Source: Heteronotia binoei (taxonomy: Eukaryota). Taken from it: DNA of 64,000 nt. Below the pieces are notes generated by a model. The model searched no databases, was not told the origin of the DNA, and was given only the letters and a program-made list of their open reading frames with translations. Position numbers and translations under genes: made by a program. Below are positions 1 to 64,000 of this stretch, piece after piece (the first letter of the stretch is position 1; each line of letters begins with the position of its first letter). The stretch is from assembly GCF_032191835.1 (NCBI RefSeq), contig NC_083243.1, positions 178,994,001 through 179,058,000 of the forward strand, given 5' to 3'.

Positions 1-153
1 GACATGGACTGGCCATGAAGAGCAGGAGTGCAGGCTTCTCAATTTCTCAAGGTAGGCAGGGGCAAACATGGGAAGAGGGGGGCATCACAGACCAACATCC
101 AAATAGTTCAAAAACAAGTTATGCAAAACAGATCTTTAGTAAAAAAAAAAAAA

Positions 154-440
154 AAAGGTAAAGGTAAAGGTAAAGGTAGTCCCCTGTGCAAGCACCAGTC
201 GTTTTCGACTTGGGTGATGTTGCTTTCACAACATTTTCATGGCAGACTTTTTATGGGGTGGTTTGCCATTACCTTCCCCAGTCAAGCTGGGTACTCATTT
301 GACCGACCTCGGAGGGATGGAAGGCTGAGTCAACCTGGAGCCGGCTACCTGAACCAGCTTTCGCTGGGATTGAACTCAGGTCGTGAGCAGAGAGTTCAGA
401 CCACAGTACTGCAGCTTTACCACTCTGCCCCACGGGGCTC
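154..440 (-). mobile_element. Sauria SINE (Squam1 type)
   Basis: Minus strand reads a tRNA-like head (GAGCCCCGTGGGGCAGAGTGGTAAAGC), the body GGTTGACTCAGCCTTCCATCC and an (ACCTTT)n BovB-type tail (aaaggt x4 on plus); homologous to 57003-57335. Confidence 0.9.
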
Positions 441-445
441 TTATA

Positions 446-712
446 TACCGTTTTTTGCACACAGCTTACCTCGCAGTCACAATCCTGTTCCCTCCGCAGC
501 GTCCAGTCAGATTTCCCATCATCTGCGCCGGAGTTACAGGAAGTGACGCAGCTTCTGCTTAGCAAACGTAAACTGGGTTTTAGCGGTTTACGTTTGCTAC
601 GCAAAAGCCGCGGCACTTTCTGTAACTCTGGCGCAGATGGTGCGAAATCCGACCGGACGCTGCTGAGGGAACAGGATTGTGACTGCGAGGTAAGCTGTGT
701 GCGAAAACGGTA
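446..712. mobile_element. Fully palindromic MITE with 3-bp TSD (PIF/Harbinger-like)
   Basis: ~125-bp arms (TACCGTTTTTTGCACACAGCTTACCTCGCAG... / ...CTGCGAGGTAAGCTGTGTGCGAAAACGGTA); ATA on both flanks (443-445, 713-715). Confidence 0.8.
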
Positions 713-1385
713 ATAGTCTTTAGTACTTGACAATAAACATATTACAACTAACTAAAATACTCATCAGAACATACAGTCTACATATATTTTGCTAGGATTA
801 TTCAGCACTGAATACATTTCTTCTACTGGGTGCTCTGCTGATGAACACTTTAGCTGAGCCTTTTGCTGTTGTGGTGGTGGACTGGCGGTCTTTGGCCAGA
901 ACTCTTCAAAATGGTTCCACAGTTGCTTCACAGTCCCCTTGGCGGAAACAAAACAAACTTCTCCTTGATTGAACTGTAGGTTACTTTTTTTTAAAGAGCT
1001 ATTTTAGTGTGTCTAGATTGCTTAATCCAAGCAGCAAAAACTGCAGGACAAAATATAAACCTCTGCAAGTTTGGGACATATTTATCTGCCTTGTCCCCTG
1101 GATTTTCTCTGTCTCCAGATGACACAACCTCAAGGAACTCAATTAATTGCTTATAATTAGAAGCAACTGACTGTAAGGAAGCTACTCTACCAATCTACTT
1201 TGTGGAGTAAAATTGCCTCAGATTTAAGCCCAGATTTAAGTCAAGCAAGGAGTTTGGGTGAAGTTTTTACAAAGGAGACCAAGTCAGCTAGTTCACCCAG
1301 AATTGTTCTACATATGCCATTGTTTTCTGACAAACCTCACACCACCAAATTCACAGCACATGCCAAAGAGTGAACATATAGTGTT

Positions 1386-1543
1386 CAGGTCTCGGATTCA
1401 GCAGGAGCTCACAGGAGCACAGCTCCTGAACCTTTTTGAGAGTTCCACCTCCTCTTTCCCACCTTGTCCATTGAATAGTAGGTGCAGCTGCATAACAACC
1501 CTGGATGAGCTCCACCACCTATTTTTCTACAAAACGACCCCTG
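1386..1543. mobile_element. Short hAT-like MITE inside the transposase relic
   Basis: CAGGTCTCG...CGACCCCTG termini; near-identical copy at ~24274-24430; TSD not clean. Confidence 0.65.
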
Positions 1544-2221
1544 GTGCTCGTGGCAGCTCCTCCTGCGCTCCACAAAGATATCCAAAAATGTTTGATACTT
1601 TTAAAAATGTGACAGAGTACATCATTCAAAACAAAAAAAAAAGAATACTAGCTGTGGTGGTATCATTTTCATAAAAGCCAAAAAAAAAAAAAACCTTCAA
1701 AAGCATCTTCTCTAGCTATATAGAAGCAAAATGAAACTTGTTTCTTTCTGGTGATTATCTGTAGCTTCACCCACAATTATACCCATAGTAAGATGCTGCT
1801 TCAGTATCTTTCACTAATATATGCAGGACATTATGTGCCATGATCTCAGTCATCTCATTCACAATTGCAGGTAAAGTCCATTTGTAATTTGTATGATTCA
1901 GCCATAACTGTAAAACTGTTGGATTGAGTGACTCAGCAAGCCTGAACATGGGGGGGTGGCGGGGAAGTGACGACATCACTTTTTGAATAAGATGCCTCGC
2001 TTTGTCTGTACCTGGGAGCTGACCTCTGACCTCTCCCTCTCTCTCACTTTGTCCTTTCATCATTCTTCACATGGCCTTCTATGGAGCCATATGCCATTCG
2101 CTGAGCAACAGATGCTACAATATGCTTTGTTGGTTTCTACATCATAACACACCCATTCATGGATCCCCCCCCCCAAACCCCGCAAGTATCCTTGAACTAT
2201 TGCTCTGACTTTCTTTTCACA

Positions 2222-2788
2222 CAGGGCCGGCGTGTGGGAGAAGGCTAAGTAGGCAGCCACCAAGGCACCCCCGCTCCTCATGCCCTAAGCCTGCTGCTTT
2301 CCTCAAGACTTAGGAAGCCTTGGCAAAGTCGGGGGGGGGTCCTGACAGCGAGCACATTCAGATCCTGTCTCTGAGCATGCCCGCTGTCTTTCTGACTTCG
2401 CTGAGGCTTTCTGAGGCTTGGGAAGCCTCAGTAAAGTCAGGGGGCACGGCAGCGAGCACGCTCAGAGCCCGGCTCTGAGCACAGCCACTGCCTTCCTGAC
2501 CTTGCCCGGCCCTCTCCCGCTTCAGAGGGAGTTGAGAAGAGGTCTTGTTTCCAGCTCTCTTTGTAGCTGGAAATCACAGGAGAGGGCCAGGCATGGGGTG
2601 GGCCGAGTGTTTGAGCTTCGCACGCCCCAATGATGTCACTTCTGTTTGCGCACAAATAGAACACAGCCTGCTTTGGTGGGGAGGGCAGGATATAAATCTG
2701 AGAAAAAAATAAATAAAATAAACACTTGGGGTGGGGGCAGGGGCGCAGGGTTCGGCCTGGGGCGCGAGAACCCCCAGCACCGGGCCTG
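2222..2788. mobile_element. Non-autonomous hAT element
   Basis: TIRs CAGGGCCGGCG / CACCGGGCCTG; 8-bp flanks TTTTCACA / CTTTCACA (7/8 match). Confidence 0.8.
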
Positions 2789-3634
2789 CTTTCACATCAG
2801 GAGCGCTAAACTTTGAACACTTCTTCTCATTGGTTAACTTGCGGCCATCCAAAAATTCTACTGGGGCAAAGGGGGCAAATGCGTAATTGCAGCCCTTAGA
2901 TTTTTTAAGGCTAAATCCCTCTGCCAACTAACATTTGGTGCCTCAATCAATATCACTACAAATTGCAAAAAAAAATTGGAGCGTGTTCAATCGTAAATTT
3001 TAAGAACAGTCCAGAGCTTCAGAATTCTTAGCAATGGTATGAAGCTCTGCCCTCTTTGAAAATCATATAATGGCACTGTAAAGCTTGAAGAAGCTTTAAA
3101 GTGAAACAGGGCATCACATACAACCCTGTTGTGTTCCATATGTGCCTTGCTGCACTGGATTGCTTCATTCCTTGATTGTGAAAGAAGAATTGGAGCCTTG
3201 GACTCTGTTTAAGAATCGACCTTTGCTATAGCCTGGACCTTTCTTTTTGGAGTATTTGGCATTAATTTGCCACTTGTGAGACTTTGGGGTGTGGGCATGG
3301 TCAGCAGTCTTCCTTTGTTTATGTGATTAAATTCGCCTTATATTTTGGAATTCTGTTCTATATTTATAAACCACTGACAAGTTTTGTATTATATTTGAGT
3401 CTGGTTCTTCGCAGAGGTATATTTACCTTTCTTTCCCCTGCTCCATTTCCCGTGTTGCTCTATTTGGTTCCCTTAATCTCCAGGTGAGGGCTGGAGATCA
3501 CTCAGAATTACAACTGCTCTCCAGATGGCAGAGATCAGCTCCCCTGGAGAAAATGACTGCTTTGCAGAGCTGTGTCATATCCTGCTGAGATTGCTTCCAT
3601 CCTGCTTGGTCCCCACTGTGGAGAAAGGCTGTAG

Positions 3635-4183
3635 CTTTTCTAGGTAGAGGCTGCAGGGACGGGGGAGGAGATGGGAAGCTGAAGTCAGATCAATTCCCCT
3701 ACAGAAAACAGCCACCTTGAGGTGCATACTCTATGGTATACCATAACACAACCATGTCAGGCTGAAAAAAAACAGATCACACCACAAGCTCATGCAGATG
3801 CTAAATGCCACAAGGTTGACTATGATAGGAAAAGGTGGCAACAATGCACTGCAAGCCAAAGAAATGCTCAGCTTCAGCATCTGTGTGACAGTCATCATGC
3901 CCCCCCCACGTCCCCCATAATCTCCATTCTGGGCCTGTTTCAGGACTTTGAGCCACCAGAGACACCCACACACATGTGAGGGGAGAAACCAGCATCTTTT
4001 TCAGTTGTGGGGTGTATGGGAAGACAGCAAGGGTGGGTGGGTAGGAAGACACCAAGAGTGGGGGAGTGAATGCCTTCACTTGGATAGGTGGGTGGTTGGG
4101 AAGACAGCAAGGGTGGGGACACTTGCTTAGAGCCCCTTTCTAGAATCTATTGCATTTTTCTTCACAACAGGCCTTATTCTTAG
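3635..4183 (+). mobile_element. Non-autonomous Helitron-like element (degenerate 3' end)
   Basis: Shares internal blocks and the terminus (TTTTTCTTCACAACAGGCCTTATTCTTAGT) with 5869-6312; 5' boundary unresolved. Confidence 0.5.
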
Positions 4184-4825
4184 TAGGAAATAAGATACTA
4201 CATGATATATGAAACCGAAACTTCAGCAACAGAATTTGAAATTGGAACAACAAATATGAAATTTCTTATTCTCTCTCTCTGAGGTCTTCTTGAGACCTCT
4301 CTTAAACTCTCCTGCAGTCTGGCTGGCTTTCTGCAGTGCTGCTCTGTTAAACATATCTTATTCTTTTGAAGTACCAAGGATTGGCTGACAATTATGAATC
4401 CGTCTCACGCAAGGTTGCTAGGTATTGTTATCTGGTAATTAAAAAGCGTAGATCATACTGTAAGTTGAGTTATTAGTGAAGGATTAGTTCGGTCCGGAAT
4501 TTTAGGAATTATGGCTGTAACTGTCTATTGCTATGTTCTTATACTGTATTATCTTATATTATTTTGTATGCTGGTCTTATGACTGTTTTTAATAAACTTT
4601 GCTTTACAGTGCTGCTCTGCACAGCCTGGAACTTTGCTTTAGGCTCCTCACCAGGCTACTTTGTTTGCTCCATAAAACACTCCTTTTCTTCAAGTGACTT
4701 CTGCCTCCCTTCTTTTCAGAAAGCCCCTTTTCCTGCCTCAACAATTTCACCGGTCAGACACCTCTTCCAGCATCTTCCCAGAGCCAAAATACCTTTCCCT
4801 CCTCCCCAAACTCCAATTTTGGAGA

Positions 4826-5099
4826 CCCAGTTTGGTGTAGTGGTTAAGTGTGTGGTCACACAGATGGGAGAACCAGGTTTGATTCCCCACTCCTCCACTT
4901 GCACCTGCTGGAATGGCCTTGGGTTAGCCATAGCTCTGAAGTTGTCCTTGAAAGAGCAGCTGCTGTGAGAGTCCTCTCAGCCCCACCCACCTCACAGGGT
5001 GTCTGCTGTGGAGAAGGAAGATAAAGGAGATTGTGAGCTGCTCTGAGACTCTGAGATTCAGAGTGGAGGATGGGATATAAATCCAATTTCTTCTTCTTC
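4826..5099 (+). mobile_element. tRNA-derived SINE, Squam3 (MIR/Ther1-derived) type
   Basis: Head CAGTTTGGTGTAGTGGTTAAG...GGTTTGATTCCCCAC (A/B boxes), core CCCACCTCACAGGGTG, (CTT)n tail; many paralogs in the window. Confidence 0.85.
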
Positions 5100-5348
5100 A
5101 ATAGCAAACCCAATGCCTTTTAGAGCCTTATCAGGTTGTTGTGTTGGGTAGCATGGTTAAGACTTAAGCACTTTGTATTCCCAAGTAAAAAGAATGACTC
5201 ATCTGCCCTTGAACCCAAACAAACTGTAGAAATCATTATTGTATTTAACAATAGGAAAAAAAAATACCTGGGGCAATATGCCAAACAAAAGAAAAGTCTT
5301 AATATTTATCCCATATAAGTCAATTCTTGGCAAGTTACAAGTGCATTA

Positions 5349-5507
5349 CCAACCCTAAATCAGACTTTTCCCTGCAGCCACTGTGGCCGGACCTGCCTGT
5401 CCCGCATTGGTCTTGTCAGCCACCAGCGAGCCTGCAGCAGACGTGGACTATTGCACCCTTCTTAAATCTTAGTTCGCGAAGCCAAGCCAAGAGAGAGAGA
5501 GAGAGAG
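5349..5507 (+). mobile_element. RTE-clade LINE, 5'-truncated 3' end
   Basis: Encodes FPCSHCGRTCLSRIGLVSHQRAC (C2H2 end of ORF); (GA)n tail; 12-bp TSD ACAAGTGCATTA (5337-5348, 5508-5519). Confidence 0.9.
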
Positions 5508-5868
5508 ACAAGTGCATTATAATCATTAAACAAGAGGGAGAGTGTCACAGACTAAAAATGCCATCCTCTAGTTGAGACCTAAGCACATCTGGACCTGTCT
5601 GTGTTACCTCATGTTATCTCTATCCATTTCATATCTATTTTCTTAGGAACTGTGTGATTGCTGTATGAATTATTTACCTTGTTTGAATGTGTGATCTCTT
5701 AATAAATATCTTTTAGTTTACTCGAAATCTCCTCATTATTTAAAGATAAATTCTTGGGAGACCACCTCTTGTATACAAAGGTTTTGATCCTGCTTACGTG
5801 AGCCATAATTGCCCACCATTTAAATTCCCCAACCTCTCATTGAGGGCAATTTGGCTTACAAGACTGTC

Positions 5869-6312
5869 CTTTTCCTATGTAGAGGCTGCAGGGAGGGGGG
5901 AGGCAATGGAAAGCTGAAGTAAGAGGGGCAGATAAAGGGAAAGAAATAGGTTGCCAACTCCAGGTTAGAGGCGGATAAAGGGAAGGAGATAGATTGCCAA
6001 CTCCATGTTGGGGAATTCCTGGAGATTTAAGGAGTGGAGCCTGGAGAGGGTGGGGTTTGAAGAGGAGTGGGATCTCAGACAGGTTACATGCCATTTTCCC
6101 CTGGGGAACCACTGTTGTGAATCTCCAGGTGGGGGCTGGAGATCACTCAGAATTACAACTGCAGATGGCAGAGATCAGCTCTCCACGAGGTGGGAAGGAA
6201 GTGAATGCCTTCACTTGGGTGGGTGGGAAGACAGCAAGGGTGGGGGGTCACTCACCCAGAACCTCTTTCTAGAGCCCATTGTATTTTTCTTCACAACGGG
6301 CCTTATTCCTAG
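5869..6312 (+). mobile_element. Non-autonomous Helitron-like element carrying a MITE fragment
   Basis: Subterminal hairpin GCCCATTGT (6274-6282) / ACAACGGGC (6293-6301), then CTAG (6309-6312) followed by T; internal GGTTGCCAACTCC MITE piece; 5' boundary approximate. Confidence 0.6.
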
Positions 6313-6578
6313 TAATAGTATAAACACACACTTAAGACAATGCATTTAACTCAAAATAAATGTTAGACATTGTAAAAAAAAATCAACCAGGGGACAGTAC
6401 AGCACTGCACCTAGCAATGAAGGCAAGAGAATATGCACAGGCTAGGGGAGAGATACATGCTTGCTCCCTAAGAACTGCATGACACAATCAACAATGTATC
6501 ATTATTCCATGGAGACAAAAGGCCAGTGTCCAGAGGGCAAGGGCTTGTGGTCTAATCATTTCATCTCTGTAATTTCAG

Positions 6579-6673
6579 ACAAGCAAAGGCACATTTCTGT
6601 GGCTTGGAAGAGTGCTGACTAATGCCCTGCATGCCTCAGGAAAATGCCTGAAACGCCTCTCCAAGCTTGGCAG
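6579..6673 (+). CDS. Candidate exon of an unidentified host gene
   Basis: Acceptor TCTCTGTAATTTCAG; open phase-0 frame TSKGTFLWLGRVLTNALHASGKCLKRLSKLG; weak donor CAG|GTTTAC. No homology recognised. Confidence 0.2.
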
Positions 6674-6761
6674 GTTTACCATTCATTCCCAACTTCTTCA
6701 GTTTCCACCCCACACAGACACACACCCTGCCACTGTCCCCTAACTCTTTGCCCTTAAAAAG

Positions 6762-6854
6762 AAGACAGTCCTTGAGACAAGCAATCTTTGTTTCTATAAA
6801 AGCTTTTGAAGACAAGGAAAAGGCTAAAATAATGAGGCATATAATTGCACTCCT
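6762..6854 (+). CDS. Candidate exon of an unidentified host gene
   Basis: CTAAC branch point then AG; frame RQSLRQAIFVSIKAFEDKEKAKIMRHIIAL; strong donor CCT|GTAAGT; phase-compatible with neighbouring candidates. Confidence 0.3.
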
Positions 6855-7939
6855 GTAAGTAAGCAAACAGTAGTTGGTTTTAAGCTCTTCCAGAGCAGAA
6901 AGGTCATGGAATTCCATCTCAAAGGGGATGGTGAGAGCAAAGAAGGGCCGGGAGCATGTTCATCATGGCACTGAGGGTTAGTCTATTCAAGACAGCAGCC
7001 TTAGCGTCTTGTCTCACCATTATCTACAACTTGTCTCACCATTATCTAGGAGTGAAAGACGAATGGACGTCAATAAGAGTTTAATCCTCATCAGGCATAA
7101 AAATGAAAGAAAAAAAACCCTATCACCTCCACTGCGTATTTGCTTTAAATTAGTACCCCACCAGCTAGATTAATATGCAGAATGCACAATGGACAGACAA
7201 AACAATTGATGTGGTTGTATGTGGATGAATTTAAGCCCAGTTTTATCTGAAATGGGAAGAGGCTTATAGGATGTCCTTGTTGACAGGTTTTTCTTGACCA
7301 GGGATAGACAAATGTTTCATTCATTTATTAGTTTGTCAGTTTTTTTCCATTTGTCTTCCTATTTGCACACAGCCCTGTAGCTATGATAATACAATTTGTG
7401 TTTTGAAACGTTTTTCTTTTTGGTGACTTCAAATTTTGGCCATCATCACCTGGAACACAAGATGGTCTTTTATTCATTTTGTTTGTGGTTTTTTTCCTGC
7501 GTTAAAATTACATGCAAATTTTATACATTAGCTGTACACATATGGTACAAATAAATGAGATCCTCCTATCAACAGCTGTAGACTGCAAAATGGCCTGTTG
7601 TGCACTACATGGTGCCTTAGTATTCATACATATACACTTACGCTAGAGAGAAGATAGAACCACATCTGGAGAGATTTGACATGTACAGTATTAAAGGGAT
7701 AGGCTGATACATGAAGAATAATCTAAAACTGGTCAAAAGGAGGTATAGAGATTCATTAAATCCATTTATTAACAATTAAGATTACAATGCTAGTAATTCC
7801 TATGAGTCAGAAGTAACATTTAAAAAGGCATTCCCCAAAGGCAAAAGAAGGACAAAACAGGGACAAAGGACCATACAATCAAGACTTCCCTTGCTAGGTA
7901 AGAAATATTAGTGTGTATAGGTAAAGCCACCAAGAATCC

Positions 7940-8672
7940 GGCCTCTATACCGCCGCGCCGCGTCAGCGGCTATAGGCGGGGAGGCCGCCGTTGCTCCCTG
8001 GGAGGAGGGAGAGACGGAGTAGCTTTCCCGGGCATCCGGGATTTGAGGGGGCGGAGCGACAGAGCTATTAAGCCTGGACTCCGCCCCTGAGCACGCACCT
8101 GTTTTGCGGCTCTCGGCCCGCCCACCCGCCCTTCAGCAGTACAGGTTTAACCGGTCGCCTGTTTTTGGGGCCAGGTAGGAATTTTTTCACGCTCACCTGA
8201 TTGGCTGTTGGTGAGGTGTTTTTCGCCTACCTTGTACTGCTTGTTAGTGGGGGATAGTTGGTTAAGTGGATGCAGTAGGAGCAAGGGGTTACGGAAACAC
8301 AGGGGAGCACCCAGGGCACTGCACCTGTTTGGTGCAAGCGATCGGCAGGAGTGGCAGATGGGCTCTACGGCTCAATGTTGCAGAATGCCGATTGTGTGAT
8401 CCCTTCCCACAAGATCGGCTCTTCCTGGGTGATTATGCCAGTGTGGGGTAGGAGGATCCGGCCTGGCTGGCCTGATATGAGCCAAATACGTGGTTCATGT
8501 CGGGGGCAGGGTGGCTCACTCAGATTTGGGCAAGGAGGGGTCATGGGATGACCCCAGGGCTTGTCCGGTTTCTGGTAACCCTTGCCATGCTTGCTTTAGT
8601 TGTTTATTTCAATAAAGGGCCCATTTTTACCAAACTCATGTTGTCAGTCTCTTCTTTCCGACCTTTGGGGGC
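7940..8672 (+). mobile_element. ~730-bp LTR-like element, probable DIRS/Ngaro (tyrosine recombinase) family repeat
   Basis: GC-rich island in AT-rich DNA; homologous to 61042-61796 (CCCGCCCTTC..GCAGTACAGG..GGTCGCCTGTTT..GGTAGGAATTTTT); AATAAA ~45 bp from the end; no TG..CA termini; GGC at both junctions. Confidence 0.6.
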
Positions 8673-9487
8673 AACAAGAAATAAATAGCAGTAGGAAATG
8701 AAATTACTCCACCAACATTACTACTTTACCAAATGTTACTAATACCAACAGTTCTGAATAGATTTTATGCATAACATGTAATGATATAACGGGTAAAATA
8801 TGACTTAGTTTTTTTAGCTAACACATTTTCATCCAAGATAATAGTATGATTACGTGGCACTGGGCATTATACTTTCTAATGTTGTGTGTTTTTTTTTCAA
8901 ATAACTCCACTTTTTTGTTTGGAAATGGAGTAACCTGGATCTGGAAGCCATTCTGAAAAGCTAGATGACACCAAGTGCCTTTTATTAGTATGGCCTTCAT
9001 CATATTTTATAATCTTGGTTGCCAAAGCCCAGTGTCATTCTGAAGTGTATGAACAAACAAGTGAAAGAGGAAGGGAGGACAGGCAGACTTCTCAGCAAGT
9101 GATGCAGGCCAAGTGAGGTAATCTATCTCCCTCAGTTCTGGGAGACAGCAATAACCTGCCATTGACAACGAGATCCTGTATTATTTGAAATATCCCCATG
9201 TTTCACTAGGCAGATGAAATAGGGATGATTGGTTTATTCCTTTGGGCTTCAAGCACACAATAGGAGGGCAATTCTACTATTTCACAAATTAGACATATTT
9301 TCAGCCTTAGTCTGTCTGTTGCCTCAGCTCCAATCCAAGTGCTGAATTTATGGGGGGGGGGGGGGGGGAGATGCCTGCACTTAGCTCTTATGATATAGGA
9401 AAATAAGGATTCTAGGAAATACTTTTGTAAAGAGCTACCTCTCAAAACAGTACTGTTTACTCTCCCCTTCTCATTTTCCTGTTCCAG

Positions 9488-9535
9488 AGCACATGCATGG
9501 TCCACTCTTCTCCACAGCCACAATGCTGCTTTACG
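9488..9535 (+). CDS. Candidate 48-bp symmetric exon
   Basis: Strong polypyrimidine acceptor CTCCCCTTCTCATTTTCCTGTTCCAG; donor ACG|GTATGC; all three frames open. Confidence 0.35.
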
Positions 9536-10302
9536 GTATGCGAGTGCTATTTCCTCAACCAGAAAGGTCAAATCTATGTTGCATTAACTCTAATGGTTTC
9601 CCCCCAAGAATCCTGGGAATCGTAGCCTGGCAAGGCTGCTGAGACATCTTTGTATGATATTCCCAGACCCTCTCAAGAAACAAGTGCTGTTAGGAGTTCC
9701 AATGAAGCATCAAACCAGTTTAAGCTTGTGTGCTGGTATGGCCACAGCCTGAGCCCTGGTGTGTTATGGGGCCAAGCCAGACACTATACACATCAATGAC
9801 AGTGCTTTGCTACCATTACTACGAACAAGAAAGATCACTGCTAGTTGTCACTGCTGCCTATCCTGGCTTTCAGAATCCAGATTAGACAGTTGCAGTGTGG
9901 CAGGTGGATCAAAATAAAATTGGCTATTGATTGGGAAAAGATTGAGATCAAACTGATTAGGTCAAGAGAGGCAGATGGGGTTTCTTGCAGGGCAGTGTGG
10001 AAGCTACTGCAGTAGTGTGAAATATGGGTGTTGTGTTGCTACAGCCGTTACTGAAAAAGGCAGTAAAATTGCAATTATGGTAAAAAGCTGGAACAGGAGT
10101 TAGAACAGGAGATAGGTCACATCTATGCTAGTGCGCAACTCCTCATTGATTAGCAGTATGTACTAAGATTGTTCCTAAGGATCAATCCATACTTACTGCT
10201 CATCCACTGGACCCTTTTTGTGAATCCACTGGAGTTAGAAATTACGATGGATACAACTTTCCACACAGTTTTTAAAAAATAGTACTTAAAAATTATTAAG
10301 GG

Positions 10303-10585
10303 GAGGCCCATAGCCAGACAATTTTGGGTGGAGGGGCCCCCGAGGTAAGAAATTTGGTGGGGAACCACAGGGCCAGATGGAGGGCTTCTTGCACGGAGGG
10401 CTTCTCTTGAGGCCGTGGCGGTGGGCGAGCGGGTGGTGTGCTGGGGGGGGGTTGCAAAGGGAAGGGAAGGGAAGGGGTGAGTGGTGGCAGGCCGGTGGAG
10501 GAGGCACTGAGTGGAGGGGCCCTACAGGGGGAAGGGGGGTTTAATAAAGGGGTCGTGCCCCCCCCCCCCCGTGGCTATGGGTATG
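10303..10585. mobile_element. hAT-like MITE
   Basis: Inverted termini CCCATAGCCA / TGGCTATGGG around a GC-rich body; no clear TSD. Confidence 0.45.
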
Positions 10586-11147
10586 GAGACCAACCCCTTC
10601 TAATTCAGTAGCCATATTTCACAAGAAACTTGTTTCAACATTTTAAATGTTATTCACTTAGATGGCTGATTAAATTAGGAAAGCAGCACTTCTTGGTATT
10701 GTTTCCAGAAGACCAGGGTCTCTTAAGTCATGATCCTGAGGCAACAGAAAGAGGTTTCAACAAATGTAGAGTTTAACAATTAGATTCTTTTTTCTGCATA
10801 GACTTACATCCCCCACTGAACTAATGTTTTCCCACTTTACTATAAATCCTGGAGTGGATTCTCATGCAGTTAACCTGGGGCACTATGAAATACTGGTCTG
10901 TGACCTGAAATACTTGTGACCTGAAGCAGGGTGATGCGATTATCCCTGAAATGATGTTTTGATGTTTCTTTCATCACATGGACAAAGAAATGGGAGATGT
11001 TTGAGAGTATTTCAACAAAGCCTGAGTTGAAACTATGATTGCTTCCTTTGGTGCTAATGGTTGTTCAATTAAACGAATCAAGTCAAAATATTGCTTGACG
11101 ACCCTTCTATTGCTTGGGATGGGGAGCTACCAGGGATGTCTGGATGG

Positions 11148-12547
11148 TGTTAAGTGGCTTTATAATTATGGTAAACAAGCCAGAAAGGTCAGAGCAGGCT
11201 GGTAAATGCTTAGTTTAAGGTGAAACAATGTCTTTTCGTGAAGCTCCATTATTGCCATTGTGTATGGTTTTAAAGTGGGGACTGTAGCAGATGTGATGGA
11301 CTTAAAGCAGTCTATCTGGTTGAGTGGTGAAAAACTCACTCTGATTGGCTGAGCTGCTTCCATGGAAATGGATATATCTAGTAGAAGGAGGCTGGCAGAG
11401 GGGGGAAATCTCCTCAGGGTTTTGTTCAGCTCAGTTGAAGTTTCACTGAAGCTGAGAGGAAACGGAACTGAGACAGAATTGGATATTTATGGCTTCCGTC
11501 TGGAAGAGAGTTATTTGTGAGAAGGGGCAGACTCAAAGCTCTTTCTGAGGGAAAACTCTCAGAGTTGTGTCACAGTGTGTCACGAGGCAGAGGGAAACTT
11601 TAAGGCTCTGCTGAGGAGTTCTGTCAGTGCCAAAGAACAGACTCCTGGTTCTAACATAGAACACAAACACACTGGGAGAGGGACAAAAAGGTTCTTGTGG
11701 CTGTGTGGAGATCCCAGAAGTCAGACAGAAATCCTAGCTATGTGGGACTTAACACAATGGGATTGAGGTGCTGGTCTGAATAGCCCTCAAGGGTGTTGGT
11801 TCTTGGGTATAGCTCTACAGTCTGGAGTGTACCTGATTGCTAGAGGAAAGTGTCTGTGAGGGGATGTATCAGTCACAAGTTCAGTCACTCCTCTGAGTGA
11901 GTGAGAGAGTGTGTGGATTTATATATATAAAAAGCCTGAACATATTTTATAAATCTTTCTCTAACTAAGGGTGTTATCCAGAGTGAAGGAAACACTGGCT
12001 GTTTGTTTTTCTATTACAATGGGATTGAGGTGCTGCTGTGAATAGCTTTCAAGGGTGTTAGTTCCTGGGTGTAGCTCTACGGTCTTGAGTGTACCTGATT
12101 GCTAGAGGAAAGTGTCTGTGAGGGGACATTTCAGTCACAAGTTCAGTCACCCTTCTGAGTGAGAGAGTGTGTGGATTTATATATGTAAAAAGCCTGAACA
12201 TATTTATTAAATCTTTCTCTAAGAGTGTTATCCAGAGTGAAGGAAACACTGGCTGTTTGTTTTTCTGTTACAACTTCAGCCTGCCAAAATCGTTAGTGTT
12301 CTAAGATCATTTGTTACTTGAATTCCTGCTTGAGAACTGATTTTTATAAACATCCAGCACTTATTATTTCTCCCCTTCCTTGTCTTCTGTACTTAATAAA
12401 CATAATATTTGTTTTTTTTTCTTTGAAATGCTATCCGTGCTTCATTATTTTCTGACAAGTTTTAATTCTGGTTCCCTGAGGTGTGGGTAAAGGTGACAAA
12501 ATTCAGACTGGTCCCTTTTCACACACTGACCCTGACCGTCTCTCACA
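11148..12547 (+). mobile_element. Probable solo LTR with an internal ~260-bp tandem duplication
   Basis: TGTTAAG...TCTCACA ends, ATTGG and TATAT motifs near 11345-11378, AATAAA near 12395; direct repeats 11754-12015 and 12016-12273; no TSD found. Confidence 0.5.
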
Positions 12548-14991
12548 ACAGACAAACCCATGACCTTATGCCTTCCAAAATCTCTGCTCAGACATGTATC
12601 TGGCCTGTATTTGCTGACATACATTTTATGTGACACCAGAACCATTTTGTGGATCAGGTGGTGCCCAGAATGTGTGATTTTGGGGTGTATTCAAGATGAA
12701 AGGTGCTTGAAGTTACTCCTTCTAGGAGCCAAGTTCTTCTTTCAGTAGGAGGAGGGTCTGGGGCTAACAATTCCATCCCCAATGAAGGAGACATGACACA
12801 GTCATGCAACTTCATTCTACTATATGGCAAAAGATGGAGTCTCCAAAAACTGAGAGGAGAGGGGTATGTAGGAACACAGGTCCAAGGAAGGGGGAATAGC
12901 GAAGGGTCATCAACTAGAAAAAAATGCGTTAAGCCAATTAAAAATTTGGAGTGTGTCTGATTTTGGGGTATTCTTCTCCACAGACCCTGATAGAATTGGC
13001 AAGGGTTCCTATAACTAATAAAGTAATTCAATAACTTAACTGATTGTCTTAAAAGATAATAAAACACTCTAATCAAATGCTAAAGCAAACAAAGCAATGA
13101 ATCAACTTAAAATTCTAGGCTACCTGTAAAGCAAATACAGAAAGCAAAACATTGAGGGTAGTACAATATCGCACAGAGCAGAGAATGTGCAAGCACATGA
13201 TTGAGATTGGCTGGTTGATTGAGAGGGGGAAACCAATAAGGCATTGGTTAGGTGATACATGACTGGTTGGAGAAATAGAAGTAAAATACGATTTGTAGGG
13301 GGGGTAGGTTTGAGGGTTACCCCCCATGCATATTATGTGATCATAATACAGACAAACAATACAGAAATATTTTGAAGGCACTTCCTCACCGAGTCCAAAG
13401 TGATCTGTGGCGGTGGGAAATGGGTTGTGATTATGAAGTAGAGTTCATTGAAGTCCCCACATACCCAAGATGATAGTAAGGGCAGACAATTCAAGCATGG
13501 TAGGGGAGGTTGAAGGCTCTTGGCATTCAGAAGTTGAAACCCTTTTTAAATCCAAAGCTGGCAGGAACAGTAAACAATTTGTTGACTGCAAGCAATTTGT
13601 AATCAAAAGTGGTGTTTAGAGAATCTCAGAGAGTTAGGTGAAGCTGGTTGTGGAAGGCAGGTTGCAGCTGGCATGGGTTCACAGAGGTAGGGTGGTGATT
13701 TCATACTGGAAACCAAATGGGAAAAGGATGAGTGGCAGTGGTCACTCGCCCCAAAGATGGCATTTTGGGGTTTCTGATATGGCTTGTAAATCATTGTAAA
13801 TCCAAAACAGCACCTTAGAAGTCCTGGAAGGTAGGTTGCAGACTGACAGGAACCTCACTGAAACTGGGGCAAAGGCGTTAAACTGGGAAGTGACTTGAGA
13901 ATGGAGCAGGTAGAAAACAAAGGGTTGCTCCCAGGGAGAGGTGGCATCAGTAGGACCAGGTCTGCAGGCTGGCAATTGCAGGCTGAGTGCCGGCAGCTCA
14001 ACCAGGAACTTGGGAAAGCCAGTGGTGCATTTGCACAGCAGAAGGAGTCTCCAGAGACAAGCAGAAATAGCTGAGCTATCAATTTTGTCGCAGTGAACAG
14101 GGCGAAGTTCCAGGGCTGTAGAGGAAAAAAAATGCCAGCTCTATCTATAAGGTTGGGTCAGACCCCAAAATAAAAGTCAAATGATGAAACAGGGAAAACA
14201 AAAACAAAACTGGGAAGCAGCAGAGGTGAGCAGCCTAAACTGGCCCAGGCTGGCTGGACTTTGTCAGCTCCCTTGAAGCCTCCAGTTGGGAGTTCTGGCA
14301 TCTCACATGTTGCATCAAAGTGAATGAAAATAAAACCAGCATAAATCTGGAAAGAAATAATAATAATACACAAATCAAACAGAGGCTGCAGTCAGACTGG
14401 AAAGTTGATGCAGTTTGGGCACACCACTAATTTCCCTGTCACATTTTGTGATGGAGGGTTTCGATAAAATTTCCACCCTGATCCAGCCTCACTGCACACT
14501 TCTTCCATGGTTGCCCATTCAGAATAGTGCTGCGCATCAACCACAGATCACATGGTCTAGTCTTTTTTAAATATTTTTTTAAACATTTATTGGGTGCACA
14601 TGTGTGCCCTTGTGCATATACACTACCATTAAAAAAAAACAAACAGAATGGCAAAACTGGAATTAAAGGTTCACACTTCTGAACCAGTTTGAGCATGCAC
14701 TGGGGAAGTTGTCATCCAGAAATACGAGAAGAATGTGTGGACATTCATAAGCACCAGGCTTTCTCTGGTAGTTGTTTACTGTGCATCCAACTCATCATAT
14801 GACAGGGTGAATATGATTGGGGAACAAGCACCAGATGTGACTGTGTGAATGATTCAATTTAATCCATAAGAGAACTGCAGCCATATCAAGCCAAACTGTC
14901 CATCTGACCATAGCCAAATAATTCCTAAAACCTCTTATAGGATGCACCTTTTCTTTTCAGGCATAAGACTTGTACCAATAACAGTTCTCTT

Positions 14992-17626
14992 TTTTTTTTA
15001 GTTTTTAACTTTTTATTACATTTAACAACAACAATAACAATATATATATATACACAAAACATAAACTTAGGGATGTAGACAGCGGGATGCATTATATACT
15101 TATATCATTAGAATACAAATCCTTTGTTCTAACCTAAACCAAATCATACATACTACAGTTAACTCCTTTTTACACTATATTCTTATTATCTTTCCCCCAT
15201 AACCATTCATACAATAAGTTCCATTTCCCTTCTGTTTGTCTATTTGTTAATTTCTTCTCTTAATATCTCCATCAGAGTATCTACCTCAGCTCAGTCTAGA
15301 ACCAACCAAAAATACTTTCTTTCTTCTACACTGTGATCCAAAAGAACATTTGGCATTTCAAGTCATCTTACTTTATTTATAAATTACACAGTATCAATTT
15401 AATTCCCTGCAACAACAACAACAAAAAACCCCCAGCAAGTTTGGAATACACTTTAATACAATAAGTTCCATTTTCCTTCTATCTAATTGTTAATTTCTTC
15501 TCTTAGTATCTCCATCAGAGTATCTACCTCAGCTAAGTCTAGAACTAACGAAAAAGAAAACTTTCTTTCTTCTACACTGTGGTCCAAAAAAGAAGAAAAA
15601 AAAAACATTGGCATTTCAAATCATCTTACTTTGTTTGTGAATTGCATGGTATCAATTTGTTTCCCTGCAACAAAGCAACCAGCAATTTCGGAATACACTT
15701 CCTTCAGTTTTATTGGTGTAATATGCCAACAATATAACTTTAATGATTTGTCTCTCATCGTCTGGCAGACCAATTCCTTCATTTTCCTCCTAATACACCT
15801 TATATAAACCTCTCTCAGCAGGCGGTGTTCCTTGAAAAAAATAAGGCAAGCTCTATAGCCATTTTCTATATCTTTCTCCAATTCCTTTTTCTTCATACCA
15901 AGAACTGGTGTCAAGATCTCTACTATCACCTCCTTTATATGGTCATACCTATCCTCTGGAATATTCCGCATTCCTGAAATATGCTCTACCTGCACCGTTT
16001 CTATTCTCACTAATCTGTCCCCTTCGTATTTTTGAACTTTTTCAATCTCCTCAGACTTTTCATTCACTACTTCCAAATTTCCTTCCACATATTTTGCAGA
16101 TTGTGTCAAGCCATGAATCTCTTCCTTTACTTCTGTCAATTGCTTTTGCAGGCCATCTAATTTCTTATTTACTCCATCTAATTGTTCTGTCAGATTTGCC
16201 TGCACCTGACTCAATGCATTCATAAAATACAATTGCATAGAATTCTGCACTTCCTCTATAACTTCCTGTGAGGACATTATCTCCATCAGTTTTAAAGTTG
16301 CCAATAGTGGGACTAACCTATTTATTTTGTCTTACTTGTATGTCATACTCATTTTTCTATTATCCAAGGTCTTACTGACACCCCAATTCCAATTCATATA
16401 CTACTACTTCGCCTTACTTCACTCAAAATTCATACATCACCTTCCTTTAACACTCTCACATACCAGTTGGTTTTTATATCCTTAAATTACTATTCTTTAC
16501 CACCAAACACCCTTCACCTGAACATTCACATTAACTCATTACATATAGAAAATCATACAGAAAATCAGCAGTAATCAAATTAACAATAGTTAATTATTGA
16601 ATCCATTAATTATTTGTTAACTGTCTCTTTTGAATCCTTAATGTTTCCCAACCGCTTATCCTTCTGTCTTCCTCTTCTTCTTCTCCTTTTTCTTCCTCTT
16701 CCTCTTCTTAATCTCAATCTCTGCTCCTCTCTTCTGCTACCAGTTCAAAAAGCCAGTTCAGTAAATCCATTCCTGTTCTTCCACATCTCTGCCAACGGAA
16801 TTCCAGCCTCTCCACCTCACCTCCGCCCTTGCGTTCCTGGAAACTCTATACTAACATCAAAAGTCTCCCATCTTCAGATTCAACTCATTTCAAAGGTCCA
16901 GTGACTTTATTTCCACCCTGTATATTATAACCACTGTTGAGCCTTTATTTAGCTCCCTGTCTCTTTAAGAAAATCACCATGCACAAGCATATGGGAAAAG
17001 GGAGAGGAAAAGAGGTTCGTGAAGGCTCCCTTTAAATCGTCAGAAATCTCCTGCTTCTTTCCTCTTTTCCCTCCTTCTTCACCTCCTCTGTCTCAGTGCT
17101 CTTCACAAACTTTTACAATCATAGCCAGTCTACGACTCCCAACCTCTGCAGTTGCTGCCAAGGTAGTCCTCCACCACTCCTCCGCTTTCTCAGGTCTCTT
17201 TCCCCCCAGCTTCGGATTCCACTCGAAAGTAGGGGCAAAACAACGCACTTAGTAAGTTCTTTCCTTCGTTTATATCTCCAGTTTAGGGTCAGATATACTT
17301 TTTTCCCCCTTCTTCACCATTTATTCTGTCCTCCAAATGCCGCTTCGCCTACTCCCCTTCTCCGGTGGTCACAGCTAATTCACCATTAAGGCGTCTGGTC
17401 TATCCGGGCTTGAAGTAATATGTTGAACGGGCTTTATGCTCAGAAAAACCGGCACAGAGCACCCAGCACTCCTACGCACGAGTGCCCCTCCAACAGAGGC
17501 ACCACCGAGTTCTTACCAACTGAAGAACCCCCCCCCCCCCCAAAAAAAAAAAGACCAGCACAGATGCTGCAGAGCCGGAGCTCCTACAAACATGTCTGTT
17601 AGCACCGTGCCGTTACCGGAAACTCC
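14992..17626 (-). mobile_element. Full-length ORF1-only L1-family element (HAL1-like)
   Basis: 17-bp TSD CCAATAACAGTTCTCTT (14975-14991, 17627-17643); poly(A) tail (T-run on plus); GC-rich 5' end; L1 ORF1 homology; no room for ORF2. Confidence 0.85.
15460..16352 (-). pseudogene. L1 ORF1p (coiled coil plus RRM-like region), disrupted
   Basis: ORF 15621-16304: heptad-rich LTEQLDGVNKKLDGLQKQLTEVKEEI, then MRNIPED..IKEVIVEIL..DIENGYR..HRLLREVYIR, typical of vertebrate L1 ORF1. Confidence 0.8.
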
Positions 17627-17874
17627 CCAATAACAGTTCTCTTGTGCATGCACAAAGTGTAATGAATGTGCTGCCAAAATTAAATTCTTTCACTTTCAAA
17701 TGTTGTTGAAGAGTGGCACAGGCAGAAGTTTGGAATATTACAAGATGAGAAAAAAAGAGGAGGATTAAAATCATATTACCATGTAGGATAGCAAAATTAG
17801 GAACACCTCAATTGTATGGAGGCTGACATAATTATTTATGGATTAAGAAGTTAAGAACATAAGAGAAGCCATGT

Positions 17875-18935
17875 TGGACTTCTGGGTTTTGGCATCTCAA
17901 GATCGGTGGGGGTCACGGAGCTCGATCTTGTCGGCCCCCCAGAATTGGGCTGTTGGAGGGATGCCACGGCTGTGATGTCCCCAGGAGGACTCCAGGAGGA
18001 GTCTTCTGACAGCAAAGGGCTCGACAGAAGGCAGGGAAACAGCGGTGGCTGATCTCTGTTCCTTCTGTTTGCCCTGAAGCTCTACCGTTGAGCAGCCATG
18101 ATGGCAGAAAGAGATGAATACCCAACTGCTTTTTCTTTTCTAACAAGCTTTTACTACAGCATACTTCTACCTTAAACATTGAAATGTTATCCTGCAAGTA
18201 AATCTTTCTCTTTACTATGACCAACTAATGGGTCTTTTGTTATAACACCAACTGGGACAGTTCAAAAGGAAAAGGGGAAAGGGAGGAGATCCCCCCTCCC
18301 TTCCCCCCCCCTGAAGGCGGCTTCCAAAAGACAATGAACAAATCCTGCAACCATTAAGAATGCAAATTGGACTAAGACATTCAAACAGATTCGGCTTACA
18401 ATTAAATAAGCTACAATGAGAACATTATTTTACCTTAATACGGTTTGAATAAAAGTCTGATATATTTTCAAGAGGAATACTTTTGATATCTGATTTGTAT
18501 TGAATTGATTACAACTGGACTGTAAGAGAAAAGCATAGAGCTGGAGGCTAATTAGCAAAGTAGATTACTTGGGATTTGGGACTGGTTTTTAACTTTGTTT
18601 TTTGGTCTGAGCTAAACTGCAGAGAAGATGGAGTCTAAATCTGAAACATGTGATAAAAAAAGACATTATGGTTGATATATCTTCCTTAAAGCAGGAAATC
18701 AGATGATTGGCAGAGTTAATACAGGATAAAGTGGAAAGTTTTATTTTAAAACACAGCAAAAATAGAAAATATATATGAGCGGAGCAATGACAGGATTCCA
18801 GTGTTGTCTACGAAGATGGGAGAAGTTGGAAATGACCCAGAGGGAAAGAAGCTGAAAGAAACCAAAATGGAGACATCATGCGTAGCTACAAAAAAAGGAC
18901 GGAAATTGTTGAATTGCATTTTATTCAAACGGCAC
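17875..18935 (+). mobile_element. 5' portion of a second L1-like element (UTR plus degraded ORF1 start)
   Basis: Starts GACTTCTGGGTTTTGGCATCTCAAGATCGG (L1-like 5' end); degraded coiled-coil-like frame MESKSETC..DISSLKQEIR; cut off by a CR1. Confidence 0.45.
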
Positions 18936-18949
18936 ACTTTTCCAGTTTG

Positions 18950-19800
18950 TTCAGATCTTTTTTTTTTTTTTTTTTGTATCTTCCAGTCGGTTCACTACTC
19001 TTCCCAATTTGGCGTCATCTGCAAATTTAACGAGTAATCCCTTCACCTCCTCGTCCATATCATTTATAAAAATACTGAAAAGTAGCAGGCCCAAAACTGA
19101 GCCCTGTGGCACCCCACTGGATACCTCCCTCCAATCCGCTGAAAGGCCATTGACAACTACACTTTGGGTGTGGTTCTCCAACCAGTTCCTTATCCACCTA
19201 ACTATCTTCGAGTCCAGTCCGGAGTCCCCCAGTTTACCCAACAGAACATCATGGGGAACCATGCTGAAAGCTTTCCTGAAATCCGGATAAACAGTCTTAA
19301 TGGCATTTCCCCCAATCCAATAAGATTGCCACTTGATCAAAGAAGGAAATGAGGTTGGTTTTGCAGGACCCATTGGAGACAAAATCTGTGCCCTGTGGCA
19401 CCCCACTGGATACCTCCCTCCAATCCGCTGAAAGGCCATTGACAACTACACTTTGGGTGTGGTTCTCCAACCAGTTCCTTATCCACCTAACTATCTTCAA
19501 GTCCAGTCCGGAGTCGCCCAGTTTACCCAACAGAACATCATGGGGAACCGTGCTGAAAGCTTTCCTGAAATCCGGATAAACAGCCTTAATGGCATTTCCC
19601 CCAATCCAATAAGATTGTCACTTGATCAAAGAAGGAAATGAGGTTGGTTTTGCAGGACCCATTGGAGACAAAATCTGTGCTGACTTCCCCGGATCACCTA
19701 ATTGTCCTTCAGATACTCACAGATTGATCCCTTTAAAATCTGCTCCAGTATCGTCTCTGGGACAGAAGTCAGATTGACTGGCCTGTAGTTTCCTGGGCAC
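18950..19800 (-). mobile_element. CR1 LINE RT fragment with a 289-bp tandem duplication
   Basis: ORFs 18951-19445 and 19297-19530 contain PDFRKAF, SGVPQGSVLG and KFADD motifs; repeat units 19101-19389 and 19390-19680. Confidence 0.9.
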
Positions 19801-20186
19801 ATACATATATATTATGGGCTTGAACTTGAGCAACCATGATTTTAATCACTGTTGTTCATCATGATTCCAAAATCCAATAACAAAGCATGCCATATAAAAA
19901 TATATATATATATTAGAAACTGAATCAGAGCAATCATGTCTTGACATTGACTTTGACTTTCTAAAACCCAGTTCTGATGTTACATCCGGGGATACAAGAG
20001 TCTGGCAGCTGTGTATCAGGAGTGCACAGGACTCATGCTCCTTCCAGTACAGGTGGTCACCAAGTTGCCTGAACCAGGGCAATGGGTGCATTTTGCATAC
20101 GTTTACAGGTTGTGAACGTGCAGACCAGAACCTTAGAAAATTCAGCGGTCACTTCTTGTACCAAAGCTGTAGGCATATGTACACAG

Positions 20187-20867
20187 ACCTCGAGGTTGGA
20201 CTACTGTAATGCCCTCTACGTGGGGCTGCCCCTGTGCCGAACCCGGAAGTTGCAGCTAGTGCAGAATGCTGCTGCCTGGCTGCTATTAGGGCTTCCTAGA
20301 TGGGAGCACATCCAGCCGGGGCTCTGGGGACTGCACTGGCTGCCAATAATATACCGAGTTTGGTACAAGGTGCTGGTTATTACCTTTAAAGCCCTATATG
20401 GCCTAGGACCTGCCTACCTTAGGGACCGTCTCTCCCCACATGTTCCCCAGAGAGTGCTGAGATCGAGTTCTCAAAACCTGCTTGCAATCCCTGGGCCAAA
20501 GGAGGCCCTACTTAAGTCGACCAGAGACAGGGCCTTTTCAATCACAGCCCCTTGCTGGTGGAACCAGCTACCGGAAGAGGTGAGGGCCCTGCGGGACCTT
20601 GGGCAGTTCCACAGGGCCTGTAAGACAGTCCTCTTCCGGTTGGCATACAACTGATCGGTACTTGAAAATTTCGAATAGAAGGCTGTAGTATGGTACTTTG
20701 GTAAATGGCTTTGTTTTACTGTTTTTACTGGTTTATTGTTTAAATGTTGTAAATTGTTGTATTTTAAAACTTAATCCTATGTTAGAACTTTTGTGTTGTG
20801 AGCCGCCCTGAGCCGCTTTGGTGGGAAGGGCGGGATATAAACTAAATAAAATGAAATGAAATGAAAT
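20187..20867 (+). mobile_element. L2-clade LINE 3' fragment
   Basis: RLDYCNALYVGLP..LQLVQNAAA..LHWLP..YKVLVITFKAL..RAFSITAP.WWNQLPEEVR; 3' UTR GTGAGCCGCCCTGAG and (TGAAA)n tail. Confidence 0.9.
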
Positions 20868-22169
20868 ATATGCTGGGAGGAGTATGCACAGCTGTCAGGT
20901 TCCCTGTATGTGTGAACATATAATCTGCAAAGGGATACTGTGTTTGTGATGTTCTTCTCAGCCCTGTTTGGAAGTTCATTGTACTCTGGTCTTTCTAAAT
21001 GCATTGTCATGGAAATTAACAAAGGCATTACGGAGTTAGATCAAGGTGCTGGATTGAATGAGGTGTCTTTCATCCTTTGCATCTAGAGGTAGACGCAGAT
21101 CCACCTTCTAATCCTCCACCTTCTAAGAGTTGCTATCGTTGTTGAAACTATTTGCTTCCCTCAAACATTTATTGGGTGTTTCACCAATAATGGAGGATCT
21201 ACCCACATACTTTTGCAGAGAAATTCTGTGGCAGCTCTCTGTATATAATTCTGTTGCTGCTGTAATGATTTTTACTCTCAAATATAGTGGAGGCAAAGTA
21301 AAGTGTAAAAGTGCCTTCTTGCACAGCCGATGGGAAGGTGGGAGGCTGGGGAAGGGGGGAGGGGAAAGCTCATAAGAAATGTGTGGAGATATATTAGCCC
21401 CTAGTTCCTCAGCTATTTGCTTCCTTACAAGAGCACCAACTATCATCAATGATTAACTTGCCAGAATACTTTTCAGCCTAGTCTGTTTCACAACAGTGTT
21501 TCCTTAAGACCCCGGTGATGAATAGTTTTCATTGTGGAGAGCTGCTTCCTAGCATGGCAGCTCCGTCCCTAGTTTCAGCGTTCCCATCTGGATATAAATC
21601 TTTTCACTCTCTCATTCCCTTACCAGGCCAACTGCCCCATCCCCCAAAACACACACAGAGGCATGCACATCTGCTCTATGCAGAGAGCCGCAAAGCTGAT
21701 CAATAAATCAGGCATGCCCTGCTAATCTCTGCGATAGTCACCCAATCCATCTCTGTGATAGTCACCCAATCCACTACACATTTTTCCTATGCCGAGTGCA
21801 GGTAAATGAAAACCATAGTGTCCCTTTGAAGCAGAGCAGTGAGGGTGCTCATATAGAAGTCTGGTTGTTGGCCAGATTGCCCATCTGTCTCACCCCCTAT
21901 CTTTTTCCCCTTTCCTGACTGAGCCATTCAGAAGCCACCACTAAGTCTTACAATGTACTTATACGGAGATGGACAAGCCCAGGACAATAATGGGGCAGGT
22001 TGGGGTGTTATGCATATCCTGTGTATCTGGGGCTCCTTCCCCCCCACCCCCGTCACTAAAACAATAAATCAACAAATAATAGTGTTTTGACATAAAGGGG
22101 GGGGAATGGCGTTCTGTTGAGCCCTGCGTTTAGAGACCGTTCTCCACATTCATTTTGGGAGAGGCAGAA

Positions 22170-22545
22170 AGCTGACGGAAAGCAAGCTGATTCATTCGAA
22201 ACGCGGTGTTGCAGGAGAGTTTTACAGATGCCACGAACCGCCAAAAAGAGACAAATCGACGGGTTCTAGATCAAATGAAGCCTGAGCTCCCCCTAGAAGC
22301 TAAAATGGCCAAACTGAGGCTATGGTGCATTGGTTATATAATGAGGAAACAGGACTCCGCTAGGAAAAACGGAAGGCAGCAGGGAAAGAGGAAGACGCGA
22401 CATGAAATGAGTTGACTCAATCACAGCCCTCCGTTTGCAAGACCTGAGAAGGGCTGTTAGTAATAGAGCATTTTGGAAGTCATTAATTCTCAGGGTTGCC
22501 ATGAGTCAGAGGCAACTTGACAGCATTTAAGACGCACACACACAG
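22170..22545 (+). mobile_element. BovB/RTE LINE 3' fragment, degraded
   Basis: TNRRVLDQMKPELPLEAKMAKLRL..GYIMRKQDS matches the BovB RT C-terminus; tail GGGTTGCCATGAGTCAGAGGCAACTTGAC. Confidence 0.8.
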
Positions 22546-22735
22546 CAGCAATATCTTGGTGAAAGAACTGTGTGAATTCCTAGGCAGCCAGTGGGCTATG
22601 CTGTTACCAGGGGCGGCCTGATAACAAATGAAGCCTGAGCTCTCCCTAGAAGCTAAAGTGATCTAGGGCATGGCGCTGTAGGCAAAGCCCCACTCCACCA
22701 CCCTCCTCCACGGTGCCCACCCCGCCACCTGCATC

Positions 22736-23266
22736 TAGGGTTGCCAAGTCCAATTTAAGAAATATCTGGGGACTTTGGGGGTGGAGCCAGGAGACTTCGG
22801 GGGTGGAGCCAGGAGACTTTGGGGGGTGGAGCCAAGATCAAGGCTGTGACAAGCATAATTGAACTCCAAAGGGAGTTCTGGCCCTCACATTGAAAGGGAC
22901 GGCACACCTTTTCAATGCCTTCCTTCCATAGGAAATAATGAAGGATAGGGGCACCTTCTTTTGGGGCTCATAGAATTAGACCCCTTGGTCCAATCATTTT
23001 GAAACTTGGGGGATATTTTGGGGAGAGGCACTAGATGCTGTACTGAAAATTTGGTGTCTCTACCTCAAAAAACAGCCCCCCAGAGCCCCAGATACCCGTG
23101 GATCAATTCTCCATGATTTTCTATGGGAATAAATCTCCATAGGGAATAACGGAGTTCCCAGCAGACATTTCCCTCCCCTCCCCCTGCTTTCTGACAACTC
23201 TGAAGTGGGGGGAGGGCCTCCAAATCGAGGCATCCCCTGCCCCCCACCTGGGGATTGGCAACTCTA
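22736..23266. mobile_element. hAT MITE, TAGGGTTGCC family, nested in an older hAT-like element (~22667-23690)
   Basis: TAGGGTTGCCAA / TTGGCAACTCTA termini; perfect 8-bp TSD CCTGCATC. Confidence 0.9.
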
Positions 23267-24273
23267 CCTGCATCCTACCCCCTCGCAGGCAAAGTCAGAG
23301 GAGGGCAGCTGGCTGGTGCATGGCCTCTGCAGCACCAGCCAACTGGCGTCACTCTGCCTCCCTGCCAGAAGTTCTGAAAGGGAGGTGGAGCAATGCTGCC
23401 CAGCACATGGCCTCTCTGCGGCACTCAGAGCACTGCAGAGGGTGTGTGCTGGCTGGGTGCCCTCCCTGCCCTCCTCCAGCTTGGCTCACAGCCTGCGGGG
23501 GGAGGGAAGGTGAGGGCAGCGGTGTGGGCACTGTGGAGGGGGATGGTGGCCGGTGCTGGGGGCATTTGCCTATGGTGCAGGGCTGGGAGGGGGGAGGGCC
23601 CAATTTGGCGCCCCCATGGCCTGGTGCCTTAGGCGAATGCCTAATTTGTCTACTGGTAGGGCCACTACTGGCTGTCATAGCTGATAGTCTTCACAGGGAA
23701 ATCTGCAGTTTCTGTTCCATGGACTGTTTCTCTAGAGCTAAGATTTCAATCGAAGGAGCAGGGGATCTTTCTGGGGATTCAGTACACCAAAAGGTCACTG
23801 CACCCAAAAGGTTCAGTGCCCAAAAGGTCACTGAAGTGAGAAGTCACTTTCTGCTTGAGAAGTCTCTTCTAGGAATGGGCACGCGCCAGAAAAATGTAGC
23901 TTGTGATGGTTCATGGTGGGCCCAGTTCATGAACCATTATGAACTTTTAGGTGCCAAACTGGTTCCATTTGTGATGTGGCTGAATGCTCTCTGGCATGCT
24001 AGAGACACCAAATTTGCATGGGATCTCCAACTGTCTCTCCTCTACCTGCAAGTTTGTTGAGGATTGTATTTATGGGGTCCATGTTACAGCCCCCAAAGAA
24101 GATGCCTCCGGGAAAGTGCTTTCTGGGGAAGTGGCAGGCACATGTTCAGGAGCATCAGAAGTGCAAGCTAGAGTCATGAAAGTGACAGGTGACCTCCCCC
24201 TGATGCTCCTCTACATGCCCTCCATGTTATGTGCAGATTGGACTTAGGGGGTCCAAGGAAGATGCCCCTAGGC

Positions 24274-24430
24274 AGGCCTCGGATTCAGCAAGAGCTCACA
24301 AGAGCAAAGCTCCTGAACCTTTCTGAGGGTTCCCCCTCCTCATCCCCACCTTGTCCATTGAGTAGTAGGTGCAGCTGCAGAACAGTCCCTGGATGAGCTC
24401 CACCACCTGTTTTTCTACAAACCGACCCCT
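24274..24430. mobile_element. hAT-like MITE, paralog of 1386-1543
   Basis: CTCGGATTCAGCA..GAGCTCCACCACC..TTTTTCTACAAA.CGACCCCTG shared with 1386-1543. Confidence 0.65.
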
Positions 24431-24469
24431 GCCCCTAGGAAAGTGCTTTCGGGGAAAATGTCAAATGCA

Positions 24470-24712
24470 GGTATAGTAGTTAAGAGCAGCAGACTCTAAC
24501 CTGGACAAGCGGGTTTGATTTCCTACTCCTCCACATGCAGCTTCTGGGTGACCTTGGGCCAGTCACAGTTTCCTCAGAGCTCTTCTCAAAGAGGTCTCTC
24601 AGCCCTACCTACCTCACAGGGTGCCTCTTGTGGGGAGCGGGGGGGAAAGAGATTGTATGCTGCTCTGAGACTCTGAGTGAAGGACAGGGTAAAATCCAAT
24701 CTCTTCTTCTTC
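24470..24712 (+). mobile_element. Squam3/MIR-type SINE (diverged variant)
   Basis: tRNA-like head, CCTACCTCACAGGGTG core, CTT tail. Confidence 0.75.
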
Positions 24713-25216
24713 AAGTTCAAAAGTGTATAGAATGGACCTCCTGCTGCAACTGCACACACCAAATGCACAGGAACCTCACCTTGCTGCCTGCTCCTCTACA
24801 GTCTTTACAAGTTGGAGGCAGATTATGTTTCTGGGGTTCCAGTTAGAGACCCCCCCCCCCAAAAAAAAGGATCTCCCAAATTTATACCCTCTCACCTCTT
24901 CTGAGTGTGTACACTGTGTGCCATGAGGGTGAAAGTGGATGCAAAGGAGGGGGGGGGGGAGAAGTTCATCAGGGGGGGAGAAGTCCCCCACCCCCTGCAT
25001 GCCATGGGCCCTTATTCTGGGCACCAAATCCATCCTTCCAGCCCACTGGAGCAGGACATCAGCAGGGGTCTCAGAGCCTACTTCCTCACATCTATTCTTG
25101 GGACTCACCACAAAGGCAAAAGAGTTTTTAGACTCCAGCAGTTGCGGACACTCTTTAGATGTGTACAAGCTCACACAAGTAAGTTCAACACTGTTATAAT
25201 GCCATACACACTATAT

Positions 25217-25345
25217 CAGGGATGGTCAATGGTAGCTCTCCAGATGTTTTTTTGCTACAACTCCCATCAGTCCCAGCCATGCTGGCTGGGGCTAATGGGA
25301 GTTGTAGGCAAAAAAAATCTGGAGAGCTACTGTTGGCCACCCCTG
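25217..25345. mobile_element. 129-bp palindromic hAT MITE
   Basis: CAGGGATGGTCAA..TTGGCCACCCCTG, internally inverted (ACAACTCCCAT / ATGGGAGTTGT); perfect 8-bp TSD CACTATAT. Confidence 0.9.
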
Positions 25346-25938
25346 CACTATATTAACATGTACAAAATTTACAATGCAAACATTTTACATGCTGTCCAAT
25401 GTACATCCTCAAGCGCACATACTATACATCAGGATTATACAGCAATACGTGAATGTGTTTGTATAGCAGCTAATAATCCTCAATATTGAAGATATACAGA
25501 CACTCTTCAGTTTGTAACTTCCAATATTGAAGACTGCACATGGGTATTAATAATCCACAAATCCAAATGAGATCCTGTGGTACTTCTCATTTTGTGTAGC
25601 ACTTTCTCAGTGGACAATCAATCCTATTTGCAAAGCAAAAACTGGACTTCTAGAGCTGTCGAAAATCATCTCAATTTATTGCATGCATAAATTTGTTTTT
25701 TAGCATTTCTATTGAAACTCCTATGTTGGATCTTTCCCAAAGCCATACTTCATTCAACTCAGAGGACCAACAATAGGTGAAACTCTTCCACCAGCAAACA
25801 TGCATTCATATACAGAGTCAAAGTCCTTTTCATGAATTAAGCCCTAATGTATCTTTAAAAGGTCATTTTAGCAACTTTTAGTCTACACTCCAAAATTCTT
25901 TAAAGGGACACAGCCATATAATCTAGAACCAAAATTTC

Positions 25939-25986
<48 letters not shown>
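25939..25986. repeat. (TAA)n microsatellite
   Basis: About 16 perfect TAA units. Confidence 0.95.
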
Positions 25987-26346
25987 GTTGTTCATTCCAT
26001 ATTAAAACACATTCATAAATTTATAAGCTATCTAAGTGCTGACAATGTGAAGAGAGCCATTTTGGTGTAGTGGTTAAGCATGTGGTTAAGTTCTCTTATC
26101 TGGGAGAACTGGGTGTGATTCCGCACTCCTCCTCTGTTATTGGCAACCAGCAGTACTTGTTAAGCTTTGGAGGGCCCTTATTGGTGTTTCCAAGGCTGGA
26201 GAATTCCACCCATTCCCCTATGAAGTTTGGTAAACATTTTGAGAGTAGACAGTCTGCCTGGAAATGTATCCATTCACAAAATGCCACATAAAGCTTGAAA
26301 GTTCATGGAAAGTTTATGCCAGTTACCCTGCCACAAACTTCACTTT

Positions 26347-26633
26347 GGCCGTTTTCCCACTCACGTTTTACTGGCGCCACGACCATCCTGACGCCGGCGA
26401 ATCTGCCTGGATTTCGCATCAGAAGCTCCGGCGCTCCCAGAAGCGCCGGCTACTTCCGTCGCTAAGCCAGCGCAAACGGAAATCGCAAAGATGCAGGAAA
26501 ACGTTTGCGCTGGCTTAGCGACGGAAAGCGCCGGCGCTTCTGGGAGCGCCGGCGCTTCTGTTGCGAAATCCAGGCAGATTCGCCGGCGTCAGGATGGTCG
26601 TGGCGCCAGTAAAACGTGAGTGGGAAAACGGCC
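26347..26633. mobile_element. Fully palindromic CpG-rich MITE with 3-bp TSD
   Basis: GGCCGTTTTCCCACTCACG... / ...CGTGAGTGGGAAAACGGCC, ~130-bp near-perfect arms; TTT on both flanks. Confidence 0.9.
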
Positions 26634-27074
26634 TTTGTGAACCATGAACCGGCTCAAATTCATCATGAATTGTCATTTTTGAGTTGGTTCATGCCCATCG
26701 TCTCTTCCACTCATCTCTTCTGGCTGGGCTCCCATTTCCCCCTGCTTGCTCCCAACAGTCTCCCAGCAATTGGTATCTGCTGTACATTTTGCATTCCTAA
26801 ATCAGCAACAATTAGCACATGAGACTAGCAACATATTTTCTAATCAATGCACATGCAATAGTGCCTGACAACTTGATCTGTATGGTATCTATAATACCAA
26901 TTTATGCTACAGAAGCTTCAGTTTGTGCTGCGGAAGCTACAGTTAACATGATCCACATTAGTGAAGAGCTCAGAGGAATAAGGGAAATAAGAAAAGGGGG
27001 ATCCCAGCCGGGTACTTAGCTCAGAATAGCATCTGAACCAATATTTTCTTGTTTTTATTCCTGGGTGGGATGCA

Positions 27075-27268
27075 GAATAGTATAGTATAGCCCAAGCACA
27101 TTGGATCTTGGAAGCAAAGCAGGGTAGATACCTGAATAGTGGACCACCAAGGAAGTACTTTGCAGAGGAAGACGATGTCAAACCTCCTCTGCTTAATTAC
27201 TTGCCTTGAAAATGCTATGGGGCCACCATAAATTGGCTGCAATTTGACAGCACTTCACATACACACAT
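27075..27268 (+). mobile_element. Degraded 5S rRNA-derived SINE (SINE3)
   Basis: GATCTTGGAAGCAAAGCAGGGT (5S-like), then CTTGCCTTGAAAA..CACCATAAA body shared with 38052-38238. Confidence 0.6.
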
Positions 27269-28186
27269 GTCTATGTATCATGTCATTTCTAAAAGAATTG
27301 TGTGATTTTGCTTCAGGTGTAAATAGGACCAAACCTGTGGTAGATGAGTTATCTACAAGCCATTTATCATTTCCATGAATGTAATGGGAAGAGGAAAATA
27401 CCTCTGCAGCTCATATTTTACAAGATGGCAAAAGGGAAATCTAGATGTGCATCTTGTACTCCTTCTCTACCACCTACCTGGGCAACTTGCCTCCACGCTC
27501 ATTATGCACTCAGAAAGGCAATGAACTCTGATGCGATGGAAAGTTTGGAATGTCAGTGTGCTTAGAAACAAAGAGATCACTGTAAACAAACATGCCTCCA
27601 GTGCTGCGGGAACAAAATTTACCTTGTCTTGGGTTGGCATTTGCAAATTCTCTTTGGATTTTGGTTGACGGTGCAATTGGCGGAATTTATAAAAGATGAT
27701 GTGTTAAGACTGAAATGCAAAGAATTTTGAGGTCAGTAATTGTGTATACAAGGAAATAGTGTGCCAGTGTGGTTTCTGTCTGCTTTGCTAATGAAACAGC
27801 AAACCACTTTGGGTTTCAATATACATGGGCAGATTAGGATCTTGGTGGCATTGCTTACAACTCCACCAAACAGAGCTGGGACAAATTCTTCTTCTTCTTC
27901 TTTTTTTTTTTTTGTATAAACTTCTCATATTGTGATCCTATTAAGGCTGCAGTTCTAAGCAAGCTTTCTCACAAGTAAATCCCACTACATTCCTTAATCA
28001 ATTTATTTTACTTATTAGGATTCTGCTTAGTATATGGAATGACACCCCCCCCACACATACACACACATCTATTTTCTTCTAAACTAGAAATAAAACAAAT
28101 ATTGTTGGAGGGAAATCATCTTAAATTTCACACTTGCATGGAGAAATCTTTGCCTCAAAATCAGCTTCATAGATTTATATAGAGAA

Positions 28187-28771
28187 ATTTATTTATTTAT
28201 TTATTTAATGAACTTATATCCCGCCCTTCTCACCGAAGTGTCTCAGGGCGGCTCACAACATAATGATTCATACAATTCCATTTAAAACATTTACAGATAC
28301 AATAAAAGCATAGTTCATAAAACAAGATAAAATAAAGCCAGCGGTCTATAAGAGCATTTTGTTCCATCCAAAGATGTTCCATCCAAAGTATCAGTTAGGT
28401 GTTATAGGCCTGCCGGAAGAGGGCTGTCTTGCAGGCCCTGCGGAACTGCCCTAGGTCCCGCAGGGCCCGCACCTCCTCCGGCAGCTGGTTCCACCAGTAA
28501 GGTGCCGCTGTTGAGAAGGCCCGATCCCTGGTGGATTTTAGGCGGGCCTCCTTTGGCCCAGGGACTACCAGCAGATTTTGTGAGCCGGAACGTAGTACTC
28601 TCTGGGGAACGTGTGGGGAGAGACGGTCCCTAAGGTAGGCAGGTCCTAGGCCATACAGGGCTTTAAAGGTAATGACCAACACCTTGTACTGGACTCGGAA
28701 TGTTACTGGCAGCCAGTGCAGATCCCGGAGCCCCGGCCGAATGTGCTCCCATCTTGGGAGCCCTAATAGCA
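28187..28771 (-). mobile_element. L2-clade LINE 3' fragment
   Basis: ORF 28395-28772 very similar to 20187-20654; (TAAA)n tail. Confidence 0.9.
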
Positions 28772-30076
28772 CTCAGGTCAAAGTTAAATGTAGAAATTCA
28801 GTGTTTGAGTTTAAGGAAGCAAATGATATTTAACATTCCAAGCTGAATTTTGCTTTTGGTATGGAATTCAGCAGGGGGTGGGCATTGTTTGTATGTTAGA
28901 GACAGTTGAAAAAGACTGAGGGTGGTCGCATCTTTGGTGGCAAGATCATCAGACAGAAATAATGGCTAATTATGGAACAAAATAGCACTGCTCCAAGTTA
29001 AAAAACTCTTTTAATTTCTCACATGTCCAGTTTGGAAATTCTCATGCAAAAATCAAAAATTCAGAAACTGAAGCGCCACCTTGATTTTAAATTTGTCCTC
29101 AAACATGGCAAATTTCATTTCTCTCATGATACAAGTTTAAAGCCTACGTACAGCCAGGTTGCTTGGCACTGCATTTTCGATCACTTTGTTTTTTTAGCAG
29201 CTCACCTCCATGCTGAATGGTCAGGGGTTTGGCGAAAAGTATCGAATATTTGCAGAGAACCACTGGTAACTTGTGGAGAAATTTAAAATGGCCTCCATAT
29301 GGAGACTTTGGACATGTTAACCTAAACCAGCTCATAGTTATCCCTCCGACTGTCGAAGCGAAAAACGAACTATTTTTCATTCACAAGAACGAGCAGCTTT
29401 TTGCAAACTAGATGTCCCAGTGTGCTGTGCCCATAACTTGAGATAAGGCTGATAATCTAGGAAGAAACATGCTGCAGGATTCTGGCTCAGTCAGAAAGGA
29501 AAAATCAAATAAACTGCCTAAGATAGTTTGATTCTGTAGATGCAGTTCTCCAGATGATCCATCAAAGGATTTGGTGAATGACACTCAGAACAAGAGGAAG
29601 GTGTTTCCACACAATCGTAACACTGGAGATTTCACAAGATCCCAGAGCTGCTGTTACTACACTTCCACATAATCTTTATTACATTCTCAGCTTTACAGAA
29701 CCCATGCTTGGAAAACTCAGCCCATTAGAAAAGAAAAAACATTTTTATGGGGGGGAGGGGAGAGGAGACTCATTTTTATTACATTACAGATTCTACCTAT
29801 ATCACATTCTCTGTCTTCCTGATGACCTAGTGCATTTGCCCTATGATCCTGAATTGCAGAAATTCCATGGCCTAGTCCCACCCACACACCCCATGTCTGA
29901 ATCTGAAAATGTCAGAGGACCTTAGTAAATGCCTCAGTGCATTTTTTCCTTTGATTTGAGGGATCATGGAAGTCACCCTTGGAAAACATTGAGGGGGGGA
30001 AAAAAACCTCCACAGACCCCTGGCAAACACGGCAGTGGAGAAGGTGAACTCAGGATGGGAGATGGGCACTCAGTGC

Positions 30077-30366
30077 TTCCTTTCCCCAGTGCCCTCAGAG
30101 GATGTGGGGGAAGAGAAAATGCCACTTTCGGCTCTGAGGGATCGGGGGGAAACTCCTCCGATCCCTCAGAGCCGAACGGACAGTTGGCCCTTCCCTTCCC
30201 CCACGCTCTCAGAGAATGTGAGAGAAGGGAAAATGCCACTTTAGGCTCTGAGGGATCGGGGGAAGCTCCTCCAATCCCTCAGAGCCAAAAGAACAGTTGA
30301 CCCTTCCCTTCCCCTGCATCCTCGGAGGGCGTGGGGGAAGGAAAAACGGATCCCTCAGAGCCGAAA
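30077..30366. repeat. 114-bp minisatellite (2.5 units) with embedded hairpins
   Basis: AAAATGCCACTTT recurs at 30116 and 30230; perfect 19-bp inverted repeat 30127-30145 / 30158-30176. Confidence 0.85.
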
Positions 30367-30497
30367 GAGTGGCAGAGGCTCAGGGATGGCGTGAACGGGG
30401 AGGCAGTGCCAGCCCCCACCCCTGCCTAGTTTGTTGATTCCCACCTGCTGGGCCTGGATAGGGTCAAAGAGGTTTGTTGCAGGTGGTGGCCACGACC

Positions 30498-30787
30498 TGC
30501 AGTTTGGTGTAGTGGTTAAGTGTGTGGACTCTTATCTGGGAGAACCGGGTTTGATTCCCCACTCCTCCACTTGCACCTGCTGGAATGGCCTTGGGTCAGT
30601 CATAGCTCTGGCAGAGGTTGTCCTTGAAAGGGCAGCTGCTGAGAGAGCCCTTTCAGCCCCACCCACCTCACAGGGTGTCTGTTGTGGGGGAGGAAGGGAA
30701 AGGAGATTGTGAGCCGCTCTGAGACTCTTCGGAGTGGAGGGCGGGATATAAATCCAATATCTTCTTCTTCTTCTTCTTCTTCTTCTT
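30498..30787 (+). mobile_element. Squam3-type SINE
   Basis: Full head, core and (CTT)n tail. Confidence 0.9.
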
Positions 30788-31774
30788 TTGTGAGGCTACA
30801 GTACAGTAGCAGCCCTTTCTGAGGCCAGTTGATGGAGGAGGACACAGAAGAGAGTGGGATATGTATCTCTCTCTGAGATAAGACTGCTTTTGGCAGTTTG
30901 TTCAACATTCTTGGGCCTGAGTTGGTGGGGGGCAGTGGTAGGCGAAAGACTCTGACTGAGCTGTGATCAGGTAATGGTTTCTGGAATGCCTTGCTGTCTT
31001 CCCACCCAAGTGAAAGCATTAATTCCCCCCCCACACACACACACACATAACTCAAGGGGAGGTGACCTGGAGTTGGCAACCCGGCAGCCTCTACATGGGA
31101 AAAGGACAGTCTTTCTTGGGAGGGGGGGGGGAGCCAAGCACCTGGAGGTTGGCAACAATGGTTCCCTGAGAGGAAATGGCTGGTAGCATCAAGCAGCTGA
31201 CACTGTGAGGAAAGCCATTGCAAGCTGGCCCTTCCCTTCCCTTTTGCTCCCTCTGAAGTGGCCCCTCCCTTCTGTGAACAAACATTTCTTGTCAGTTAAA
31301 GAGATGTTAACTGCTACTGTTTGTGTGGATTAAAGGGAGGAAGGCAGACAGACAGAATGAAATAAAAAGACTGACAGAGATACAGAGAAAAAATGAGAGA
31401 AAGAACAGAAGAGGGAGGTAGAAAAAAGAGGGGGAGAAAGGAGTGAAAGAAAAGTGAGAAGAAGGAAGATAGATAGGAGAGGCAATAGTGATCAGTAAGC
31501 CCCCAGCAGAGAACTATCTCCCTCAGACATCAGTGGCCATCTGATGGTGTTCTTGCCTGACAGTGCCATCGGTGGGCAGGCGAGGGCATAGGTCGGGGGA
31601 CAGCACAGTGAGCCAATGTGAGGCCAGAGGGGTTGATGGACATGTAATGAGCCAGTGGCTCCTGGAGTGCAGGCTTAGCCAATGAGGGGCCTGGATTTGG
31701 TTTCAGCAGAGGACTTTTAGGCTTTTATTATAAAGGATAGGGCCAGAGAGTTGACAAAACTACTTCTCCCTCCC

Positions 31775-32163
31775 CCAAAATACTAAAACTCAAGGGCATC
31801 CAATGAAGCTGATGGGCAGCACATTCAGGATGAATGCTTCTTTATATACCAAGTGATTAATATGTGGAATTCACTCCCAGAAGATGTAGGGATGGCCACA
31901 GGCATAGATGGCTTTAAAAGGGGATTAGATAGATTCATGGAGGGCACGTCTATCAGTGATTACTAGCCATGATGCCTTAAAGAAACCTCCACATCCAGAG
32001 GCAGTAAACTTCTGATTACCAGTGCCAGGGGGCAACATTTGGGGACAGTCTTGGCCACTATGACCTAGTGTTGGGTCTCCAGAGTAACTGGTTGGCCACT
32101 GTGTAAGACAAGATGCTGGACAAAACGGGTTTCTGGTTTCATACAGCAGAGCTCTTCTTATGT
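31775..32163 (+). mobile_element. Older CR1 LINE 3' end
   Basis: ACTCAAGGGCATCCAATGAAGCTG..TGTGGAATTCACTCCC..TTGGCCACTGTG..CTTCTTATGTT. Confidence 0.8.
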
Positions 32164-32766
32164 TAGTTTTGGTGAATGCCTGAATGCCCATTCCTATCCA
32201 AATTCTGCCCAACTAACTAGGCATGGCTGGATTATGCCGAGGGAGCATTGGACCAGTTGCCTTAGAAATGGGGATGCATTTCTTTCACTCTGCACAGTTT
32301 CTTCCAAAGCAAAACCCATTGAAAGGTATCCAGCCACTCCCTTTCATCACATTGTTACCTGTGCAGAATAAAACTGACAAAGTTAAAAATACCAGCTTTG
32401 GGGGGGAATATGTAAAAAATCCGTAGGGGGAAACACATTTTTACACAAAACGTCAGAGGTACAACTAGTGTGGTCTACTGATGGGTTATCTGACTCCAAA
32501 AAGTCTGCTGACCTTGGGTGGGTTTCATGCATGAGCCCAGAAATCTGGGTTTAGCATTTAGTCTAGATTGATTAATTGGTAGAGCAATAGTGTGATAATT
32601 AAGGTACTGAAGTTCAAAATGAAAGTTAGAATATAGTATCCTGGTCAATTTTTAGTTATTTAATGTATAGTTGTTATGCTGCCCTAGGTCCAAAAAAAAA
32701 CTAAGACAAAGGATGGAGGAAAGGAGAAAAAGGTCTCCTAATTTGGATGGCCCTGCAAAACACAAT

Positions 32767-33010
32767 GACCGATTTCGCACTAGGCTTGTTCTGGGTGGAG
32801 AGCCCTTCTGCTCCCAGCGTTTTTGCACAGGCTGCAAGTTGGCATGCCACTTTCCTGTGGCAAGCAAGATCCTCTTACAAGCAGTTTCTGCCTGCTGCAG
32901 GAGAGCGGTGCACCAGCTCGCAGCTCCACAGCAACCTGTGCAAAAACAGAGAGAAGAGCTGGGGGCAAAAGGGCTCTCCACCCGGAACAAGCCCTAATGC
33001 GAAATTGGTA
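32767..33010. mobile_element. Palindromic MITE with 3-bp TSD
   Basis: GACCGATTTCGCACTAGGCTTGTTC... / ...GAACAAGCCCTAATGCGAAATTGGTA; AAT on both flanks. Confidence 0.8.
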
Positions 33011-33297
33011 AATGACTTAGTTTCAGTTGTTGTTTTCAGCTATGTTCTAGGGAACTTTGGGGTTCCCCAGATCTTACCAGGGTTTCTCATGAGAGTATCA
33101 TCAGTGGCAGCCAATGTTCCTTGAAAGACAGCTTGTTCACCATTACCAAATGCAAGAGAGTACCTGGCATGTAGCCGTCTGAATTCATGAGTGTTGTTGA
33201 TGATGGGATCCTACAGTAAGACTCAACACACTAGCCAAGAATTTCTAAGTTGGGGACTAATTTAAATAATTTAATTATGAAATAAATCATAATAAAG

Positions 33298-33552
33298 GAG
33301 AAGAAGATTTATATCCCGCTCTCCACTCCAAATCTCAGAGTGGCTCACAATCTCCTTTATCTTCCTCCCTCACAACAGACACCCTGTGAGGTGGGTGGGG
33401 CTGAGAGAGCTCTCACAGAAGCTGCCCTTTCAAGGACAGGTCTGTGACAGCTATGGCTGACTGAAGGCCATTCCACCAGCTGCAAGAGGAGGAGTGGGGA
33501 ATCGAACCCAGTTTTCCCAAATAAGAGTCTACGTACGTAACTACTACACCAA
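33298..33552 (-). mobile_element. Squam3-type SINE
   Basis: Reverse complement of head, core and tail. Confidence 0.85.
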
Positions 33553-35892
33553 ACATATCTCAGGTTCCTCAGCGATGGGTATTCCTTCAATAACGGATGT
33601 TCTGTGGGCTTCTTTGCAACAAATCAACACATGAAGACCTCCCTGAAAGGAGAATGTTTGAAAAGGCATCTTGCCAGCTCAGGGGGGGCAAATATATTGA
33701 AGTACATTGGGGGACCCAGCCCCCAGATGCCTCACTGTAGCCATGACCTGCGACACACCCTTGTGCAAACAAAAAAATGTAGCCTAAAACATCTCAGGTT
33801 CCTCAGCAATGGGCAGCCATTCAATAGGGGACGTTCTATGGGCTTCTTTGCAGGCAAACCAACATATGAAGGATTCTCTGAAAGAAGAATGTATGAAAAA
33901 AACAACAACAACAACACTCTGTATATATGGTAGATGTCCTAGTCCTACTGAGATTCTCAGTTTGTGACCAGGAAGAATGCCTCTGCACTTAGCAGGAAGC
34001 CGCTCAAAAGACCCAGCTTTCCTTTATTATCAGCATGCTGCAGTTATGCACGCTTAAATGCTTTATTAGTTTGTTTTGCTTCCCCACGTTCACACTGGTG
34101 AGTCCATAGAATGGATGGTGTTCAAGACCCGGTTGATATAGGATGGCATCAGGCAAGGAATTTGCTACCATGGCCACACAGCTTTAAAAAAAAAAAAGCC
34201 AATCCTAAAAGAGGTGCACCGTGGCAATCACAAAGCTCCTGGGCTGCTGTTGGCGCCCATGCAGGCAGCATATGCACTGAGAGGAGTGTTCATAATGCTC
34301 CAGCACATAGGCGGTGGGTCCATGGCACACTCTGGCCAATTAGACAGCCAGGAATGCATAACTAAAGCAAGCCACGAACTTTGCCACGGGGAAGTCCCTA
34401 GTGTTTCTTTAATGCAGCAGCAACTCATCTTACAACGGAGTAAGGATGAGCCCACCGCAGGGGACAGATGTGTACGTGTCCATGTCCATGTTAAATCCGG
34501 GGTGGGGGTGGCTATGGCAGATATTGCACTTTTCTTTATTTTTAAGAACAGAAACAGAAGCATGGGCTGAGAATCCCAACACAGTTTCCCAAAGTGGTTT
34601 AGCATGTGTTCTCTCTGAATTACAAGCTCCCAGCAGGCTGCGGAGAAAACGCAGAGAACTTGTAACAACCTACAAATCACTTCAGTTTTCTGAAATGCAA
34701 TTTTCCTATTCTTGCATGGGGGCAGGGAAGGGGTGTGTATCGCTGTGCACTTTTTTCCAGAGGAACTTTTAAAGCTGCTTTCTGATATATTATAAGGAGA
34801 TCTTTCTTAGCTGATACTTATAAAACCTTGAAACACAACATCTGGTAAACACGCCAAAGAAGTTAAGCTTGCAATTGGCAATGGATTTCTCTGAGGTTTC
34901 AGTGCCAGAAAAGATTGTATTCAGAACATAGCATTCCAATTGCAGGAGGAATTCAACAACTCCTGCCCTAGTCCTTGGTAGACAGGTGGTTACCTGGAGA
35001 TCTTCTCAGCTGGATTCCTCTTTGACACTGCCTTGCTTATATTGATACCTCTTTATTCTTTCCCTTCCTAACTTCAGCTCATGTTTACTGACTGTCAAAC
35101 AAAAGTGCCAGGCAGGAAGCAAAAAGAGAGAAAAATAACCAGACTTGGAAAAGAAAGCAGATGCTTCTGGGCTTTTGAATTTTTGCACCAGCTTTGCGGA
35201 ATACTTCTCAAATAGCTGTTGTTTCCTGCTTTTGTTAACTTGCTCACATCACAAGATGGTTCCCGAATGGAATGGGGCTGTAAGCCAGTGAGGAAAAGAC
35301 ATATGCACACAAAAGGGGGATTTCTTTGACTGGCTGTTTATTTTCAGGGAGGGGACTAAAAAGGGAATATACCTGAGGATGGAAAAATGAGCTCCAAACT
35401 CAGTCTTTGTAGCAATGTTGCAACAAGAATGGCTGCCAAATAAAAGGAGACAGGTTGTCACCACCTCAGTAAATTAGCATCTAATCAAGAGAGCGTGGAA
35501 ATAATGAGACATCTCTTGCTGGAAATTAAAATGTTGGTGTTGGTGGCCTGAAGAAAGGAGGAGTGTTATAACAAAAGAAAATGTACCTCGTGCCAGAAAC
35601 TTTGATCAGTATTCTTCTCTAGCCCAGTACCATGACACTGATCCAAACAATAACATCCATTTTGAATCACAGATACCACCTTGAATGTTCTGATGTGGTA
35701 GAAAGGTAGCATGCATTTTTCATATATTTATTTTCTCTCCACAGTTAAGGCACAGCGCATCTCAGCACATCATTTCCTCTTCTTCTGTTCTCTCACAAAA
35801 GCATCCTAGTGAGGCAGGCCGGGCTGAGAGTTTGTGATGGGCCCAAGGTCACTCAGTGACCTTCCATGGTAGAAGTGAGGATTCAAACGCAA

Positions 35893-36250
35893 GTTGCTCA
35901 AGGTTGTCCAAGTTGGGACTCTTTAGCTTGGAGAAACGTCGACTGCGGGGTGACATGATAGAGGTTTACAAGATAATGCATGGGATGGAGAAAGCAGAGA
36001 AAGAGGTACTTTTCTCCCTTTCTCACAATGCTAGAACTCGTGGGCATTCGATGAAATTGCTGAGCAGACAGGTTAAAACGGATAAAAGGAAGTCCTTCTT
36101 CACCCAAAGGGTGATTAACATGTGGAATTCACTGCCACAGGAGGTGGTGGCGGCCACAAGAATGGCCACCTTCAAGAGGGGTTTAGATAAAAATATGGGG
36201 CAGAGGTCCATCAGTGGCTATTAGCCACAGTGTGTGTGTGTGTGTGTGTG
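35893..36250 (+). mobile_element. CR1 LINE 3' fragment
   Basis: LGLFSLEKRRLRGDMIEVYKIMHG..FTQRVINMWNSLP, followed by (TG)n. Confidence 0.9.
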
Positions 36251-36269
36251 TGTATACACCAAAACCTAC

Positions 36270-36665
36270 TACGAATCCCTGGACCAAGAGAGGCCAGATT
36301 GAAAGCAACAAGGGAGCAGGCCTTATCCCCAATGGCTCCCAAAGGGTGGAACCAACTACCAGAGGAGGTGCAAGCCCTGCAAGACCTAAATCAATTCCGC
36401 AGGGCTTGCAAAACCACCGTCTGTCAACTCGCATTTCAGATGGCACCCGGAGATGACACCTAGCCATCCTATACACATTCTGAACTGTGGCACTTTAATT
36501 TATACTTGATAAAATTTTAATTGTTATTTAACTTAATCTGAATTGTATTTAACTATTTTAATTTTTTTTAATGTATTGATGGATTTTAGTGTAATCATGG
36601 TGTAAACCATGTCATGTGTGAGCCGCCCTGAGCCCGCTTCAGCGGGGGAGGGCGGGATATAAGAA
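36270..36665 (+). mobile_element. L2 3' fragment inserted in the CR1 3' UTR microsatellite
   Basis: PGPREARLKATREQA..WNQLPEEVQALQDL; GTGAGCCGCCCTGAGCCC terminus; the CR1 UTR resumes at ~36690. Confidence 0.8.
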
Positions 36666-36706
36666 AAAATTTATAGATATAGATATATAATTTTTTTGGC
36701 CACTGT

Positions 36707-37039
36707 GTGACACAGAGTGTTGGACTGGATGGACCATTGGCCTGATCCAACATGGCTTCTCTTATGTTCTTATGTGACGCAGAGTGTTGGACTGGATGGG
36801 CCACTGGCCTGATCCAACATGGCTTCTCTTATGTTCTTATGTGACGCAGAGTGTTGGACTTGATGGGCCACTGGCCTGATCCAACATGGCTTCTCTTATG
36901 TTCTTCTGTGACACAGAGTGTTGGACTGGAGGGGCCACTGGCCTGATCCAACAGGGCTTCTCTTATGTTCTTATGTGACACAGAGTGTTGGACTGGATGG
37001 ACCATTGGCCTGATCCAACATGGCTTCTCTTATGTTCTT
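36707..37039 (+). repeat. Five tandem 67-bp copies of the CR1 3'-terminal unit
   Basis: GTGACACAGAGTGTTGGACTGGATGG..CTTCTCTTATGTTCTTAT starting at 36707, 36774, 36841, 36908 and 36975. Confidence 0.95.
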
Positions 37040-38051
37040 AAGATCCTAGCCTGTTGCTCTCACTACTACAGCACATAATTTTTATTTTATTTTAATCAAT
37101 GCACAACCCCCTTTCCAGCAAATGCTGATATTATTCTTCAAGAACTGGGGACTGTCACAAAAAATGTGCAATGGCAACTAATAAGGGCTAACCAGAAGAC
37201 CTCCTTCATTCAAGGACAAATGATGGCGCATATTTTGTGAAATGTTCAGAAGTCATAAAAGAGAATGACTGCATTAAAAAAAATCAAGCCCCAACAGATA
37301 AAGTGTTGATGAAAGGCTTTGCAAATATGCCTTCAGTACTACGGCGCAATGATATGAGCAGTTACAGAGCGGCTGCAAAGCAACTGATTGTGACTCATGG
37401 AAAGTTTAGGAGAAAACGAAGAAGGAAAGAACATTCAATCTGATGCTCCCAGCAAAAGGGCTGAAAATGAAGACCACTATTAGAAAATCTAGAGAGCCCC
37501 AGGGATATAAAATAAAATAAAAAGTCTGCCAAAGCCCTTGAATATACTCTAGCAGCACCAATTTATCTAAAAATAAAAATTTACAGTAACATCAAGAAGG
37601 CAAAGAAATATGCATTGCTATTACTTATTTTCTACTTTTAGAGAGGCAGTCATTATGTTATGAATGGGACCTTCATCCCCACTGTCCCTAGCCTGAACCT
37701 GAGATTCTTATCTTTAGACTAACTTTCATTTCCAAAGTGGAGATTTCCTGGGTGAGTCCAAGAGGGTGCAGCTACTTCAGGCAAAACAAGGCAGAATCTC
37801 TCAATAATTCCGGCAGCTGTTGGACGGAACCGGGAGCTAAGCTGGTAGGGCTAATCAGAACCAAGACATGGTCAAGTGGCTTATGAGCCCATTTTGGGGA
37901 TAGGTCAGGATATAAGCTTAAGAAATAAATAAATGATAAGCAACTGCAGGGTGAGATGTGGCAGCATTCCTGATTTTCATTCTGGTTACCTGACAGACAG
38001 AATATCCTAAGAAAAGCTACATCCATCTATCGACTCAAATGTATTTAGCAG

Positions 38052-38238
38052 GATGCCCTGACCAGAATAGCCTAGGCTAGCCCAAATTTGTCATATCTCA
38101 GAAGTTAAGCAGGTCAGTCCGGGTTAGTATTTGGATGGGAGACCACCAAGGAATACCAGGGTCACTATGCAGAGGCCAGTAATGACAAACCACCTCTGAA
38201 TACCTCTTGCCTTGAAAATCTTACAGGGTCACCATAAA
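38052..38238 (+). mobile_element. 5S rRNA-derived SINE (SINE3)
   Basis: 38080-38163 aligns to the 5S internal region (GAAGTTAAGCAGG..GGTTAGTATTTGGATGGGAGACC..GGAATACC), followed by a Sauria/BovB-like tail; truncated by the gap. Confidence 0.8.
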
Positions 38239-38434
38239 NNNNNNNNNNNNNNNNNNNNNNNNNNNNNNNNNNNNNNNNNNNNNNNNNNNNNNNNNNNNNN
38301 NNNNNNNNNNNNNNNNNNNNNNNNNNNNNNNNNNNNNNNNNNNNNNNNNNNNNNNNNNNNNNNNNNNNNNNNNNNNNNNNNNNNNNNNNNNNNNNNNNNN
38401 NNNNNNNNNNNNNNNNNNNNNNNNNNNNNNNNNN
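38239..38434. other. Assembly gap
   Basis: Run of N. Confidence 1.
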
Positions 38435-39168
38435 CGCCCTCCACTCCAAAGAGTCTCAGAGCGGCTCACAATCTCCTTTCCCTTTCTCCCCCACAACAGA
38501 CACCTTGTGCGGTAGATGAAGATATTGGATTTATATCCCGCCCTCCACTCCAAAGAGTCTCAGAGCGGCTCACAATCTCCTTTCCCTTCCTCCCTCACAA
38601 CAGACACCCTGTGAGGTAGAAGAAGATATTGGATTCATATCCCACCCTCCACTCTGAAGAGTCTCAGAGCGGCTCACAATCTCCTTTCCCTTCCTCCCCC
38701 ACAACAGACACCCTGTGAGGTAGATGAAGATATTGGATTTATATCCCGCCCTCCACTCCGAAGAGTCTCAGAGAGGCTCACAATCTCCTTTCCCTTCCTT
38801 CCCCACAACAAACACCCTGTGAGGTGGGTGGGGCTGGAGAGGGCTCTCACAGCAGCTGCCCTTTCAAGGACAGAGGCTCAGAGCGGCCTACAATCTCCTT
38901 TCCCTTCCTCCGCCACAACAGTGTGAGATGGGTGGGGCTGGAGAGGGCTCAGAGTGGCCTACAATCTCCTTTATCTCCCTCCCCCACAACAGACACCCTT
39001 TGAGGTGGGTGGGGCTGGAGAGGGCTCTCACAGCAGCTGCCCTTTCAAGGACAACTTCTGCCAGAGCTATGGCTGACCCAAGGCCATGCCAGCAGGTGCA
39101 AGTGGAGGAGTGGAGAATCAAACCCGGTTCTCCCAGATAAGAGTCCGCACACTTCACCACTACACCAA
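38435..39168 (-). repeat. Squam3 SINE with a tandemly amplified 3' unit
   Basis: At least four ~104-bp units with junction GTAGATGAAGATATTGG, two extra partial core repeats, and a head ending at 39168. Confidence 0.9.
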
Positions 39169-39252
<84 letters not shown>

Positions 39253-39253
39253 A
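39169..39253. repeat. (GAAA)n microsatellite
   Basis: About 21 perfect units abutting the SINE head. Confidence 0.95.
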
Positions 39254-39937
39254 ATTGGTTTATGATTGTATGTGGCTTCAGTGACAGTAAACTGTTGAGA
39301 CATTTCCAACATTAATAAGTGTGAACCATACAAAAATTTGCTGTTGTGAACAAAGGTTGGTTTCAGGTTTTGCAAGCCCTTGGGAAAGAGTGCCCAGGAC
39401 TCCCACATGCCCACTCCTAGGCATCATTTGTTGTCCACCCACCCAGATGTCCCCACATCCCTGTGGATCCTTTCTCTGCTCATTCACATTCACAGGTGCC
39501 CACACTAGTGGGTACAGTTAGGAGTGCCATTGCAATGGCCACCAAAAACTCCGACACTGTGCGCTATCCACGTGTCCTTCTCTAGTAGTGCTAGGCAGCA
39601 CGTGCAGCTGGGAGGAGCATAGATGACGAAGCACTCACAAGCAGGCAGTGGAAGGGGGTGTTTGGAAGGGGGAGGGGGAATCAGAGGAAATGCATGAGTT
39701 GGCAGTCAGCAGCAGTGAGTCCCCCCAGAAGCCATGAGCCCTGGCAGCTGTTCCACCTCAGGGAATGCTGGCCCTGGTTGTGAATATGTTTGCAAATATT
39801 ATGATTAAAACTGAAGTTTCAATTATAATATTTTGACTTTATGTGCAGTCTAAGCAGATAAGCTGAATGGTAGTTATCCAGAAGGCTATATCCATGGAAA
39901 TCTGGATATGAAATTGTCTTTCTGTGTAGATTCATGG

Positions 39938-40202
39938 CTAGTTTGGTGTAATAGAGTGGTGGACTGTAATCTGGAGAACCAGGTTTGATTCTCCGCTCTT
40001 CCACATGCAGCCAGTTGGATGAGCTTGAGTCAGTCACAGCTCTCTCAGAGCTCTCTCACTCTCACCTATCTCACAGGGTGTCTGTTGTGGGGAGATGTAG
40101 TGAAGGAGATTGTAAATCGCTCAGAGATGTGAAGTGAAGGGCAAGGTACAAATGCAACTCGTCTTCGTCTTCTTCATCTCCTTCTTTGTCGTCGTCTTCT
40201 TC
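39938..40202 (+). mobile_element. Squam3/MIR-type SINE (diverged)
   Basis: Head, CTCACAGGGTGTCTGTTGTGGGG core, degenerate CTT tail. Confidence 0.75.
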
Positions 40203-41748
40203 TATAGAAGAACAAGGGCTCGCAAAACCCGAAACCAACCTTTGTTCTCAACAGCAAGTTTTTGTATGGTTCACACTTATTAATGTTGGAAATGTCACAA
40301 CACATGTATTCCAAGTACTATTCACAAGTCCTACACAAAGGATAGCAGTGGGAAAAGTGGGCACAACTAAACTGCTGTCCTCCCTGTATTCACATTATTC
40401 TTCACTGTATTAAATTCTGTACTTCATAAATTCAACCCCCCCCCCCCCATATCCTAGCATTATCTTCTTTTTTTAATGCTTTTTTCAAAAATGGAAGGAA
40501 GGAAGAAATAGTATCGGGTTCACATAGAAAAAATTCAGACATGCTGATGTTTTGAATTTTTAAAAAAGTGACGTTGTGGTTTGTTAATATGTTTGTTTTT
40601 ATTGGGGTTTTTTTTTTTTTTTGCAAAAATTCTTTCCATCTGAAATTTTTTTCACCTAGTTCTGATTAAAACAGCACAAAATGTTCTGTAATCTCAATCT
40701 CCTGAACCTTTATTTCCTAGAAAAAATGTTCTTTTACCAAGAAAACATGACAATGCCAAATTTGTTTGGAATTCCGGGAAGAATTTTGGGCCTATAAAGA
40801 AAACAGCTCACAAGCATGAATTGCTGTTTCGAGGTCTGCAACTAACTCCACTCCTGCTGGATTTGTCCCAGCTTCTGCCTGTGTCCCACCCAGGTGTCAA
40901 AATGTTGGAAACCAAAAATTGGCAGCCTGGGGTTTTAAAGATAGATTTTATGCTCCAAAAACCACTCCTAAAACATTTCGTATATGCAAAGTGCTTTATC
41001 ACACAATTCCAAAGAGTTACACCCTTCTAAATCCATTGAAGTCAATGGTCTTAGAGGGCATACCTGCTTAGGTTTGCCCTACCACAGCCTTGTGTTCATC
41101 ATCAAGCAACCTCATAGAGTTGGCCATTATTATTCTCACTGTGTGGATGAGGCAGCTTTTGCAAGACAATACAGCAAGTTTTTGGCAGAGGTGGGCCTAA
41201 AGCCAGATTCTCATCAATCTGACTTCCTGATGGTCAGGCCCAGCTCTTGATTCATGGTTTCCACCTTGTGCTGATAGATTCCTGAGAACTGCAATGCCGA
41301 GGAGGTCAGTCCTCAAGGGGGTGAGAATTGAGTAACGAATGGAGCACTTTGGTTCAGAGCCCTGGCCAATGAAAATACACTTAATGAAATTATAGACCAG
41401 GGCAGCTAAAGAACCATTTCAATACCCAGGAAAGAGTAACCTTTCAGTATGACCAAAATATCCCATTAATCTTCTCAGGCATTTATAAGCTGTCATTGAA
41501 AGACTCCCATAAGGCCAATCCTCTGTTCCATAGCTGCACTTGCATATTCTCTCTTCAGGATACTTCTTAGTCTTACCATTGTCTCCAAAATGTTTTTTCT
41601 CTCTCTAGAAGATTAACAGAGTCCCATGTGTAAAGATAACTAAAGAAATGAACTACCGGCATGAGGGCCTGTGTGCAGAGTTAGCAAAAGAGTGATTAGC
41701 AAAAGGTTGATTAACATAAGCAAAAGGGTGATTAACATGTGGAATTCA

Positions 41749-42050
41749 TTAGCAAAAGGGTGATTAACATGTGGAATTCACTGCCACAGGAGGTGGTGGC
41801 GTCCACAAGCATAGCCACCTTCAAGAAGGGGTTAGATAAAAATATGGAGCAGAGGTCCNNNNNNNNNNNNNNNNNNNNNNNNNNNNNNNNNNNNNNNNNN
41901 NNNNNNNNNNNNNNNNNNNNNNNNNNNNNNNNNNNNNNNNNNNNNNNNNNNNNNNNNNNNNNNNNNNNNNNNNNNNNNNNNNNNNNNNNNNGAATGTTGG
42001 ACTGGATGGGCCATTGGCCTGATCTAACATGGCTTCTCTTATGTTCTTAT
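41749..42050 (+). mobile_element. CR1 3' end spanning a gap, with a stuttered 5' junction (41681-41748)
   Basis: CAAAAGGGTGATTAACATGTGGAATTCACTGCC..; tail CTTCTCTTATGTTCTTATG. Confidence 0.85.
41859..41991. other. Assembly gap
   Basis: Run of N. Confidence 1.
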
Positions 42051-42127
42051 GGGGGGGGGGAGAGTGAGATCCTTTTCCCTCTTTAAATTCCAGACTCTTG
42101 TTATGGTAACTAAAAGGTTGCGGAGGC

Positions 42128-42737
42128 TGGGGAGGGACGATGGCTCAGTGGTAGAGCATCTGCTTGGGAAGCAGAAGGTCCCAGATTCAATCCCTGGCAT
42201 CTCCAAAAAAGGGTCCAGGCAAATAGGTGTGAAAATCCTCAGCTTGATACCCTGGAGAGCCGCTGCCAGTTTGAGTAGACAATACTGACTTTAAGAACAT
42301 AAGAGAAGCCATGTTGGATCAGGCCAACGGCCCATCAAGTCCAACACTCTGTGTCACACAGTGGCAAAAAAATTTAATATACACACACACTGTGGCTAAT
42401 AGCCACTGATGGACCTGTGTTCCATATTTTTATCTAAACCCCTCTTGAAGGTGGCTAAACTTGTGGCCGCCACCACCTCCTATGGCAGTGATTTCCACAT
42501 GTTAATCACCCTTTGGGTGAAGAAGTACTTCCTTTTATCCGTTTTAACCTGTCTGCTCAGCAATTTCATCAAATGCCCACGAGTTCTTGTATTGTGAGAA
42601 AGGGAGAAAAGTACTTCTTTCTCTACTTTCTCCATCCCATGCATTATCTTGTAAACCTCTATCATGTCACCCCGCAGTCGACTTTGATGGACCAAGGGTC
42701 TGATTCAGTATAAGGCAGCTTCATATGTCCATATGTC
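42128..42737 (+). mobile_element. tRNA-derived SINE (Squam2-like) split by a CR1 insertion
   Basis: Head GGCTCAGTGGTAGAGCATCTGC..GATTCAATCCCTGG; body resumes at 42686 (GATGGACCAAGGGTCTGATTC); uninterrupted paralog at 54150-54362. Confidence 0.8.
42293..42679 (-). mobile_element. CR1 3' fragment nested in the SINE
   Basis: RLRGDMIEVYKIMHG on the minus strand; GACTTT on both flanks (42287-42292, 42680-42685). Confidence 0.9.
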
Positions 42738-43236
42738 CAGGCCTTCCATCTCCGTCCCGGCAATGGAAGATGTATTGAATGATAGTCATACTCAAGCTTG
42801 ATCAGTTATCAGTTTTTTTAAAAAATATATCAGAAGGATAGGGGAAGACATGCCAAAGCTTATTGTGGAAATTGTAACTTGCTTTTCATCTTGTAAGATA
42901 CAGATTTTTTTTTTAAAGATCATTCATTTGATATATACTGTTATGTGCCCTAAGGCTGGGTAGTCTATACAATACTAATTGATGATCAATTTTTCAGATA
43001 ATCTGAATAGAACCGCTGCAGTGTGCACACAAAAAGACACACAGCAGTGCCATTAGTACTTTGAAGTGACTAAGGGAAGCCCTTTGAAACTGTTGTCAGA
43101 GCAATTAGTGTATTGGAATCACAGCACCGGCAATAAACTTCTAAATCAAAGTACAAAATCTAACTTTGTGGTTTTTATTCATCTGTTTGTTTTACCTCAT
43201 CGATATCCCGCCTTTCTCCTCAATGTGGACTAAAAG

Positions 43237-43454
43237 TAGGGTTGCCAGGCTCCAGGTGGGGCCTGGAGATCTCCCACTTTTTCAATTGATCTCTAGCTGG
43301 CAGAGACGAGCTCCCTTGGAGAAAATGGTTGCTTTGAAAGGTGGCGTCTATGGCATTGTACCATGCTGAGGCTCTTCCCCTCCCAAGCCCCACCCTCTCC
43401 CAGCTCCACCCCCAAAGTCCCCAGGTATTTTCCAACACAGACCCGGCAACTGTA
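43237..43454. mobile_element. hAT MITE, short TAGGGTTGCC subfamily
   Basis: TAGGGTTGCCAGG / CCGGCAACTGTA; flanks ACTAAAAG / ACTCAAAG (7/8). Confidence 0.8.
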
Positions 43455-43978
43455 ACTCAAAGTGTCTTACGGCTTTCCCCTCTCCTTCATTTTGTCCTTA
43501 CAACCCTGAGAGATATGCAAGGCTTGAGAGAATGTGACTGGCCTAAGGGCATCTTGCAAGCAGAGTGGGGATTTGAACCTGAGTCTCCCAGATCCTAGCC
43601 TGACACTTTTAACCACTTCATCACACTAAGAAAGAGAGTGAAAATGGATATAAACAATAACATTTGAGTTCTGTTCATGTACTTAGGATTTATGGTTAAA
43701 GTGAAATTTGGATTTGGAAGAAGAACAAGGACTTTTCTGCATCCGTCCCCGCCCCCCCCCCCCCCGGTCAGTTCTGACGTCCTACTTCTTCAGTTTATCT
43801 CCTGGTTTCTGCACATATTTTTTTTGCCTTTAATTTTTTACTTCATCCCATCCCAATTTTTTTCCTGAGTCTTTCGAAACAACTTTTACCTCAATATTTT
43901 TCTAGAAACCAATTTTGAGTTGGCTTTTTCCACATGCCTAATGCTTTTGTCATTTTTCTTTGTTCCATCCATTCCCAC

Positions 43979-44452
43979 TAGGGTTGCCAATCCCCAGTTG
44001 GGGGTGGGGGATCCCACAGTTTGGAGCTCCTTCCCTCACTTCAGGGTTGTCAAAAGGGGGGGAAGGGGATGTCTGCTGGGCTCTTCATTATACCCTATGG
44101 AGACTGATTCCCATAGGGTATACTGGAGAATTGATGCTTAGGCATCTGGGGCTCTGGAAGGCAGTTTTTTTGAAGTAGGGGCACCAAAATTTCAGCATAG
44201 CATCCAGTGCCTCTCCTCAAAACACTCCCCAAGTTTCAAAAAGATTGGAGATCCAATTCTATGAGCCTCTAAGGAAGGTGCCCCTATTTTTCATTATTTC
44301 CACATGGAGGGGAGGCATTTAAAAGGCACGTGGTCCCTTTAAATGTGATGGCCAGAACTCCCTTCAGAGTTCAATTGTGCTTGTCACAGCCTTGCTTCTG
44401 GCTCCACCCCCAAAGTCCCCAGATATTTCTTGAGTTGGACCTGGCAACCCTA
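43979..44452. mobile_element. hAT MITE, TAGGGTTGCC family
   Basis: TAGGGTTGCCAA / TGGCAACCCTA; degraded TSD ATTCCCAC / GCTCCCAT. Confidence 0.85.
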
Positions 44453-44539
44453 GCTCCCATCCACTTTCAGCCCACTTTTCAATGATTGCAGAATTGTCAT
44501 TATGAAACCACTCCCTCTCCTCCCCCAGACAAGTAGATT

Positions 44540-45049
44540 TAGGGTTGCCAAGTCCAATTCAAGAAATATCTGGGGACTTTGGGGGTGAAGCCAGGAGACT
44601 TTGGGGGTGGAGCCAGGAGCAAGGGTGAGACAAGCATAATTGAACTCCAAAGGGAGTTTTGGCCATCCCATTTAAAGGAACAGCACACCTTTTAAATGCC
44701 TTCTTTCCATAGGAAATAATGGATAGGGGCACCTTCTTTTGGGTTTCATAGACCATGACCCGCTGGCCCAATCATTTTAAAACTTGGGGGGTAGTTTGAG
44801 GAGAGGCACTGGATACTATGCCAAAGATTTGGTGTTTCTATCTCAAAAAACAGCCCCCCCCCCCAGAGCCCCAGATACCCATAGAACAATTCTTCATTAT
44901 TTTCTATGGGAATAAGTCTCCATAGGGAATAATAAAGTTCCCAGCAGACATTTCCCTCCCCCCCCCCCCCGCTTTCTGATGACCCTGAAGCGGGGGGAGG
45001 GCCTCCAAACGGGGGATCCCCTGCCCCCACCTGGGGATTGGCAACCCTA
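44540..45049. mobile_element. hAT MITE, TAGGGTTGCC family
   Basis: Perfect TIRs and 8-bp TSD AGTAGATT. Confidence 0.92.
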
Positions 45050-45568
45050 AGTAGATTCAATATTGACCCTCCCCCCAAGAGCCCCTAAAATATTGCTATA
45101 GCATTGTAATTGTAGTTTAACCAGATTCCCTGAATCCCCAGCTTTCATTTTTTTAAAAGTAACTCTCCAGCTTCTTGCCTGTTTCCTTATATCTCTGTGA
45201 AAGAAGAACTAGAAACTTACTTGGGGGTGGGGGGGATGAAAGCTGCGAATTCAGAGAACCTGCCTAATTTCTCAGTACAACGCTATGTTGATGTTTCGAT
45301 ATTTTAGGACCTTTTTTTAAAAGGCGAGCCAAAGCTGATCCCAAGGCTTGCGGATCAACTGCCAAGAAAAACTGGAGTAAGTTAAGTGTGCAGAAAGGCC
45401 TCAAGTGTGATATGCACAGAAGGAAACATGTTTTGGACTCCATGGTAATCAAACATTATAATTTTTGAATAATTACAGTAGTAATTGTAATTGTGTTTGT
45501 CTATTTTCATACATGTCTGTCTTAGGGGTGCTGGCTTTGGGTTGGGATATTCCTGCAGGTTTGTGAGG

Positions 45569-45953
45569 TAGAAGAAGAAGATGATATTGGATTTCTATCC
45601 CACCCTCCACTCCGAAGAGTCTCAGAGTGGCTCACAATCTCCTTTGCCTTCCTCCCCCACAACAGACACCCTGTGAGGTGGGTGGGGCTGGAGAGGGCTC
45701 TCACAGCAGCTGCCCTTTCAAGGACAGAGGCTGAGAGCGGCCTACAATCTCCTCTACCTTCCTTCCCCACAACAGACACCCAGTGAGGTGGGTGGGGCTG
45801 GAGAGGGCTCTCCTAGCAGCTGCCCTTTCAAGGACAACCTCTGCCAGAGCTATGGCTGACCCAAGGCCATTCCAGCAGGTGCAAGTGGAGGAGTGGGGAA
45901 TCGAACCCGGTTCTCCCAGATAAGAGTCCACACACTTAACCACTACACCAAAC
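45569..45953 (-). mobile_element. Squam3 SINE with a duplicated core segment
   Basis: One head and two GAGGTGGGTGGGGCTGGAGAGGG core blocks. Confidence 0.85.
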
Positions 45954-47750
45954 TAGGTAGAGCCTAGTCCCTCCCCCCCCCCCTTAACGTCTTATGCACT
46001 TTCGATGTATTGTCCTCCCAGTCCTGCCTCAGTGTTTTTTGCCATGGTACATTAATGTAACACAGAAATGCAAAATGCATCTAATTTTCATTGCAAATTT
46101 GCATTCAAAGCAATAATTTGAAGGCAAGGGTGGTCAGCTTGTGATACAAACACGTATTATGAGCAAGGGCAATTTATATTACCGTCTTATTTTTAAAATT
46201 TCCTGGCATCACAAGCAACGGCTTTCAAACTGCATTAATCAGAAGTTCCTGAGAGACACATCAGTGGCTCCTCAGAGAGAACATCAGGGCAAACATCCCT
46301 GACAGACAGCTCGCCTGTCATTAGCAACAGTGCCAGGGGAGTGTAAAGAACAACAGACCACATCCCAGAATCTTCTACAGCGCAGAGATTGTGGCTGACA
46401 CACAGACGGACAAATCTGCATGGGCAGACAAATCTGTATCGAAAGTGTTCCCTAAGAGCAAGAGGTTTGAAAACCACTGTCCTGTAGAGCTGTCTGAGTC
46501 AATCTTTTGCAAACAAACTGGAAGAAAAGCTCACCCGAGGCCTTTTGTACATGACAGGAGGAAAAAGCTATGTTGGTTTTCCCCTATTGCTCTAAATGGT
46601 CTGATTGAGCTTTGGGAGCAGCTCCAACATCCGTTAAAAGCTTGAGATCTGGTTCCCAAACAGGCCAATTTATCTTTCAAGGTATTTTCCTTTTTCCCTC
46701 CTCCTCCTGCTCTTGCAGTGCCTAAATTTGGCCTTCCAATAACATTTGTATAATATATGGTTACACAGAGAACATTGCCAAAGCCAGCTCCGTTCTAGAC
46801 CCTCCGCCTGGAAATGCTGGATGAATGGGGTGTTTTTTCTTGTCACTCTCAGCCCCATGTGTTTCTCAACACCTCTCAATATGTATTTTTGTTTTGTTTT
46901 ATTTTATTTAAAGAAGGGAGTGAGGCAGGATTATGCTTCTGGTTTCATAGTCCATTGGCTTTTCCTTGCTAGCAGGGCAGTGCTTGGGGGACATGTTGGT
47001 TAGCGAATAATGCACTGTTTGAGGGATGCAAGGGATCTGGATGAACTTGGAAAGCCATGCCTGAGAAGATGTGTGTGTCTTTGAAAGGGGGCGGGAAGGT
47101 GAATATCTGTCTGGTGTCTCTCCACACTAAGGAGTTCAGGTAAGAGAAGGGAAGGGAGAGCGCAGCACAGTTCAAATGTGATATTTTTAAAAAGGTGAAA
47201 ATTCACAAACTCAAGAAGGAAAGAATCAAGCATATGCATTCTTTGTAAGTGTAAGTTAAATGAAATTCAGAAGGAAGGGCGTTTTTGAAAGAAGCAGAAT
47301 TACAGGCTGGAACCATGTGGAGGAAAATTGGGGGGGCATCACAGAAGACCCCTCGGCGTCTGCCATCTGTAGGTGGGGGCTCACATAACTGAAAACTCTC
47401 TCACACACACACACTCCATATTAAAAAATCTAGACGGCTAGGTGGAAACTTCCATTTAGCCTTCAGTGTTGACTGTTGTATACACATGAATGGTTTCTTC
47501 ATGGGGAAGGGTTTCATCATGTGAGCCCCCCCTTGCAGTTTGGAGTTACAAGGCCAGACACAGGTTTATTTTCTCAGTGAGAATTAGGTCTTGCTTAGGC
47601 TATGGGACAGTGTTCTATAATATGCTTTGGCATAACATTTCACTTTCGTGTGGATGCCATTCATAAAAATCAGTGCTGTAATTGACAATGATTTTGTGTA
47701 GCAGCCTTACTGTGGATATGCTTATCCTTCTGGAAATACATCTAGAAATC

Positions 47751-48865
47751 AAGAAGAAGAGGAAGAAGATATTGGATTTATATCCAGCTCTCCACTCCAA
47801 AGAGTCTCAGACCGGCTCACAATCTCCTTTACCCCCCCACCCCCCCACAACAGACACCCTGTGAGGTAGATGAAGATATCGGATTTATATCCTGCCCTCT
47901 ACTCCGAGGAGTCTCAGAGTGGCTCACAATCTCCTTTACCTTCCTCCCCCACAACAGACCCTATGAGGTAGATGAAGATATTGGATTTATATCTCACCCT
48001 CCACTCCGAAGAGTCTCAGAGTGGCTCACAATCTCCTTTACCTTCCTCCCCCACAACAGACACCCTGTGAGGTAGATGAAGATATTGGATTTATATCCCA
48101 CCCTCCACTCCGAGGAGTCTCAGAGTGGCTCACAATCTCCTTTACCTTCCTCCCCCACAACAGACACCCTGTGAGGTAGATGAAGATATTGGATTTATAT
48201 CCCACCCTCCACTCCGAAGAGTCTCAGAGTGGCTCACAATCTCCTTTACCTTCCTCCCCCACAACAGACACCCTGTGAGGTAGATGAAGATATTGGATTT
48301 ATATCCTGCCCTCCACTCCGAAGAGTCTCAGAGCGGCTCACAATCTCCTTTCCCTTCCTCCCCCACAACAGACACCCTGTGAGGTAGATGAAGATATTGG
48401 ATTTATATCCTGCCCTCCACTCCGAAGAGTCTCAGAGCGGCTCACAATCTCCTTTACCTTCCTCCCCCACAAGACACCCTGTGAGGTAGATGAAGATATT
48501 GGATTTATATTCCGCCCTCCACTCCGAAGAGTCTCAGAGCAGCTCACTATCTCCTTTACCTTTCTCCCCCACAACAGACACCCTATGAGGTAGATGAAGA
48601 TATTGGATTTATATCCCGCCCTCCACTCCGAAGAGTCTCAGAGTGGCTCACTATCTCCTTTCCCTTCCTCCCCCACAACAGACACCCTGTGAGGTGGGTG
48701 GGGCTGGAGAGGGCTCTCCCAGCAGCTGCCCTTTCAAGGACAACCTCTGCTAGAGCTATGGCTGACCCAAGGCCATGCTAGCAGGTGCAAGTGGAGGAGT
48801 GGGGAATCAAACCCGGTTCTCTCAGATAAGAGTCCACACACTTAACCACTACACCAAACTAGCTC
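47751..48865 (-). repeat. Squam3 SINE head followed by nine tandem 104-bp 3' units (SINE-derived satellite)
   Basis: GTAGATG junction at a 104-bp period (e.g. 48073, 48177, 48281, 48385); single head at 48690-48865. Confidence 0.95.
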
Positions 48866-48961
48866 TCACATTTTTAATTTAATTTAATTAAAGATTTTAA
48901 AAAGTCAATTAAGATATTAAAATATTTGATTTTCTCGCGATCGTTTTACAATCAGAATGCT

Positions 48962-49150
48962 CAGGGCTTTTTATGTTAAAAAAGCTCAGCAGGAACTCAT
49001 TTGCATATTAGGCCACACCCCCTAACCACAATTTTCCACGTAGGGCTTTTTGTAGAAAAAGCCTAGCAGGAACTCATTTGCATATTAGGCCACTTCCCTT
49101 GACACCAAGTCAGCCAGAACTGCATTCCTGTGCGTTCCTGCTAAAAAAAA
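48962..49150. mobile_element. CAGGGCTTTT-family MITE (hAT-like)
   Basis: CAGCAGGAACTCATTTGCATATTAGGCCAC present twice; paralog at 57537-57731. Confidence 0.65.
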
Positions 49151-50227
49151 TGCTTAATTTCTGGGAAGACATGGTACCAAATTTAGTGCATTTGCGAAGG
49201 CTTTTCACTGGTGCAGTGAATCCAAAGCGCTAAGGAAAATTTTACTGCACAGCTCAGCTGCATAGATCTAGATTTATACATTTTCTGAGGTTGGGAGAAT
49301 TTGCACGTGGTTGTCTTGGCATTGCACTGGTCTGCTTTGAACTTATCTCCGTCTCGTGCTTATTGGCTGGTACCATTCTTGGTTAATCTCTGATAGATCC
49401 AGTCACTTTCTGGGTACGTACACATGTTCGGGATTCGACCTTGCCCCAAATACAAGTGGGTTTTGCGACCAATTAAAATCTTCGTTAGGAATGCTGGGCA
49501 AACACAGATACCAATCGTGTAGCCATGCATCCCCAAAGCATTACCCATTTTATAACAAAGGAAGCTGACATCCCACATCAGACATGCCGGGACAGTGAAG
49601 CAGCTGCTTCAGTATAAAACAAGTGGTAACATCTGTAGGAAGGAGCCATGTGGGTTGGTTGGCTGACATGGATCATGCCCACATCAATGTTCCCTCCACC
49701 CTGGTTGCCAGCAGTGCTAGCGTGGGTGGGAAGGAACCACGACACTTTCCCGATAGCTGCGGGCTCCTTAACGATGTGTTAGAAACTCTGCGGCTTGAAA
49801 CTGTAATACTATATCCTAACGTTGAAACTGATCAGGCCCAGCAAACTTCCTGGGCCTGCACTGCCCAGTCTTCAGAGACCTCTCCTGGGCAAAAGGGAAC
49901 AGGGCTTACAGCATCATCCCCTATGAGCGGCATGCTATATAAAACCTCTAGCTTGGTCAGGCCTGGCATCGATTCCAGGAGGCTGTTCTGCTCTCGTCGG
50001 CTCAACAGAACGACGACGTTTTGCCTGCTGAACTTTTGTCCAGCTATAGCCTCCAGTGAAAGCCTCCATTTCTGGCAGCTGACCTCAGAGAACCTGTAGA
50101 GAAGAACATGAGCTCCAGATCTGTTCATAACCCTTGGCCTGGTCTGACAGGTGCTTATCAGACTGACACTGAGGCTGAGCCATGTAGACTCAGGGATGCG
50201 CAATCACCCGGTGGTTGTTTGCATCAT

Positions 50228-51632
50228 GCATTGAGGAAGACTCAGCATGGGTTCTGTAAGGGAAGGTCTTGCCTCACTAACCTGTTACAGTTCTTTGAGG
50301 GGATGAACAAACATGTGGACAAAGAGGACCCAATAGATGTTGTTTACCTTGACTTCCAGAAAGCTTTTGATAAAGTTCCTCATCAAAGGCTCCTTAGTAA
50401 GCTTGAGAGTCATGGAGTAAAAGGACAGGTCCTCTTGTGAATCAAAAACTGGCTAATTAATAGGAAGCAGAGAGTGAGTATAAATAGGCAGTCTTCACAG
50501 TGGAGGACGGTAAGCAGTGGGGTGCTGCAGGGCTCCGTATTGGGTCCCATGCTCTTTAACTTGTTCATTAATGATCTGGAGTTGGGAGTAAGCAGTGAAG
50601 TGGGCAAGTTTGCAGATGACACTAAAATGTTCAGGGTGGTGAGAACCAGAGAGGATTGTGAGGAACTCCAAAGGGATCTGTTGAGGCTGGGTGAGTGGGC
50701 ATCAATGTGGCAGATGAGGTTCAATGTGGCCAAGTGCAAAGTAATGCACATTGGGGCCAAGAATCCCAGCTACAAATACAAGTCGATGGGTTGTGAACTG
50801 GCAGAGACTGACCAAGAGAGAGATCTTGGGGTCGTGGTAGATAACTCAATGAAAATGTCAAGACAGTGTGCGATTGCAATAAAAAAGGCCAATGCCATGC
50901 TGGGAATTATTAGGAAGGGAACTGAAAACAAATCAGCCAGTATCATAATGACCCTGTATAAATTGATGGTGCGGTCTCATTTGGAATACTGTGTGCAATT
51001 CTGGTCACTGCACCTCAAAAAGGATATTATAGCACTGGAAGAAGTCCAGAAAAGGGCAACTAGAATGATTAAAGGTTTGGAACACTTTCCCTATGAAGAA
51101 AGGTTAAAACGCTTGGGGCTCTTTAGCTTGGAGAAACGTCGACTGCGGGGTGACATGATAGAGGTTTACAAGATTATGCATGGGATGAAGAAAGTAGAGA
51201 AAGAAGTACTTTTCTCCCTTTCTCACAATACAAGAACTCGTGGGCATTCAATGAAATTGCTGAGCAGTCAGGTTAAAACTGATAAAAGGAAGTACTTCTT
51301 CACCCAAAAGGCGATTAACATATGGAATTCACTGCCACAGGAGGTGGTGGTGGCTACAAGCATAGCCAGGTGGGTGCACTTCTGGCTCAGGCCCCAGATT
51401 TACTTGCCTTTTAAATCCAGGGGTGGGAGGGGATTGGATAAAATATGGAGCAGAGGTCCATCAGTGGCTATTAGCCACAGTGTGTATATATATATATGTG
51501 TGTGTGTGTGTGTTTGTGTTTGTGTATACATATGTATGTATGTACACACGCACATATATTGGCCACTGTGTGACACAGAGTGTTGGACTGGATGGGCCAT
51601 TGGCCTGATCCAACATGGCTTCTCTTATGTTC
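50228..51632 (+). pseudogene. 5'-truncated CR1 LINE, ORF2 reverse transcriptase domain with one in-frame stop
   Basis: TQHGFCKGRSCLTNLL..YLDFQKAFDKVPH (TGA at 50438-50440) ..SGVLQGSVLGP..KFADDTK..RFNVAKCKVMHIG..LEKRRLRGD; standard CR1 3' UTR. Confidence 0.95.
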
Positions 51633-52524
51633 ATTCATGTAATGATTACAAGAGCCAAACATTTAACACATTGTTCATCTACATTCAAACATCTCCAGTG
51701 TGTCCAGTTAAATTTTTTAAAAAATGACTAAACCTCTAATTACATTTCACTTTGTCACAATCAGCACCCCCCTGAATCTGCCATCATCCCACTTAAGAAG
51801 GTGCATTCTTGGAAGGAAAAAATACTTGACATTTTTTGTGTTCAGCATCTCTGGCTGGATTCAGATGGGCAGCTCATGGTGGTGGCCTCTTGGCTTTAAA
51901 AAAAAAACTGGCACAGTCTGAGATTCTTGCTGCAAGCAGACAGCTCACACCTGGCTGCTGAGAGAGGCAGGGCTGCACGCAACCAGAGGAGCGGCCACAT
52001 TGCTTGTGTGCTTGCAAGGCTCTTGCATGGCACACACCAGCTATTCGGATGGCCCGGAAATGCACCATGCAAGCGCTTCAGCAGTTTGCCGTCAGGAGGT
52101 ACCTGGTGGCTTTTTGAAGTGGAGTTGAGGCAGTGGGAGATGAGGCGGGTGTACTTCTGGCTCAGGGCCCAGATGTGCACATGTCAACTTGCCTTTTAAA
52201 TCCAGGGGTGGGAGTGGATGTGTTCGGGCCAAATTGCCCATCTGAATGCATCCTCTGGGTGCTTTCTGGTAATGCTACTGGCAATCATCCATTCATTCAT
52301 TTATTGTTAATTTACGTTGAACAAAGCAGGAGTCAAGTGGCACCTTTAAGACCAACCCATTTTTTATTTAGAACGTCAGCTTTCGTGTGCTCCTCGTGTT
52401 CTCTCCAAAGGGAACCAAAGCGGCTTACAGAAGAAACAAACTATCAAATACACAACAAAACAACAAACTGCATCATGGGCTGGTCCTGAATTCCTTTGCT
52501 AACTCACCCAAAGGCATGGGCTGC

Positions 52525-53013
52525 AAGAAGAAGAAGAAGATACTGGATTTATATCCTGCCCTCCACTCCGAAGAGTCTCAGAGCAGCTCACAATCTCCTT
52601 TCCCTTCCTCCCCCACAACAGACACGCTGTGAGGTAGATGAAGATATTGGATTTATATCCCGCCCTCCACTCCGAAGAGTCTCAGAGCGGCTCACAATCT
52701 CCTTTCCCTTCCTCCCCCACAACAGACACCCTGTGAGGTAGATGAAGATATTGGATTTATATCCCACCCTCCACTCTGAAGAGTCTCAGAGTGGCTCACA
52801 ATCTCCTTTACCTTCCTCCCCCACAACAGACACTCTGTGAGGTGGGTGGGGCTGGAGAGGGCTCTCACAGCAGCTGCCCTTTCAAGGACAACCTCTGCCA
52901 GAGCTATGGCTGACCCAAGGCCATGCCAGCAGGTGCAAGTGGAGGAGTGGGGAATCAAACCTGGTTCTCCCAGAAAAGAGTCCATACACTTAACCACTAC
53001 ACCAAACTGGCTC
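52525..53013 (-). repeat. Squam3 SINE with three tandem 3' units
   Basis: Same GTGAGGTAGATGAAGATATTGG junction as the other arrays. Confidence 0.9.
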
Positions 53014-53204
53014 TCCTTGACGCAAGGACCTTCAGCATGCTCCTCTAGCCACAGCACCAAATCCTCCCTTGCTTTATTTATATTCCGTTTTCTTCCCTAA
53101 TCGGGATCAAAAAAGTGCTTATAAAATTATTCACCCCCTGCTCCACCTTATCTGCATACCAAGAACCCTTAAGTAGGCTAGACTAGGTTGAAAACGCTTA
53201 GGGC

Positions 53205-53620
53205 TTTTTAGCTTGGAGAAACGTCGACTGCAGGGTGACATGATAGAGGTTTACAAGATAATGCATGGGATGGAGAAAGTAGAGAAAGAAGTCCTTTTCT
53301 CCCTTTCTCACAATAGAAGAACTTGTGGGCATTCGATGAAATTGCTGAGCAGACAGGTTAAAACGGATAAAAGGAAGTACTTCTTCACCCAAAGGGTGAT
53401 TAACATGTGGCATTCGCTGCCACAGGAGGTGGTGGTGGCCACAAGCATAGCCACCTTCAAGAGGGGTTTAGATAAAAATATGGAGCAGAGGTCCATCAGT
53501 GGTTATTAGCCAGTGTGTGTGTGTGTGTGCATAATTTTTTTTTGGCCACTGTGTGACACAGAATGTTGGACTGGATGGGCCATTGGCCTGATCTAACATG
53601 GCTTCTCTTATGTTCTTATG
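53205..53620 (+). mobile_element. CR1 3' fragment
   Basis: ORF 53213-53509 EKRRLQGDMIEVYK..; 3' UTR tail. Confidence 0.9.
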
Positions 53621-54149
53621 TCGTGATGGGCTCAAGGTCACCTGGTGAACTTCCAGGGCACAGCCATGATCCAGACACAGTCATCTCAAGTCCTGGTTCT
53701 CCCCTCTAACCAGTATACCAAGCCAGCTTTTTTTGTGAGTTATTAATTAAAATATTTACACCCTGCCTTTCCTCTTGGATCACAGCAGCTTTATAGGTAC
53801 TTGAACCAGAAGGGAAAACCCAGTGGTCAGCAAAACGATGCAGCGGGTACAAATGTCCCCCCGCCCCGCGCTTCCCCTCCCTGCTGTGACTGCTGCGAAG
53901 CTGTCCAGATCAGGATCGGCTTGCACATTAGTTCTTCTTGCATGAACTCATAGAAATTGTATTGTTGTGTCTACAAAATGCTTGCTTTTTTAAAAAAAAA
54001 GTGTGTCAAGGCTTATTTGCAATTCAGGATACCTACAATGAAAGGAGGGAGGGGGAAGTTCTGCTGAACTATCCTGATTCATGGTATTGTATCCAATGTT
54101 GGTCCTTCAGAGGATGCATCTGACTTTAAAGGTGCAAAGAGAGGGTGAA

Positions 54150-54362
54150 CATATGGACATATGAAGCTGCCTTCTACTGAATCAGACCCTTGGTCCATTA
54201 AAATCAGTATTGTCTACTCAGACTGGCAGCGGCCCTCCAGGGTCTCAAGCTGAGGATTTTCATGCCTACTTGCCTGGACCCTTTCTTGGAGATGCCAGGG
54301 ATTGAACCTGGGACCTTCTGCTTCCCAAGCAGATGCTGTACCACTGAGCTACAGTCCCTCCC
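54150..54362 (-). mobile_element. tRNA-derived SINE (Squam2-like)
   Basis: Reverse complement of 42128-42737 without the CR1 insert. Confidence 0.8.
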
Positions 54363-55899
54363 TAACTTTGAGCGATTCTCCTCAACAAGCTGATAAGTTT
54401 AGTGACCTGACCATGACTCTGGAGATTATATACATTCCTCTCCGGTGATCTAGATGATTTAATTCACTGACTGTCCAGGTGCAAAAGCGACTGCAGCCTG
54501 CAACCCAGAAATTGCAAATGTAGCTCATTTACAAAGGCATGACCTGTCTGTGACACTATAGCATAAGAAGCTGTTGCACAGTTTCAAAGCTTCTCCGCTA
54601 AAAATAAACAGCAAAGCAATGGACAAGCACAATCAGGTTGTGTATCCTTGAAGGATTCCGATAAAACAAGTTTGGCTGGCTATAGCTAAGTGTGTTTTTC
54701 TTGATGTTCCCAGCATCCCGGGCAGAAGAAGATAACACACGGTTCCCCCCACCCCACCCCCTTTCAAATAACTGGTTTTGAAATACATTTTGTGTGGCTG
54801 CAAAATTCCTGTCAGGTCTCCTGTTGAGAAGCTTTGGTCTGTGTGTGCATCGCTCAGGTCATGAAGCACACTTGACACGCATTAATACCCCGGGAAGCCA
54901 CTGGTGCTGTCTTCTTTTTGAATAGCCGTGATTGTTTGGAACAGGAGCGGCCTCCGCGAGCCCTTCTACCTAACCCATTCCTTTCAGTCACCGCACAAGG
55001 GAGAAAGCTGTGACCTGAAAGTAAACAGAACAGAATCCATCTGTTAATCAACAGGAGTGGCACAGTCCCGATTGATTTAAGTTGCTGTTTTAGGTTAGCT
55101 GGATGGAGACTCAGTGGGTTCACACAGTGTTTTCACTGCTGCTGAATGTAAGTGTTTCAGGCTATTTTAAGTCACAGCTGTAGAAGAAGTGTAAAAAAAA
55201 AAAACATCTGCCATTAACAGCCGAGCTAAGGGGAAGTTTAAGGCCGGAAAGATGGAGCCAAGATAAAATCTAAGCGGCTCAGTCAACGTTGCTTTATTCT
55301 TTGGGTTTAGCCAGACTGAAGGAGCAGCTGCCATAAACAAGGATCACTAAAGCGTGGCTTTATAGAAGGACCAGCCCTTCTGTCTTGATAGGTAAACCAC
55401 CTGCCTTCAGTCGACTGCTTTTAAAGCTCATCAGCCATCCAGTTATATACAGATTGCTGTAACTTTGGGGCATCTCTCGAATGTTTGGCTTCTCTTGAAA
55501 TGCTTATGCCCTGCCCTGTGGAATATCTTATGATGAAACTAGGGTGAGGGAAATGAGGACAGGTCTCATCTTAGGTCTAGTTTAGACAATACAGACACAT
55601 CACGGGGATGTTTCTGTTTTCACGGGATGTGTTTGTGCATTTATGAAAGCTACCATGCGCATTTACAGGGGGAGTTGGTAGCTGGCCACCTCAGGGATCC
55701 AACTTCATAATTCCATGGCCGTTTCCTGTGATTTATTTTTTGTGACATTCTGAACTTTTACTTTATACTCCCTGGGAAGGAGGTTTTCAGTACTGGCTGG
55801 CGGAAGAGTTCTGATTCTAGCACACTTGAATGATTGGGGACTGTCAAGCCATCTGTGCCTGTGGTTCTCCTTTCAAAGTACTGACTTGTACCACTTTCT

Positions 55900-56368
55900 C
55901 TCTCTCTCTCTCTCTCGGCTTGGCTTCGCGAACGAAGATTTAAGAAGGGTGCAATAGTCCACGTTTGCTGCAGGCTCGCTGGTGGCTGACAAGACCAATG
56001 TGGGACAGGCAGGTCCGGCCACAGCGGCTGCAGGGAAAAGTCTGATTTAGGGTTGGTCCTGTAGCAGTGCGATTCTTCCTCAATCTCCTTTTGTCCTCAA
56101 GACCAGCTATGCGTGTGTTCTCAAAGGAAGAGACAGCCTGGTGGATGGTGTGCCTCCATGCTTTGCGATCTGAGGCTAGGTCAGACCACTGGTGATGGTT
56201 GATGTGACAGGTGCTAAGGGATTTCTTCAAGGAGTCCTTGTACCTCTTCTTTGGTGCCCCTCTATTTCGATGGCCGGTGGAGAGTTCGCCATACAGGGCA
56301 ATCTTGGGAAGGCGGTGGTTTTCCATCCTAGAAATATGCCCCGCCCAGCGCAGCTGCGTCTTCAACAG
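55900..56368 (-). mobile_element. RTE-clade LINE 3' fragment
   Basis: QLRWAGHISRMENHRLPKIALYGEL..PCSRCGRTCLSHIGLVSHQRAC; (GA)n tail; flanking CACTTTCT repeat. Confidence 0.92.
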
Positions 56369-57002
56369 CACTTTCTATAGGAAACTTGCAATGACCCATG
56401 GGATAAAAAAAAAACTTCCAGAGCTGCACGATACCAAGCAGATTAACATTTGCAAAAATCAACACTTGTGGCAAGTACTCTTGCCAGATGCCATGTCACC
56501 AGCCAGGAATGTGGTAAACCAGGCTTTAAACTCTTCATCAAGGCGACAAATGGCTGCTCAGTTGGAGATCAATGGAGAAATAATTGTGATTTGGTGGCAA
56601 CCTATTTATTTACAAATACAGTAGTTAAGCAGGCATTGTAACGGCACAGAGGCAACAGCACCGACTTGAAAATGCCCATTCCAAAGCAATACTAGGGCCC
56701 TCAACTTTTTTATTTCTCAGAAACCTTATAACAGTTTTGCCCAATCAAAAAAATGCCTTGGCATGTGGATATTGCATCTGTTCCAGATAAATGGCATGAC
56801 CACTTGCTGTTAGCACCCATCCATTGACTTTGGTCAGACATAGCACAAAAACATGATTTAATTAAAGCTAATTGGATTTTCCAAATGCAAGCCATTCTCC
56901 TACCTAGTTAGTTTCAGTATCTCAGACCAGGAGCTGAAATTATTGTTTGAATGTGATTGGTTTATCTTAACCACAATTTGACATGATGCATGAGTATGGG
57001 CA

Positions 57003-57335
57003 AGCAGCCCCGTGGTGCAGAGTGGTTACGCTGCAGTACTGCAGTCTGAACTCTCTGCTCATGACCTGAGTTTGATCCCGGCAGAAGCTGGGTTCAGGTA
57101 GCCGGCTCCAGGTTGACTCAGCCTTCCATCCTTCTGAGGTCGGTAAAATGAGTCCCCAGCTTCCTGGGGGGAAAGTGTAGATGACTGGGGAAGGCAATGG
57201 CAAACCACCCCGTAAAAAGTCTGCCGTGAATATGTTTCAAGACGACATCACCCCATATGTTATGATGCGACACATTGCACCCCAGAGTCGGAAACGACTG
57301 GTGCTTGCACAGGGTGCCTCTACTTTTACCTTTTT
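57003..57335 (+). mobile_element. Sauria SINE
   Basis: tRNA head, GGTTGACTCAGCCTTCCATCC, GTCGGAAACGACTGGTGCTTGCACAGGG and ACCTTT tail. Confidence 0.9.
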
Positions 57336-57536
57336 TATGAGTATGGGCATCCTGACTTAATCCTGGCATCTTTCCCTGGCACTGTGCTTGCACCTTAGCC
57401 AGCTGTACATATACGCAACCAATACAAGAGGGACAAACCCAGCGTTTTTCAAGGCCAACTAGGGTATGAGTGATTGTCAATAGGCTGAATGCTGGTTTCG
57501 CTAACTAACCATAGTTGAAAATGGGGGGGGGGGGTT

Positions 57537-57731
57537 GTAGAAAAAGCCCAGCAGGAACTCATTTGCTTTAGGCCACACTCCTTGATGTCACCATTGTTTC
57601 ACACAGGGCTTTTTTTTTTTTTGTAGAAAAGGCCCAGCAGACGCTCATTTGCCTATTAGGCTACAACCCCGATGCCAAGCCAGCCAGAACTGCATTCCTG
57701 TGCGTTCCTGCTCAAAAAAGAAAAAGCCCTG
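57537..57731. mobile_element. CAGGGCTTTT-family MITE (hAT-like)
   Basis: Paralog of 48962-49150; ends AAAAAGCCCTG. Confidence 0.65.
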
Positions 57732-57778
57732 GTTGAAATCAACAATCGTTTCATGCAATGACCGAAATGAGCCAAGAC

Positions 57779-58267
57779 TGGGGTTGCCAAGTCCAATTTA
57801 AGAAATATCTGGGGACTTTGGGGGTGGAGCCAGGAGACATTGGGGGTGGAGCCAAGATCAAGGCTGTGACAAGCATAATTGCTCCAAAGGGAGTTCTGGC
57901 CACCGCATTTAAAGGGACGGCACACCTTTTCAATGCCTTCCTTCCATAGGAAATCATGAAGGATAGGGGCACCTTCTTTCAGGGCTCATAGAATTGGACC
58001 CCCTGGTCCAATCTTTTTGAAACTGGGGGGGGGGTATTTTGGGGAGAGGCACTAGATGCTATACTGAAAATTTGGTGCCTCTACCTCAAAAAATAGCTCC
58101 CCCAGATATCCACGGATCCATTATTTTCGATGGGAATAAATCTCCCTAGGGAATAATAGAGTTCCCAGCAGACATTTCCCTCCCCCCGCTTTCTGATGAC
58201 CCTGAAGCGGGGGGAGGGCCTCCAAACCGGGGGATCCCCTGCCCCCAGCTGGGGATTGGCAACCCTA
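57779..58267. mobile_element. hAT MITE, TAGGGTTGCC family
   Basis: TIRs with a perfect 8-bp TSD GCCAAGAC. Confidence 0.92.
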
Positions 58268-59680
58268 GCCAAGACTCATCACAAACCAAGGAAGACATCC
58301 ATCTATCGGCTTTATTCAACACAACAGGCATGGAAATGCTTCAATTTGTTTGGATGAACGAAAAACAGTATGTTCTAAGTGAAGGGAAATATTTATATGC
58401 TTCACGTGATTTAAGACTAAACGATAAGTGTTATTGTTTGCTTAGGAAATTTATATGCAGCCTCTCCAGAGACCTCATCAACAGAGCTTAATAACATTTA
58501 CCGGTGGGCAATTTTTGCATCCTGAAAAATCTTCTAAATTAGCTACATGGAGCTGAGATTGCTACTGGGGCAGGAGATGCGAGCATCTGTTCGGAGGCAC
58601 TTGTAAAACGTAGAAACTTAGTCCACCTTTTGTGCCAGTATAAGCCCCTTTAGAAGGATCAGACTACTGATTTCATGGCTATAGGCCTTTCATATTCTTC
58701 CACAGCCTGAGTGCTCATACTGTCTTGTGAGCTCAAATAACTCCATCTCTTCTGCCTGGAAAAGTTCCATGTGAAACTTTCACCTCATTCTCATCTCTCT
58801 CAGAGGGCTCTAGTTACTGTTGAGTCTGTTAGCAGCTCCTGATACTATACTTATTCTGGGTTATCTTCCTCTTCAGTAGCAAGAGCAACAGCTGTTCTGC
58901 AAATGCTTATCTGAACTTCTGAATTCTTCAAAGCCTGCCCATGGCAAAGGCTCACACTTACATGTGGAGAAAGCACAGGTGGGCAGCCAAAGCTTTTCTA
59001 AGTGGACCTGGAGCTATGCTAAAAGCCCTTTCACATTCCCCACAGTTAAATTCTTCGGTAGTATTAGATTCAGAAAGACAATCCTAACTTGGCAATCAAC
59101 AAAGTGGCAGCGAAAGTGCCTTATTGTTGGTGGGCTTCCAGAAGCTTCTATGATCCAGCAGCACTTATATTTTAAACCATAATTTCAAAGTTTCCCACCA
59201 CACTTTAATCTATAAAGTAACCTTGTTCTCTTTGGGGTTCTTTCTTCATTAGCTTCCATACTTAGGGTATAGTTTTCCCAGTCTGACTTTGCATTCTGGG
59301 ATAAACTCAAATCCCAGTGAGTCTTTCAGCAAACACTGACTGGCTTCTTTCCTTTGCTAAAATTAGGCCTGCTTGAGGTTGGCAAACAATATGAGACTAG
59401 CTTGCGCCTCCATTTTGTTGCGATGAGTTCCTTCAGGGGAACTCCCTTTAACAGTGCCACAGGGGCCCAGTCACCAGGGCAGACTTGGAGATGCCATCTC
59501 ATCTCATTTGGTCCTTCAAGACTATGTATCTCAGACTCAGCCAATGAGGATGTCAAGTCCTGGGGCCTGCAGGCCAGGTTCTTCCGGAGAGTGGGCCTCC
59601 AGGACACAGATATTCCCAGGTGAAGATTATTCCCAAAACTTCAGGAGGAGGGTGGTTTAGCCACTGATATCCCTTTCTCC

Positions 59681-60388
59681 TAGGGTTCCCAAATCCCCCG
59701 CTAGGCCTGGAGACTCCCGATTTGGAGCCTCCTCCCCCTGCTGGCCATAAAAGGGAAAGCGGGGGGAGGCGAGGGGGGAGAACGGCAGCCCTTCCCACCC
59801 AGCCCCGATCGCAGCAGCCAGAGCTCTTCCGTTTTCTCAGGCTGCTTCCCGCCCCCAGTCAGCTGGCCGGTGAAGGGAGGGAAGCCCAGCCACACCCCCA
59901 AAGGACCATGTGCCTTTGCGCCTCCGGAGGTGAGTGAGTTCTGTCCCCTGCATCAGATTTCCCAGAAACGGGGGGGGGGGGAGGGGGGGAGAGGGATATG
60001 TCTTCTCATAGGGTATAATGGGGAATTGATCTGGAGGTTTCGGGGGGGAGCTGTTTTTTGAGGTAGAGGCACCAAATTTTCAATATAGTATCTAGTGCCT
60101 CTCCCCAAAGTATCCCCCAAATTTCAAAACGATTGGACCAGGGGGTCCAATTCTATGAGCCCCAAAAGAAGGTGCCCTTATCCTTCATTATTTCCTATGG
60201 AAGGAAGACATTTAAAAAGGTGTGCTGTCCCTTTAAATGTGATGGCCAGTACTCTCTTGGAGTTCGGTTATGCTTGTCACACTCTTGTTCCTGGCTCCGC
60301 CCCAATGTCTCCTGGCTCCACCCCCAAAGTCTCCTGGCTCCACCCCCAAAGTCCCCAGATATTTCTTGAATTGGACTTGGCAACCCTA
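59681..60388. mobile_element. hAT MITE, longer TAGGGTTGCC-family variant
   Basis: TAGGGTTCCCAA / TTGGCAACCCTA; perfect 8-bp TSD CTTTCTCC. Confidence 0.92.
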
Positions 60389-60584
60389 CTTTCTCCCTTC
60401 AAAAACTCTCTCTTTTGTTCAGCTTTCTCTCTCAGTCAGTAGCTGCCAGTGAACTTTCTGAGAATCTTGCACACTTCCTCGCCAGCTTCGGTTTCCTCCC
60501 ACTTTTAAATCTCTCTCCTTCCAACACACCTCCCCAAAGTGATCCAATCCCCTCCCTCATCCCACAAGTGACATCATACTAATT

Positions 60585-61930
60585 TATTTGATTTATTGAT
60601 GGGATTTATATCCTGCCCATCCTGCCAAGGCAGGCTCAGGGTGGGTAACAACATAAGAAAATATACATTAATTCATTAAAATCCTAAAATCTTCAGATCA
60701 ATAAATTACAACTCACAACATTAATTAAACATAAGATGGCTATATTCTATGAATCTGCTCCAGGCATGCTCCAGGCATGTTGATAATAGCTAATATCATA
60801 GGCATTCCATACAATGAACAATAAAAGGTAGGTCTGACCAATATCCAGTCACTATACATCATACAGTAGGAGGGGTGGATTGAATCAGATGTCTGAATAT
60901 CATTGGAAGGCCTTGTGGAAGAGCCCCATCTTACAGGTCCTGTGGAACTGCAATAGATTCTGTAGAGCCCTGATTTCCATGAGGAGCTCATTCAACCATG
61001 CAGGTGCCAGAGCCGAAAAGACTCTGGCCCTAGTAGAAATTGCCCCCCCCCCAGGCGGAATAACGAGGCAGACACAAAGTTGGGTTAAAGGGCCACTTTA
61101 TTAACTTAACGGCAAGGGCAAAACATGGGGACAGGTCAAGCCAGGGGTCAACCGCGACCACCTCCTTGACCCGAAACTGGGCGAGCCCCCTAAGCCCCGG
61201 GTGTGAGCCAACCAAAACGGCTCAGACCCGGCCGGCCCGGCAACTTGATCACCGCTCACCTGAGCTCCGCCATCCCCACAGACAGCAGCCTGGGATGCGG
61301 ACACTCAGCACTTGCCGGGATCCTACAGACTCCCTGGAGCCAACCTTGGGCCATACAGTTTGCGGTTCCCCAGGAGAGTCATGCACCAAATGGCGCGAAG
61401 CTACGGGAGCTCACCAATCCCCAAAACATAATGCCAACCACAAACTGCCAGTGACCAACCTACATAACGGCACCACCTTTCAAAATGCCAACACCAACAT
61501 CAGCAGTACAGGGTAGGCAAAAACACCCCCGAACCAGGCCAATCGTCCGAGGGCCAAAAATTCCTACCCGGCCCCTATAAACAGGCGACCAGCCTCTGCC
61601 TGTACTGCTTGAAGGGCGGGCGGGCCGAGAGCGAATTTCGACTGCGCACTAGGGGGCGGGGGCAGCCTTTTAAGGCTGCCTCAGCCCCTTCCCTCCAGGG
61701 ATATCCCATTGCCTCTCATCCGCGCGGGGAGGCAATGGGCGGCCCCCAGCCTCAGCAGTCAATGGACTGCTCGGCCGGGAAGGGGCCGAACTAGCCGGAC
61801 ATATTTCGGGCCAGGGACTACCAGTTAACATTGATCAGCTATCTTAAAGCTTTTCAAGAGACATATGGGGAGAGGCAGTCCCATAGGTATGTTGGCCTGG
61901 TGTCCTGTAGGTATGTGGCCAATAGCCAAT
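60585..61930 (-). mobile_element. Older L2 3' fragment interrupted by the 61042-61796 insertion
   Basis: (TAAA)n-like tail, GGCTCAGGGTGGG end, and GGGCCAGGGACTACCAG homologous to the L2 at 28187-28771. Confidence 0.7.
61042..61796 (-). mobile_element. ~755-bp LTR-like element, probable DIRS/Ngaro family repeat
   Basis: Homologous to 7940-8672; GCC at both junctions on the plus strand; removing it restores continuous L2 sequence (GAAATTGCCGGACAT). Confidence 0.65.
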
Positions 61931-62420
61931 GTAGGGTATATGTGGTGTTTTGGCTCTCCCTAAGTATGGCCTGCTTAGGGCAAGGAGGGATTCAGTTTTG
62001 CCACCCTTCGTCACCTCACCTCCTCCTCCAAGGATGCCTTCCTTCTCATTAACCTTTTGGGTCTGCTTCCAGTGCTTGCACCTGAGTCCCTTGGTGATGC
62101 CTGTTGGTGGGTGATGTTGATTCTTTGTTCTTCCAGGTCTGCATCCCTCATTTCCTTGAGCACATGCTTTATTTCTCCCCTGTTGTTTGTCAACCAACTC
62201 CCAGGCGTTCTAATGAGGCACCAGAGTCCAACGAGCCCAAAGTGTCAGGCCGGACAGAGTAGTGAAGGTAAGTGTCATTTGCAGCCACACAAATTGGCAG
62301 TAGGCTCGTCAAGGGGGATTCTTGGACTTCTACCCCATATTCCTTTCCAAATCAGCTCTTGGTCAGAACTAATGTTGTTTTATATTTTTCATTTACACAT
62401 ACCTTTCTCACCAATGTAAA

Positions 62421-62523
62421 CTTGTTGTCGTTCAGTCGCACAGTCGAGTCTGACTCTTTGCGACCCCATGGACAAAGTCACGTCAGGCCCTCCTGTCTTC
62501 TACCATCCTCCGAAGTCTGCTCA
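62421..62523 (-). mobile_element. BovB/RTE 3' tail fragment
   Basis: GTTCAGTCGCACAGTCGAGTCTGACTCTTTGCGACCCCATGGAC, the typical BovB terminus. Confidence 0.7.
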
Positions 62524-63004
62524 ATGGAAACTAGAAGAGGCTTATTGCAGTAGAGTACCTAGTCTACTGGGTGCCTGAGGCAGATAATTATTTAACGTCC
62601 CTTTCCTCTGTTGTTTTTTTTCCCATCAAGCAACAGCTGACTTATGGTGACCCCTTAGTGTTTCCAAGGCAAGAGCTATTTGGAGGTGGTTTGCCATTGC
62701 CTGACTCTGTGTCATTTCTGACCTCAGGAGATCTTCAGGCTCCATCTGGAGGTTGGCTACCCTAGGCCTGATAGCACCTTCTGGGTGACTTGATGCCACC
62801 CGGCTGGCATTACTTAACTAGGCCAGGCTGCTTACTCCTGTTCAGCAGCAGTCCCTCTATGACAGCCAATATGAATTAGCATTGCCAACTCCAGGTTGGG
62901 AAATTCCTGGAGATTTGATGGGTGCGGCCTGGAGAGGGTGAGTTTGAGAAAGGATGGGACCTCAGACAGATTGCTTGTTTCCTGCTTTTGTCACCATTGT
63001 GGAG

Positions 63005-63150
63005 AAATACCGGTGGTCCATACTGAACCGGTGGTCGGAGTATTTTCAGGTTCTCTTCAGTGCCAACCGCGTAGTTCAAGATTCAGCAATCCACCTCACC
63101 CCACTTCAACAGGTGAAAACAGAGTTGGATGAGATCCCCACCCTAGAAGA
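63005..63150 (+). mobile_element. RTE LINE internal fragment (target of the Gypsy insertion)
   Basis: ILNRWSEYFQVLFS..ELDEIPTLE matches the RTE endonuclease-RT linker. Confidence 0.75.
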
Positions 63151-63887
63151 TGTCATGCCTGCCCCTGCTGACTCAGAGCAGGTGCCTGCTTCTGACCCCG
63201 CCCCTGCTGTGCAGATGCCTTCAGCAACAGAGGACGTAAGTCCTGAAGGAGCCAGCCAGCAGCAGGGGCCACCTGAAACCAATCTGGCCACACCAGGTAC
63301 TAGCTCATCTCCCCCAGACTCACCAACACCTGGGGCCCGCCTGCGCGAGAGGAGACGCCTGGAATTCAGGAACAGGCGTAGAGAGGCGCGCATGCGGGCT
63401 AGAAGAGATCTGAGCCCGGAGTTCTAACGAGCCAATTAGCCAGCAGTATATCTGGGATCCTGGCCTCAGGCCAAACTGTGCTGGCAACAAGCGAACACCC
63501 TTGGATGTGTCTGCGTCTCGCACCCCTTGCTTCGGAAAGAACCTGTGCATTCCTGACCCGGCCTGACTCATAGACTGGTATTCTGGACTCTGGCTTTGCT
63601 TATCGGACTGGCTTAGGTATCGTTTGATCTCGGCTTTGCTTCCCGGCTTCTGACTCTCGGCTCTGTTTCCCGGCTTCTGACTTTCGGCTCGGCTCCCCGG
63701 CTTCTGACTCTCGGCTTCCCTGACCAAGCTTCCGTCTCACCCTCCAGCCTGCCTGTTTACGTTATCAATCAACTGGACTGTTTTACGACCACTCCCTGTG
63801 CTTCGCCTGAGCTGTCTGCGAGAGGTCCTGGCTCGTTGCCAGGACGATAGCAGCCGCAGCTTCGTGTCAGAGACTCGGGCCGTGACA
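63151..63887 (+). mobile_element. 5' LTR of a Ty3/Gypsy (Tf1/sushi-like) retrotransposon
   Basis: TGTCA...TGACA termini; CCAAT at 63432 and TATAT at 63447; ~22-bp tandem repeats (CCCGGCTTCTGACT) in the distal part; followed by a PBS and a gag-like ORF. Confidence 0.85.
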
Positions 63888-63889
63888 GC

Positions 63890-63899
63890 TTGCCAGCAC
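63890..63899 (+). promoter_or_regulatory. Primer-binding site, self-priming type
   Basis: TTGCCAGCAC is the exact reverse complement of GTGCTGGCAA at 63478-63487, 31 bp downstream of the TATA-like box. Confidence 0.75.
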
Positions 63900-63921
63900 C
63901 CAAAACTCACCAGGCACGCTC

Positions 63922-64000
63922 ATGACGGACCAAGCGGCAGGAGGCATGGACCCCTTGCCGGGGCTCCTAGACCAGGTGCAGCAATTAACCCAAGCGGTGA
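63922..64000 (+). CDS. Start of a Gag-like ORF (runs off the window)
   Basis: MTDQAAGGMDPLPGLLDQVQQLTQAV: coiled-coil-like N-terminus resembling sushi/PEG10-type Gag; begins 35 bp after the LTR. Confidence 0.6.
   Translation, partial: MTDQAAGGMDPLPGLLDQVQQLTQAV

Follow-up and report, generated by a model that had tools for sequence, protein, structure and literature searches.

What kind of mobile element leaves a unit of LTR size that begins and ends with the same three bases, and does such an element select its target by a fixed sequence? The question is raised by two related units in the window, which is the whole 64,000-nt stretch of Heteronotia binoei DNA that was analysed. The units, and the junctions of the first, are located as follows.

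7940-8672, plus strand: copy 1, an LTR-like unit of 733 bp including both GGC triplets, read here as a probable solo A-B unit of the Ngaro type.
7937-7942, plus strand: TCC and then GGC, the left junction of copy 1 by direct reading, with TCC counted as flank in the model of the preliminary description.
8670-8674, plus strand: GGC and then AA, the right junction of copy 1 by direct reading.
61042-61796, minus strand: copy 2, a unit of 755 bp including both GGC triplets, within the tail of an L2 ORF2.

Read directly, the junctions of copy 1 are AAGAATCC-GGC-CTCTAT ... CTTTGGG-GGC-AACAAG, with GGC at 7940-7942 and 8670-8672. Those of copy 2, on the minus strand, are ATATGTCC-GGC-TAGTTC ... GGGGGGG-GGC-AATTTC, with GGC at 61796-61794 and 61044-61042. 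The strings that the preliminary description had given (GAATCC-GGC and GGG-GGC-AACAAG for one copy, ATGTCC-GGC and GGG-GGC-AATTTC for the other) are exact on direct reading. The repeat is GGC alone, as also described there: it is exactly three bases long, and on either side of it the neighbouring bases of the left and right junctions differ in both copies.

The copies had been described as related and strongly diverged, and alignment bears this out. They are homologous over their full length, with about 57% identity over aligned columns in a global alignment, and the top local block found by blastn is 147 bp at 77.5%. TCCGGC marks the left limit of the sequence common to both and GGGGGCAA the right limit; the outer flanks are unrelated. 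Searches with blastn and nhmmer (--max) found no third copy or fragment of the unit within the 64,000-nt window. The observed to expected ratio of CpG is 0.60 in copy 1 and 0.59 in copy 2, versus 0.28 for the whole window. Ratios near 0.6 in both units, set against that of the window, suggest that the differences between the copies probably arose for the most part as the sublineages diverged, rather than by decay of the inserted copies.

The extreme ends of the units also differ. At its 5' end (61785-61796, minus strand) copy 2 has nine bases more than copy 1, reading GGC-TAGTTC-GGC-CCC versus GGC-CTC, and GTCCGGC, formed by the flank and GGC, is followed there by the near-repeat GTTCGGC. The nine extra bases may be a sublineage-specific end, filler, or a duplication of the junction. 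The run of G that precedes the 3' GGC comprises three residues in copy 1 (TTTGGG, 8664-8669) versus eight in copy 2 (61045-61052), and this difference in length suggests slippage or non-templated addition at the element end. Inside copy 1, the 12-mer AGGATCCGGCCT (8453-8464) matches the left junction of the same copy, AGAATCCGGCCT (7933-7944), at 11 of 12 positions. It was considered as a meaningful junction-like site and rejected as a chance match; by our own estimate about 0.7 such matches are expected, and the 12-mer is not kept in copy 2.

Despite the divergence of the copies, their layout is common. A TATA-like box, a hairpin and an AATAAA follow one another in both, at the same alignment columns. 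The hairpin is treated at the end of the text; the other signals are these.

8066-8072, plus strand: TATA-like box TATTAAG of copy 1, 126 nt from the 5' end, aligned to TTAAAAG of copy 2.
61667-61673, minus strand: TTAAAAG, the TATA-like box of copy 2, which lies 123 nt from the 5' end.
8611-8616, plus strand: poly(A) signal AATAAA of copy 1, 56 nt ahead of the 3' end, aligned to AATAAA of copy 2.
61097-61102, minus strand: AATAAA of copy 2, 55 nt ahead of the 3' end.

The TATA-like boxes are putative promoters, and the strongly conserved block GCTCTCGGCCCGCCC lies 3' of the box in both copies. From the TATA-like box to the poly(A) signal the spacing is about 540 nt, which is long for the R region of an LTR and atypical. 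Neither unit has terminal inverted repeats or a conserved ORF. Ten spurious ORFs of the two units have no exact match in protein collections, and a word search of such collections gave no match for the antisense ORF of 116 aa in copy 2. Scans of metagenome, viral and prokaryote-genome collections, in which lizard DNA is not to be expected, gave no match to short conserved motifs of the element. Rfam finds no hammerhead in either unit, which argues that the units are neither retrozymes nor Penelope LTRs.

Which bases at the junctions belong to the element and which to the host can be decided best at copy 2. This copy had been said to interrupt an L2, and its flanks do align to three relatives in the window.

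61797-61960, minus strand: L2 host flank 5' of copy 2, ending in ATATGTCC, nhmmer E = 2.6e-41 against an L2-tail profile.
60881-61041, minus strand: L2 host flank 3' of copy 2, starting with AATTTCTACTAGGG, nhmmer E = 1e-46 against the same profile.
20355-20671, plus strand: L2 relative of the host of copy 2, from flank alignment and nhmmer.
28382-28699, minus strand: second such relative.
36259-36439, plus strand: third such relative.

The profile was built from the flanks of copy 2 and two relatives. Two of the three relatives translate to a typical C-terminal tail of L2 ORF2, ...LLxxPGPKEAxLKSTRDRAFS...WWNQLPEEVR.... The L2-type ORF2 tails of these relatives, considered as open sequence, extend over 20082-20654 (plus strand), 28395-28772 (minus strand) and 36259-36439 (plus strand); open frames of 190 and 125 aa contain ...LYGLGPAYLRDRLSPH...WWNQLPEEVR....

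In each of the three relatives, 22 nt separate the anchors CCCTGGNCC and ACNAGGG. When the site of copy 2 is rejoined with a single GGC, as in the preliminary description, 21 nt lie between the anchors; if TCC and AA are assigned to the element the distance is 13 nt, and if both GGC triplets are assigned to the host it is 24 nt. In the alignment, TCCGGC-AA of copy 2 stands opposite CCCGCC-T-AA of the nearest relative. Comparison with the relatives thus places TCC and AA at copy 2 among the host bases. With TCC and AA in the host the site closes to 21-22 nt versus 22 nt in the relatives, so that copy 2 has neither a 4-6 bp duplication nor a sizeable deletion.

The L2 reading frame allows one further refinement. 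If the host is read as CGG CTA ATT (R-L-I versus R-L-K in the relatives), that is as TCCGGC-T-AA, the distance is 22 nt and the frame is kept. The frame therefore suggests a host site with one T beyond that first described, and the T that follows the left GGC would then be a host base. In that case either the element starts AGTTCGG and shares no base with its target, or the right junction has lost one T. The empty site of copy 2 would accordingly be TCCGGCAA or TCCGGCTAA. The claim that both empty sites read TCCGGCAA is right for copy 2 to within one T, the rejoined site being 21 nt versus 22 nt in the relatives. No sequence related to the flanks of copy 1 was found elsewhere in the window.

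The two units are probably A-B terminal-repeat units of Ngaro-type tyrosine-recombinase retrotransposons of the DIRS order. They would represent two diverged sublineages, each in the form of a solo A-B unit or of a very short non-autonomous element. Each copy has GGC at its two ends, and the repeat does not extend beyond this triplet. The units combine absence of a TSD with a short identical sequence at both ends, subject to an ambiguity of one nucleotide at copy 2 and to a rival repeat, CAAGAA, at copy 1. In layout the units agree with an A part joined to a B part: what resembles a promoter lies within the first third, a poly(A) signal comes near the end, and the spacing of about 540 nt between them is as expected of such a composite.

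In the published model for the DIRS order, recombination takes place between a 3-bp sequence at the circle junction and the same triplet in the genome, and leaves no TSD (PMC3266345; PMC7192593). The elements start and end with one trinucleotide, which corresponds to the circle junction (PMC3266345; PMC7192593; PMC9210276); in Xenopus these termini are TTT (PMC9210276). That a shared crossover core without a TSD is what a tyrosine recombinase would leave, as the preliminary description had argued, agrees with this model. For Ngaro, A-B repeats that stand alone have been described in Cafeteria burkhardae and compared to solo LTRs (PMC8547959), and the LTR-like layout kept in both copies likewise favours the reading as solo forms that had been put forward. 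The present units resemble those of Cafeteria in their LTR-like size, in a promoter-like 5' part and a 3' part with a poly(A) signal, and in the lack of an integrase-type duplication at copy 2 (PMC8547959). They differ from Ngaro as described in that neither an A1...B1A2B2 parent nor a recombinase gene is seen in the window. Both the 3-bp crossover signature and solo A-B units are thus already known.

Other members of the group and its neighbours compare less well. Like DIRS1-like elements, the units start and end with one trinucleotide, one copy of which is presumed to derive from the target, and have no TSD. DIRS1-like elements carry terminal repeats in inverted orientation together with an internal complementary region, whereas the units lack inverted termini and have a direct layout from the promoter-like part to the poly(A) signal. 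The triplets of DIRS1-like elements are mostly NTT (ATT, GTT, TTT) in contrast to the GC-rich GGC found here, and a GC-rich motif is reported for only one of 28 annotated DIRS1-like elements (AmDIRS1). Cryptons, which are tyrosine-recombinase DNA transposons, have no LTR-like layout of promoter and poly(A) signal, and nothing points to a Crypton. Solo LTRs of ERVs and LTR retrotransposons are similar in size, in the U3-R-U5-like order of signals and in a likely origin by recombination between repeats; they differ from the units, which lack TG..CA ends as well as a consistent 4-6 bp TSD.

We infer a link to a recombinase, a split-repeat parent and a circular intermediate. The full element would have the structure A1-genes-B1-A2-B2. 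Its RNA would start 3' of the TATA-like box in A and end 3' of AATAAA in B, and it would lack both outer ends, of about 150 nt (5') and about 35 nt (3'). The internal B1-A2 junction, which in the split-repeat design serves to supply just such ends, would make good the loss, and the product would be a circular DNA with the junction ...GGG-GGC-(A start). The recombinase of the element would then exchange strands between the GGC of the circle and a genomic GGC. Recombination between A1 and A2 would delete the coding part and leave a solo A-B unit, the analogue of a solo LTR; alternatively, the units may have originated as very short non-autonomous derivatives.

Several points weigh against the Ngaro-type reading. 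The window contains no internal part of such an element, no recombinase, no Ngaro RT/RNase H and no A1...B1A2B2 arrangement. Pfam scans of 20 ORFs and searches of PDB and the protein atlas found no Ngaro coding part in the window and returned only RTs of the LINE type. Two copies are at hand. The published trinucleotide rule concerns DIRS1-like elements, and for Ngaro none is stated in the open-access texts consulted. If copy 2 is split into the host GGCT / AATTTC and an element AGTTCGG...GGGGGC, a shared triplet is not needed, and the L2 frame is fitted better by one base. The CAAGAA repeat of copy 1, finally, abuts exactly the sequence common to both copies (TCCGGC...GGCAA), which the recombinase model does not predict.

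The RT ORFs of the window are of the LINE type only. One, at 50108-51727 on the plus strand, has a FADD box and a CR1/L2-like tail (...NIWNSLPQEVV...), contains one stop and runs into a (GT)n microsatellite; it has no match in PDB or the protein atlas beyond Pfam RVT_1. A LINE-type RT fragment at 18951-19445 on the minus strand is recognized by Pfam RVT_1, and its best PDB matches are the RTs of a group II intron, R2 and LINE-1.

The repeat that flanks copy 1 provides a different division of the same junctions.

7931-7936, plus strand: CAAGAA, the left member of what may be a 6-bp direct repeat flanking copy 1; its right member is at 8675-8680.

With this repeat, copy 1 can be read as TCCGGCC...GGGGGCAA, a 738-bp element at 7937-8674 with a 6-bp duplication. 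The element would then be TCCGGC...GGGGGCAA, with TCC and AA its own, and a staggered cut would duplicate 6 bp; copy 2 would have entered the L2 irregularly, for example as linear DNA captured at a break by microhomology (TCCGGC at the left, AA at the right) and with no duplication. Such a history would explain the identical TCC and AA with no target specificity, and the CAAGAA repeats do lie exactly at the limits of the common sequence. Of the 1696 GGC sites in the window, only 2 have a 6-bp repeat at those exact offsets, and 2.2% have one at any offset from 0 to 5. Copy 2 stands against it. About 9 nt of L2 would be lacking there (13 versus 22 nt between the anchors), and the ends of the element would have to mimic the lost L2 bases at six of eight positions, for which the chance by our own estimate is about 0.004 at a fixed register. 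Moreover, copy 2 has no flanking repeat (ATATG versus TTTCT), and ends of the type TC...AA match no known integrase-type LTR element. We regard this history as improbable. The shared NNN-GGC-NN context and the CAAGAA repeat are coincidences of the same order, and it is copy 2, with no duplication and with both a loss of about 9 nt and mimicry to be assumed, that tips the balance; TCC and AA are therefore kept as flank and CAAGAA as coincidence, without certainty. Less improbable, if still unlikely, is a recombinase-type element that crosses over at GGC, needs only this triplet, and has TCC and AA beside it by coincidence. The published rule for the order is a 3-bp match only, and the target of copy 2 may be TCCGGC-T-AA. 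Measured on the 1696 GGC sites of the window, the chance that two random sites share the NNN-GGC-NN context is p = 0.002 for the fixed split of three and two bases and 0.008 for any split of at least five extra bases, values that are not negligible for a pair (n = 2) picked by eye from a genome scan. Against pure coincidence, the five extra positions are identical in the same orientation to the element at two independent insertions of two diverged sublineages, and tyrosine recombinases commonly read the bases that flank the crossover.

The least credible alternative, to which we give very little weight, takes the units for solo LTRs left by a conventional LTR retrotransposon of the integrase type, or by an ERV, and supposes their boundaries to have been placed a few bases off. 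The LTR-like layout, with its TATA-like box, AATAAA and U5-like tail, is as expected for such units, and copy 2 can be read as TG TCCGGC...GGGGGG CA. TG..CA termini can be forced in this way on copy 2 only; copy 1 has AA in place of TG and starts AATCCGGC or GGCC. If its limits are set at TG..CA, copy 2 lacks a duplication (AAATA versus ATTTC) and leaves the L2 short by about 10 nt, while copy 1 offers at best a match of four in five bases (CCAAG versus ACAAG), and the distance from TATA-like box to poly(A) signal is atypical here too. No 4-6 bp TSD is present at any nearby boundary of copy 2, whereas copy 1 has CAAGAA on both sides if its ends are TCC...AA. The earlier statement that the elements lack TG..CA ends and a 4-6 bp TSD is thus upheld for copy 1 as regards the ends and for copy 2 as regards the duplication, and is to be qualified by the possible 6-bp repeat of copy 1 and by the ends that copy 2 can be made to show.

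If the units are of the Ngaro type, their target may extend beyond the crossover triplet. An extended preference for TCC-GGC-(T)AA is possible, with the chances roughly even. The stronger proposal is of a squamate Ngaro lineage that integrates sequence-specifically, with a recombinase that would recognize about 8 bp on and around the 3-bp crossover at GGC, TCC-GGC-(T)AA, the orientation being fixed and the specificity retained by two sublineages whose units are as diverged as those described here; this we put forward tentatively, as somewhat less probable than its negation. A fixed 8-bp target TCCGGCAA is unproven, there being two sites, of which one is ambiguous by one base and the other open to the 6-bp TSD reading. 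Unoccupied TCCGGCAA sites are absent from the window, in which only about 0.6 are expected by our own estimate.

The preliminary description had suggested that the target motif may be undescribed. This applies to one part of it: a short core shared at the crossover is itself what textbooks give as the mark of the order, whereas a fixed 8-bp target for Ngaro has to our knowledge not been described and is not stated in the open-access texts consulted. The target choice of tyrosine-recombinase retrotransposons is known only from sequence patterns, and the published evidence is the 3-bp match of DIRS1-like elements. If the proposal is true, an extended target motif would for the first time be defined for a retrotransposon of the Ngaro type. 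Confirmation of an oriented 8-bp target in many copies would provide a concrete, testable recombination site for the recombinase of a vertebrate retroelement, and a simple annotation signature for units that repeat maskers tend to leave unclassified. At present the two copies are an ordinary pair of Ngaro-type terminal units with the expected signature.

Both units also contain a branched hairpin, about 107 nt long, in which two U runs face each other.

8135-8241, plus strand: ENE-like branched hairpin of copy 1, predicted MFE -45.9 kcal/mol, z = -3.06.
61502-61609, minus strand: ENE-like branched hairpin of copy 2, predicted MFE -54.5 kcal/mol, z = -3.57.

The z-scores were computed against dinucleotide shuffles. 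The hairpin lies about 70 nt 3' of the TATA-like box and about 370 nt 5' of AATAAA. An ENE is a poly(A)-binding triple-helix RNA element whose stem is interrupted by two facing U-rich strands, and the shape predicted for the hairpin is ENE-like. Rfam returned no family and no curated ENE at cut-offs of E<=1 for copy 1 and E<=10 for copy 2. The predicted fold is alike in both copies. Its long lower stem pairs AGCAGTACAGG with CCTTGTACTGCT in copy 1 or with CCCTGTACTGCT in copy 2, followed by GGTAGG with CCTACC, and the facing loops are predicted to be U6/U5 in both. The core pattern matches only the two copies in the window, where 0.05 matches are expected by chance. Three compensatory pairs distinguish the apical stems of the two copies, and the apical loop, GATTGGC, is invariant and equals a reversed CCAAT box.
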